Assembly: GCA_010093605.1 (NCBI GenBank)
Contig: MU004181.1
Location: 930,001-994,000 of the forward strand
Direction: 5' to 3'
Length of the DNA stretch: 64,000 bases
From: Lophium mytilinum
Lineage: Eukaryota
A program made the translations under genes and the position numbers. Positions 1 through 64,000 of the stretch are shown piece by piece; the first letter of the stretch is position 1, and every line of letters begins with the position of its first letter. The notes beneath the pieces are model-generated. The model was not told the DNA's origin. It made no database searches and was given only the letters and a program-made list of their open reading frames with translations.

Positions 1-1415
1 TCTTTGTGCGCTGACCGGGGCCTGTCAGGGTCCTGTCACGCATCGAATGGCCCACAGGGAGCCACAAGTGCCAGCGTGCTGTCAGAGTCGCTGGCTCGTC
101 CAAAGGCATCGCAGCCGTGAAGAGGGCGTCTATTGAGCGTTGCAAATCCAGCGGGGCCACTCTCCGGGCGCCTATGGGGAGCCTCGTTGCCCACTCACAG
201 CGGCCGGTGTGCGCCCACATGCTGCCCGCCGCGTGCTTGAAATAACCTCGCGCATGGCAGCGTGCCTCGCCAGTGCGGAATGGAGGGCGGATAGCCTCAT
301 GGCCTCGAACTCGCCAGGCTGCGACGGCCAGCGCGCTTGGTTCAGATTTAGGTGGTGCAAGAAGGGGCTGCAGAACCTGACGCTGTGCGCAAGTGCACAC
401 ACCAAACCGCCGGCGATGCAGGGCTCGAATCACCTGGCCGTCGCCAAGCCTGCACTCCAACAGCTAGCAGCTGTCTCGAACCCTCCGTCGCCGGCCGAAC
501 TAGGTGACTAGGTGAACGTCAGGGGCGTGACGCCTCAATAACTCATCCCGCTCCAAGAGCCTCTCCAGAATCCTCACTTCAAACCCGTATTCCTGTAGAC
601 AAACCACCCCGCGACGCCCAATGGCAGACAACAGACTCCCTGCCACCGTCCAGACACCCTGGATGCTGTGCAACGAGGGCATCAAAGCGCGGCGACGGTC
701 GCGTTTCATCCAGGCCACCGTCTGCAATCGTCTGGGGGGCGCCTGTTCGGGCATCTTGAAACCTGTCTCGCATACGGCATCAGCCCTAGCAATCTCATCT
801 CGCACGCACACGCCGATCCACGCCACCCTCTGCACCCGTTCGTGCCGTTGAAACGCCCTGTTGTGTGCCCTCTTCTCACGCGAACCGCGAGCCTGGAGTT
901 CGCTTGGAAAGAATTCTGCCGTGCTGATGACTCCCAGGCCGCTCCCAGGAATCCCCACAAACCTGCTGCAGATTGCGAATCGCCACAGCGATGGCGCTCT
1001 GTCTTCAAGGTTGCTTGGGTACAGGCACCAGCCTCTCAGCACCAGCCTCAGGGTGGCTATCAGGTCATGTGTCCGTATTTCGAAGAGGGTGAACCATGTC
1101 GCCGACTCATCAGCTTCTACCAAACACGAAACCTCATTTCCAAATGCACTCTGTTCCTGGCTAGGCCCCGTAGAATCAATAGCTTTAGACACCCGACCAA
1201 TAGGTGGTCTGGCAACTTCTAAATTAAGTAAATAGTAGGTCATCTGTCCATACTAGCTCCAGGTGCCACTATTGGTTGTTGGACGTCACCTTCTACGCAG
1301 ACAGCATAACCAGGTGAACGATCTATTCAATGTTTCTAGGTCAACTTCTCAAGCCTTGATGCGACGGAACACCGATCTTGTATCTGTCGATGGAGTAGAC
1401 TTTGACACATCCACC

Positions 1416-2006
1416 TCACAAGATCGTGCACATCTCCCAACACTTCCTCTTCTTGGTTCCCTCTCGTCCTTCTCGGCCCCCGTCTTCCACATCCGGATTC
1501 ACCGTCGCCCCAGCTTCCTCGTCACCTCTCCTTGCCGACGCCTCCATCTGCCTCCTGATCTCATTATCATCCCCCATCAGAACCCGCTTCGTCTTCAACG
1601 GCTTATCTAACCCCTCCCCACCCCTTGCTGCTCCAATCGCGTTTGACGGAGGTATCGATATCGAATTAATCTCTCCTTCCAGCTCATTTTCGTTCCGCTC
1701 TTCCCCCTCCTCTCCTTCTCCTGCCGAGTGTCTGAATGATGGCCGCCGAGCAGCCGGATCCCTCTCCTCATCATCCCCACTTTCATCCCCATCCCCATCC
1801 TCAGCAACCTCCACACTCCTCTCCGTTTCGTTCGGCACGCGTTGAATAGTCGACGACCGCTCAATCGGGTGCGTCTCCACACCTATGCGCTCAACCTCAT
1901 TTATCGGCGGTTCCGAGACCCACGTTCCGTGGGGTAGGCCTGGGTTTTCGCTCTCGTTTTCGTTTTCTTTGCGCGTGCTGCTTTCGCCGGCGGTGAAGGA
2001 GTTCAT
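1416..2006 (-). CDS. Acidic, disordered hypothetical protein with C-terminal CaaX box (KKRKCWEMCTIL*)
   Basis: Single-exon ATG-started 196-aa ORF, E/D/G/R-rich. It ends in a basic patch plus CTIL-stop, a tail shared with the neighbouring ORF. Confidence 0.65.
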   Translation of the reverse strand: MNSFTAGESSTRKENENESENPGLPHGTWVSEPPINEVERIGVETHPIERSSTIQRVPNETERSVEVAEDGDGDESGDDEERDPAARRPSFRHSAGEGEEGEERNENELEGEINSISIPPSNAIGAARGGEGLDKPLKTKRVLMGDDNEIRRQMEASARRGDEEAGATVNPDVEDGGREGREGTKKRKCWEMCTIL

Positions 2007-2493
2007 TTTGAGATTTAGGTTGACTGTAGGCAGTAGCTGTGTTGGCTAGATTGGGAAAGGGGTCTGTAGTTATACGGTGAGTACCGCGCTGTTTGTTATA
2101 GTTGCTTTGAGGCTCTGGATCCGTCTAGAACGACGGGAAAGTGCAAACTTTGCTGCATGCGAAGAAGGTGAGAGAGAGGGGAAACTTCTTTTTGAGGTTA
2201 GACAATGAATGGAAAGGAGAGAATAAGACAAAGAAGGTTCGATTGTGGATATTATCTTGACCATGGAGAGTGTCTTAAAATACAGCGCCTTGACATGCTA
2301 TGTGTCTAGTCTTGCTTCTATGGCTTACCCAGCTCGAAACTACAGACACGAGGACACACAAATTAGCTAGAAGCCTGCAGAACCTGGAGAACCACCTCCG
2401 TAAATCGTATACGACAACACTAATTCTGCTGTACGACAGCTTCCCCTAACATAATTCGTGGTCGACGAAGCAGACCCCACAATACCTCCCAAC

Positions 2494-3105
2494 TCACAGT
2501 ATCGTACACATCACCTGCCACCACCTCCTCTCCTTACGCTCCTCCTCCCTTCTCTCACCCCCAGCATCCCCCGTGTGCACATCCTCATCATCACCCGGTT
2601 CCTCCTCCTCATCCACAGTTTGCTGCCTCCCCATCTCCATCTTCGTCTTGCTCGCCTCCGCCTTCGCCACAGCCTCCGGCACCGACTCATCCACCCGCGC
2701 CCGCGGCTTCAATGTCGTCACATCCGCCGACCGATCCAACCCCTCACTCACCCTGACTTCCCCACCCACGTTCGTCGGAGTTTCAGGCTGCGGGCGAGAC
2801 AGCCCCTCTGCTCCCCCTCCCAAGCCTGTCGATCTTCCCGGCGGCGGGCGCGACCCCTCTGGTCGTGGGAGTGATGGCAAAGGGCGCGATCCCGCTGGTA
2901 GCGGTGGTAGTGGTGGTGGTGGTGATGAAGGGCGCGGGGTAAACAACGGTTCGGGAACCAGCTCTCTATCCTCCAGATTCTCATACTCGAACGGCGGTAG
3001 GCCGGCAGCATCCCCCTGGTCTTCGAGAAGCACTTGGCGGATGGAGAGTTTTCTCGTGGGGCTTTTGTTTTTGGGAGCACTGGGCTGGTTCGTAGGTGGG
3101 TCCAT
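2494..3105 (-). CDS. Pro/Glu-rich disordered hypothetical protein with C-terminal CaaX box (RKERRWWQVMCTIL*), paralog of 1416-2006
   Basis: ATG-started 203-aa ORF with the same MCTIL-stop ending and similar 3' nucleotide sequence to the adjacent ORF. Confidence 0.65.
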   Translation of the reverse strand: MDPPTNQPSAPKNKSPTRKLSIRQVLLEDQGDAAGLPPFEYENLEDRELVPEPLFTPRPSSPPPPLPPLPAGSRPLPSLPRPEGSRPPPGRSTGLGGGAEGLSRPQPETPTNVGGEVRVSEGLDRSADVTTLKPRARVDESVPEAVAKAEASKTKMEMGRQQTVDEEEEPGDDEDVHTGDAGGERREEERKERRWWQVMCTIL

Positions 3106-3761
3106 GTTGGATGCTGGGGGGTGGGTAGTGTGGTTCTGTTGGCGAAGAGATGAGGGATGGGTGGGGAGTTATACGGCTTGCGTGATGGTGTTTGTGGTCA
3201 AACTTCTTCAATCTCTTATCATATCTGGAATGGAAAAGGCGTGCCTGATCAAGCACTTGCTTGTCCAAGCCATGACGGAGGTTTGCATGGAGATGGAGGC
3301 GTGGTGGCTAGTAGGAGGAAAAGTAGTGAATGGGAAGGGGAAAGGCTGGGTTAAGGGGCGTCCTCATGCATAGGAGGTTTGCTTCCGATGATGAAAGATT
3401 TCCTGAGAATGCTGTATGCTGTGTGTATGCTCTGCGCTGCCCTCCATTCAGGGGCCTTACCTAAATAACCCATAGGAAAAGCTGCAAACACGTGAACGGA
3501 CAAGTTAGTCAAAAGACTCGCGGAAAATGGATAGCCACCTCAGTAATGCACATAGCTTTGACCTTTTTGATTCGTGCTTGCAAGTTGCTATTCTGCCTGC
3601 GCTCGCGGGAGAAGTGAAGTGTAGCCAGATTAGGATTTGTGGCCAGTAGGTACAGACAGCACTATGACTCCTTGACAGCCCATGAGTTGTCCCGTCCGAA
3701 TGCAAAAGAAGATTCACCCGCCATCAGTCATCATCCAGCCTTCCATCAACAGCATCGTCCC

Positions 3762-4841
3762 CTACTCTTCAGCAGTGAAGCCCTCCGCTGGCGCCTCGCC
3801 GCTCTCCGCCTGCTCCGCCTGCCGCTGGGCCTCCGCCGCCTGCTGGGCAGCCACGGCCTTTGCGCCGTAGTCCTGGGACATGGGCTGCACAACAGTCTGC
3901 TCCTCCTTCGGCTCGATGATGGTGACGGAGTCTGGCAGCGTCTTGGTGGGGCCGGCCTTGCCCTCGGGATCCGATCCACGCATGATCTTGACCTTGATAC
4001 CCAACACGCCCTGGCGGAGGAGGACGTGGCGAGTTGCCTCATCGATGAAGTCCTTGGCGGGTTGACCGGAATGGATCATGAAGCCGTCCTATCACACAAA
4101 TATTAGCCCAGCCCATACATCTTCCCATTTTCCCACCATCCCACATACAGTGAACTTCATGCTCTTAGCACGCGCAGCCCTCAGCTTGCCGCTGACCACA
4201 ACCTCGCAGCCCTTGGCGCCGCTCTCCATGATGAACCGCAGCACACCATAGCAAGCCCGTCGCACCGCCAGACCGTTGAGCAGCTTGTACCGGAGGGATT
4301 CGCACTGCGCGACGGCCGAGAGACCGCGGTTCTGCACCTTGGCGGCGTACAGCGAGACCGAGTTCTCGGGGAACTTGAAGCGCTTCTGGATCAGCGACGT
4401 GAGCTCGCGGATGCGGCGGCCCTGCTCGCCGAGCACTTCTTGTGTGTGGGTCGCCCGGATGATGATGTCGGTCACGGTGGGCGTAACGCGCACTTCCACG
4501 CCCGAGTAGCCCTCCTCGGCCAGCTCGCGCTGGAAGAACTCGTTCAGCTCGGCGTAGAAGACACCGTCTGTAGCGTGTGGGTTAGCTTGTGTGCGCAATT
4601 GTGTGTGGAGGCATTTCGAGTTCGGAATATTGAGGGTTCAATGTGGACCGCTGTCGCCTTCGAGAAGGGACAGACTGATCGCATTGGCCGGACGAGCCGT
4701 CGTGAGGGCTATAGGAATGTGCGAAGGGATTGCATACCAGCTACGAACTTCCTCCGCTTGGAACTGGATGGGGTCAGTCATATTGGTCTCGACCGACGCA
4801 CACAGAGACACTCACATAGCACCTCCATGAGTAGCTGCCAT
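3762..4841 (-). CDS. RPS3: 40S ribosomal protein S3 (uS3)
   Basis: Exons 4841-4816, 4763-4738, 4567-4149, 4088-3762 joined by GT-AG introns give 265 aa: [29 protein letters not shown]...[24 protein letters not shown]. Confidence 0.98.
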
Positions 4842-5200
4842 TCTTGCGGTTATGGGACGATAGATTCCAAAGTGCTAGGGTGGAGGTTCAGCCGTCCGTT
4901 GTCGTGAGCCGTGGTGTCGTCGTCGCGAAGTTGGAGGTCGAATTCGATGAGGCGGGCAAATGTGGTCGGTCGTGCGCCAAGGAATCGATTGCTCGCTTAG
5001 TTTATCGGCGCACGTGCTGCGCTAAGACCAAAGAAACCAAAGAAACCACAGGACACCAATCACCGTCAGGTTTGTATCGATATGCAAGTATATTAATTCA
5101 TTGATGATGATATCTACACTGCACCTCACTTTATGCAGAACGGTGCCATATACAAGTAGATCAATCCCGTAGCCCATAGTCCAAACGCCATCCAAATGCT

Positions 5201-6621
5201 TCAGTTGTGCTCGATCGGGGTTTCTGGAAGCAGCTCCTCAGGCCTGCGCTCTACCCAGCGCTTCAGTGGAGGCCTCACAATGTCGTTGAACAAGAACGTG
5301 CCGTAGACAAGGAGCACGAAGCCGACTACTTGCAACCATTTGAATGTCTCCCAGCCGAGGCCTAGGGACACAATCCAGATGAAAAGAGTTCGGCAAGTGT
5401 CGATAGTGGATCGGGACGTGGCACTGACTGTTCGCGTCACAGAAAGGCCGAAGAAGTTGAAGCCGCTGTATGGATGTTAGCAGTGTTGGGTTCAGCTGGG
5501 ACGAACCGACTTACCCAATACTAAGCATTATCAAAACGCTGCTGACGGCAATAGATCGGAAATGAGTTATCTCCCACAAGCCTTCGCGGGCGTCAAAGTA
5601 TCCATTGTGTCCTGCCTTCGTAATTCCAACTGTGAAGTGAAGAATGATCATGCCAATGACTGTGACAATGAATCCAAAGGTGCCCTCCCAACTGACGACC
5701 TTGATTGGCTCCATTGCGTAGCGTTCCATGATACTCTCCTCGATCACGAATTGCGTGGCTGTGAATATCTGTGCACCTGCGACCAAGCAGACGCCTAGGA
5801 CGGCGTGGCCTGCAGATGGAGAAGCGGGGACATCCTTCGCAGCTCTGCGGAGCACCTCAAAGCCATGCCTAATCGTATCACGGAGCTCTGGCTGCAAGAA
5901 AGAAGCGCCATGGACGCTTTCGTCCTTCGTGAGATATCCAGCTAAGCCCACAACAGCGACACCAGCGACTACGATAAATAAAGCAAACCATTTGTATGCA
6001 CCGAGCCTTCGTTTGAGGAAGAGGACGCTGAAGAGGCCCACGAAGAGTACAAGGGCGCCACGCATCATCTGATAGATACTTGCAGCGACGAAGATCAACC
6101 CGACGTTCATCAGTGTCGTTCCCGCTATGTCGCAGCACGCTGGAAGCGCTAGTAAAAGGATGTTGCGGCCGGTCAGAGGAACACGACCGTCCGCAAAGGC
6201 GTGCGCAGGCTTGAGTGGATTTGCAATAGGAGTAGCGGAGTCATCGCTATCGTCTTGGTCCCTGGCGAGAACTGGCGACTCGGGTTCCTCGTCCTGCACG
6301 GTGCCGATGGCCTCATAGCCCGCCTTGCGTGAGGCGTAGCGCTGGTACGCTGTGAAGCCGCCGACGACAATCCAGCAGGCCATCTCGCCAATGAACATTT
6401 GTAGGGTTTGTATAACAGGCTGTTCGAAGTAATCTCGGTCTTTGTGCTTGGGTGCGTCGCAGTTCCGTATGCATACATTGTCCTGACGAGATCTGGGTCA
6501 GCTGGAGGCCAAGGCCTCAGGCAGTAGAGGCACAGACTTGGTATTTACTGAGCAGCGTGTTGCAGACGCCAGTCAGAAGCATCATAGCAACAAGGAAAGG
6601 AACCATAGCTCGTGCTGCCAT
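5201..6621 (-). CDS. Multi-pass DMT-superfamily / nucleotide-sugar transporter-like protein (SLC35F6-like)
   Basis: Three exons (introns ~6483-6537 and ~5466-5513). Motifs MLLTGVCNTLLSKYQ, MFIGEMACW, LPACCDIAGTTLMNVGL, ASIYQMMRGALVLF, SATSRSTIDTCRTLFIW; many hydrophobic segments. Confidence 0.85.
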
Positions 6622-7334
6622 GGTGCTGGAGGTGAGCCGGCCGGCTCGATCAAGCTTCGGAGATAGCAGCGGAGGTTGGGAAGAACAAAGCGAGCGACGA
6701 TATGGTGGTGTATGCAGGCTTGGGCGACGTGGGCTACCTCGTTTAGAGAGTCTAGAGAAGGTAGAGAGGATATTGTAGACTGCGAGAGACAGAGGGAGAG
6801 TGATGAAGGCGCCGAGGGCGAATGACCAGATGGGGACCTGAATAGCTCGGCCTTAGCGCCTTCGGCAATCTCTCACGTGCCTTTGTCTTCAGCATTAGGT
6901 ACTAAGCATCCGCTTTCAACGCATGCCTCTCTGCTCACGAGGTGTAGAGTAATGAAGTGCTTCTGTGCTACAGAACTCTGCCCGAGCCTCCTTCTAAAAG
7001 CTTGCGAGCAGACTGCCGCAAATGCCGCCTAATAGGTGCCCTATCGCCTAGGACACAGCTCCAAGTTCAAGGTAGATCACTTTGTATGCACATGCAGCAA
7101 GATCACCTCCCTTGTCGCTGTCCAATTTTACTTTATGAAATCTTTATTTCACCATAAAGAAGTCGAATACGGCTTGCATATCAGCTTCTCTACGCGCAAT
7201 CAGTCTTGTTCCAGGCTATCCCGGCTATCATGCCCAAACAAATGCTAAAACATCTATATAATGAGATCAGACAGCCACATCAAGGGCTCATGGTGAATCG
7301 CTCCTTCATTGAAACTCCCGGGTATCATGGAAAT

Positions 7335-8498
7335 CTATCGCACATGCCTCTCCAAGCTCTCCCTCCACCCTCGGACCCTCTCTCGCCTCTCAGTCTTCCG
7401 CAATCCTCCTTGCAGCCACGCTACAACATTCCAACCTAAAGTTGCTGACAGGTCGTTACATCGCTGCTCAGCCACACCCCCCTTATCGCCTCCAAATGCA
7501 AATTCGAGCGGTGTACCTTGCTTTATCATCTCTCTTCTCAGGAACATATTGGACCCGGCAGAATCGAACGGTGAGTGCCCTATCACAACGAAAAGGAGTG
7601 TGATAGCGAGACTGTACAGGTCTGTCGATGTAGATGGCGCCGGATACTGTGAAGTGATCGAGTCGCGGGTCAGAGTGGACGGGCATAGGTAGTCCCACGT
7701 TCCACCGCCGACAGGGGCCGTTGTTCCTTTGTCGGGGTCGTCGGATGGAATCGTAAGAACGGAAGACGAGAAGTCGGCGAAGACAGGTATTCCACTCTCG
7801 GTAAGGAGGATGTTGTCAGGTTTTATGTCCGCGTGGATGACGTTGTGAGTGTCGAGCCAGTCTAGTCCGCGGACTAAACTGAGTGCTAGTTTTGGGAAAG
7901 TTTCTGCGAGACGGGCAGTGCGGGCCGCGGTGTTTAATGCGTTAAGGTCTTTGACGAAAGCATCGAGGTTGCTGGTCATGGCACCCATGACGAGGGCGCC
8001 GTTTCGAGTGTCGAGGCCAAAGAAGGGGACGATGTAGTCTTGGTCCAAAGAAAAGGACGAGAGGTGCGAAAGGATACGTGCTTCGGACGCTATGACGGCC
8101 TTCGCGGAAGTCATTGCGGGGACTTTGATCGCGTAGGCCTGAGGTATGGAAGGAATCGAAGTAGAGGTGTTTCGAGGCTTGACCGGGGTCAAGGGAGGTG
8201 TAATTATTCCCAGCACTTCTACTTCGACATCGAAGTGTGCTGCTGAAGGCTTCGGGAAAACCGGTAGTGCAAGGTACACGTCGCTCCAGAGCCCGCTACC
8301 GAGCAGGTTCTTTTTGTCCAGGGTATACTCTGTAGTCCTGAATGGGAATTCCAACACTTTTGTTGCCCTGCGACCAATCAAGCTGAAGGCTTCGTCGATC
8401 TCGGTAGGTATCGAGTCCTTACGGGCTCGAGACAAAGGGGTAACTGGTGGAGTACTGGCACTATCGTAATCGGTCATCTTTTGGTATGGAAGCTCCAT
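7335..8498 (-). CDS. Divergent fungal Ser/Thr protein kinase
   Basis: Kinase motifs LGSGLWSDV, AIKV, HADIKPDNILL, ADFSS (DFG variant), GGGTWDY, DLYSLA. Start uncertain: an in-frame upstream ATG lies at 8693. Confidence 0.85.
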   Translation of the reverse strand: MELPYQKMTDYDSASTPPVTPLSRARKDSIPTEIDEAFSLIGRRATKVLEFPFRTTEYTLDKKNLLGSGLWSDVYLALPVFPKPSAAHFDVEVEVLGIITPPLTPVKPRNTSTSIPSIPQAYAIKVPAMTSAKAVIASEARILSHLSSFSLDQDYIVPFFGLDTRNGALVMGAMTSNLDAFVKDLNALNTAARTARLAETFPKLALSLVRGLDWLDTHNVIHADIKPDNILLTESGIPVFADFSSSVLTIPSDDPDKGTTAPVGGGTWDYLCPSTLTRDSITSQYPAPSTSTDLYSLAITLLFVVIGHSPFDSAGSNMFLRREMIKQGTPLEFAFGGDKGGVAEQRCNDLSATLGWNVVAWLQGGLRKTERRERVRGWRESLERHVR

Positions 8499-10260
8499 GG
8501 TGGGAAGGAGATCGAAGCTTAGGTTTCTTCTTATTTCAGTGTTGGTTAGGTCTTGTGGTGTGTGAGGGGTGATGATAGAGGCCAGCGTATTTTTGTAGCT
8601 CGGAGAATCAGTTATTGTAATATTACATACCAAGGGTTGGAGGATTCGTGGGTAGGTAGGTTGTGACGCTTGGTAAAGAGTTGATGCAACCATGGTTGAA
8701 CAATAAAAGTGACAATGTAAAGTAAGAAAACAAGCGTATCATCGAAACAGGTACTTTATCACAGTAAAACAAGCTCTGAAAGAAATAGTACAGAATGTAG
8801 AATTAACGTTTACAAAATTGAAGTCTGAAAATTGCAGCGTCAAAGTTAAGTGGGGGATGGGAATGGTCTAGGATACAAAGGGGCAGCGCATAGGCTTATT
8901 CAAAACATTGTTCATACATGAAAAGCGTCGAGAGACAAAGACAGATTAGAGATCAGATTAGAGATCAGAGGAGAGTCGAAGGTAAAAGGTTAAAAGGTTA
9001 AACAAAACGACAAGTTCTAAGACGAATGACCAGTGTGGTATCTAGACGGCGGCATCTTGACCGACAAGTATAGGGACGAAAGGAAGATGAGGTCACTGCC
9101 AGTGCAAGGCTGCGGCGGACTTCTTAAGACTCGGACAGATAGCCGGCGCTCGAGGGCTTGGGATCAGTAGAACTAGGGCGGCGCGGAGGCGACTGATAAC
9201 GGGAGGATGCAGAAACGGCCATGATCACGGCCCGACGGAGCCAGTCGCTCGTGAACGTGGCGCATCGTGAGGGTTCCACGGTTGGCCGTCCTAGAGGAGC
9301 AATGTGCAGGCCTCATTGCCCAACGTGCATCGATCCATTGGCCTCCACCCCTTGATTCTGTCGAGGCCGGTGCCGCTCGTGACCAGCAGAGCGGAGAGCC
9401 GAGAAGGTTCCCCAGATCTCTGTCGCGACGACCAGATTCTATCGCAGTGGTGTGACGTCGTGCATATGCTGCGAGATAGCGGTTGTGCCGGAGAACTGCA
9501 CTTGTCGACGCAGGAACAGCCAGCCTCTTCCAGCCATGAGGCTGTTTCGGGATATGTAATTGCGCCTTCGGCCACATTTGCGAAGATGAATGAGATATCG
9601 ATTATCGACTCCTAATTTCCGAATATCGGGTGTGGTTTGCGCTCGGGCGTCACTGATTGAGCACTGACTGAGGTCACGTGATGGTCGCACGTCTCTTGGC
9701 AGCCTCCTTCATCCATCTCTCATCCCTCAGCCTTCGAAGCTCCGTTCGCATGAAGACAAACATCTGCATCTAGACTAACTCAGCTTATATCACAAACTAC
9801 TAATCGAGGAGCGAGAGTGACGACTGACATGCCTCGAGGTCACAAGCTATCCCACCTGTTCTTTTGCATCGGCATCCGACAGCATCTGGAGACTTGACCG
9901 TAAAGCAGTTTCGAGTTTAGGGCATCGCGAAAGGCATCTCCACGGCGAGGTTTTGGAGGGATGCTCCCATTCTCTGCCCACCATGCCTTTGATTGATGGT
10001 CTGCAAACTTCCACACTCAAACTTCTAGCAATCGATCGTCATGTAGATGATCGGATCATATCTTACTGACTATCACCTCGACAATTGCTTCATTCCACCT
10101 GATACTTCCTGCTCTTAGTAATGACTAACAAAAAATTGTAAAGGGTAGTACTTCCACTGGCTATAAAAAGCGCGGGCATAAGGTGGTATCGATTCATTCC
10201 CAGCGCTGAGTTCTAAGACCAGGTATCCTGCCTTAGTATCCTGTCTCAGGCTAGCACCCG

Positions 10261-13200
10261 ATGGCACCGGTAACCCCAGAGAAGCCTCTTAGCAAGAGCT
10301 CACCGACCGCCTCAAAGAATTCCGCCTCTCCTAATACCCGGACCTCAGCGGATCGAAGTAAGACGACCCCAACGCCACCACCAACAGGCAAAACATTGCC
10401 CTCATCGACAGACCCGCGAAAGCGCCAGGACTCAGTGAGCTCGTCTTCACCTCCAACTCCTCCTTCCCGATCATCAAAGGCATCGTCTCCTGGCTCGAAA
10501 CTTGCGACTGGGTTATCAAATGTAGAGCTATCTCCCAAGTCCAAATCGTCAGATACATCCTCGTCAAGCACAACGGACGACAGGTTTCCAAAGTCCCGAC
10601 TTTCATCAGTCATTTACCACGACCGAGAGTTTCTGGGCGCAATCATATGCGACGTCAATCGCGGTCCCAAGCTTCAAGTCGTCAGTGTTCTGATCGAGAT
10701 TCCCAAGAAATACGAACACAACCGCAAACTACATCGTGCAATCTTTACAGAGCTGTTCAAAAGTGAACTATTTAGACTTTTTGAAAGCGATGGAGCGATA
10801 AATTTCAAGACTGGAATGCCTAAAACCGTGGATGCCAAACCTACGACGGGCAAAGCAACGATTTATGGCGAGCTCGTGATGACGGAAGAAAAAGCTAAGT
10901 TTCAAAAGCCGATTAAATCAATTCCAATCAAGGGGTTTATCAAGGGTAAAGGTGATGCTGTTGAAAACGCCATCTGTACCGTTGAAAAGGTTCAGACCTA
11001 CACCTTGGACGATCATGGGGAAGAATATCTTAAAAGACTAGAGGTTTTGTTAAGGAATTCTCCGAAGTCGACGTCAAGTGGAATTCATTCCTCAAAAGGC
11101 CAATTCTCGTATCCGAAGCCACCCCCAGGCTTCAAGAAGCGCAGCGTAGCGGCATTGAAAATCCACCCTAGGGTCGAATATGTTCCGTCTATCCAAAAAG
11201 TCGACAACAAAGCACAACTGCGCTTTGATTTTCGTGTCGGAGCCTATTACGACAGCTGCCCGGTCACCGAGATGCTGTTCAGCTACTTTGGAGAGACAGT
11301 CATGTGCAAGGGCCTCTGCCAAAACACGCCAACGCTTCGAAGACTAGAAAGCCTACTCGTCGGCCTACCCGTTCGCCGCTCATATGTTCCACTTTCGATA
11401 AAAGACCGAGGACCGCACAAGCGCGACGCGTCTAACAATGTGGAGAGTCGCGTATTGAAAGACTCTGAAGTCATGGATGAGGGCTTCCATATTGAAGCCC
11501 GCCGTTCTCGAATCAAAGCCGTAAAAATGCCTGCGGATATCTACCCATTCGAATTCACAGAGAAGGCAGAGGGCACGACGAAGATGACAGTAACGCGGTA
11601 CTTTGAAGGGTGTAAGTGAATATACCATGGGGAACTCAAACTGTCTGCTAATGCCGCCCAGACATCCGACCAGGGGCCGGCAACGGGCTGAAATTTCCTA
11701 ACCTCCCTCTCGCTAACATTGGCGGAACTAAAGAAGGTAGGGAAGCCTGGGTTCCATTGGAGTTTCTTTGGATTGAGCCCAATCAAAAAGTTCCTGTAAA
11801 GCTCTGTATCCTCCAAGGAGACTCCAAAGCCTTTAAGAAGTCGATTCCGCCTGAAAAGCCGACCGGTGGCAATGATGGAGATCGTTTCTTATCCAAGATA
11901 GCCGACGCTTGGCTCTGTGGCCCTTGGCTCGACGGTGGCACGAAAGATACAGTCGACAACAAGCACGTAGGTATTTGACCTCAGAATGACATTTCTCGAG
12001 CTGACAATTGCGTAGAAAATAAGATGGTCCAACCGAAAATTCGAGGAGCCACCAGAGAACCAACTACTTGAACTTGAGTCGCCACCTAAAACTGACGCTA
12101 AGCCTCGTGTGGAGACCCATGGCAAGGGACGCTTGGAGCGTTTTGGGCTGTTGAATCTGGTTTCTTTACAAGACCCCGATATAGAGGCTTTGGAAGACCG
12201 GTTTCGACTTGCAATCCCAGCGTTATCGAAAATGGTGTTGGGCTCCGTCAACAATCCTCCAAAGTATTGGCCTGGCCGGGTCAACGATACTACCGAGCTT
12301 CTTTCTGATCCTGATAAGTTTGCCAAGCACTTTGATTCGAAGACCCAAGGTGCCCTGCTCTGCCTCATGGACCCGGTGGGAAAAGATGCGAAAGAAGTTG
12401 CCAACGCAACCGCCGACTTTCACCGCTTTGGAGACCTCGTAGCGGGCGTACCAACTGTACACGCATCGAAGGCAGTTCTGGAAGCTTTACCAGAATGGAA
12501 AGATCAGGACTATTTCCCAGCAAACATTGCTCGAAAGCTGAAGTTCATGCTTGGTGGTACGAATTACCAGACAGACCTTGCCGCGAAGCTCAAGGACATG
12601 AAAGTGGACGGAGAGGTCATGGTAGTTGGTGCGCATATCGCTCACCCTGGAGCCGGGCCTACCGAAATGCTACAAACAATAGATGGACCACCGAAGATAG
12701 CATACCCCTCGATCGCTGCGGTGGTCGCCAGTGTCGACGACAAACTCGTACACTTCCCTGGATCTATGCGATTGCAGAGAACTTTCGACGCGGGAATTAA
12801 GGAGTCAAAGGATTCCAATCAAAAGCCGAAAGTGATTCGCACTACGAGAGTGCGAATCGATGATTTGAAGAAGATGATGGTAGAAAGGGTCCAAGCTTGG
12901 TCTAAGAGAAATGGCAAGAAGTCTCCGAAGAACATCCTTTTTTTTAGGGACGGTTTGACCCGAGAGATGGGTGACCTCATGACCCAGGTCGTGGATCAGG
13001 AATGCATGGCCATCAAGGACGCATTCCAGTCACTCAATCTTCAAAGTCCCGCAATCACCTATGTGGTCTTTACCAAGAAACTCAAACTACTCACTCATCC
13101 CGAATCTTCACCTGCGGGGCAGGTACCGTTCGAGTACACCAGGCTAGTAGCATCGACAGATGCTAAAACGGTTTCCCGCAAGAATTATCTCTACACCGTT

Positions 13201-13600
13201 CTCAAAGATGACATGAAGCTGGGCAAGGCCAATATGGAAGTCCTGGTAAGTTTATAATTCCAAGTGCCGTTAGAAAATCACGCAATCAGTATCACTAACC
13301 GTTCCCTAGACCGAAGCGCTCAACACTTCCTCCCAACTCGCGCGCCAAGTCGCCTGTGCACTTCCGGTACATTACGCCACCAAGCTCACCGCCCGCGGCT
13401 TCGAGTACATCCGAACACTCTCGGTGAACGACTATTCGCGACACCCGGATTTCGTGCCGCTGCTGGCTGGTGATAACTACAATGAGAAGGCCGACAAGGT
13501 GCTTGAGTACGTTCGCCAAGCTAAGTGGCTGTGGGGATGTGATGGAGAGAGGGGAAATCCTTGGAAGGAGCAGCTGGATGAGCTGATGTTCTATTTGTAG
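10261..13600 (+). CDS. Divergent Argonaute/PIWI-domain protein (PAZ-MID-PIWI), predicted catalytically inactive
   Basis: Exons 10261-11611, 11662-11966, 12016-13245, 13310-13600 join in frame (1058 aa). PAZ end LKFPNLPLANIGG..WVPLEFLWIEPNQ; MID ANIARKLKFMLGGTN; PIWI VMVVGAHIAHPG, PSIAAVVASVD, NILFFRDG, PVHYA; C-terminus LMFYL* as in fungal Argonautes. Confidence 0.9.
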
Positions 13601-15054
13601 TCTTATACTGATGTAAGGGCGAGGGGTAGCGTTAGCTGTAGTGAGTAGCTGAACGCGCTAATGTGCTCAACGCTAGATTGATGGGGTGGAAGAAGGGCGG
13701 ATTTCAACAATCTAGCTCTGACTCGGGCGTACTGGTGTTCGGAGTATGGTCAGAAGGGTCTGGTGCGTAGACGCGTGTGTGTGCATCTTTCTCAAAGCCC
13801 GTTAGCTAGATTTCTCAGAGTCAATGTTACACTCTTCCACGTAGTCCTACATAGTAGTACTAGTCACTCCATTTGTAAAGCTAGAGTAAGCATTGCTGCA
13901 GTTGGACTATTAGGTTTGGGTCTACCACTAGCGTTCCATGACTCCTGCGGTGTGCCTATATCCTGGTTGGGGGTAAGGCGATCGTATCAATGTGGGCCGA
14001 CACGTAGTCCGCTGACGATGTGACGAGACCTGTATACGAATGCGGATCTAGGCATCTAGGCATCTGGGCAATTCTAAGCGGGTGTCTACATCCGACGGAT
14101 GGTGTGCAGGCGGCCTTCAGCGTAATGCGGATCCTGCATGAGGATTTCACTACCTACTGTATAGTTTCTGAATATACGGACGCCATCCTTGCCACGTTCA
14201 CAACCTTCAACGTATCAGCTCAAATCAGCTCAACGCCAGCGAGCTACATAGATTGCGGGCTGGCCGGGCACACCCATTTTGGACCCATAGTTACTCAGAT
14301 AGGTCTAGATGATCGACAGCGTACCAAGATGGCGTACGTATGTTCCGAAACTATATGTACGGTATGCCACACTGATAACCACCTGCGTGGTTTGATCGAA
14401 GGCATTGTGGAGCTGTTAGCATTACAAAGTTTCGGTGGGAGAACGTGGTGAAGAGCGAATAGGGTCAATTCCTGATATCAGACTTGAGTTATTCAAAATA
14501 GTTTAGCCAATCGGGAGTACAGCATCTTTCCCCGTCCGGTGAACTAGACTAGTACGGATGCAACGCTGCAGGAGAAATAGGAGGAATTAGGGGGTGTGCG
14601 ATTACTAGTCCCCCTCTATCTGCTAAAAGCTTGGTACTCTGAACTGGTATATTTCAAGAGTGCTTCTCTATTACGGCTGACTTTGTGGCTTGATTTCGGC
14701 GCTAGGGCACCGGAGGCCGGAAGATGCCTGATTGCTGGGAATTGTCTAGTCCATAACGGTGCAATCCTTCAGAAGTGTCAAATGAAAATGGAGATGGAGA
14801 TTTGGATATACAGGGATACTCGCGCAATGAACTTGACTCGGTCTAGTGACAATGGATAGTACGGGCGGGTTTGTCAGCCCCCTTGAACCCCCTGTCTCTG
14901 TAAGTTACCTCATTCGGCCCCTACACCCCGCAACTTGTCCGGCGCGTGAACTTTCCTCGGAAAGCTTTAGGGCCGTTATCTATTTTTCCCCCGCGCCGGA
15001 ATCAATATGTTTTTCTATCTTCCGGGCTTCTTTCATCCCAGCGGTAGGTAGGCA

Positions 15055-16875
15055 ATGGTCAACATCGGCGGGAGGTCTAAAGGCTGCTCCAATTGCCGCA
15101 AACGGCGCGTGAAGTGTGGTATTTCATCCCTACTCCTCCTGTGCAGTTGGACAGAATTGACGATAGCTCTCGTTGATAGATGAAAGACGGCCTACTTGTG
15201 TTCGGTGTGAGAAAATCGGTCTTCTATGTACTGGTGTGAAGGAGACTGCGTTCATCGATACCAGCGCATTATTCCAGGTTGATGGGAGAGGCAAAGGATT
15301 GGCGGCGCTGCCCTCAAAGAGGACGGTGAACAATACTTCTAAATCGACTGATCTTACCTTTTCTATTCCACGGATACTTGGCTACTCTGCCGCCAAAGAT
15401 GACTTCTGCATTCACTACACAAGAGACCAAATCCTACGAGGGGGACCGGTTGAACTTGCCTCAGAGCTCGTCCAAGAGATGCTGCCTTCCCAGCAGACAA
15501 AGTACTCTAGAATACTGCACAGCGCCGTATTGGGACTTTCAATGTCGTTCTTTGGCTTTCAGCATGGGGACTCTCGGCTTGCCCATCTTGGATCGATGAA
15601 ATACGGAGCAGCGCTGAAAGGCCTTAACGACGTACTCTTGGATTCCGAGTGTTGTACGAGCGATCATGTCCTCCTCACCGTGGTGACCATGATTATGTAT
15701 GAGGTCAGAGTTTCTTCGTTCTTTTCTTGATCCTTGGTGCTTCAGAACTTGAAACAGGTGTACTTAACGGCTTTAAGATCATCCTTCGACATTGAGGCTA
15801 ATCCCAAAGACAGGTCCTTCACCCAACGGGCAAGGATAATTACCTAAAGCACGTTCTTGGATTAGAGCGACTTCTTGAGCTTCGTGGGCCCTCCTCGCTT
15901 TTCTCATCACCGTACACCGCCCGTATTTTCAGAAGTTTGAGACGTATTCTGATTTTTTCTTGTGTCACTGTGTCAAAGCTCTCGATAATGGCGCTCGAAG
16001 GGTGGAGACAGGAATCAAGAGACGGTTATAGCTTGCTAGAGCATAGGCAAGAGGAGCAGCTGGACTTTTTGGCCGATTGGATGGTTCTACGCAGTGAGCG
16101 AGACGCTTTTGCGGCAAAATGCCATGATCGGAACCAGGGAATGCTCCACGAAGAATACGAGCTGTTGTTGCGCAAGGCGGGAGCACTAAGAGACAGAATG
16201 AGTGCTTGGGGCCAGTTATGGCTGATCGAAAACACGCACGTCTCCAACTGTGTACCGACAACAGCTTATAGGCTTGAGGATGATGAAAGAACTAAATCAG
16301 AGCTTCAAGTGCTACCAATCGAGTACTCAAACCCGAGAACAGCTACAATGCTGGTACTATACAACGTAACGCTCATCTACGTTCTCGACCTCTTGGATTC
16401 CTTACCACCGCTCAAGCCTGGGACTCCGAACTTTGATACTGGCCGAGCAGAACGATACCCTACACCTGAAAGCCCAATAAAAGAGTTAGATCCTGTCGAG
16501 CGGCCGGCCAATCATCCCGTCAAACTCGACGGCGGCTACCACTCCACTATTCGGAAGGCCTCGCTTGAAGTCGGCCGCGCTCTGAGGTACCAACTTGCCC
16601 ATGGATCACAACTAGGCACTCCTTCTCTACTGGTTGGATACATCGCAGTGAAGACGGCGTTTCAAGCGCTGGGTGGGATTGAGTCGTCTAAGGATTTGGT
16701 CATATACGACTTGGTTATAAACGGGACAACGGTCGCAAACAAGATATGGACTTCCGATGGACGGATAGAAAGAGTGGAAATCGGGTCTTCTAACGATGCT
16801 TCGACAGCTAAGATTCAAAACAGCATCATTCGCCTTGTCTCGTGCACACCGGAGGGCCAACCTGGATTGCAATGA
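15055..16875 (+). CDS. Zn(II)2Cys6 transcription factor
   Basis: MVNIGGRSKGCSNCRKRRVKC|DERRPTCVRCEKIGLLC across an intron near 15119-15179. A second intron follows YE at ~15704; HVLGLERLLELRGP is typical of the fungal TF middle region. Confidence 0.9.
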
Positions 16876-17899
16876 AGCGAACGCTCTCCGATTTCAGCAT
16901 CAATCCACCCACGCAGGATTTATTGGTACAAGGCGTCATCATAGACACCCGAAAAGTCGTTTGCCACTGCGCGAGGAGCCCCAAGAGCTCCAGCATTCCT
17001 CATAAGGGCGAGTCCGGCATTTTGGACAAATACTAAACTCGCGAAGCTACCCCAGACAGCGTCAGCAGGTGTACGCAGATTGGAAGTGTCTACGGACAGC
17101 GGCAGAAAAGCGCGTGGATATCTGTAACAAGAAACTGTAACAAAACGAACTCATGGAGTTTACTTTGGGGGCTATAAACTCAACATAGTCCGGATTTCAA
17201 CCTAATTGGCTCAGAATTGCACCAAACAATGTGAATGAAAATCCATGCCACAACTCGACTATGAAGGTTATGGCGCTCTTTGAAAAGAGACACTCAAAGG
17301 AGACGAGGCGATTGAGACTAGAGCTGGACTAACCTTATATTCGCTTCAGGCCCCCTGAAAGTGTGATTAGGCTGCGAAGGAATCGGGAGGAGAAAAGCGG
17401 TGGCTGTCACGTGATCACGTCATTTGGTATTGCATCGGCCCTATCTAAGCCCCTTCGTCATCGTTAACAACTCTATGCCTTAGCTAACGCCTTGTTATCA
17501 TCAAACATCTACTAGCGCGTTTAATAGGTGGTATTGCTCTAGCCCTAGGGTGGCGACGAACCATCGGCCACCGATCCGCGTCCGACGAACTTCATAGCCT
17601 CTATTCTAGCCATTTTGGGCAACGCGCCTTACCGCAATTCATTCGCACGTTTGTCCGCAAACAGAATGGTGAGTGAGGTTGCTGGATCTTGAATTGAGGG
17701 GAGGTAAAGTGTGGCGGAGTAGTTGCGTACCACGGTTGCAAATGGTATAAGATATGCCCTTTATCCTGCCTGCAGACTCTTAAATCTTTACAGCACCCCA
17801 TTGTATCCTTCAAACAGCTTTAAATACTTATCTTTCCGTTGATCTATCACCGTTTTCTATATAAAACCTTTCTATTTGTAACTTTGGAACTCGGCTACC

Positions 17900-19421
17900 A
17901 TGGGACCACTTGTCAGAGGCGTGTCTAACATTATTGGGCTAGGCACAGAAGCGTATGCACACCGCAAGCGCAGCAAGTCTCCTTTGCCCGAGGGAAGCTC
18001 TGTCCAGGACAATGGGCTTGGTGACCCTGGAAACGCTACGCTCCCAGATGCAACTTCATCCACTAACCTTGCCCCACCGCCATACCCAGGCGGACGATCA
18101 CGAAGCAGCAGTGTTGGTTCGGATTCCCAGAGTTCCTATTACGAGGAAGACGAGGACGACTGGGCCCGAGATGAAACCCAAGCACAGCTTGAGGGGCAGA
18201 GAACGCATGACGAGGCCGCAGCACCTGAAAGCATGGATGCGCTTGTTGATAACTTCTTTCGCAAACATCCCCAGCCGCCCCCTTATCAAGGGCCGCACGC
18301 CAATAGACTCCCTTGTCCGGTTATCATTCCACAAAAGCGCCCCGAAGCCAAGAGCCATGGCTTTATTCGAGCTGTTCGTGCACATCTCTGTCCCTGTTTC
18401 GAACTACTTTTAACACTTCTTCTAGTACGCTCCCGCCCTCGCAGAATGCGGCATAGACCAAGCCACTTTCCTCGACTTCCTTGACAGCTTTACCACCTCT
18501 ATCAAAGGATCCCGCTACTTCAATGCAGCCAATCTTGCCGTCGCCGCGAGCGTACTATCTTACACTGTCGCCGTGACACCGAGCATCATCGTCCATGTTT
18601 CAGCAGCTATCGTCCACGTTTCAATCGAGACTGGCCGCCGTCTTCACCAGACTTCGCAAGTCAACCACTTCCTGGACCGCATGAACGAGTCGCTCTTCAA
18701 GCCCCACGGGCTCTACGCCCTACTCATGACCTACGACCCCAAATCTGCATCCGAAGGCGAGATCTTCGACATGCAGTCCAACGTCGCAACCGCCATCGCC
18801 AAGCGCGACGATCCAAAACGCAGGAAAATGACCAACTTCAGGGCGAGTTCAGCAAAGACCATGGGCGAGGAGCAGCTCCCAGAGGCCGCGCCCCTCATCT
18901 TCCCAGCGCTGGACGCGGCGTCAGACGAGCAGAAACTCAACGCATTCAAGCGCGCGGGTGCGTTCGTCAAGGATTATGGAGATCGGAAGGCGCAGGCTTC
19001 ATTTATGGCCAACCAGCCTGATTCGAAGCTGAACGTAACGCCCAAGCCGGAGTTCTCGAGCCGTTTCGCGGATCCGACTCATCCTGTACATCAGGGCGGC
19101 ATCCTGAACCTACTCACCGGTGGGGAATTGAAGAAGATGCGCGGTTCTCGAGCTGACAGTAGGAGGGAAGATAGAGGGTACGACACTGCACGCGACCGGC
19201 TTCATGACAGGCGAGCGGGACGACAGAATAAGAATAAGGTGGGCCTAGGGAAAAGTAGTAAAAGAGGTCTTAAAAGAGTTTTGGCGGAGAATGTGCTGTA
19301 TCTCATGATTGTCGACTTGCCGAGTGAAGAGGAGCTGCATCAAGCAGCGGAAAATCAGGCCAATATGAAAGCTGCCAGCGGTGGGATTTTTGGGCAGTTC
19401 ACAGGACAGGCGGCGAAATGA
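17900..19421 (+). CDS. Conserved fungal hypothetical protein
   Basis: Two exons (intron ~18376-18426). The motif LPCPVIIPQKRP..GFIRA|YAPALAECGIDQATFLDFLDSF and the C-terminal VLYLMIVDLPSEEE resemble a widespread uncharacterised ascomycete family. Confidence 0.75.
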
Positions 19422-19796
19422 CGAGAAAATATGAATGGGGAGTTCATACTTGTACTACTCTTATTTGATGTTTTGTGTCTTGAATCGCACTGGGTCCTAC
19501 CTATATCACTATATGCTACAATCTATATATAACACTATCAGTTTCAAATGAGCTTAATCAGAAAGCCTGTTAGTAAGTCAGCAGTTCCCAGCCTAGCGCG
19601 CGCCGCACGTCAAACATTCAAGGCTGCGCGACGGGCCTGGCACGCCCAGCTGAGAGCACACAGCAGACCGACAAGCCAGTGCCCAGGACTGTATAAGAGC
19701 ATGACTGCGCCTCGTGTTCCCAACCTCAGCTCCCGCTCTGCCTCCGCACCTAACGAATAACGAATTACGAACCCGCAATCTCCACTCTCCTCCACC

Positions 19797-20390
19797 ATGT
19801 CGCGTACCTCCCACACCCTCCACGTCGCCGCCCTCATCCCCGCCAACGTTTCACCCGCCGACATCATCGCGACCCTCCACAACCACACAAACTGCCTGAC
19901 GGTGCAGTCGCTGACCTGCGGCCACGAAGAAGTCCCCGCGCACGACACCGTGCAGAGCGACCCCTACTTCGCGCCGACGTCGTCGGCTCCGCCCGCGCCG
20001 CTCAAGAGCTACGAGGTCACCGAGGTCATCACGCTCGTGCCGGGGATCGGCGACTGGGGCAAAAAGACCATCAAGTTCTTCTCGCACTTCCAGGACACGG
20101 CGACGGGCTTGCGCACGCGGGCCGATGCCAGCATGGGCGTCGTGCTGCACGCCGAGTACCGCGTGCAGCCGGGCGGCGCGGATGGGGAGGTTGATGGGGA
20201 GGGCGAGGGGATTGGATACGCGGAGTGGGTGCTGGCGGAGGAGGTGACGGTGGAGTGCTCGTGGTGGCTAATGCCGCTCGTCAAGGGGAATGTGTATAAG
20301 GCGCATCGGGATATGGTGAGGAAGCTGGTGGAGAAGGTGATTGCGGAGAAGAATGCGCAGAGGATTGCGATGGGGACGGGGGCGTATTAG
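19797..20390 (+). CDS. Hypothetical protein, START/polyketide-cyclase-like (DUF7053-like) fold
   Basis: 197-aa ATG ORF with strong GC3 codon bias; IIATLHNH...YEVTEVI...EEVTVECSWWLMPLVKG pattern. Family assignment is from memory and tentative. Confidence 0.65.
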   Translation: MSRTSHTLHVAALIPANVSPADIIATLHNHTNCLTVQSLTCGHEEVPAHDTVQSDPYFAPTSSAPPAPLKSYEVTEVITLVPGIGDWGKKTIKFFSHFQDTATGLRTRADASMGVVLHAEYRVQPGGADGEVDGEGEGIGYAEWVLAEEVTVECSWWLMPLVKGNVYKAHRDMVRKLVEKVIAEKNAQRIAMGTGAY

Positions 20391-21755
20391 TGTGGGGATA
20401 TGCATGTGTGGGTTGGAGTTTGGAGTTTTGGGGAGGGTAGTTTTGGGGGGTATACCCATACACAGAGGGAAATAAGGTAATTCGTAATATCAACACTGGC
20501 CTGGGGAATCGGTTTGAAGTGTGTAGATACGGTTGAGTATACTGAGAAGCTCGAAGAGTCTTCGTGTGTTAATCTGAGGCGTACATCACATCTTCATAAC
20601 ATGTGGACGGCTATGTCTTTGGAAGGTTTTAAGATGTGCAAAGGCATATGGCCTGGTAGTGTGCATGATTCAATGGTTGTTTGTACCTCTAGCTAATCCA
20701 TCGTATTAACATCATTACGCTAAACCTCAGAAAGGTAATGCTCCAATGCAAGGATCTCAGCGTGGGGCCTGAAACGATAAAGCTGTGCCGGCTCTCCCGG
20801 CCCTGTGCGGGATACTCCTTCACACGAAGTTGTATGTATGTATATCCATACAGTGCATATATGAACGCTTTACTTAATGGAAAACCGCTAAGAAAGTCAA
20901 GCCGATCTTTTGCGGGCTCTATGAGAAGTCGTTCATATACTGAGGCAAGTGTTGTCGGCCCGCGGGTAAAGAAACAGTGAAGGAAAAGCTGTGGTCGCTA
21001 GACGACCCCTTACACTGCCACCACATGGAAAATAGCCCCCAGAATTGCTTAAATCAGACTAAATAAAGAACCCCTAGTAAGGCCGAGTCGTCCATCTTAG
21101 GTAAGGGCGTTCCGGCTTGCAGTTGAAGAGCTTCACCCATCGCTGGATCCTAGGTGACGATCATACTAACACCAGGGATCACAGCCACCATCGAATGAGA
21201 GCCTTTCCAGAGCGCCCGGTCCTTCAAAACTCTTACACAAGTAGCCTGAATAGGCGCTTGGGGCCTTTTTAGTTCCTCTCGTGGTCATCCTTTGCTGTGC
21301 CTCCAACAGAAACGGCTCCTAACGGTCTCAGCCTCAGCCCCAGACCGTGAGCCGTCAGCCCACTCCCAAATCTCCGGAACGCGTATAAAGACGCGCCTTG
21401 ACCCTTCGTGGGTTCTCTTAGATATTCCCAGCCTTACGGTGCTTAACCAGTTCATTGTTCATTGAAGTGGGATCAGTGTCGTTTGCGGTCACTTTAGTCT
21501 TTATCCCTTCCTTACATTCCTGTCAGGGAGTAGCGGTGAGGGCTACGGCAGGCACGTGTTACCTCTTGTATAGCCTCACCTTCCTCCAGACCTCTCTCTC
21601 TCCTACATCATCATTCATCCAATACATCACGTACAACGTCTACTTCTCTCCTGTTACGTGACAATTCCGTAGCGATTCACTTCAGCTCGGCCGATTCTAC
21701 GAATCACTCTACGAAACACTCTCCGTCTCCCTCGGTTCCCTCATCCACCTTCAAG

Positions 21756-22433
21756 ATGGCACAGAAGAGAGATTGGGAAAATAGCGGGGCTAGCTGCTGC
21801 ACGCCCTTCACAACCTGTGAGTGTGATCATTTCCAGTTTATGTTAGGTATATGAAATCATCAGAGCTAATCTTAATTCCAATAGGCCTCTTATCGAATTG
21901 CTGCCCATGCATTACCTACGGACGTACCTATCATCGCCTCACCAAGGGTAAAAATTTGGAGGGCTACTCCTGCTGCAATCTACCCGTAAGGCCTCCATCC
22001 TCACACTCTTCCAATCCCTCCCAACTCACTATGTCCTCAAGCCCTCATTCTGCAGGATCTTACTCACGCTTTACAGTGCGTCGGCTTCTGCCTGCTAGGC
22101 TCCTTCGGACTAAGCTGGATCATGTCAATGCTTCAGCGTGGCGAGATCCGGGCCGGCTACCAGCTAAAGGGCAACGGCTGCACCGACTGCCTCTGTGCTT
22201 GCTGCTGCATGCCATGCGATCTGACTCAACAGGACAAGGAGGTCCAATTCCGAGAGCACGAGAAGGCTGAAAAGGCCCAGCTCATTATCAATCAGCAACC
22301 CAACAAGGAGGCCCATATGGGATACCAGCCACAGCCGCAATACCACCCTCAGCAGGCTTATCAGCCACACGGACAGCAACAACAGCCGGTGCAATACCCG
22401 CCGCAATCCCAGCAACAACAGCAGCAGTATTGA
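21756..22433 (+). CDS. PLAC8 (DUF614) family Cys-rich protein with Q/P/Y-rich tail
   Basis: Three exons: MAQKRDWENSGASCCTPFTT|CLLSNCCPCITYGRT...QRGEIRAGYQLKGNGCTDCLCACCCMPCDLTQQDKE. Confidence 0.9.
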
Positions 22434-23052
22434 GTAATGCGAGACGTGGGATCGGAACGAGGATATCAGGGTGTATGAATCATTGCTTTGGGACACTGGG
22501 TTGGGAGGATCAAAGGACGAATACCAGACCGGCTATGGGTTCTGTTTCTATACGACAAGCTCGGTAATGAAGCTGAGTCGATGGGAACGTTTATGACTGT
22601 ACTCAATTAGAGGACATTTCCTACATTTCATGTCGGCGTCGATTCTTTCACAAGGCTTTGATATAATGTGTATGAGGCGATGAGATACTCACCAATCAAG
22701 CACTGCCCGGTGGCTGAGGGCGGGCCAATCACAGAGGCCCCTTTTGGACCCCAAAAGTCTAAATTAAGGAGGGCGAGGCGCAGCACCTACAGTACATAGT
22801 ACGAAACAATCATGATTGTAAGTATTCCCACCTTCTCTATCCTCTTAGAAGCCTTCTCGAGGTCACTTTGCTCGTAATTTTCTGGTCTTCTCATGTGAGG
22901 AACACCTCCCCTCAGCCTCCCAAAAATCCTGGACAGGCAGCAGTCAGCAGAGTCATAACAAGTGAAACACTTTATGTATCCAAGTTTCCTGTCTCCTCTT
23001 TTTTACATTCTCCTCGACTGCGATGCTATAAGAAAATCAAGAAATACCCAGG

Positions 23053-25210
23053 ATGTCGTTTCGCGGTCCAACTCCGACGCAATATGTAGCCATGGAAAAC
23101 AGTAAGGGGATACGCAACGACTACTTCACAGCCGCTCTGCGTAGCCTTTCGAAGACTCTTTTCCCTAAGTGGCACGCAGTGGCACATGCACCACCACCCT
23201 ACATACCTTTTTTCAAGTACCAGCCGCTCCCGGATCCCACACGTATGATTCGCCTCATCACGATCAAACCATCGCCGCATTACCAGTGGTACGATCCTGA
23301 GCAGATTATTGTTATCGAGACGAAGGTCGTGGTGCTGAAAGATTGTCCAGAGGAACATCCATTTGTCGCGATAAGTTACTGTTGGGGAAATCCAAACGAG
23401 ACGTCGAAGATCATTTGCGATGGGACCGTGATGACAATCACGAAGTCACTGCATGAAGCTCTCCTAAGATTCCGTGGCCCAACAAAAAGGACGTTTTGGG
23501 CCGACGCGATTTGTATCAATCAGACTGACGATGCAGAGGTACCTATTATGCCTGATATGTTCCATTCATAGATGGGTAATAACAGTCCTTTAGAAGACAC
23601 AACAAGTAAGACTGATGCGGGATATATACGAAAACGCATCAACAGTCGCCGTATGGCTGGGAGACGCGGGAGCGAACTCCGATCATGTTCTCAACGTATC
23701 GGAAGCATTTGGGAACGCCATAGAGTGTAGCCACGTTCGAGATTGGGAGGCTTTCTGGGACCCGACGGTCCAAAAAGAAATATTTCGACATCTTCCACAA
23801 CTTAGCGACATTGGCTGGAGCTCCGTAGGCCAGTTTCTTCAGCGACCATGGTGGGGACGTATGTGGGTCATTCAGGAAATCGCAGTAGCCCCTGATGCCA
23901 TGCTCCACTGTGGAAGCTCATCCACTTCTTGGTCCACGTTCTCGAACATGCTAAAGTTCATGCTTGCCGTCGGACTTCTAGAATCCCACCCCGACAATCA
24001 CGCAGAAAAGGTCGTAGCATTGATGAAGACCCGCGATAATTTCCAAAATAGCCTATACCAGGATTTCCTAGCTATGATGCTTCGCCATCGAGCATGCTCG
24101 GCAACGATTGGTAAAGACAAGATATTCGCTCTATCCGGCCTATCGATCTTCCCTCTCCAGCCAGATTACAGCAAGACGGATGCCGAAATCTTCACCGACG
24201 CCGCCATAGAAATGATGAAAATGGACGACAACAGCCTCAACATCCTCAGCGTCCCGCACGCACCCCACACCGCCGACCGCATCCTCCCCTCATGGATCCC
24301 TGACTGGACACATACCCCCTTCGTCGCCTCCTTAGTGCCATACAACTCGTCCTCCACATACCCACCATTCTCCGCCTCTGGCCTCCTCCCAGCCACAGAC
24401 ACCAACCCACCCTTCAAAATCTCCCTCTCCAAGACCACCCTGACCCTCACCGCTGCATACCAGCTCCCTGGCGGCACCGTTGTAGCCACCGCCCTAACCT
24501 GCCCCAGCACCCCCTGGTCCCCCACCCTCAGCTCCCTCATCAGCGCCGACCTCCGCCTGTACTCCGCCCTCGTCACCTGGGAAACCATCTCCCGCGCCCG
24601 CTCCAACCTCCCCTACATCACCGGCGAGCCGCACATGCGCGACGTCTACATGCAAACACTCCTCGCCGGGCGCCACGGACACAACACCCACGAACTCGAA
24701 GCATACCGCAAGAAATTCGCCGAGTGGGAGGAGAGCTGGCGCGTCTGGTACTGGCTGTTCCGGTCGCCGCTGCCGCCCGGGCTCGTCATCTGGATCTGCT
24801 GGCTCTTCGGCATGGCGGCCGTGGGGGTCATGTATGTGAAGCATATGGTCACGGGGTGGCATGCGGCGCCGGTGCTTTCGATGCCGGCGTCGGGCTCGGA
24901 TATCGGGTCGATTACTGATGCGCGCGACTTCAAGGCTGCGATTGCCGGGCGGCGGATGGTGAGGACGGAGAAGGGGTTTGTGGGGCTTGCGCTTGAAGGG
25001 GCGGAGGTGGGGGATGAGGTCTGGCTGGTGAAAGGGGCGCGGGTGCCGTTTTTATTGAGGCCGGAGCGGGAGAGGGAGAAGAGGAGGGGGGTGGGGGATG
25101 AGGAGGATGGGAGGGGTGCGTACACGCTTGTTGGGGATATATATGTGCATGGTGTTATGTATGGTGAAGCGTTTGAGCAGGAGCGGTGTGGCGAGATTTG
25201 TATAGTTTGA
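23053..25210 (+). CDS. HET-domain (HET-6-like) heterokaryon incompatibility protein
   Basis: HET motifs AISYCWG, FWADAICINQTD, QVRLMRDIY, RPWWGRMWVIQE, LPSWIPDW, YTLVGDIYVHGVMYGE; one intron ~23540-23593. Confidence 0.92.
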
Positions 25211-25582
25211 AGTGGGTGGAGTTGAGGCGTCTGCGTGTACTTGGTTGCCACTGTTCGCAGTCCTACAATGAACACGTTTTCAGAGAACTTGAACAAGATC
25301 TAGGGGGGTTGCTGTGAAAAACGGGTTGACTCGCCTAGCTAACTCAGACAACGTTAACTACCAGTACTACTCAGAATGTAAACTAGCAGACTTCCTGGGA
25401 TTCGCAGGTTCGCGAGGCCTGTGTCTTGCTATGGGTTGTGATGAATTCGGCGATCATATAGATGTGATTCAGACGTTATTGCACGCGATTGCTTCTCCAA
25501 TAGTGACATATAATACAGATATAATTGCAGGTATGATACACTGACCTTACAAAGCGGAACTTCCAGCTCTTTTCCGCAATCA

Positions 25583-26931
25583 CTATTGCTCCAGCTGTGC
25601 CCTCCTTGAGGGTTTGTTTCCAAAGAATGGGAGCTTTGGGACCAATCGCCCCAAAATACCATGCTTTTCTCTCGCCGCCACTTTATTGGCTCTCCTTTCA
25701 GCTTGTCTAGCTTCTTCTTTTTCTACATTTTGGCGTCTTTGCTCTATCTTTGCTAGACGAAAGAATTCCCCTTCCTCCCCCATTAGCGGGAATTGTTGCG
25801 GGTCCTCTTCTGGCAATGGGGGGAATCGCCTAAGATGGCCCATTTCGGCATGCAGAACCTCAGTCGGCCAAGATCCAAGAGCATGTTCTGCATCGGTCAA
25901 CTGTGCCCACTGAACGACGATGCCATCAATGCTCATTGGCGCTGGTACGGGCTTCCGAAACTGAATCGGCACGATTTTGGCGAGCGCGCGGTTTTCAGGG
26001 AGGACAGTGAATTTAGGCAGCTGGCTGCCCTCCTCGACTACGGGCAACTTGTCGGTCGCAGGCAACGTCTCAGCTGAGGGCGAAGTCTTGACTCCGGGTA
26101 GCTTCTCGGACGCCTCCTGATCAGACCGTGCATCTGTTAACTCAACAGGTCTGGCCTGCTTTTCGGCCTCTTTCTCCTTTGCTATTCTCTCCTCCTCTTC
26201 CTGGAATTTCAGTATCTGTTTTTGGCTTCTCTTGAGCAGGGCGTATTGCTGTCGGAAGACATTGATGGCCTTGTCGATACGTTGCCTCTCCTTGTCCCCT
26301 GTCTTTCGCTCGCGCTCAGCCTTCAGCCTCTCGATCTCGCCCTCAATTTTACTGAGCTCGCCTGCATCTACCTTCGCTGCTCGGCGCTTGACTTCCTCCC
26401 ATCGCTGCAATGCCTCCTCTTCCACCTCGGCCCGCCTCTTCCTTGCCATTTCCTCCAATTTAGGAGCCTGGTCCTTGAACATGGAGAGCACTTTTGCGAG
26501 GTCGGCAATCGAGTTCGCCTTCTGGTCCTTGATCCAATGAATTCGCTTCTTCTTTTCCATGCGCTTAATCTCCGGGTTGTTCTTATCCCATGATGTTTCG
26601 TGCAGGCGGCGGAATTCGCGAAGCATGCGGTAGGCCACTAGGCCCTGCTTATCGTTCGGGAAGAAGACGGTGAGGAGGGGGGTCCAGAGATCGGGGCGGA
26701 TTGTGGGGGGCTTGGAATTCTTTCCAATGAACGGGATCTGCTCTAATAGCGAGTCCTGTAGGCACAATATTAGATCGAGTCTTGATTGCATTGGGATGGC
26801 ATTGCACGTACATCGAGTTGGCGAGTGAAGGAGTAGAGGACCTGGTTCGTGTGAATCTCCTTCCAGAAGAAGATGTGCTGGCCCTGCTTGAACCGCTTGG
26901 GTATCGCGAGCTTGTTTGCAGAGCGCGGCAT
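25583..26931 (-). CDS. MHR1: Mitochondrial large ribosomal subunit protein mL67 / mitochondrial homologous recombination protein 1
   Basis: GQHIFFWKEIHTNQVLYSFTRQLD|DSLLEQIPFIGKNSKPPTIRPDLWTP...LREFRRLHETSW...DQKANSIADLA; one intron ~26757-26811; long coiled-coil insert. Confidence 0.88.
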
Positions 26932-27282
26932 AATGGGAGCATGAATTGATGGCTGGTACGGCGGCAATGGGTGGCCGGCGCCGCTGGGGATGGAGTCGTC
27001 GCGGTGGTGTTGCGGGAGTCGAGAGAAAGTTTACGGCGTGCCATCCGGACTTGGCCCGTGCGCGAGGGATGAGCTCGTGAAGGAGCACCTTGCGATGACC
27101 AGCGCATGCCACGCGGCAGTGAATGGACCCTTTTCTTCGTCGAAGTCCCCGCCGACTATGACTTGCATGCCAGACAATGTCTTTGCCATCCCTCCTGAGA
27201 CTCAGTCAAACAACATCGCCATTGCCCTCCTGAGGCTTGGTCTGCCTACGTGACAGCGCCAACATAGCATCTCCTGTCCGCC

Positions 27283-29252
27283 ATGTCGAGTGACGGGCCT
27301 CATACTGAGCATGCTCCAGTAAATGCCGGCGGGGTCTCCAGGGAGAGGCCGTGGTTACTTCCCTCCGTACGTCTTTGCCCCAGCACAGTGGACCGTCCAA
27401 GCTAATTCAAGCGTCATAGAACCGGAAGCTCAGGCACCTCCAAGGCATCACTCTCCGGAACCTCACGCTTGTCTCCAGTCCAGGCCGGCAGCGAGGGAGG
27501 ACCATAGACGATGGAGCAGTACCCTCCTCCCTTAAATCACCGTCCAAAGTGCTTGCGCTGCGGGAGACGCGCATAGTCGAGCATTCCCACTCCTCGTCCG
27601 ACCTCCGCTCTCTGAATGAGACGGACGAATTCTCAAATGGCAAAGAGAAACCCTCTCCGAAGAGCCTGCGGCCAGCATTCTCAAAATCAATGCGCAGGCG
27701 TAGTACAGCGACAGAATGGGCCGGCGCAAGTCCACTTGTCAGGCAGCAAAAACTGGAGGCTGTCACTGGGCACAGGATGGCAGATACCTTCTTTTCGTTG
27801 CACGTAGCGAACCATGACGATCCAGTATACATCAGCGAGATTGCGGAGCAGGCAATAAACCCCAATTTCCGCTTCTTCGACCTCGAATCATGTGGCCCTG
27901 CAGTCACGCGGCTTGACTGGCTGACGGTAAAGGTGTGGGCACGGAATGAATACATGAAAGGCTGGCAGTATCTTTTAGAGTACACAGCTCATTTCCGGGC
28001 GTTACAATTCATTGGGAGAACCCTTGAGACTTTCAATCACGCTCTTCCGCCTAATTGTATTCTGTTTCATATGACGGATGGGATATATACGAGCTTCATG
28101 GACATTCCCACTGGCCAGGAGATACCGCTTATATCTGCAGCACCTCCGAAGCATTCAACTGGGCCTGTTCTTCCCACCTCCTCATACGATCGGCTCGCAG
28201 AGCTCTCAACTTTGGATGAGTGCATTCAAGACGCCTTAGCAACGAGGGATAGGCTTATAGGAGAGATGGAGTCAATACTCGAGGATAATAAAGAGTCAAT
28301 ATCCATAGTTAATCGCGTCCCGGAAGCTCAGGAGATGGCAAAGAGAGTAGAGAGCGCTGTTGTAGCCGAGCAACGACGTCTGGAGGCTACCCGCAGAAAA
28401 AGAGACGAGAAAATCGCAAAGATTGCAGCGCGGAAGGAAGCAATGCAGAAGGGCAGGGAATCTCAAGAAAAGGCGAAGACCTATGTTGATGGTGCCCAAG
28501 AGAAGCTCAGGCAATGCAAAGAGACATCACAGCAGACAGAGGACGACATTCTCGGCCAACGACGACGCATATGCGAGGATCTGCAAAGAATATATCCTAT
28601 TGAGCCCATTCCCGGGAAATCTCTGTCTTTCACAATATGTGGCATGGCGCTTCCCAATTCGAACTTCGAGGACGCAAAAGAGGAGGTAGTCTCAGCAGCA
28701 CTAGGCTATGTGGCCCAGATCCTAAATCTGCTGTCGCCTTACCTTGCCGTGGCGCTGCCATATCCAGTCTCTCCATGCGGATCAACGTCGAACATCGAAG
28801 ACCCCATCTCTATGACGACCGGCCCGCGCACATACCCACTCTATATGAAGGGAGTTGCGGCGTACCGATTCGAATACGCAGTGTTCTTGATCAATAAGGA
28901 CATTGAGATTCTATCCAACTGGCTGGGGCTCAAACTCATGGACATTCGGCAAACGCTTCCGAATCTCAAATATTTGCTTTACATCGCTTCGTCTGGCAAA
29001 GGCGAACTGCCGGCTCGCAAAGCTGGTGGGATCCGAGGACTGTTGAGGCAGGGCATGCCTATGTCACGACAAGGGAGCATCGATAGCGTTGGGAGCAGTC
29101 CTGCTGAACTAAAAGAAGCCCCGGTAGGAGAGGCAACCAACGGACATAAGAAGAGCGAGAATGCCCGGAGTAATGGGGCGCCCATCACAGCGTATCAGTC
29201 ACTTCAGAAGTCGTCCGTCTTGCATGGCAGTAAGCTGAGAGAGGTCGAGTAG
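27283..29252 (+). CDS. VPS38: UVRAG/Vps38 (Atg14-family) class III PI3K complex subunit
   Basis: RERPWLLPS|NRKLRHLQGITLRNL N-terminus, coiled-coil middle, SAALGYVAQ...RFEYAVFLINKDIE C-terminal domain; intron ~27367-27419. Confidence 0.85.
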
Positions 29253-30045
29253 GGTAGCACTGTTGGATTGGCGGGTTTTGGCGATATTCAAGAGCAGCAC
29301 AGGGCGTACGAAATCAAGTATCCCTCTAGGTGTTCATACACATGGATGAAAGCTGTAAGCTGTTTTTCGGTGCAGTCTAGCTACTCCCGAGTTGGGTGGT
29401 GTAATATGACTATATGCTACCCCTGCAGATTCTCCTACCTGACTACAACCCCCTGTATCCGCCCAATCAAACGCTGGGTTTTCCGAGCCAGCGAATTGAT
29501 GGATACTGTCACGAGCTCCTTGATATTCTTTTGTCTTTGGACGCTCAGGGCTGTTCGAGGAGATTCAGGATGATTAGATATGTTGTGAATACATGTATAC
29601 AACGGAAGAATGCCAAACCAGCTGCTTCGGCTCCGACAGTCAGCGTGAGCAACACTAATACCTGCATCCCAAGGTTTCGCCTGTATACGTACACATGATT
29701 TCCTGTAGTGTGCTCAAAAGGCGGACTTCGCGTCCTGGCAAGGGCATGTCCAAACCTTCTAGGAATTACATGCTCGCAGTGACAAGAGCATCAAGCCCGT
29801 CATTTCGAAGAGTCGAAGCTGTCAGTCAGTCTTTTCTCCATTGAATATCTCGGTGCGAAGTCGCTTGGAACGGTGATCCTGGGCTGAACATCCCGCCTTC
29901 TGATTGGGCAGCCGAGTGCAAAGGAGACGTGGGAGATTAAGCGCATGCCCGCAGGAGGAGCTTCTTCCGAGCGCGACCTGGACCTCACCCCCGACACTTC
30001 CGCAACCTCCACCTCCTTCCGTTAGACATTTAATCCTCCGCCAAC

Positions 30046-31658
30046 ATGGCACAGCATAAAACGGAACCCTTCCCCCCTCTGAATTCGGCTCACCAGTCTG
30101 CACCCATGAAGAATTCGAAGAGTTCGCGGAATAAGCCTGTGGGAACCCTCCGGCGGCGGAAGTCCAGTGGCATCGGCGGCGAGCTTCCTGGAGACAATAT
30201 CGGCGGATCACTTGCAACTCTCCCGCCGCGTGTGGCCCAGTCGCTTCAGCACGTAAGTTAGCAGGGCATCCGAGTGCTATGCTCCTCCTTGCGTCCTCGT
30301 CATCAGCTCATAATGATCTAGCGCGCCTCCGAGAAGTCTGGTAAACGGTCAAAACGCCGGTCCGTCAAGAGGTTCTTCAGACGATGGAAGGCTATGTCGT
30401 TCAAGCACACCTGGGTGAATCCCTTGATCTTATGCCTGCTCATTGTCTCCCTCTACCTCGTCTACCCGTACCCTTCGAATCCAATCTCGGCCGCTCTCTT
30501 CCTCTCATACCCTCTGCCACTTGAGCCGGGATCCGATGGCCCTATCCACTATGGCAAAGGATCACGCGACCTAGCTTTTGTGGCCTTTTACATCATAGTC
30601 CTGACATTCACGCGCGAGTTCTTCATGCAGCGCGTTATACGACCGGCGGCAATCCGCGCCGGAATCCGCTCTCGCACGAAGCAAGCCCGCTTCATGGAAC
30701 AATCTTACACAGCCATTTACTTTGGCGTTTTTGGACCATACGGACTCTGGGTCATGTCACGAACGTCAATTTGGTATTTCAACACGACAGCCATGTACGA
30801 AGGATATCCGCACAAGACCCACGAGGCTGTTTTCAAGGCGTATTACTTGCTTCAGGCAGCGTACTGGGCGCAACAGATGATAGTCATGTGTCTGATGCTG
30901 GAGAAGCCACGAAAAGATTTCAAGGAGCTGGTGATGCATCATTTCATCACTCTCGCCCTGATCTGGCTGAGCTATCGCTTCCACTTCACACACATAGGCA
31001 TCGCTATATACATTACCATGGACATCAGTGACTTCTTCCTCGCTGTAAGTAGCAAGTACCAACTGTCTGCTGCGTAAGGCTAACATTGATGTCATAGACC
31101 TCGAAAGTCATCAACTACCTCGATTGGCCAATTGTTGGTCCTTATTTCGTCCTCTTCGTGTTTGTCTGGACCTACCTCCGCCATTTCATCAACCTCAAAG
31201 TCCTATATTCTATCCTCACAGAGTTCGCTACCGTAGGGCCATTCGAACTCAACTGGGAGCTCGAGCAGTACAAATGTCGATTGAGTCAAATCATAACCTT
31301 TGGGCTTCTGGCAGCGCTTCAGGCGGTCAATCTCTTCTGGCTATTCATGATTGCCCGGATTGCCTATAGATTTGTCGCCAATTGGGGCAAAGAAATTGCA
31401 GATGAGAGGAGCGATTACGAAGACACCGGCGACGAAGCTATCAATGAACGAGAGAACCCGGCCAACTCGAAAGTAGCGGAACCAGAGTCCAAATTGAATG
31501 GACACCCAAACGGCACGTCGAACGGCAAGCTAGCGGCGGCAACTCCGCAGGTCATGCTAAACGGCGAGCCAGTCCCGAGGTCACCCAGTCCCGCGGGGAC
31601 ACCAGCAACACCAGACACGATCAAAACTAGGTTACGAAAGAAAAAGGCCCGCTCATGA
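30046..31658 (+). CDS. LAG1: Ceramide synthase (TLC/Lag1 motif; Lag1/Lac1 subfamily)
   Basis: YGKGSRDLAFVAFY, ARFMEQSY, LEKPRKDFKELVMHH, MDISDFFLA|TSK, DERSD; introns ~30253-30321 and ~31045-31097. Confidence 0.93.
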
Positions 31659-32519
31659 GTGCAAGGACACTGATGCCTTCATTATTCGATATCTCGGATG
31701 AACAAATGTGCGTGATAATTACTTTTCCCTTCTACCGCACGCTTCATACGACTTGTAATATGGAGTTTTACAAACGATCCACTCGCTTCCGCGCTGGACG
31801 AGATTGCGGGTCTCACATTCTATACTTCTCTGAATATGCCTACTTTCAAGGTTTTTGACCTTTTCCCTTTCGCTGTACCAACACCCTTTTATCGCTGGTT
31901 TGAGCTGGTGGCTACTTCAATCTCGCGCACTGATGCCGAGATCACATCATGAGGCACCCGCGTTCTTGTATTTAGTCTCGCCTGGATGTTTGGCAGACGC
32001 AGTAATGTTTTGTGTCTTGCCTGATAACCTTCGCTTCTTTTCTTTCTGTCATTCCGCTGCGGTCTGCGGATAGGGTAGGTCATAGATCGGGGCAAGCTTG
32101 TTCGGTGGTAGTAAAATAATAGTATAATGAAGCATGAATAGAAAGGGGCAAAATGTTGTGCGTTCAGCCTTCCAGCTACTCCCTACGTGACGATGTCCGA
32201 TTTAAGTACCGACCGGCGGCAGTAATCATCACTTCGTTGTTAGGTTTGCAGATTTGGCAAGATGTAAGTTATATCCTTCAAGAAAAGCTGCGCTAGTTAA
32301 TTCGTCGATCACGATGAAAATTCAGAAGAGGCAAAGCATTTTCACCGAAGCAAGCGAGGGCTGGATTCCAGCAAGAGGGAAAACGAATGAAAGAATCGCG
32401 GAACACACGGCCGCGAGTTGGCGAAGGCGTCGGCCGGTTCGGTAGGCTCCGGAGGGGGGTGGGAAACCAAATGAGCTATCTGGTGAGTTGACGCCTACTT
32501 CCTGTGGCTCGAAACACAA

Positions 32520-32850
32520 GCTTGGCCAATAGTATGCCAAAATCGACGTCAAATGGCACGGACTGGCTCCACTTTATACATCTCACAGCACTGAAATTAA
32601 CCTAGAGATCAAGGTCTAATATCGGAGGTATGGCAATAACATGCCAAAAGTGACTTCAAATGGCACAGACTGGCTCCACTCTATACATCTTACCACACCA
32701 AGATTAACCCACTTCCCATAGTCCAATACACGAGCCAAGCCAATAACATGCCAAAACCGACTTCAAATCGCACGGACTGGCTCCACTTTATACATGTCAC
32801 AACATCGAAACCAACAGAGATTCAAACGCCCAATATCGGGTGTGTTGCAA
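32520..32850. repeat. Degenerate tandem array, 107-bp unit, about 3 copies
   Basis: ATGCCAAAAnnGACnTCAAATnGCACnGACTGGCTCCACTnTATACAT recurs at 32534, 32641 and 32748 (exact 107-bp spacing). Confidence 0.9.
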
Positions 32851-33842
32851 ACCAACAGTTCTTGGCGACCTGATTTACAAGCCACGCCAATAACCGGTTA
32901 ATCCAGAATAACACTAAATATGTACCCTTACTTACGCACCACAGCTTTAGACATCTCACTGAGTGGGAATCTAGATATCGCTGGTGCGATTTCTGAGCTC
33001 ACTTCTCCTCTCAATCGCAATCGGTTTGAAGATACTTTCTTTCTGTCACCTCTCTGGCACCTTCGATCTCTTGAATAGTTTCTTGATACATTTGACCCGT
33101 CATTCACAGACTTTGGCCATGTCCGCATTCACGTTCCTCGCCCGCTACGCCGCCAATCCAGTGACCTCACCTCACCTCACCGTCACCCTGATACCGAGCG
33201 CCCTCTCGTGCCAAGTGTAGAGCGCGCGATGATTCAAGCGAGATATCGTGGGCCTGTGACTCTAGATGTCGAGATTGGTGCGTGGCACAAAATAAGGACT
33301 CGTGTGGAAGCTTTCACAGGCTCGTCCTGATGCGATTCTGACCAGCCTAAACATGAAGAGGAGCTATGGAATATGCTTAAGCTGTGCGGTCTGGTCAAAA
33401 ACATGACCGACGACAGCCAATGTCCGCTGTGTGGTCGGGCGCCCGATTAAAAAGAGCTTACTTTCGAATTATAGCGTGGGGATGGCTTCAGGGTTGCTCG
33501 ATACTCATCATTGATGTGAGCCTTTAATCGGGGCGATTGCCCTTGGATTTCTCTTCTGTGACTTGAACACCAAAGTCTACTTCTTGGCAACTGAACGTTG
33601 TATTTGCAGCCTCGTTACGGTCAATAATGCTCTAAATAATCTTCTGAAAGTCGAAAGCTACCGAAAGCCTTCGCAGTCTAGATCTAAGATTAGATGGACT
33701 CGCATGATCACCGCCGTTTTCATCATTTCACTCACGAGTTTTTATCTTTCACTAGATCACACCCAACTGACCTAGCCCTCACGACAACACCATACAAACA
33801 GAGGACTCTGGCCTATCAATCTCCATCCACACGCCATCAGAC

Positions 33843-34850
33843 ATGAATCTCCCGAAGGCGAAGAGAGCTAGATTCGACTCTCAGAGGGCTACGGCGAATC
33901 TCCATCGAGGTAAGAAGCCGATTCTATTACGCGCATTCCAAAAAACAGCATTCCCTCTTTTGTCACTTGCTCATGTTCCACTCAAAACTCTCATGGTCAC
34001 TCCTTCCTCTCACTGACGGCCCCCTACAGACTACTCTGCCGAAACGCTCGAAAACATCAGGCGACTCCTCGGAGGACAGCCCGAACCGCACGAAGATATC
34101 ATCCCCTTCCCTTTCCTCAAACTGCCCAAAGACGTCCGTCTCGAGATCTACGACTTCGTATTCGAGAGCCGCCAATCCAGCGACCGGAATGCTCTGGCTC
34201 TCCGCCTGGCCTGTCGCCAGATCCACTCCGAATGCACGAAGATCGCCTTCGCCAAAACCACGTTCGTGATCAAGCCGATTCCCAGGAAGCGAAAGCGACA
34301 CCCGGCCGAGCTGACCAAGCTGGCTAAGAGAACCAGAGAGAACCTAAGACCAGAGCTGCTAGTTGATGAGTACTACATCACCTCCTTGCACACTCGCCTG
34401 AACACCCTGCCTGCTCACCTCGTGGCAAGCCTCGGCCGCCTCAGGATCGTGAATGGCCACGCCACGTTCAGTGACGCCGCGGGCGGGACGATTGCCGCCA
34501 GGCTCCCGAATCTGGCGATTGTTACCTTCTTCACGAGCCACGGAGGCTTGTTGCCGCCTGGATTCGATATGTTCATGTCACACTTCTCGTCCCGCGTAAA
34601 CGGGTCTCTGGTGGTCAAGATGACGAGGCCGGCTATGTTCCATACTACGCCTACTTATGTGGATCAGTGGTTGGAGCTTATCCAGCACAAGCATCTTGCG
34701 GAGGGATGGCAGGTGAAGAGAGATGTGGAGGCGGAGTTGACTGGTGGGACTACGTTGATGATCTACAGCCAGTGGACAAAAGTCTGCTCCAAGCACCCGA
34801 CGAATTCTGGTGGGAAACGCACGGCTCATCGGATCAGACTGCTGTCCTAG
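33843..34850 (+). CDS. F-box-like motif hypothetical protein
   Basis: Exon 33843-33909, intron GTAAG..CTACAG to 34029, then FPFLKLPKDVRLEIYDFVF...LRLACRQIHSECTKIAF continuing in frame into ORF 34266-34850. Confidence 0.7.
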
Positions 34851-35198
34851 TACTGTACCGTAAGGATTGAGGAGATCCCTGGCGGCTTGCGTCTGGAGAA
34901 CGATGTGGAAGGTTTCTTCGATGGCATCCGACGAGAGTGGGGAGGCTTTATCAGAACACGGAGAAGAACAGAGGTCTGATCAGGCGGGACATGTCCGATT
35001 TTCTTCAAGAGTAGAAAGCTTTCTTTTGAGATCTTTGCGTCCTTGCTCACTACTGCTTTTGGGGTTTCTGCTTACGTTCTCAAGCTTAAGGATGAAGTAC
35101 AGGCGGTATGCTCTTCGGCACATCATCCCACCTTTGATTTCAAACTTCTCTGATCCAATCTTCTTGGTCTCAGGTACAGTGCTATTCAATCTCTGCTC

Positions 35199-35784
35199 TT
35201 ACCACCGCTTGGCATACTTTAAGTACCCTCTTAAATAACTAAACAAAGTATCATTCATGCGACCACAACCCGTGCAAGCTCCCACTAATCTCCAGTCCCC
35301 GCAACACACACTCCCACACGGCGGCAAGCTCACACACACCACATCCGCCACCTCCATCCCGAAACCCTCCCCATATGCCTCGAACAATTGCAGCACTTTC
35401 TCTGGGATAGCGGCCGAGGAGCCGTAGAGTATCTCCGGGTCATCTAATCCCATGTCAACACAGCTGCCTCTCTAACCAATCTAGACGCAGGATCGTGGTA
35501 GTGGGGGATATCGCACCATACTCGTATCGTAACGTCCCGCCGCTGGCGGTCACGGCTTCCTGAAACAGTGTGTGGGTGGCTGCGGGCGTGGTGGAGGGGC
35601 AGGTTACGATGACGACGCGCAGGGCATTGCCGGCGCAGTTGGTGCTGTTGGAGAGGGCGGTGCAGTCGTCGCGGTGGATGAGGTGGGTGGAGCGCGGGTG
35701 GGGGTGGAAAGAGGTGGGAAAGGCGTTTGTGAAGGCGAGGGAAAGGGAGAGTGAGAGAGTGAGGGAGAACGTCGGGAAACACAT
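35199..35784 (-). CDS. Secreted peptidase inhibitor I9-like protein with Cys-rich tail
   Basis: Signal-peptide-like N-terminus; VIVTCPSTTP...AVTASGGTLRYEY|DDPEILYGSSAAIPEKVL resembles the I9/subtilisin propeptide fold; one GT-AG intron ~35445-35516. Confidence 0.55.
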
Positions 35785-36494
35785 TGCAGAGGGTGATAAG
35801 ATGACGCGTTCGGAGTCTGTGGATAAGTGGAGAAGAACTCGTTCAGGATAGACGCAGTTGAGGTTGGGAAAGTGATTGAAGTCGGGAGTGTGATTGAAGT
35901 TGAGAGTTAGTAGTCCTTACTTTTGTATGTTCTCTGGCGTTGCTTGGTACAGCATTTACTAGGTTGATTGTAAGTAGGGTTGAGAAATGGGATCGGCTTG
36001 TTGCCCGTCTGTAAGCTGCAAGACGAAGCATGATTCGCGGATAATCTATTAGAAAAGTCGAAGGATCAAATTCGTATAGAACTAAATGAAGTGAGTGGAT
36101 GGCTTGGCAGCACTATAATGATTATGCTGTGTAACATGCTCGATGTGTTGCTACAGATCTGGACGGGGAATAATTCTGTTAGCGGTGCGGCATTTTGAGT
36201 ATTTGCTGTAAAGCTGCTATACCACCGTGAGCAGCCGCAGAAAGGTTTGCCCACTTTCTGAGAACGTGGTGGATAAGATGAAGGTGTAGCGTTTGAAATT
36301 GCTGGTGTGGATCTGTGAGACGCCTCAGGCAACTGCTCAAAGATCTTAATATTTACGAAGAGCTATAGTAGGCTACGAAATTCGTAAGCCATCAAGCAAA
36401 GGGAGCAATTACTGAATATTCTCTGACCTAGGTAGCATGTGCTACTTTTGGAAGCCCAGGGAATTTATTATTCGACGTCGTATGATGTGGCTTG

Positions 36495-36890
36495 AGGAGT
36501 TTCCAGGTTTTTCGAAATCGCGACTTTCCATTCCATTTCGAGTTTTGGGACCATGTCGAGGAGCCTCCGACGGCGACGCGATAGTGTACACGGGCACGGT
36601 TATGCTTTGATCTCGTCCAGAAACGTTACCTCAGTCTGTTGCTGAATTTTTCTCATATCACCATTGGTACACGACAACATTTAAGGTGGCTTCATAAGGT
36701 TCCAGGTCGATCGAAGTAACCTTTGGTATTTTTCTATTTTTCGAAAGCCGGTTGGGGTACCTCCGTCGACATTAGGACTGTGTCCAGGCCTCACAAGGTT
36801 CCAGGTCGATCAAAATCAACTTTGGGTATTGTTCTGATTTCTGAGAGCTGGTCGGGGCACCTCTGACGGTGTCAGGATTATGTCCATCTA
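36495..36890. repeat. Degenerate tandem array, ~99-bp unit
   Basis: AGGTTCCAGGTCGATC..CTTTGG(G)TATT..GGGG.ACCTC at 36697 and 36796; a weaker copy lies near 36498. Confidence 0.75.
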
Positions 36891-36903
36891 CCTACCACGA
36901 CAA

Positions 36904-38399
36904 TCAAGCTTTGATGCCGTCCACAAACCTCTTCAGCATGCCGGTGAAGCTCTCCCAGATCACTTGGTCTGCGCCTTGTAACCACCTAACGCTTACCACC
37001 CCTACCTCCTCAATCATGAACACTTTGAACGCCAAGGCTACCGTCTTGTCAGCTTCTTTGGCTACCTCTGCTTCCGTGGCCTCGACGTTCTTCTTTTGCT
37101 GGCGTCTGAAGGCACGTGACCAGACGTTCTGTGAGGTAATTCCGATACCAGTACCCGAAGCGGGGTCAAAAGACCAACGAAGTTGTAGAGAGCCTAGGTG
37201 TGCATCTATTGCACTAGCAACGGTGACCGCTTTTGGAATTGTGATTTGAAATATTGTCGGAAACGGGTCTAACATACGCTCTGTCGACCAGTGCCTAGCA
37301 ACATCCTATACTTTTGGTTAATCTCTCATCCTATGACGTCCAAATTGAGAGTGGATCTTATACATGTCTCGGCCTTAGGTCACCGAAGCTCCAGGCTACT
37401 GCCCACCTCCGCGTCGATCCACCGGCCCACAAGTTGGAAACCGCGTAGTTGGATACGTTGTTCTCTCTCAATTTGTGTACCAGAGCGTTCGCGCTGCTTA
37501 GCTTGCCGAACATAGAGCTGTACCATTGTACCTTCTCGCGCAGCTTCAAGCTTTCTTCAAAGATCCTAGAGACGAAGGCCAGGTCGCCGCCAGGATATAC
37601 CATTTCGGTAGATATGCCAGTACATACCGCATGAGGCGTGGCACCCTTGCCTTTGCCTGCAATCGAATCGATCATTTCCTGATCAGTAGAGAAGAAGGGT
37701 GGGTTGCACATGGTGAATTGAAGTCCCTCAACACCTAGAATGGGGAGCGAGATGAGGGGATCTGATGGTTTGGTTTGCGTTACCAGAGCGCGTGATTCGA
37801 GATCGTTGATCTGTAAGTTGTATTTGGCGAAAGAGAGAGACCTCTCGTCAATATCGGTGGAACACATGCGCCAGGATGACCGCGTCTTAAGGGCAAGGAT
37901 GGTGTAGATGGCAGAGGCTCCGGTACCAATGTCTAGGCCGGTAACAATGCGCTTAGGATCGTAAGTGTCGGTGTAATTGGGAGAAGTTGTGTCGATAAGC
38001 TCCTGGATCCAGCGAACATAGTTGTAGCGGATGGGAACACGAGCGCAAAGTCGGTCGTTTGGGAGCTTGACATCGAGGTCAAAGTCTCGCTTTAGTAGTG
38101 CTATGGTAATCAATCTTCGGAGAAGAGTTAGTGAAAAGCTAGTAAGATTTGCTTACAGAACATGATTTTACTCGAGACAGGGCAGACTCAGCGTATAGAG
38201 ACTCTGTCGGTGTGAGGGTGCCATCGCGTCCTAGTTATCAACTTACTTCGGGAGGCATGACTTACTTGACGGTTGTTGGGTCGTTGAAATCGACGTAGCC
38301 TGATTTGCTCCCCCGCCTAGCCAACTCTTCGTGGCTCAGAACCAACGCTGGTAGATCAATGGTACCCTGGTAGTAGGGTATCTGACCAGACGCCGCCAT
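36904..38399 (-). CDS. METTL16: U6 snRNA m6A methyltransferase (METTL16/RlmF, DUF890 family)
   Basis: LLKRDFDL..DRLCARVPIRYNYVRWI, GLDIGTGASAIY (SAM motif), FTMCNPPFF, WYSSMFGKLSS, TRRWAVAWSF; three exons. Confidence 0.92.
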
Positions 38400-38529
38400 A
38401 ATGTTGTGTTGTTGTGGTCAATCGGGTTGAAGAAGGCTAGGCGGTTCGTGCTTAAAAGAGAGGTTGGAAAATCGGCGCTAGTGGCTCAGCCAATCATAGC
38501 TTACAGATGTGCATTCAAAGACACTACCA

Positions 38530-38757
38530 CAGTGACAGACCACAAGTCTGGGCACACTGGTCTACCACCGCTTGGGGTACCCCAACAGTATTTGGAAGAT
38601 CCAAAGGCGATGTCGAGGTTCAATCGGTATAGATTAGACTGCCTCTTGACCAGTTGGCTGCTCAGCAGCCAGGCTACCCCCCAACAGTGGTGTCGAGTGA
38701 GCAAGTTGGAGCCGAGCAGTGGTGAATCCGTGTGCCCAGACCTATGGCCTATTACTA
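38530..38757. mobile_element. MITE copy 1 (non-autonomous TIR element, Tc1/mariner-like ends)
   Basis: ~47-bp imperfect terminal inverted repeats (CAGTGACAGACCACAAGTCTGGGCACAC.../...GTGTGCCCAGACCTATGGCCTATTACTA); collinear with 61172-61397. Confidence 0.85.
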
Positions 38758-39242
38758 TATTCAAAGACACAAAGTCAGTTTAAATGGCTTACTCTCCTAT
38801 TCTGAAGTTCAAAAGTATATTGAAGCGCCCATGATAGAGGAAAGAAACTGTGCACAGGTCTACGAGGAGGCAGGTATGTGTACTTTGACGAGATAGTGTG
38901 AAGCCGAGTCAAGGACTATTCACACCGGGAAATACGTATCGGGTTTTATCCGATGCCGTGGGACTCCCCTACTCGCATACCAGCGCCTGCGTGCTGTTGA
39001 GTCGATACATGCGCCAATACAGACATGACAGGAACAGCATGAGCAGAAGCCTTGTCGTTAAACTTCAGAACCGCTCTCAATCCTATGTCCTTCGGTCAAA
39101 CCAGAGTATCCGGGCTCCGTATGCGGCACTCGTTTCAAAACGTTGATGCGGCTCTCCTAGGTGATCCTTCATTACATCCATTGTCAGGGAACACCGATGA
39201 GGCTTCTTTTGTTTTAGGAACTCAAGGACAATCTTGAGGTTC

Positions 39243-40034
39243 TCATTTCTTGATCTCCCTCAACAGTTCCGAGACTGTCACAATCCGATAACCCCTCCTC
39301 CTCATCTCAGGAATGACTTTCCGCAGCATTGGCAACGTCCAACTCCTCCGGTCATGGCAGATGATGATACCACCAGGATGCAACATGCTGAGAATGTGCC
39401 TTGCATTGACACGCCAATATGGAATCTGAGGATCGTGTGGATAGATGCTGCCGAGAACGAGTCTGTAGTTCAGCTTGTATAGAATCGCGAGCATCCGGTC
39501 GCTGAAGAAGCCCGATCCTGGCCGGAAGAGCTTTGGGTTGGTACGGTCGGTCTCGGCGTCTTTGTACGCAGTGTCGATCATCTGTTCCACGGACTGAATC
39601 TGGCTGGTGAGAGTCTCACCGCTTAGAGACCGTGAAGGCTCGTCGTGCATCGCGTGATTTCCTAGCTCGTTTCCGTTTCGGACTAGATTGCTCAAAATCT
39701 CTTCCCGTCCAGAGACTTGAGCACCGATGACGAAAAAGGTCGCGGTGGCATTGTTGTCCTTGAGTAGTTGCATAATTTCCTTGGTGTACTCTGACGGTGC
39801 ATCGTCAATCGTGAGTGCAATGATTCTAGAACGTGTCGGAACATGCCAGAGAGTGTCTGGCCAGCGGTATTGAAAGTAGCGTATGAGAAAAGTGGGAGGT
39901 TTGTAAAGGCAGTAGAATGGCGTGAAGAAGATGAATATGGTGCTTAAGAGAATGAACATGGCTGCAAGCCGGGAACGTCTGGCCCTTCTGCGTAGCTTAG
40001 ATGGAAACCTTAGGAAGTAATTGATGTGAGGCAT
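39243..40034 (-). CDS. Carbohydrate esterase family 4 (NodB) polysaccharide/chitin deacetylase with N-terminal membrane anchor
   Basis: IALTIDDAP, ATFFVIG, ELGNHAMHD, LFRPGSG, GGIIICHD motifs; 263-aa single exon. Confidence 0.92.
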   Translation of the reverse strand: MPHINYFLRFPSKLRRRARRSRLAAMFILLSTIFIFFTPFYCLYKPPTFLIRYFQYRWPDTLWHVPTRSRIIALTIDDAPSEYTKEIMQLLKDNNATATFFVIGAQVSGREEILSNLVRNGNELGNHAMHDEPSRSLSGETLTSQIQSVEQMIDTAYKDAETDRTNPKLFRPGSGFFSDRMLAILYKLNYRLVLGSIYPHDPQIPYWRVNARHILSMLHPGGIIICHDRRSWTLPMLRKVIPEMRRRGYRIVTVSELLREIKK

Positions 40035-40422
40035 CGAATGGGCTCTTCTCTTGTCTCAACATTGGTGGGCATGCGGGCGTTGATGAGCTTTTTTAATGGA
40101 TGGCTCAGGAGGTGCACACAGCTAGCGGCATTGGGCAGGTTAAGCTCGGACCTGGCCTTCAAATCGGTATCCTGACATTCAGCGACTATGGACATGCAAG
40201 CTCGCAGATATTGACTCTTATTTGCGCCTCATTCATTTAGTTGTAGTCTCTGATATTTCCCAAGAACATGTGGTTCTTTAGCCAAAGACTCCATAACAAG
40301 TATCAACGCCAGGCAATCTTTTCTTCCTTCCCAACGCCCATCAATGATTTCCAAACAGATGGCACGTATCTTCGTAACTCGCTATACAACGTTCCTACAG
40401 TTCGCCTTGAGTGTCTGTCAAT

Positions 40423-41273
40423 TTATAGCCATCCAAATGAGCCATCAAAAGCTCCATCTGGTTCACCCAATCGTACTTCCTCGAAACTAGGGACAGTTCC
40501 AGGCTTGTAGAATCCCAATAAAGCCTCCATGTCGGCGTCATCCATCTCACAGAGATCTTCCAGGCTCCAGGACTCGCAGACTTTTGACATCCTGTCAAAG
40601 ATTAGCGTCGAAAACGTAGATTCGTGGCATAGTCACGTACCACTGCATCCTCTTCGGTCCCTCCTCAATATTTGGTGCAATCTTTCGTAGCTTCCTACGT
40701 AGCGCACCGACTTTCTGTATGGCAGCTCCAACATTGGGGGGCAGTCCAGCAGCAATCTGTTTCCTCACAATACTCGCCAGCTTAGGTCCGTTCCCGTTGG
40801 TGCTAACCATGATCTGCAATGGCCCGTCGCGATGCACGCTCCCAAAGTAAAAGTCACATTCCGGTGGAACATCCGCAATGTTCGCAGGTATCCTCTTCTC
40901 GTGACAAAGCTTGTAGATTTGGCTCGAGGCTTCCGGGTCGTCCACAGCAGTAAGCACCATATCCACCCCATCCAAATCCGAGGGCTCGAACTTCCGGTCA
41001 ATATATGTGACCTGTTTCTGGGCTACACGAAAGGCGACTTCATCGTTCAGGCCGTCCTGGGGCGAAACGACGGTGACTTTGGCGTCTGCATTCAGCACGT
41101 TGACAATGCGCCCGGCTGCTACCTGACCTCGTGTCAACTGTCAATACCTTTCAAACTTCGACGAAGTGTCAACTCACCTCTCCGCCACCAATGACGAGTA
41201 CGTGTTTGTTACGAACTTGCCAGGCAAGTATCAGAGAGCCTCCGCCTTGAATCTCGGGATATGTGCCCTTCAT
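40423..41273 (-). CDS. MET8: Siroheme biosynthesis precorrin-2 dehydrogenase/ferrochelatase
   Basis: GGSLILAWQVRNKHVLVIGGGE|VAAGRI...NIADVPPECDFYFGS...VSTNGNGPKLA...RMQW|MSKVCESWSLEDL; three exons. Confidence 0.95.
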
Positions 41274-41679
41274 GGTGAAGGTCTGTGAAGAGGAAAGAAG
41301 GCTGGCGTCCACGGAGATATTTGTTCGCATGACGCTTATTCCACCTACCTATCAAGCTCTGGCCCAAGCTTTTAGCCACAGCTCATAGCGGCACGTGGTG
41401 AATGTGAGCCCTGGAAAGACAGAAGTTGCATCCACGGTCGCAGGTAATAGCTATATAGACATATGCTTATCTGTCTTATGAATAATGCTGCATCGTACTC
41501 GTGCAACTCCAAGGATCTGATCCCCAATCCCAGGCTGCTGGAGCTTGTTGCCCTGCCGCATCTTAAATTAGCTCCATGTCCGTCCGCCGCTCGCCGTCGA
41601 CCTTGAAGCACTCCCGCGCCCGCATTGTGAACAACCAACCTGGCATGACGGCCCCTCGACCCGCCAGACACCTACAGTC

Positions 41680-43950
41680 ATGACCTCGGGCAGGTCCCTG
41701 GGCGGAGGACGAGTACTGGGAAGCGGACGAAACCTGTCGCCAGCCGTCTCCCCGCAGCCACGTCCACACCACAAGCGGAATACCAGCCTGCTTTCACCCT
41801 CCGAGAGCTCCGTTTCGTTAAGCTCGCAGACATCCAATAGCCCCGCTACGACTGCAGATACACAGGACATTACTTCAAAGGTCGCCTCAGAGAATGCGGA
41901 ACCCTCGGCGGCGGCGTCCGCGAGCTCACGGCTTGTGTGCCCTATATGCAACGAAGAGATGGTATGATCATGCTTCAGGGCTCTGCAATTTGTGAAGAAC
42001 CAGGCTAACACAAACTCCAGGTGACACTGCTGCAGCTGAATAGGTACATACTTCTGGCGCCTTCATATTCCCCTCCGACGTCCTAACCCCCGACAGGCAC
42101 ATAGACGATGTACACCAAAACCTAGAGGAAATCGAGCAGGATGAGGTTAAAACGTGGTTCAAGACTCAGATGGTCAAGGCAAAGAAGTTCCAGCCTCTCG
42201 CCGTACTGAACCAGAAGCTGAAAGGCCTCGACGTCTTCGAATCGAACGATGAGCCTGCGCCGCTGTCCAATCCCACCAGCGGTGTCACGGCCCCCGAACC
42301 ACTCCCGCCGAGACGAGACCCTGACGAGGAAGTCACTAGAGCACATTGGCAACGGCCGGGATACAGGGATGCCTGTTCAGACCCAATTTGTGGACGTCCT
42401 GTGGGTGGTTCGACCCTCGGCGGAGGAAATGGAAGCGTGAACTGCAGAAAGTGCGGGAAGATATTCTGCGAGGACCATACCATGTACCAGATGAAGCTGT
42501 CGCGGTCGGCGCAGCATCAGCCGGTTGGAGGGTTCTGGTGTAGGGTTTGCGAAACTTGCTACAAGTCACGGGAGGGATACAACGACCACAATGGTACAAG
42601 CTACTAGGCTAGAAAAGAAGCGAAGCTATGCTAACAAGTTTCAGGATTTGAAAGAAACCACTATGAAGACTTTGCTAGCATACGACGTAAAACCGTTGAT
42701 AAGGAGTATCTCGAAGTTAGTCGCTTGGAGAAACGGCTTACGAAGCTTACGCAACTACTGGCAAATCCACCACCGGACCAGAGCTCTGGAGGTGGGAGTT
42801 TGCTTTGGCCTCTGTCTGGGGCGAAAGCCCAACAAAAGCTCCTCGAACAGACAGTCATCACGTGGGAAGAGGATGCGAAAGTGTCGAATTGCCCCTTTTG
42901 CCAACAAGAGTTCTCCAGTTACACATTCAGAAGACATCACTGTCGATTATGTGGTCGAGTTGTTTGTGGCGATGCTCGAACTGGATGCTCATCGGAACTC
43001 GGCTTGAACGTAGCTGCTAGTGAGAACCGTTATCTCCGTTTAGTCGAGAATAATACTAATCACTCATAGATCCTAGCAGAACTTCAGAGAAGGGCGCACC
43101 TCAAGTCAGTGTAGATGTCAGAATGTGCAAAGATTGCAAGCATACTCTTTTTAGCAAGAGCGACTTTGCCAGGGAGCTTGCACGTACGCCTCCAGATCAA
43201 CGAGCCTTCGAGAATTTAGCACAGTTTGAAAGAGGAATTCGACTTCTATTACCGAGGTTTCAAAAGCTGCTGGTAACATTACAGTATGTTCCAATCTTGC
43301 AACTCACTCTCTAGGCCCCTCTGATGATCTTCTGCAGGGATCCCGATAAGCCTCCCTCTGCTACTCAGCTCCATGATGCCACCAAAGTTCGGAAACGACT
43401 CATGGACGCCTTCGGCCAGTTTGATACTGCTGCACGTAGGATACGAGACCTTCCTACGGAGTCTAGCACCCAACAGCGCTTACAAAAGGCTGTATACCAG
43501 CAGGCATACAACTTCTTGTCGCTACACATGCTCCCTCTCCGCACCCTCCCAAAGATCCTTAAGCACGCCGCACCACACGGCAATCCGAATGGCAAGGGTG
43601 TACCTGGTCTTGCTATCAATGGGAAACCATCTGGTGGCGCTCTTTCTGTCATCAAATATAACGACATCGATGCCGGCAGCATACGGAGCAGCAGTAGTGC
43701 CGTTTCCGTTATGGAGGCTGAGGAGAAGGAGCTCCGGGAGCGATTAATCGTTCTCGAAGAGCAAAAGTTCTTCGTTTCTGAGATGATCGCAGACGCAAAT
43801 AAGCATCGCAAGTTCGATGAAGTTGCAAGTCTGGCCTCGAACGTAGAAGATCTAAGTAAGGAGATTGATCAGATCAACAATCAACTCAACCAGCTGGATT
43901 TCGCGGCGGCATACCAGCGAGATGTTGTTAGTCCACCGCCTGTCACATGA
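41680..43950 (+). CDS. PEP7: Vacuolar segregation protein Pep7/Vac1 (rabenosyn-5), C2H2 plus FYVE domains
   Basis: CPICNEEM|VTLLQLN|RHIDDVH zinc finger; two FYVE-type domains (NCRKCGKIFC; WEED..CPFC..RRHHCRLCGRVVC); C-terminal LIVLEEQKFFV..RKFDEV; multiple short introns. Confidence 0.93.
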
Positions 43951-44458
43951 AGAGTTAGACTTATGCCTTTCTCACAACTTGGCTTCGTCCTGAAGCGCAT
44001 GGGTGCACTTAGGGCCGGCCCAAGGAACCAGGCGAGATCCATACCCGACAGCATTCCCACGTGTGTCTTACCGCACGCACTCGTCGCAGACTATGGCGTG
44101 AAAGAAAATCACGGTTGTGTGAAGTACTGTCAACATATGCCCAGAATCCAACCCAAATCACCCAACTCTGGAATAGGATCATCGCAAGCAAGCGATTGTA
44201 ATCGAAGCAGCCCCGCTCGATGAGTTGCAAAACCGCCTTATCTATCTCGATATCTACCGAAGACACAGCAAAGTACCCCAGTCTGCTTGACAGTCGTCGC
44301 GAAGAAGATTGACTAGGACAAAGAAGCCTCATTGGCCACTCGAGGGATCGGTTAGGTGAAAGCCATCTCGTCTTTGCATATCATTATACCACTAGCGCAA
44401 TAGATATCAAATAGCATCGACACTTAGTGTCATACATCAACTCAAATCTTACAGCCCA

Positions 44459-45504
44459 TCAAACCTCACTCCTTCCACCATCCTGCACTATCATAGTCCC
44501 CGCAGCTAGCCTCGCCGCGGCCAAAGCATTCAACCAAGCCCCAAGCCTCAATCCCGCCTTCCCAACCAACTCATCTATAACCGGCCCCGCACCCACGAAA
44601 TACTCGCCCCCGAGATCATTCTCCTCCAGCCACGCCTGCCCCTTCTCCAACACGAACCCACACACCCACGCATTCGCCTCGCTCGCCCACTCCAGCGCGC
44701 ACGTCTGCGCCGTCTCAACATCATCACACTGCGCAACATGCCCCTTCTCCCTCGCATACAACTCCGCCGCCCACGCCGCCGCCGCTGCTTTCAGTACCCC
44801 CTTCTCGCTTTCCGCGGGATCTAGCGCGCGCAGTTTATGCGGCATCGCGCGATCCCACACGCCGTGCAGGTTCTCCCGCTCGCCGCAGTGCGCGTCGAAG
44901 CAGACTTTGATGCCGTTGCCGCCGCGCGAGAGGTGCTCGGTGTGCAGCGGCTGGTGGATGTCGCCAAAGAAATGAATAATGAACATGAGCGCTTCTTTCT
45001 GCTGCACGGTGTCGAGATCTGGGTTGTTGATCCGGGAGGTCTGGGGGTTAGGGGGGTTAGAAAGTGGGGATTTTGAGGGGGGGCGGGTTAGAGGGGGCAG
45101 GGGGAACACGCACGAAGTTCGCGATGGCGTCGACGATGCAGCCGGGGCCGGCTTTGCAGTCGCGCGTGTAGGTCACGTTGCAGTAGTTTGGGGGGTCGTC
45201 GAGGGCGTCTGCGGGTGCTTGTTAGTCGCGTGTTTTTTATGTAAGGGTTTGAAGTGACATTACCTATGTAATGCCATTCGGCGGAGTGGGTGTATCCGTT
45301 TCGGTGTCTGATAACATCGGCCCAGATGGCGCTGTCGGAAATGTCCCAGCCTTGGTCGTTTGCTAGGAGGGTGTTAACAAGTTCGGAGGCGTCTGTGGTC
45401 AGGTGTTTTGAGGCGAGGTAGGCGACGGTTCGGTGGCCGAGCTCGCCCCAGCTGTAAACAATTGGAGTTAGAGAAAGGAGAGGGAGGAGGGTTCGGAAGC
45501 GCAT
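44459..45504 (-). CDS. Secreted S1/P1 nuclease
   Basis: Signal peptide then WGELGH, WAD, WHYI|D, IHFFGDIHQPLH, NLHGVWD zinc-binding motifs; three exons. Confidence 0.95.
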
Positions 45505-47043
45505 TGCGATGATGGAAATTGATTTTTTTTTTAAACTTTTAGAGATGTAGAGGAGAGATGAACATCTAGATTGTAAAAGACCTTGACCTTGTTGAGGCGG
45601 CCAGCGCACTATATAAAAGCGGTAACGACTTCAGCTCGCCTCAATAATTGGGCGTTGAGCATGCATGGCGTCGGTCTGGAATGCATAGCCGCGCGCTTGG
45701 GCTCTAATCGTCAAACAAAGGTGTTGATTGGCGTATTCAGCGCTGTTCTAGAGAGCCGAGTGTATTTTGTTGACTTTATGAGAGTATCTGAACGAGGGGA
45801 CAGAGGAAATCTTCAATGAGAAGAGCAGTAAGTTGTGGTATTCTTTGTAGCGTTACAGCGAGTCTTCTATCGACACGTGGTCAGACCTTGGTACCACCCA
45901 ACCATGATTCAACTCGAAAATCGATACGAACAATCTTCTACAAGCTTTCATAGCATCGCCTCTACGACAGTAAAAGAACAATATATGGAAGAGAAAGAGC
46001 AGAATAGAAAGTAGTCACGTGTGACGGAACATGCTCGACATCTCCTTGTCCATCTTTCGCCAACTAAGTCTCATCCATCATTGCGCCCGACTTGTCAAGC
46101 TCCCGAACTTCACGTCGCCCATTGACCGCTTCCCTGAGAGCGCAGCTCTTTCCCACTCGATGACGGCGTGCAGCAAGTATAGGAAATACCGCAAGCACGG
46201 CCCCATAATTAGATCAACACCAGGTGTCTTAGCCGGCTCGATATTGCTGTAGATGCAACACGAGAGCCTCACTCCGGGAGGCGCCGCTGCAACTATCCCT
46301 CGTCGAGGAGGCGACAGATCACGTTCTTCGCCTCCCTTGTTGTTCTGTCAGACATGTATCACAGCTCCCTCATAATTCTTACCGCCTAAGAGGCGTTGCC
46401 ACAGAGCTCTCGACTGCACCATACGTTGCATATGACAGAAGCCAAGAATCAATGTGCGGAGCAAAGAAAGTATACGAGAAGCTCGTTGTACATAGATCAC
46501 CAGCCCGACAGGCCTCCCAGGTACTGAGCTAAATTTGGAATCGACCGCCCAATAACCTGACAGCAACGGCGTCGCAGATCCCCTGGCGTAAATCGAACTT
46601 CTCCCTGCTGACCTGCCACAACTAGGGATAGCCTATCGATGTTCGCCTCCGCGTCGAAGAGGTGAGGGCAGGTCGTGCTTAGCCGAAGGGTGCACAAACA
46701 TCATTCGTTCGTCTGAAATTGGTTATTCAAGCCGATTACCCGTACAGCGTGGCAAAAGTCCCAAGAGGACTGCCGCATTCGTCTCGCTCCTTACGAGAAA
46801 CAGCTGCTCAGGAGACCCGCGTGCCTGCTTCAGGTACCATATAATGGGCGTACCTGTCGTCATGGCCGAGTGAAGGAGTGCAAGACCCCATTCGGACGAC
46901 ACCCTTGCAAAGATAGTTACACAGATATTAAGTCGCATACAAATACCGGAGACTTCTCCCAGTATTCGATCAGCAACACTCAAACACTTCCCTACCAATC
47001 ACCAGTCTACCTATCCACTACCTCGCCATCTCCTTCCACCAAC

Positions 47044-47669
47044 ATGAAACAATTCATTGCCCTCGCAGCCATCATCTCTTCCGTCTTCGCTGCTCCTACA
47101 AAACGCGAAGAGTGCTGCAACGACCGTTCCAAGAATCCGGAATGGACTGTTCACGGCCTCGACTACCACGCCTCATACATCTTCACAACGCCCGCGCACC
47201 AGAACTCCTGGGGCTACGTAAACTTCAACCTAACAAACACCGCCGTCGACTACACAGTTGCGTGCAGCGGCGACAGCGACCAACTCTCGGATTTCTTCTA
47301 CGGCAACATGTGGTACACGTGCCAGACCGCAGAAGGCACGCCGCCGGCGTATTTCCGCTACGACAGACCAACTGGGAGGGTCGATCTGAACCAAACCTGG
47401 GTCTGCCCCGACCCGCAATATCCGTACGTACACACCATTTCTTTTTAGCTTTTATCCGAATTGTAGGGTTTGCAAGACGTGTACTGACTATAAGGGATCA
47501 CAGCACAACCTACGGAGCATACGGAAACGCGACAAAAGAGCTAACCTGCACCGACACGACCTGGCAGAACCCCAATTGGACAATGGGGCAAATCTACTCG
47601 AGCAGGACTGTTGAGTGCAACTTGGTCGATCTAGTGGTGGAGCCGTCGCAGATTTGGGCTGTTGCGTAA
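47044..47669 (+). CDS. Small secreted Alt a 1-like (AA1-like domain) protein
   Basis: MKQFIALAAIISSVFAAP signal; ASYIFTTPAHQNSWGYVNFNL...CSGDSDQLSDFFYG..YTC...LNQTWVC; one intron ~47424-47503. Confidence 0.8.
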
Positions 47670-48063
47670 AAAGGTCGCAAGCTGGCGTAGGCTCGCTGAG
47701 AGGCTAATTAGGATTGACTGTTGACTTTTACGGTATAATATTAATAACATGACTACATTCTTGAAGGGGTTTTTCATGGACATTTGCGTTGAGTTTGAAC
47801 TGTAGAGATGAACGTACGAATGCGAGCTCTAGCACGAGGTTGTATCTGTGGTGACACTCATAGCCGCTGGATAGGTATAGAAAAGAAATGAATTGTGATC
47901 AATCTACCACCAGCATGGCCCTTGTTTCCAAGAAGAGCTCCAACCTGGGCATGGAAAAATGAACCAATCACCTATACGCCCATTTTCATTTCATCCATGC
48001 TCGCCCAAACCGCTAAATCAAACCGATACCATCACTCCCGCCCCCGACCACCCATCTCACCCC

Positions 48064-51000
48064 CTACGAGCCCGAAAACCCCAAGCAGTCCAACGCTGCC
48101 TCAAACTCGGCCGCCACTCGCTCCTCAAGCACATTTTCCGCTCCGTCCCTCTGACTCGACATCCCAGCAAGCGCCACCTCTCGTTCATTCGTCGGCGCAA
48201 TACGGTCTCGCAGTCCACGCCGCCCTGCCATCCATTCCTCAATGTCCTCCTTCACAATGGCCTTGTCCCAATCTAATTCCGGAACATCGGATGCGATGAT
48301 GCCGACGGTTGCCGCCGACTCACGAAGTTGGTCAAGCACAAGCGTGATGAGGGCGAGTGAGTGGGCTTCAGACGCCATGCCAAGCGTGATGCGGCCTGCG
48401 TTCGGATTTGCGGCTGTCGGGACGTTGCGGGAGTTGAGGCAAGCGGAGGCGCGCGCGAGTTGAGTAGGGAATTGGTTCAAGAAAGTTGCGACCTCGGCAG
48501 CGATGGGGGCGCCGACAGCGTCGAGGAGGTTAAGACAAAGGGGAAGGATCCCGCGGGCCCATATAGAGAAGAGGCGAGGCGGGTCGTCAAAGGGGCCCAT
48601 ACCGTAGGGACGGCGGTAGTAGTTTATGACGTTGGCGGCGTTAAGACGGGAGAGTACGCCATCCACAGCGAGGTTCTCAGCCATGATGGGCATGCTGGAA
48701 AGCTCAAGGAGAAAGAGAATGCTGAGCTCGCCGTAGATGGGGTCGCGGTCTTTTGCGAGTTGGTCGGACCACGAGAAGAGGCTTGTGGCGTAGCGACTAG
48801 TATTGTGGTTTTGGAAGAGGAGCGCAGCTTCAGACTGGTGTAGACGCATCTCAGGTAAGCCCAGTATTGTCTGGAGGAGGCCTGTGAGGAGAACGAAATC
48901 GGAAGGCGAGCAGCTATCTTTGTCTTCGTGGAGCTGGTTTGCTAGACCATGGAAGCCTTTGGCTACTGATTCTGCAAGGATTTCAAGCAGGGTCAGAGGA
49001 ACATCGTTTACGAGCGCGTTGTGGTGCCTTTTTCCCGTGCGAGCGAGCGATTTTCGTAAATCGGTTATCTCGGGAGATGCAGAAGTCGGAAGGAGGAACC
49101 GCAAGGATAGGAAGAGGACCCTGAGAAGAGAGCGGTAGTAATCGGATTGCTTGTCGACAAGAGCGGTCTCGAAATTAGGTCTCATGGATGTGACGGCCGC
49201 CCAGACAGTGATGAAAAGCTTTCTAGCGGCTTCGTCTTGGACTTTTGCGTTTGCTAGCTTCTGGATGAGCACAAAAGCGAACTCCACCCTCTGTGTCATC
49301 AAGCGGCCAAATAATTGCTCGGGTAGGGAGGAATCGGCGTTAGCTAGTAGGCAGTCACGGGCGACCGTGATTAGAGTTCGCTCCAGTCGAGTGTCCTTTG
49401 CGACGAGGTTGCTCAGTTCAGATGCAAGGAGTTTCCAGCCTTTGAGCAGCAAAATCTGGGACTCGACAAGACTAAGATTAGCATTTGCCGTACGGAACTC
49501 AGCTTCATAGCCGTTTCTCCAAGAAGGGTCGAATCCAAGAAGTTTTTCGGCGAATGAAACGTCGTAAAAGAAGTCTCGGCCTAACTGAGATGATATAAGC
49601 TCTGTCTTCTTGAAGCATACCAGGTACACTCCAGTTCCTTTGAACTTTTCCTTCAAATTGTTCTTCAAATTGGCATGCAATGAGGCATTGTATGCAGGTA
49701 TCGACACTCCGCAGTTTTCCAAGTATCCTAAGCTTGCTACTATGTTTCCTAGCAATGAAAAGTCTCCTAATTGTCGGGCAATGTGGAGGTACATAGCCAA
49801 GAATTCCGTTATGAGAGCCGCGATCTTGTTTTCATTGCTCTTCTCGATGATGCGTATCTCGGTTTCGTTCCTGATCTCCTGGGTTCTGAGTGTTTTCAAG
49901 AACGCCAGAAGCCCAGGGACGATCGTTTGATGACTCCGGAGGCTGCTCATCGCCCACGGCCAGGTATTTTGAGCTAGTATAACGAATTCGAGCATGGCGA
50001 TCGTTCGTTGAGGGTTTGAAACGTCAACTTTGGAAAGTTCATCGAGCGCGAGTGTAAACAGAGCTTTACTGCGAGTGTTCGATGCAGCATTCCCCTCGTG
50101 TTTCAGTGATTCCTTAGGCGTATTACCGGTGAGTAAGTAAATCGCAAGCCATTGCTGTTTGCAACTGACAACGGCCGAGAGCAGCCTCCAGATATCAATC
50201 TCAACCGCGGCTGATTTGAAAGGTTGGTCTAACGTTGAAACGATTTGTAGAAAGCATTTCGCAGTTCCAGGGCCGAGGTGACCCAATAGTGAGGGCGGTT
50301 CTCCATCGGATCGAGCAGCGCTCCGCACTAAGCTTTCAAGCAGAATTACGACTGGAGATCTATACGCTTCATCGATGGCGTAAAGTCGGGCTAGAAGTGG
50401 TGCTGCTTTGAATAGTTGATGCTCGAAGTGAGTCCCTGTTCTTCCAAGCTGCATCCCGATGCGAATTAAAGTATCCGAAAATTGAAGCGCTGAACGGGTT
50501 TGTCGGGTCCATGTTTGATTGGATTTGGTCAATATCGATGTAGGCTGGATGTCAGACATAGCAATAAACACACCGATGATGGGATTCGTCGGCAGATCGT
50601 TCTTAGAGGTTGACAAAAACAGATCGACGAGATACTCTGCGATCGGTTCCAAAACTACAACTAGCTTCTGCAAAAACTTTTTGTCGTTGTATGGAGGTTT
50701 CTCTTCTTCGACGTCCGAAAGCTTGTCGTCGTTATCGAGCCCATAGACGTACTTGAGAATAGTATCAAAAGCATCACTTAGCAGTATGTTGATCCCAAGT
50801 TTCTGGTCGATTTGGGTATACCTCCAGCTTGAGGCGCCTTCGAAAATGCCGGTTAACGTCCTCCCGAATATCAAAAGCGTACTGCTCATGCTCTTTTCGG
50901 AGGTTCCACTGATGGCTGGAGCTGATCCAAACCTGGTGACAGCCTTCTTGCCCGGCTTGCGCTTGACACATTGTGTTACAGCGTCTTCAATCAAGGCCTG

Positions 51001-53782
51001 GAACAATCGAATAGAACCCAACAAAAAGTCGTAGTGCCCAAGGACTATTTCGGAACCAACTAAAATTTTGGCCAAGCTACCACCAGTGGTACCGACTTCC
51101 AAGAGACGACTCCGAGCAAGCCAAGGCCAGACGCGATCAGGTGAGATTGAAACCATAGCGTGTATGAAGTGTGTACAGTTGACAAGTAGGTCCAGAGAGC
51201 CCTCGACGCCAGGTTGCTCGCACTGATGTTGTAGTTCTTGTTCGAAAATAGCGAATACGACACTGACAGTGTCTTCCGTTCGATCTGATTTTATGTTAAG
51301 GTGCTCGAGTAGTGCCTCCGAGAGCTCCTCGCCATCGCTACTCGTCTCAGCTGCTTTAATTGAGCAGTCAAGAAGGTCAGCAAAGAGACCGATGATTTCA
51401 GACGCATTGTCCAAAGAAGTGCGATCCTCAGTAGCATGTTCAACGTAGCCAGTGCCGGTCATGAATGTCGAAAGCAGGACTGCTAGGTATTTCAAAGCAG
51501 AGTGACGGTATTGCCAACTCGCAACAAAAGGCTGTACGCTGTTGTCGACAACTTGTCCTGCTGTACCTTGCGGAATGTACATCTCATCCTCGAACTGCAC
51601 ATGATTCTGGGGTTGATTGGACGCTGTTATTCGCCTCTGCTTCGTCCTGATTTTTTGAAACAGGGGGAGGTCTGACTTGAGGGCGATCCAATTTTCGTTT
51701 AGTTCTTCTCTGATAGATTCGTAATCATCGAAATGTTTTCGCATGGACTGCGAGAAATTCGTCACATTGGTGAGAAGTTCGCCAATTATGTCCTGTTTTA
51801 GTGTATCTCCTTGAAGGCTCTGAGCAATGACACTGCAGAATTTCATGAGGGGGACAGTCTCGTATGGATAGCGATACTGTGATTCTAGGATCAAGCTGGG
51901 AGACAAAACGTCAATGTCAGATAGGACGTAATCGACAATTGGATCACGTCGAGTGTCTGGGTTGCTTTCCAGCCAATCCCAGGAGCTTTGTCGAGGGGAC
52001 ATGATAGCCAAGGTGGCCCAGATGACATCAGGTGAGTACCTCACCAGCTTCAATCCTAAGCAGGCACGGAAGAGGTCCAGCAAAGTCTTTCGCTGTCGGT
52101 CAGCGGTTAAGATGTCGGTCCTCGTGCCAAATGTGGAGGTAACCATCTGAGCAAGTTCGGCGACTAGTGAGCAGACGCCAGTATTTGCGGCGTATTCGGC
52201 AAGACTTTGTGTGGTTGGGCTCTCGTCGGGATTTTCTCTGTCGTCAATGGCACTCCCGGCGTCCTCGAGTGGACTTGTCCCACTCGAGAGATCCACTCCA
52301 TCAGTTGCAATTCGGTTCTCGCGCTCAAAGACGATATCGCTGACAAGACATCGTAACGCAAATCCCAGGGTACCCCATGCTAAAATGACTGGACTCGCAG
52401 GACTTGGAAGCTCGGTGGTTCTGAAGATACCGCTTAGTTCACGAAGGCACCCTGGCTGTGAGATGTACGCGGAGCTTCCATCAAGACCGAATCTCTCTGA
52501 CTCTAGGTGTTCGAGGGCCTGAGGTATCTTAAGGATAGCTAAAGAGATCGTCGCGACGAACAATTGCATGAGAGGGACTAATGATATCTGACCGGGTAGA
52601 TTCTGCTCCCGACGTTAGCAAAACGCAGACACGTACTGGAGGTGGCGCTTACAAAGGGTATTTGGGCGAAGAAGCTCCATTTATCCATGAACTTGAACCA
52701 TTTAAGAGCTGCGTCGCCGGTTGGTAGATTCTCCGTGAAAATGTCGACGTGGGTGAACAATAGATGAAGGATATGGACAATCTCGACGACCTGATAGGTA
52801 TTCCAGGTTTCCTCCGCGGGCGACTGTATGGACTCTGGGATCTGCCATCCGGAACCTTGCTCCATAGCTTCCAAACGAGATTGGACAGCATCAATGTATG
52901 CAAAGAGGGGGTCCTGCTGAGGCGATGCGCTCTCGCGCGCTTTCCGCTGTAGCTGCAAGATTGTTTCGCCAACCTCTTCAACCCATGTTCTCTTAGAAGT
53001 ACTCTTTCCCCCGCCAGACCTCTGCTGTGTAGTCTTGATGGAACGCAAGTCTTCCGGAGCCGCTCTGCATATTAGGATTTGGCTGACACGCAGTATATGT
53101 GCTTTCTCGGAAACATGAAGGTCTAGGAGTCGTAATTGTCGTTGCTCGCGTGAGTTGAATAGGGATGTTGATTGCGCGGTCGCTCCAACCGGTGCAGCGA
53201 GAATCGAGGAATTGGCCCAGAATGTGGAGGCTCCCAGGTTGGATGATCCGGCAGCATCTTGCACGCTAATTGTCTCTTCTTCGGTGAAGCCGTTCAGCAG
53301 CTGTAATGTCGGTCGAATTTGCCATTCCAGAACGACTGTTCTCAGCGCTGAAACCTCATCGATCTTTGCGACACCCGACAGCCACAAAGCATCTTCCTTG
53401 ATCTCGTCAATGTTGTAGTGTCCATTGGGAGAGGGGGTCACGTTGATGGCAGCGGTTTCGGTTTCGAATTTGCCCTTGGCGCCTGGAGAGGGACCTTTGT
53501 AAGGTGCTAATGGATGGCTGAGGATGAGAACGCTGGTCCTGTCGGTGAGGAACGACCGGAGGACTTGGTTTTGGGCGGCATTTCCTGGGTCGCAGAGCGC
53601 ATTTCCTGGGTCGCAGAGGGCGGCGTATACGGCTTTCCAGGATCTGGCGCAGTTAGCACACTGGTCGGTTCGAAAGGTTGAAGCTATCCATAAACAGCGG
53701 GCTCCTACAGCAGATGCTTCTCCCCACTGAAGCATTCAGCCAGCGAAGGAAAGAAGACGTCCGGGGTCTCGATGGGAGCCAT
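48064..53782 (-). CDS. NUP188: Nucleoporin Nup188
   Basis: MAPIETPDVFFPSLAECFSGEKHLL|SWK; IKEDALWLS..IDEVSALRTVVLEWQ; ~1860-aa helical protein over three exons; IWARGILPLCLNLL near the C-terminus. Confidence 0.88.
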
Positions 53783-54340
53783 GGCGCGCTTCGATGCGCT
53801 ATGAAGCCAAGCGGGACAGTTCCATAGAAGAGGCGCGCGAGGTGTTGGTGGAGCTCTAGGTACCAGGCGTGTTTGAGCTGGGGGGACTTTTGGTTGTCGC
53901 GTAGGCAAGGCCTTGTCACGTACCTGGCGCTCGGACCACGTTGAGCGGGTGGTGAAATGCTCGATGGCTCACCACCTTATGGCACTTCCTCCCCCGCTTG
54001 CTGTCTGATGTGCTTTGCTACAGTCTCATATGAAATGCCACATTCACCAGCGCGAGATCCATGTTTTCTTTCTTCTTTTGGGAGGCTACTCGTTGCTTCG
54101 GAAGTCTTTCAAGATCAGCGTAGCCTTTACCTATTGCTTTCCGCTAGTGATTATGTAGTCCACCGCTCCTCTGATACGATCCTATAAGGGATCGTATAGG
54201 AATGTAATCGACACCGAGCTGTGTTCCTAATGGAGCTTGCAATTCGCGGGGCAGGTACACTCTAGCGCGAGATGGGTCTCCAGACCGCCGTATATAATTT
54301 ATATTTCCTTGTCCTCCCGCAACTTCAACTATTTCTTCCG

Positions 54341-54347
54341 TGACTCA
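54341..54347 (+). promoter_or_regulatory. Gcn4/CpcA response element (TGACTCA) upstream of trpC
   Basis: Perfect TGACTCA about 110 bp upstream of the ATG of an amino-acid biosynthesis gene. Function is inferred only. Confidence 0.5.
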
Positions 54348-54457
54348 CACTCCAGCACTTCGTCCCTTAAACCAAGCGTCAATTGTCCTCCACAAGCGCT
54401 CTCTCGATTGTCTGCGCCAGATCATACACTGCTCCCAATTCTAGGCTTGCCGTCGAG

Positions 54458-56831
54458 ATGGGGCTTGACCTCATCGACCACTCGCCCCACCATCCCTCCC
54501 CTTCCGCCCCGTTGTCGACCGCCTCGAACCTGATCCTCATCGACAACTACGATTCCTTCACCTGGAATGTCTATCAATACCTAGTGCTGGAGGGAGCTTT
54601 CGTTACCGTCTTTCGCAACGATGAGGTCACGTTGGAGGATCTAATCGCGAAGCACCCCACGCAGCTAGTCATTAGTCCTGGGCCGGGACACCCAGAGACA
54701 GACGCGGGAATCAGTAAAGAAGCTATCCAGCACTTCAGTGGCAAGATACCGGTCCTTGGTGTTTGTATGGGCGAGTGAGTCATGCTTCATAGACTAATGC
54801 TCCATAAGCTTACGGGCAAACAGGCAATGCATATACGCCGCTTTTGGAGGAACGGTAGACGTTACCGGCGAGATACTACACGGGAAAACATCGCCACTGC
54901 GCCATGATTGCAAAGGCCTGTACGCTGGTCTGCCCCAGGACCTGCCAGTCACCAGATATCATTCGTTAGCCGGCACGCACCCTACGCTTCCGGAATGTCT
55001 CGAAGTCACCTCTTGGATTGCGTCGGGTCCAGACGGAGGAAAGGGGGTCATAATGGGAGTTCGACATAAGGAGTATCTTGTTGAAGGTGTCCAATTCCAT
55101 CCGGAGAGCATTCTGACCGCAGAGGGCCGAGCCATGCTCAAGAATTTCCTACGGATGCAAGGAGGAACCTGGGCGGAGAATGAGCGACTGTCGAAACAAA
55201 CGCACAATGAGCTCAAGGGTGCGATATCGAGTGTTTCGAATGGCACTGCCAATGGCGCTACCGCGGCGGACAAGCAAACCTCTATCCTCCAGAAAATATA
55301 TGACCACCGGAGGGCTGCTGTAGCAGAGCAGAAGAAGGTTCCTTCGCAAAGGCCAAGTGACTTCCAGGCGTCGTATGACCTGAATCTTTCCCCGCCACAG
55401 ATTTCATTCCCATCGAGGCTAAAAGAGTCCCCATACCAACTGTCCTTAATGGCAGAGATTAAGCGCGCATCCCCGTCGAAAGGTGTCATCTCCTTGTCGG
55501 CATGCGCCCCGGCGCAAGCTCGCGCTTACGCCCTTGCTGGAGCCAGTGTTATCTCAGTCCTCACGGAACCAGAATGGTTCAAAGGAAGCATTGACGATCT
55601 CAAAGCTGTTCGGCAAAGCTTGGAAGGAATGCCTAACCGACCTGCCGTCCTGCGGAAAGAGTTCATATTTGAAGAGTACCAAATCCTCGAGGCTAGACTT
55701 GCCGGTGCTGACACCGTCCTGCTCATCGTAAAAATGCTTGACTTAGCGACCCTCGAACAACTCTACAAATATTCGCTGTCACTTGGTATGGAGCCCCTGG
55801 TTGAGGTGAATAATGTGGAAGAGATGCGCATCGCCGTAGAACTGGGTTCGAAAGTCATCGGTGTCAACAACCGCAATCTCATCAATTTTGAAGTCGACAT
55901 GGACACAACTAGTCGTCTGATGGAGCTAGTGCCTACAGACACAATTGTATGTGCGCTAAGTGGCATCTCCGGTCCAAAAGACGTCGAGCCGTACACAAAA
56001 AATGGTGTCGGGGCTGTGCTAGTCGGCGAGGCTTTGATGCGAGCATCGAACACCACTCAGTTCATTTCAGAGCTCCTAGGTGGCTCTGAGAAACCGATTC
56101 GCACTCCATCACATGCAAGCCCACTTGTAAAGATATGCGGTACTCGTAGTGCAGAAGCAGCCGAGGCCGCAATCAAAGCTGGTGCTGATCTGATTGGCAT
56201 GATTCTTGTCAAAGGCCGAGCAAGAACAGTAACCACGGAGACCGCACTCGCGATCTCGAAAGTTGTCCACTCGACTAAGAAACCGATATCTCGAACAGAA
56301 CAACCATCAATTGCAAGCAACGTTGCGTCTAACTACTTTGATCATACTCCGTCTCATCACCTCTCAAACCCGGAGCATGCTCTCCTTGTTGGCGTATTCC
56401 GGAATCAACCTCTTGAATACGTACTAGCCCAGCAGCAAGCACTTAACTTGGACGTCGTGCAGCTACACGGTTCCGAGCCTGTCGAATGGGCGAAGTTGGT
56501 ACCCGTGCCAGTCATTCGAAGTTTCAAACCGAATGAGGAGGGGCTTGGTCTAAGAGGCTACCATGCACTTCCACTGCTGGACTCTGGAATTGGAGGTACT
56601 GGTAAGACACTTGACCTTGCTGATGTGAAGGAAACTCTGTCAAAAGACCAGGGTATCAAGGTCATCTTAGCAGGTGGACTTGACCCTAACAACGTACAAG
56701 ACATCCTGAAAGCGCTTGGAGACTTGAGAGATCGAATTAAGGCAGTCGATGTAAGTACCGGCGTTGAGGAAGACGGGAAGCAGAGCCTCGATAAGATTAG
56801 AGCATTCATCAGTGCCGCGAAGACAGGATGA
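54458..56831 (+). CDS. trpC: Multifunctional tryptophan biosynthesis protein (anthranilate synthase component II + IGP synthase + PRA isomerase)
   Basis: [68 protein letters not shown]; one intron 54775-54823. Confidence 0.98.
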
Positions 56832-57596
56832 TGGAACCCCCTCTTGATAAACAAGCTACAAAAAGCCTACCTAAACTCCCAGCGATGCTCCAACTTGCTT
56901 TTTAGCGTATGGCATTTAGATCAATAGACAGTAAGCCTCGGAGGATAATCAAACTGATGCAGTTTATGCCGCCTTCTATCTAATGCTCTGAAAAAGTCTT
57001 CAGTGCTTTTGCTCAGAGTAAAGCTCCGCCTTCATAAGATCAAAATATCTATATCCTCTTTCCCTATTCAACTCACTCCTCACTTACTACGTGCTCTGAA
57101 CTGGCGGTGTAGCTTGTCTTCAACTTCGCTCTGGTAAGCTTCACATACTCTCCTCAATCCTCCACCTCACCCTTTTACTTGCTTTGCATCCATCCACCTT
57201 TCTCATACCAGCTGTTATTTAACAACCTTGAAAAAGTATACGAGATTTAAGGGTACGACTCTATAACCATCAAATCTCGTAGACCTCTCCGTCCGGACCA
57301 CAGTTGGTTACCAAGCTTCCTTGTCGACTACTACAACTCGACCACTTCTACGGCTCCGTTCTCCTAGTTGCCACCTCAGCCAGCAACCTCATCTAGGTAC
57401 GATTGCAGTTGCCTACATCTCTGCGTTCTCGTTGAGGCGACGTCGGACCTCGTCGCCTCCGTCATCTCCTTCAGCACCCTCGCAGGCCTCCCAATCCACT
57501 ATCTTCACCTAGACAACTCGCTTCCGTGGCCATAAGGTGTCGACCTACCAAGCGAGCCTACCAAACTCCTTCGTCTTTTAGAGAAGCACGGTCACG

Positions 57597-58843
57597 ATGA
57601 AGGACCCGCTTGGCAAGTTCGTTATCGCTGTTACCGGAAACTTCAATGATAGCAACGAGAAAATCAAAGGCTGGGTTCAAGCGAATGGAGGAAAATGGGC
57701 GGCCACTATTACCAAGCATACCACCCACCTGATCTGCTCAGAGGAGCATTGGAAGAGAGACGTTCAGCTGGGTATGTGGTCCATCCTCGCCTAACTACAA
57801 TCTAGTGCAAAGATGACTGATCCCGAATTAGTTGCTGCCGCGAAGGCCTACCCCAATATCCATGTCGTGAAGTACGATTGGCTCGAAGACAGCCTTCAAG
57901 CCCGACGCCCGAAGAGCGAGAAGCCTTATCTCTGGAAGACTATCATGAGGGCGAAGCTGAAGGAGCAGAATCGGAAGAGAGCCGAGATGCGCAGGGCGCT
58001 GAAGCAAGACGGTAAGTGTCACTACATTCATCTAAAGGACCACCAACCACTGACACCCCCATAGCCGCCGCACACCGCCAGGGCTGCAATCAGGCGCTAA
58101 AGGACCTGAACTCTGGTACGTCCAAGCGCAAAGCCAAGAACTCAAACACATGGTTCACCTCCTCCCTCGCCTCTCTCGAAGCTGCACGCTCCGACCGTGC
58201 CGCCTACAAAGCCGCTGCTGCCACCCTACCCACCCCCAGCCCTGACAGCCAGCACTCTCCCCACCCCAATGCCCAACCCTCATCCACTACCCCATCCCCT
58301 CCCGCTCCCACCCCCACCCCACCCACTGCCCAGCCTCCTCCCGCCCCCTCTCGGGCCGCTGCAAAGGCTGACAACGGGGTGGCCATGCGCTTCCTAGACC
58401 TCTACCACTTCCACCGCGACCGCACCAACTTCATCTACGACATCGTGCTCGCGCGCATCGACCTCGCCACCAACACTAACTCGCGCTACCTCCTGCGCCT
58501 CTACGAGACCAACACGCTGCCTCACGCGTACTGTACCGTGCTGCGCTACATCACGCCCAACATGCCGGCGGGGCCCGCGAAGCAGTACGTCGCGCCCATG
58601 GGCAGCAGCTTCGAGGTTGCGTTCCGCGCGTGGCGGAGTGTGTTTCAGCAGAAGACGCTGTTGGCGTGGGAGGAGCGGTTGCTGGAGGAGGGGGAGAGGG
58701 CGGAGAGGGTTAGGGCGAGAATGAAGAAGGGGGATTGTCCGTTTTTTTATCGGGCGCCCATGGTGGGGTTGGCGAGGGGGGTGTTTCCCGGGGAGGAGTT
58801 GAGGGGGGAGGTGGGGGGGAAGGGTGTGAGGCTGGAGATTTAG
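57597..58843 (+). CDS. BRCT domain plus WGR-like domain protein
   Basis: BRCT: IAVTGNF..IKGWVQANGG..TTHLICS|..VVKYDWLEDSL. C-terminal YHFHRDRTNFIYDIVLARID..RYLLRLYE...FQQKTLLAWEER. Two introns. Confidence 0.8.
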
Positions 58844-59360
58844 GAAAGTGGTTCTTGGGGGTGAGCTGGAGGTGGAGAGGGGGGAGGGCTCGAAGGTTGG
58901 GAGTTAGGTTGAAGGGGTAGGGGCGGAAGAGATATGGGGATTGGGGTGCTTTTGCCTGTGAGCTATTGCTTCGGAGTGCAGGTTGGGCATTGCGAGTTTG
59001 CGGTATCTTGGGTTATTATTGGAGCTTGGAGCTGCGAGCTCGAGGCTTGGTTTGAGGCTTTAGTCATGAGGGTAATGAGTTGGCGAGCAGAAACATCTGG
59101 CATGCACTCATACGGCATCTTCACAAAATACACATCTTATGAACCATGACAATGCTTGGTGTACTAGCTCAGATTTTTTATGTTGACCGGCTTCTGTCAA
59201 GACTGACACTGCAACATATGGTTGAGCTGAGTGGATATGCCGTGTGCATACGTAGACTGAGGTAGGACTACCCGAAGGTGAGTTTGAAGCATCCTGCCAA
59301 CCCAGACTTTCCGCCTATCTTGCGACCTATCGCTGTGAGAGTTGGACTGAACGGTTTGGT

Positions 59361-60122
59361 TCAGAGAGACTCCTTGTAACAAGGTTTCTCTTCTCGGGTG
59401 TGGTCGTGGAACTTGCATGCGGTGCTGCCAAGGCGTGTCCATCCATGTTGTGGATCTCTGATCTCGAAAGCCGCACGAGAAGATCCGCAGTAAACTCTGA
59501 GGGGACGAAAAACTTTCCAAGCTCCCTGCTTTTATCGGCCTTCAATCGGGTGGCAGCGACTTCCACTACTAACCGCCTCAACGGGGATCCAGCCAGCGTC
59601 TCATTGTATACAATTCCGATGTCCCCCAAGTGAAAGGTAGCGAGCTGCGGTGAGTCATATAGGTGGACAAGCATGTCCATGACGGCGTCCTTGAAGTTTG
59701 TGTCCAAGATGCGCTCTCCAAGGAGCCAACACTTGATGAGACCGGATACCTCCTTCCTGGCTACCTCGTCCCTCTTCTCGAGCGATTCTTCAAGGCCAAT
59801 CTCTCCTGAGGTATGGATTTTGCGAGAATAGATCCAGGAGCAGTAGATTCTGAACTGGTCAGGTGAAGTCTCTGGGAGCGGCACGACACCGTCAACAGAT
59901 TCACGCCAGCCGCCTCGCAGAGCACCAGCGAAGAACCCAGAGCTCTCGCGAAGTAGATTCTCGTGAACGAAGAAGTCTTCAGACTTGTTTGGAGGGCCGA
60001 CCCGGACGATCACGGTCGGAGAACTAAAGCTAAATGGATGTCAGCTATTATGGTCCACCACTCTCTTCATTGTCGACAACGTACTCGAGGACTTTGGAGG
60101 CGGGACGTCGGATATCAGCCAT
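59361..60122 (-). pseudogene. BTB/POZ-domain gene with an apparent 1-nt frameshift near its 3' end (or a sequencing error)
   Basis: Exon 60122-60085, intron 60084-60030; BTB motifs FFVHENLLRESSGFFAGALRGGWRES. The paralog-matching tail CKFHDH..PCYKESL* lies in another frame from ~59466; the unshifted frame ends at 59327. Confidence 0.7.
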
Positions 60123-60318
60123 GTTGAGCTGTCTGAGGGCAGCCAACGCCGTCGGGCCGGAGGTGAAGAGGTTGACGTCGTTGTAGCAGCACAAACGGAA
60201 GTTGTGGATCAAACCATGAAGGTTCGTGTCGTGAATCTGTCAGGACGCGGTGAAGTGATATATGTCTGCGCACGGACCGCCACACGTGAGCGAGCCGGCT
60301 CCGTTAAAGCATGGAATG

Positions 60319-60760
60319 GTCCGACACCGTCTGAGGTGGCCCAGAGAGTTATTAGCCTTGCCAAAGTAGCGTTTCACGGATTTTTCCAATGTGCCAGAGC
60401 ACCCCAGGCGGTGCTAGACAAGTGTACAATGTGGAAGGTTGTAGGGAGTGTGTTACTAGAGGAAGTAGATTACAGAATAAATTATCAGATGGGGAGAGTT
60501 TCCATTCTGTGTTTAAGGGAGCAGGCTGGCATGACTTGGAGACTGGAGCCTATCAGGACTGTGTTGCTCATACTCCTTTCATGCAGTCCGACACTGTCTG
60601 AGGTGGCCTGAAGAGTTACTAGCCTTGTCAAATTAGCGTTTCACGGGATATTCCTGACGTACCAGAGAACCCCAGGCGGTGCTAGGCAAGTGTGGAACAT
60701 GGGAGCTTGTAGGTAGTGTGTTGCTAAGATAAAAGAGATTTTAGAATTAAGCGTCAGAAT
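60319..60760. repeat. Diverged ~170-bp direct repeat (two copies, 267 bp apart)
   Basis: GTCCGACACYGTCTGAGGTGGCC...TAGCGTTTCACGG...ACCCCAGGCGGTGCTAG.CAAGTGT at 60319 and 60586. Confidence 0.85.
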
Positions 60761-61171
60761 CAAAGAGTTGTTCGTTTAGTCCAGCAGGAATGTCCTACTG
60801 GCGCTCGTATGAAACCTAGGGAGATCAGCATCCTAGCTTTAGTAGAATCAAGGCTGACGTTGAATAGAGGCTGTAGCTGGGCAGATCCACAATATTGTCT
60901 GAGTACAGCTCCCCATCTAGATTCTTTTCTTATTGACATCATACCCAAGTAATTAGAGTCGCAACTTCATCTACAAAAGCCCTAGATAGCCTAGATCTGT
61001 AGGCCATTCTATTAAGATGAAATATAAGACCTCAATCAGTCAGGGCTGGACCCTAGAGATGAAAATTAAAAAGACGCTGGTGAAACCGCTCGTGAACCTC
61101 TCCAATATCGAAAAGGCGGTCTGTTAGAGCTGGCGCCCTGACTGAAGGCAGTTCGTAGTGACACAACCATA

Positions 61172-61397
61172 CAGTGACAGGCCACAAGTCTAGGTCCACT
61201 GGTTCACCACTGCATGGGGTACCCCCATAGTGTTCAGAAGTTCTAAGGGCGATGTCGAGGTTCAAGCAGTGTAGATTAGACTGCCTCTTGACTGTTTAGC
61301 TGCTCAGTAGCCAGGCTACCCCCAACAGTGGTGTCTTGTGAGCAAGTTTGAGCCAAGCAATGGTAAATCATGTGCCCAGACCTAAGGCCTAGTACTG
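61172..61397. mobile_element. MITE copy 2 with TA target-site duplication
   Basis: TA|CAGTGACAGGCC...GGCCTAGTACTG|TA; 226 bp; no coding capacity; homologous to 38530-38757. Confidence 0.88.
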
Positions 61398-61484
61398 TAC
61401 TTATCAGTGCGGCACATTTCGGAGGTCATCCGTGATGTCACGTATGCTCTGGCACGAAAGGCCTCCAGTCGCTTCTGATGCCGC

Positions 61485-62247
61485 TCAGGTGTCCTTATAG
61501 CACGCTTTGCCTTCCCTCTTGTGCTCGTGGAACGCGCAGGGGTTTTTAAGCCATTGTGGTTTGTTATCGCGGTTCTTGCCTCGTACTGCGGCGAGTCCGT
61601 GCAAGAGTTCCTGGAGAAATTCCCGAGGTAGTTCCACATCTCCGTAATGGTCGATGAATTCCTCGGTGCACTGTTGAACGATCTGCTCGATGATGAAACG
61701 CCTGAGCATGGATCCAGGCAACGTCTCTTTGTATATCACTGCTACGTCGGCCTTCGCATTGATGAACGAGGGAGCGTCTTCGACTAAGTGAATGAGTGCA
61801 TCCATGACCGTGTCCATGAATTTTGTGTCCATGAGACGCTGTCCCATCGTCCAACACCGAACGAGACTCGACATCTCCCCCTTGAACTCGGTTTCGACTT
61901 GCGGCTGTACCGGCTTCTTGTCATAGCCGTCTGGGGCGCTATAGATCTTGCCAGAATAGAGCCAATGGAAGTAGATGTTGAAATGGTCTGGTGAGAGGTC
62001 TGGAAGTGGGATCACCCGCTCAATCGATTCGCGCCATTCGCCTCGGAGAGCAGCGGCGAAGAAGTCTGAGCTCTTGACGAGAAAGGAGTCGTGGATCAGA
62101 AAATCCTGAGAGCGGTTTGTAGAGCTGACTCGAACAGTGACCACGGTCGATCCTATGCTAACTTGTGTTAGTATGCACGTATTTGTTCAACTGGATTCGG
62201 AGAGCTTGCCCGACTGCCTGGGAGGCGGGACGCCGGACTTCGGTCAT
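61485..62247 (-). CDS. BTB/POZ-domain protein (paralog of 59361-60122)
   Basis: MTEVRRPASQAVG|IGSTVVTVRV; FLIHDSFLVKSSDFFAAALRGEWRES; C-terminal CAFHEH..CYK; GC-AG intron 62209-62158. Confidence 0.88.
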
Positions 62248-62740
62248 CTTGGCTTGCAAGAGTAATAAGATGAAAATAGGAGAGACAGCAGAGTGTGGCC
62301 GAAGGATCTACGAAGTAGGCTGTGATATGATGTGATATGCTGTGGTGGTGGTTGTGGTTGTGAGGAGGGATGTCCTTGCTACGGTACGAAAGATTCAGCC
62401 ATTTATATATTAGCTCCCCCAAAACTTGCTTGCTGTCAGTGAATCGACCACGAATTCCCATTTTCATCGTGTGGAAAAAGACACCGAATCGGGAGGGATG
62501 GAGAATCCAGAGAGAGAAGAAAGGTAGCAGCAATGAGCTGCTACTCTTCAAGCAAAGCTTAACGGAGCTAGAACAAAGATGTTGAAAGCTCGTAGCGTTA
62601 GCAATAGCACTAAAGCACACATAATCCATCAACTCGGTCACATCACGCTTCCAACGCCAAAGTCTTCATCCTAAAACCCACAAAAACAACACCCACCAAA
62701 AAAACAAACCCTCAACCCTCACCCCATCTATCAGAAGAGC

Positions 62741-62747
62741 AAAAAAA
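62741..62747 (-). terminator. RNA polymerase III terminator (T7)
   Basis: TTTTTTT three bases after the tRNA discriminator base. Confidence 0.85.
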
Positions 62748-62750
62748 GAT

Positions 62751-62888
62751 TACTCGGACTGAGGTTTGAACTCAGGACCTTCAGTGCAACTAATGTTACT
62801 GCTTTGGTATTAGTATTGAAAACCTCGAATGCGGTTTGGAACTGGGATAACCTACGACTGACGTGATAACCAACTACACCATCCGAGC
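62751..62888 (-). tRNA. tRNA-Val(AAC) gene interrupted by a 57-nt spliceosomal-type intron (62855-62799) and a 7-nt canonical tRNA intron (62793-62787)
   Basis: Acceptor stem GCTCGGA/TCCGAGT plus A73; A-box/D arm TGGTGTAGTTGGTTATCAC; anticodon stem TCAGT/ACTGA; variable loop AGGTC; T arm CTGAG-TTCAAAC-CTCAG. Removing both inserts gives loop C-T-AAC-A-C and a 74-nt cloverleaf with typical Val features. Confidence 0.88.
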
Positions 62889-63716
62889 TTAATAAGCGGT
62901 ATCAAATATAATTGCAGCTATCATCTAAGAGGCTCGGGAGGTGCGAGATGATGGCGTTGGTGATGATGTGTTGGCGGTGTGAATATTGCAAGGAGGAGTG
63001 GAGTAGGAAGTGTGAGGATGCCCCGCTGACCTTTCCGCATTCGGCTGGGGAGGGGGCAGTCAAATGATTTGACTGCGAGCTGTAGCATCTAATATTAGGG
63101 GGAACGCAACGTTATGTACATAGAGCGCCCCTGTTTTGCTACTAGCATCGATCGTTCTAGGTGATAGTCATGATCCAACAAATAATACTCTTTTTCTTCG
63201 CGATTCAAGATTTTCTACGTATAATGGAACGCATGTCAATTCAATAGCATTGTGATGTCCAACTACGGTTAGAGATCTGATCCTCATAATTTTTGAACAT
63301 TTCGACTGGATGTACGGCTGTACCTTCAAAAAGTTCACAAGTCAGCATAGAGGCACGAGTTTAGCATTGAAAGCCACGAAGAAGCGTGGCGCATATTCTT
63401 TACTTATTTGTACAATAGCAGTATTAATATCCTGGGTGGAGAGCATAACCAACTCGTAAATCCATCCCGCTGTATAGCCAAAGAAATCATGTCGATGAGA
63501 ACGTAAGCATATCCAGGCGCCATCCTAACCCGAGCCCAAGAAACCTGTCCTGTGAAGCCTAAAAGAAACCCCATAGAGTGAAACAAAAAAGAGATAGATG
63601 TGAAGGGCCGGCTATGAACACTCCTAATATCACAGGTGCTGAGCGTGAAGAGGTACGTATGCTTGCACTGTATCACGCTATACCCAAAAAGAAATCGATG
63701 AACCAACTGCCGTCTC

Positions 63717-64000
63717 TTAGTTCTTTTGCACAAACTCCTCAACCCGCATCGTCTCCCCACTTGGGCGGGGCGACACATCAACGACGCTGCTGTCGGGTGT
63801 CCACGCGGTGGAGGTGCTTGGTGTGTATTCCCTGAACCCGTTCACAACTACATCACTGCTGTCCTCGGCATCCTCATACGCCGGTGGCTCAGTACTACCA
63901 GACTCAGACCGGCAATCAGCCTCAGACCGGTAGTCCGGAAGGCTACTTGTGCGGCTCGGCGGCTCCGAGCTCATCACCGGCAGTTCCGCAATCGTGAAGG
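63717..64000 (-). CDS. 3' end of a gene entering from beyond the window (low-complexity tail with LPDY/PPAY motifs)
   Basis: Frame open from the window edge to a stop at 63717; product not identifiable. Confidence 0.55.
   Translation of the reverse strand, partial: FTIAELPVMSSEPPSRTSSLPDYRSEADCRSESGSTEPPAYEDAEDSSDVVVNGFREYTPSTSTAWTPDSSVVDVSPRPSGETMRVEEFVQKN

Follow-up and report, generated by a model that had tools for sequence, protein, structure and literature searches.

A nuclear gene for tRNA-Val(AAC) is probably interrupted in its anticodon loop, between C32 and U33, by a genuine and conserved U2-type GT-AG intron of 57 nt. The gene lies in the window, by which is meant the whole 64-kb stretch of DNA that was analysed, and carries a second insert, of 7 nt, at the canonical tRNA intron site between positions 37 and 38. 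Given the exact removal of the 57 nt in a public contig, and the introns found at the same site in genes from elsewhere, tRNA-Val(AAC) seems to need the spliceosome for its maturation.

Anatomy of an interrupted tRNA gene

The gene, whose parts are listed in Table 1, has an acceptor stem of 7 bp with G1 opposite U72, a D arm with the loop AGTTGGTTA, an anticodon stem of 5 bp, the variable loop AGGTC and a canonical T loop, TTCAAAC. The two strands of the anticodon stem are separated by 71 bases rather than 7, and no single deletion yields a normal anticodon loop; it is the removal of both 62855-62799 and 62793-62787 that produces the loop C-U-A-A-C-A-C. Because this loop must be restored, the borders of the 57-nt intron are fixed and cannot be slid. 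The first-pass annotation of this DNA had described a tRNA-Val gene with a GT-AG-type insert in the anticodon loop and a further insert at 37/38, and had argued that excision from GT to AG restores U33, the anticodon AAC and A37 and leaves the remaining 7 nt at the 37/38 site. The layout holds on re-reading, removal in silico agrees with the argument, and ARAGORN returns a clean cloverleaf. Features of the Pol III type are also kept, namely box A- and box B-like sequences (recognised by eye from the usual consensus), the TATA-like TTATATTT upstream of the gene and the T-run after the discriminator.

Table 1. Positions in the window of the tRNA-Val(AAC) gene, its parts, its flanking elements and the contig that lacks the 57 nt
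Feature	Position	Strand	Basis or remark
tRNA-Val(AAC) gene with both inserts, 138 nt, from G1 to discriminator A73	62751..62888	-	clean cloverleaf after removal of both inserts
5' exon, 33 nt, positions 1-32: acceptor strand, D arm, anticodon-stem strand, C32	62856..62888	-	
Intron of spliceosomal type, 57 nt, between positions 32 and 33	62799..62855	-	splice motifs and exact skip in run X3
Donor GTAGGT	62850..62855	-	read in the sequence
Branch-site motif TACTAAT (intron positions 41-47), with 11 nt after the branch A	62809..62815	-	
Acceptor CAG	62799..62801	-	
Micro-exon, 5 nt: U33, A34, A35, C36, A37 (anticodon AAC)	62794..62798	-	
7-nt insert at the canonical 37/38 site	62787..62793	-	presumed endonuclease-type tRNA intron
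3' exon: C38, anticodon-stem strand, variable loop, T arm (loop TTCAAAC), acceptor strand, A73	62751..62786	-	
Run of seven T, 3 nt past the discriminator	62741..62747	-	Pol III-type terminator
TTATATTT, TATA-like, 16-23 nt upstream of the gene	62904..62911	-	role inferred
Contig record 6 of run X3, part of the locus covered	62300..62970	-	strand inferred from GT..AG of the skipped part

Standard tRNA finders mis-call the gene, as had been foreseen. With default settings ARAGORN reports no tRNA in the whole 64-kb window; with introns allowed it calls the gene Gly(acc), and with the 57 nt removed in silico it misplaces the 7-nt insert and calls Asn(att). Removal of both inserts gives a clean tRNA-Val(AAC) of 74 nt. 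A search with Rfam found no tRNA in the genomic sequence of the window, whether at the gathering threshold or at E<=1, and none in the unspliced sequences of the three homologous genes described below (L001, L003 and L004), an outcome to be expected of the Rfam tRNA model because inserts of 50-64 nt interrupt these genes. Weak Rfam matches in L004, to SmY (22.3 bits, cutoff 39) and to sR10 (20.8 bits, cutoff 45), were set aside as noise.

In its own sequence the 57-nt insert has the signals of a spliceosomal intron. The combination of GT, a G at +5, CTRAY 5-35 nt from the end and a terminal AG would be met by chance in about 1e-4 of random inserts, at equal base frequencies. The CTRAY branch-site consensus fits most of the candidate mRNA introns of the window, which were inferred by joining neighbouring open reading frames and not from transcripts. 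These candidates measure 47-68 nt, a range that includes the tRNA intron, and the distance from the branch A to the intron end is 8-14 nt in all of them except the trpC candidate (26 nt). Ten of the candidates, of 49-68 nt, have the donors GTAAGT, GTGAGT, GTAGGT, GTAAGC, GTATGT or GTTCGT, mostly the first three; CTAAC, CTAAT or CTGAC predominate among their branch motifs, and the 8-14 nt spacing applies to nine of the ten. The second candidate intron of the Argonaute gene (11967-12015) begins with GTAGGT, exactly as the tRNA intron does, and so both the shared donor and the mRNA-like length that had been claimed for the insert stand. The DNA resembles that of a filamentous ascomycete; besides the Argonaute, which has a Piwi domain, the window carries a HET domain, a trifunctional trpC-type gene and Nup188. 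A T-run of five or more is absent from all of the tRNA introns (0 of 4, those of the three homologues included) and from the candidate mRNA introns (0 of 10); this absence was considered as evidence of selection to avoid Pol III termination and is uninformative, the tRNA and mRNA introns being alike.

Homologous genes with an insert at the same site

Metagenomes were scanned with an 18-nt pattern consisting of the last 16 bases of the 5' exon and the GT that follows. Three of the seven matches are tRNA-Val(AAC) genes with an insert at 32/33, and the other four are unrelated sequences matched by chance; in prokaryote genomes (three matches) and viral contigs (one match) none of the sequences hit is a tRNA. 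The insert of L001 is 56 nt long, with the donor GTGAGG, the branch motif TACTAAC 12 nt from the end and the acceptor CAG. That of L004, of 58 nt, has GTGAGT, TACTAAC likewise 12 nt from the end and CAG, and that of L003, of 50 nt, has GTAAGT, TGCTAAC 9 nt from the end and TAG. The AG of the insert stands directly before U33 in each of the three. Of these signals the pattern imposed the GT alone, leaving the G at +5, the CTAAC and the AG before U33 unforced; the identity of the last 16 nt of the 5' exon in L001, L003 and L004, by contrast, was forced by the search. The window gene and the three homologues alike have donors of the U2 type, with GT and a G at +5, and a CTRAY motif followed by YAG. 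The expectation that homologous loci would keep donor, branch site and acceptor at 32/33 is thus borne out in all three. The 7-nt insert at 37/38 is absent from them and is found in the window gene alone.

The three homologues come from at least two further lineages. L001 and L004 are closely related: they are identical in their exons (73/73), 53 of 58 columns match between their introns, and the 323 columns of their downstream flank comprise 263 matches, 24 mismatches and 36 gap columns. Their acceptor stem resembles that of the window gene, with one compensatory pair (G5-C68 versus A5-T68), and the window intron can be aligned with both of their introns beyond the splice motifs, the observed score being reached by 15 (L001) and 31 (L004) of 2000 shuffles of the interior in which the motifs were kept. 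That L001 and L004 share a similar intron in this place argues that the insert is old and not recent. L003 differs from the others in its acceptor and T stems and has a canonical T loop, TTCGAGT. No sequence similarity is detectable between its intron and the other three; this intron either is far older or was gained independently at 32/33. When the window is aligned with the loci the tRNA itself is all that aligns, the flanks being too short for synteny.

The tRNA structure is well preserved across the four intron-bearing genes. In the shared cloverleaf 95.2% of cells are paired, compared with 24-41% in slid controls; compensatory change on both sides is seen in 7 of 21 pairs, and the covariation score is reached by none of 500 shuffles. 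The cloverleaf was thus kept with the intron in place. Conservation of the exons could partly reflect gene conversion from other copies. The T loop of L001 and L004 has only 5 nt (TTAGT), without C56 and A58, and is kept between both; such a loop is unusual in a functional tRNA and makes for a weaker box B promoter. The genes are followed by T-runs of five (L001), six (L004) and seven (L003).

A public contig lacking the 57 nt

The stretch 62300-63400 is present in three public runs, here X1, X2 and X3. X1 and X2 are of one sample, probably the source of the window DNA, and span the stretch in one piece that includes the 57-nt intron, with no contig containing the joint. X3, which bears another organism label, contained 0.49 of the sampled words and carries the mark 'RNA? 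(a guess: may be DNA)'. Its contig record 6 (1597 nt, depth 92.3) aligns to 62300-62798 and 62856-62970, with a further 983 nt beyond 62300, and over the 614 flanking bases shows no other letters and no gap. It skips exactly 62799-62855, joining C32 directly to the micro-exon; the skipped part has the ends CT..AC when read on the plus strand and hence GT..AG on the minus strand, no letter is ambiguous at the joint, and its shorter side is 115 nt long. With the 57 nt gone and the 7-nt insert kept, the contig shows the intermediate junction that had been predicted in the first-pass annotation, and it comes from a run that is probably RNA.

The assignment of X3 to RNA draws on several observations in addition to the guess made by the tool. 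On this stretch the depth differs widely among the X3 contigs (92, 38, 465, 28 and 651), whereas it is flat in X1 and X2, at 187 and 160. Neither the end of record 6, at 62970, nor the start of record 10, at 63360, has loose ends, and the latter point lies 357 nt past the stop of a minus-strand open reading frame; the coverage gaps of X3 at 62971-63081 and 63181-63359 carry no weight by themselves. If record 6 is colinear with the window it ends at about 61317, which is 168 nt past the stop of the BTB-domain open reading frame at 61485-62144. Were X3 DNA, the joint would mark an allele that lacks exactly the intron, and because the intron is old such an allele would amount to exact intron loss, an event that is itself usually explained by spliced cDNA. 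It is very improbable that X3 represents the DNA of a strain without the 57 nt and that the insert is a recent mobile unit of the introner type which broke the gene. The RNA label is a guess and the organism label differs, and a copy of the first 48 nt of the intron, at 81% identity, occurs elsewhere in the genome, as it would in a multiplying intron family. The very uneven depths of X3, the ends of its contigs where the DNA runs continue, the absence of mismatches from the 614 flanking bases and the sequence-similar intron at the same site in L001 and L004 nevertheless speak against a polymorphism. A scan of the window found no further copy of the 57-nt intron, nor the flank of the 81% copy. 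The tRNA intron is of regular length, unlike introner-like elements, which the accessible text of PMC3609843 describes as exceeding regular introns in length and occurring in hundreds of copies.

The exactness of the joint could equally be obtained from an endonuclease and a ligase, and non-canonical and multiple tRNA introns do exist in some eukaryotes, among them Cyanidioschyzon merolae and nucleomorphs (PMC4090602, section 5, as far as accessible). These tRNA genes likewise have introns at sites other than 37/38, in some cases two or three in one gene; their introns are recognised by a bulge-helix-bulge and the tRNA endonuclease, whereas here there is no such motif and the signals are spliceosomal. 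It is hardly credible that both inserts of the window gene are non-canonical endonuclease introns cut by way of a bulge-helix-bulge-like structure and that their GT-AG ends are coincidental. In a simple scan no central helix of 4 bp with an outer helix of at least 2 bp was found in any of the four genes, the best candidates having 4 central and 0-1 outer pairs (L001 and L004) or 3 central and no outer pairs (the window gene and L003), and an archaeal-type bulge-helix-bulge intron was rejected on this ground. Donor, branch site and acceptor are kept in all four genes while the rest of the intron diverges, and the X3 contig lacks the 57 nt yet retains the canonical 7 nt, the opposite of what one endonuclease acting on both inserts would be expected to leave.

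The molecule in X3 looks like a Pol II transcript and not like a Pol III precursor. Its start lies 82 nt before the gene, and it continues past the T-run for at least 450 nt and probably for about 1.4 kb; it probably also covers the downstream BTB-domain open reading frame, which has no in-frame ATG at its start. The earlier proposal of a Pol III transcript with a spliceosomal intron therefore fared unevenly, in that the exact 57-nt joint is present but the only molecule carrying it is long and Pol II-like. Because the only RNA seen is long, a serious rival, if on the whole an unlikely one, is that the tRNA is a relic or has been exapted in the 5' leader of a Pol II transcript (the BTB mRNA or a non-coding RNA), that the 57 nt are a leader intron and that no valine tRNA is made, the structure serving some other role such as that of a processing or stability element. 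A molecule running from 62970 to past 62300 without regard to the T-run is in keeping with such a leader, as are the CT-rich block at 62991-63010 just upstream of the end of record 6 and the several short upstream open reading frames in the spliced leader; a T-run nevertheless follows the discriminator in all four genes, and a purely Pol II element needs none. The exons of L001 and L004 are conserved despite a T loop of 5 nt, which should not be tolerated in a standard tRNA, whereas the window gene and L003 have the canonical 7-nt T loop and, by eye, all of the invariant positions of a tRNA, and the seven compensatory pairs across the four genes are those of a maintained cloverleaf. Retention of the 7 nt in the contig also favours a relic, but a mature tRNA would escape standard RNA-seq even if it were made.

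Proposed maturation of the tRNA and known hosts of spliceosomal introns

Introns of tRNA genes typically pair with the anticodon, and in the fold predicted after removal of the 57 nt the last four bases of the 7-nt insert pair with U33-C36. The insert has both the 37/38 position and a length within the 6-133 nt of canonical eukaryotic tRNA introns (PMC4090602, section 5, in its accessible part). It thus shares with such introns position, length range and anticodon pairing, and differs from them in that it reaches the 37/38 site only once the 57 nt are gone, from which an order would follow in which the 57 nt are removed first. The 7 nt could also be a disabling insertion. If the gene is a functional one with a spliceosomal intron, as we prefer to read it, the spliceosome would remove the 57 nt from a tRNA-containing transcript and the tRNA would then be released by RNase P and RNase Z; in this species tRNA endonuclease and ligase would in addition remove the residual 7-nt intron at 37/38, yielding a valine tRNA. 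A Pol III precursor may be spliced too, as in the case of the fission-yeast U6.

Each of the three kinds of nuclear intron is treated as a world of its own, and the introns of tRNAs are assigned to the endonuclease alone. The nearest likeness to the present gene is the U6 snRNA gene of fission yeast, which has an mRNA-type intron (Tani and Ohshima 1989, 1991, cited in the accessible text of PMC5855946). There too a GT-AG spliceosomal intron is found in a small, structured non-coding RNA gene of the Pol III type in a fungus. The host in that case is a component of the spliceosome that lies beside the catalytic centre, whereas the host here is a tRNA, which to our knowledge has no place in the spliceosome; a second intron of another class only 5 nt away is likewise particular to the present gene. 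Spliceosomal introns are further described in the U1, U2 and U5 snRNA genes of Rhodotorula hasegawae and in ascomycete rDNA (PMC5855946), again fungal non-coding genes and none of them a tRNA, and in the accessible part of that source tRNA is absent from the list of non-coding hosts. For the synthesis of a nuclear tRNA from a Pol II transcript there is a precedent in the tRNA-Sec of Trypanosoma brucei, made by RNA polymerase II (PMC2943599, in its accessible part), although this concerns another organism with a polycistronic transcription system and a tRNA without an intron.

No description of a spliceosomal intron in a tRNA was found in the open full-text literature, subscription journals and supplements lying outside this scope, and the accessible portions of PMC12530127, PMC10275265, PMC4090602, PMC5855946, PMC11146597, PMC13148404, PMC11782384 and PMC13578239 contain none. 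The string 'spliceosom' occurs nowhere in the accessible text of the 2014 review of tRNA introns (PMC4090602), a 2026 review of tRNA gene repertoires nowhere mentions the spliceosome, and a 2023 review of tRNA (PMC10275265) mentions it once, solely as a contrast to tRNA splicing. If the preferred reading is true, tRNA would join a short list of non-coding hosts that so far comprises U6, U1, U2, U5 and rRNA, fungal tRNA gene counts would be under-called by standard tools, a natural substrate would be at hand on which two splicing machineries must act in order, and the locus would provide a dated case both for the gain of an intron and for its copying.

The origin of the intron may be approached from the sequence of its host. 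The anticodon loop of tRNA-Val(AAC) reads CTAAC, which is a fungal branch-site motif, and for this reason entry of the intron by reverse splicing may have occurred; reverse splicing has also been proposed as the origin of the fission-yeast U6 intron (PMC5855946, as accessible). We would put forward tentatively, and as something short of an even prospect, a wider reading in which a class of fungal tRNA-Val(AAC) genes that spans lineages matures only by way of the spliceosome, with the endonuclease following in the present species and the two introns flanking a 5-nt anticodon exon. The tRNA precursor and a protein gene may have one Pol II transcript in common, and the intron may stem from reverse splicing and may later have given rise to a copy within another gene. 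If the Pol II transcript is indeed shared with a protein-coding gene, the supply of this valine tRNA would be tied to mRNA splicing.

A probable second copy of the tRNA intron

The first 48 nt of the intron that interrupts the tRNA-Val(AAC) gene (window 62808-62855) recur elsewhere in the genome, outside the window, with 9 differences over these 48 nt, on contigs assembled from two public runs of one sample that are probably source DNA (X1 record 2, 11.8 kb; X2 record 4, 13.4 kb). Because the similarity begins precisely at base 1 of the tRNA intron, the flank preceding the copy ends in CAG, and another CAG lies 57 nt after the start of the copy, the copy looks, on the basis of these sequence features, like a sister intron of equal length in another gene.

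The restored anticodon loop of the tRNA (window 62794-62798 with 62856) shares the letters CTAAC with the branch-site motif of fungi, and it is within these letters, as C|TAAC, that the intron is positioned. This likeness might, purely as an idea, be the reason why reverse splicing struck this particular tRNA.

The T arm of the related metagenomic loci

In the two closely related metagenome loci with an intron at the same site, L001 (400-560) and L004 (400-560), the T loop is only 5 nt long (TTAGT) and is devoid of C56 and A58. Their exons are identical at 73 of 73 positions, with differing flanks, and judged from sequence these genes may encode a selectively maintained tRNA-like RNA whose T arm departs from the standard form. 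Two short hairpins directly downstream of the tRNA (L004:502-570) are also kept in L001; the L004 hairpins matched SmY at 22.3 bits, which is below the cutoff of 39, and this match was taken as noise.

Other features in the window

Upstream of the tRNA, a 46-nt segment (63135-63180) recurs in diverged form, with 7 differences, on additional contigs of X2 and of X3, a public run guessed to be RNA; X3 depth is high for these copies, and the segment is apparently a dispersed repeat of small size.

Protein-coding features of the window
Feature	Position	Strand	Remark
Argonaute gene	10255-13309	plus	Piwi domain
Argonaute candidate short introns (n=3)	11612-11661, 11967-12015, 13246-13309	plus	
Paralogous ORF 1	59327-60013	minus	tandem with ORF 2
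Paralogous ORF 2	61485-62144	minus	BTB/POZ domain match

Both paralogous ORFs begin without an in-frame ATG, so each model lacks a first exon. ORF 2 lies downstream of the tRNA, probably on the X3 contig that also carries the tRNA.
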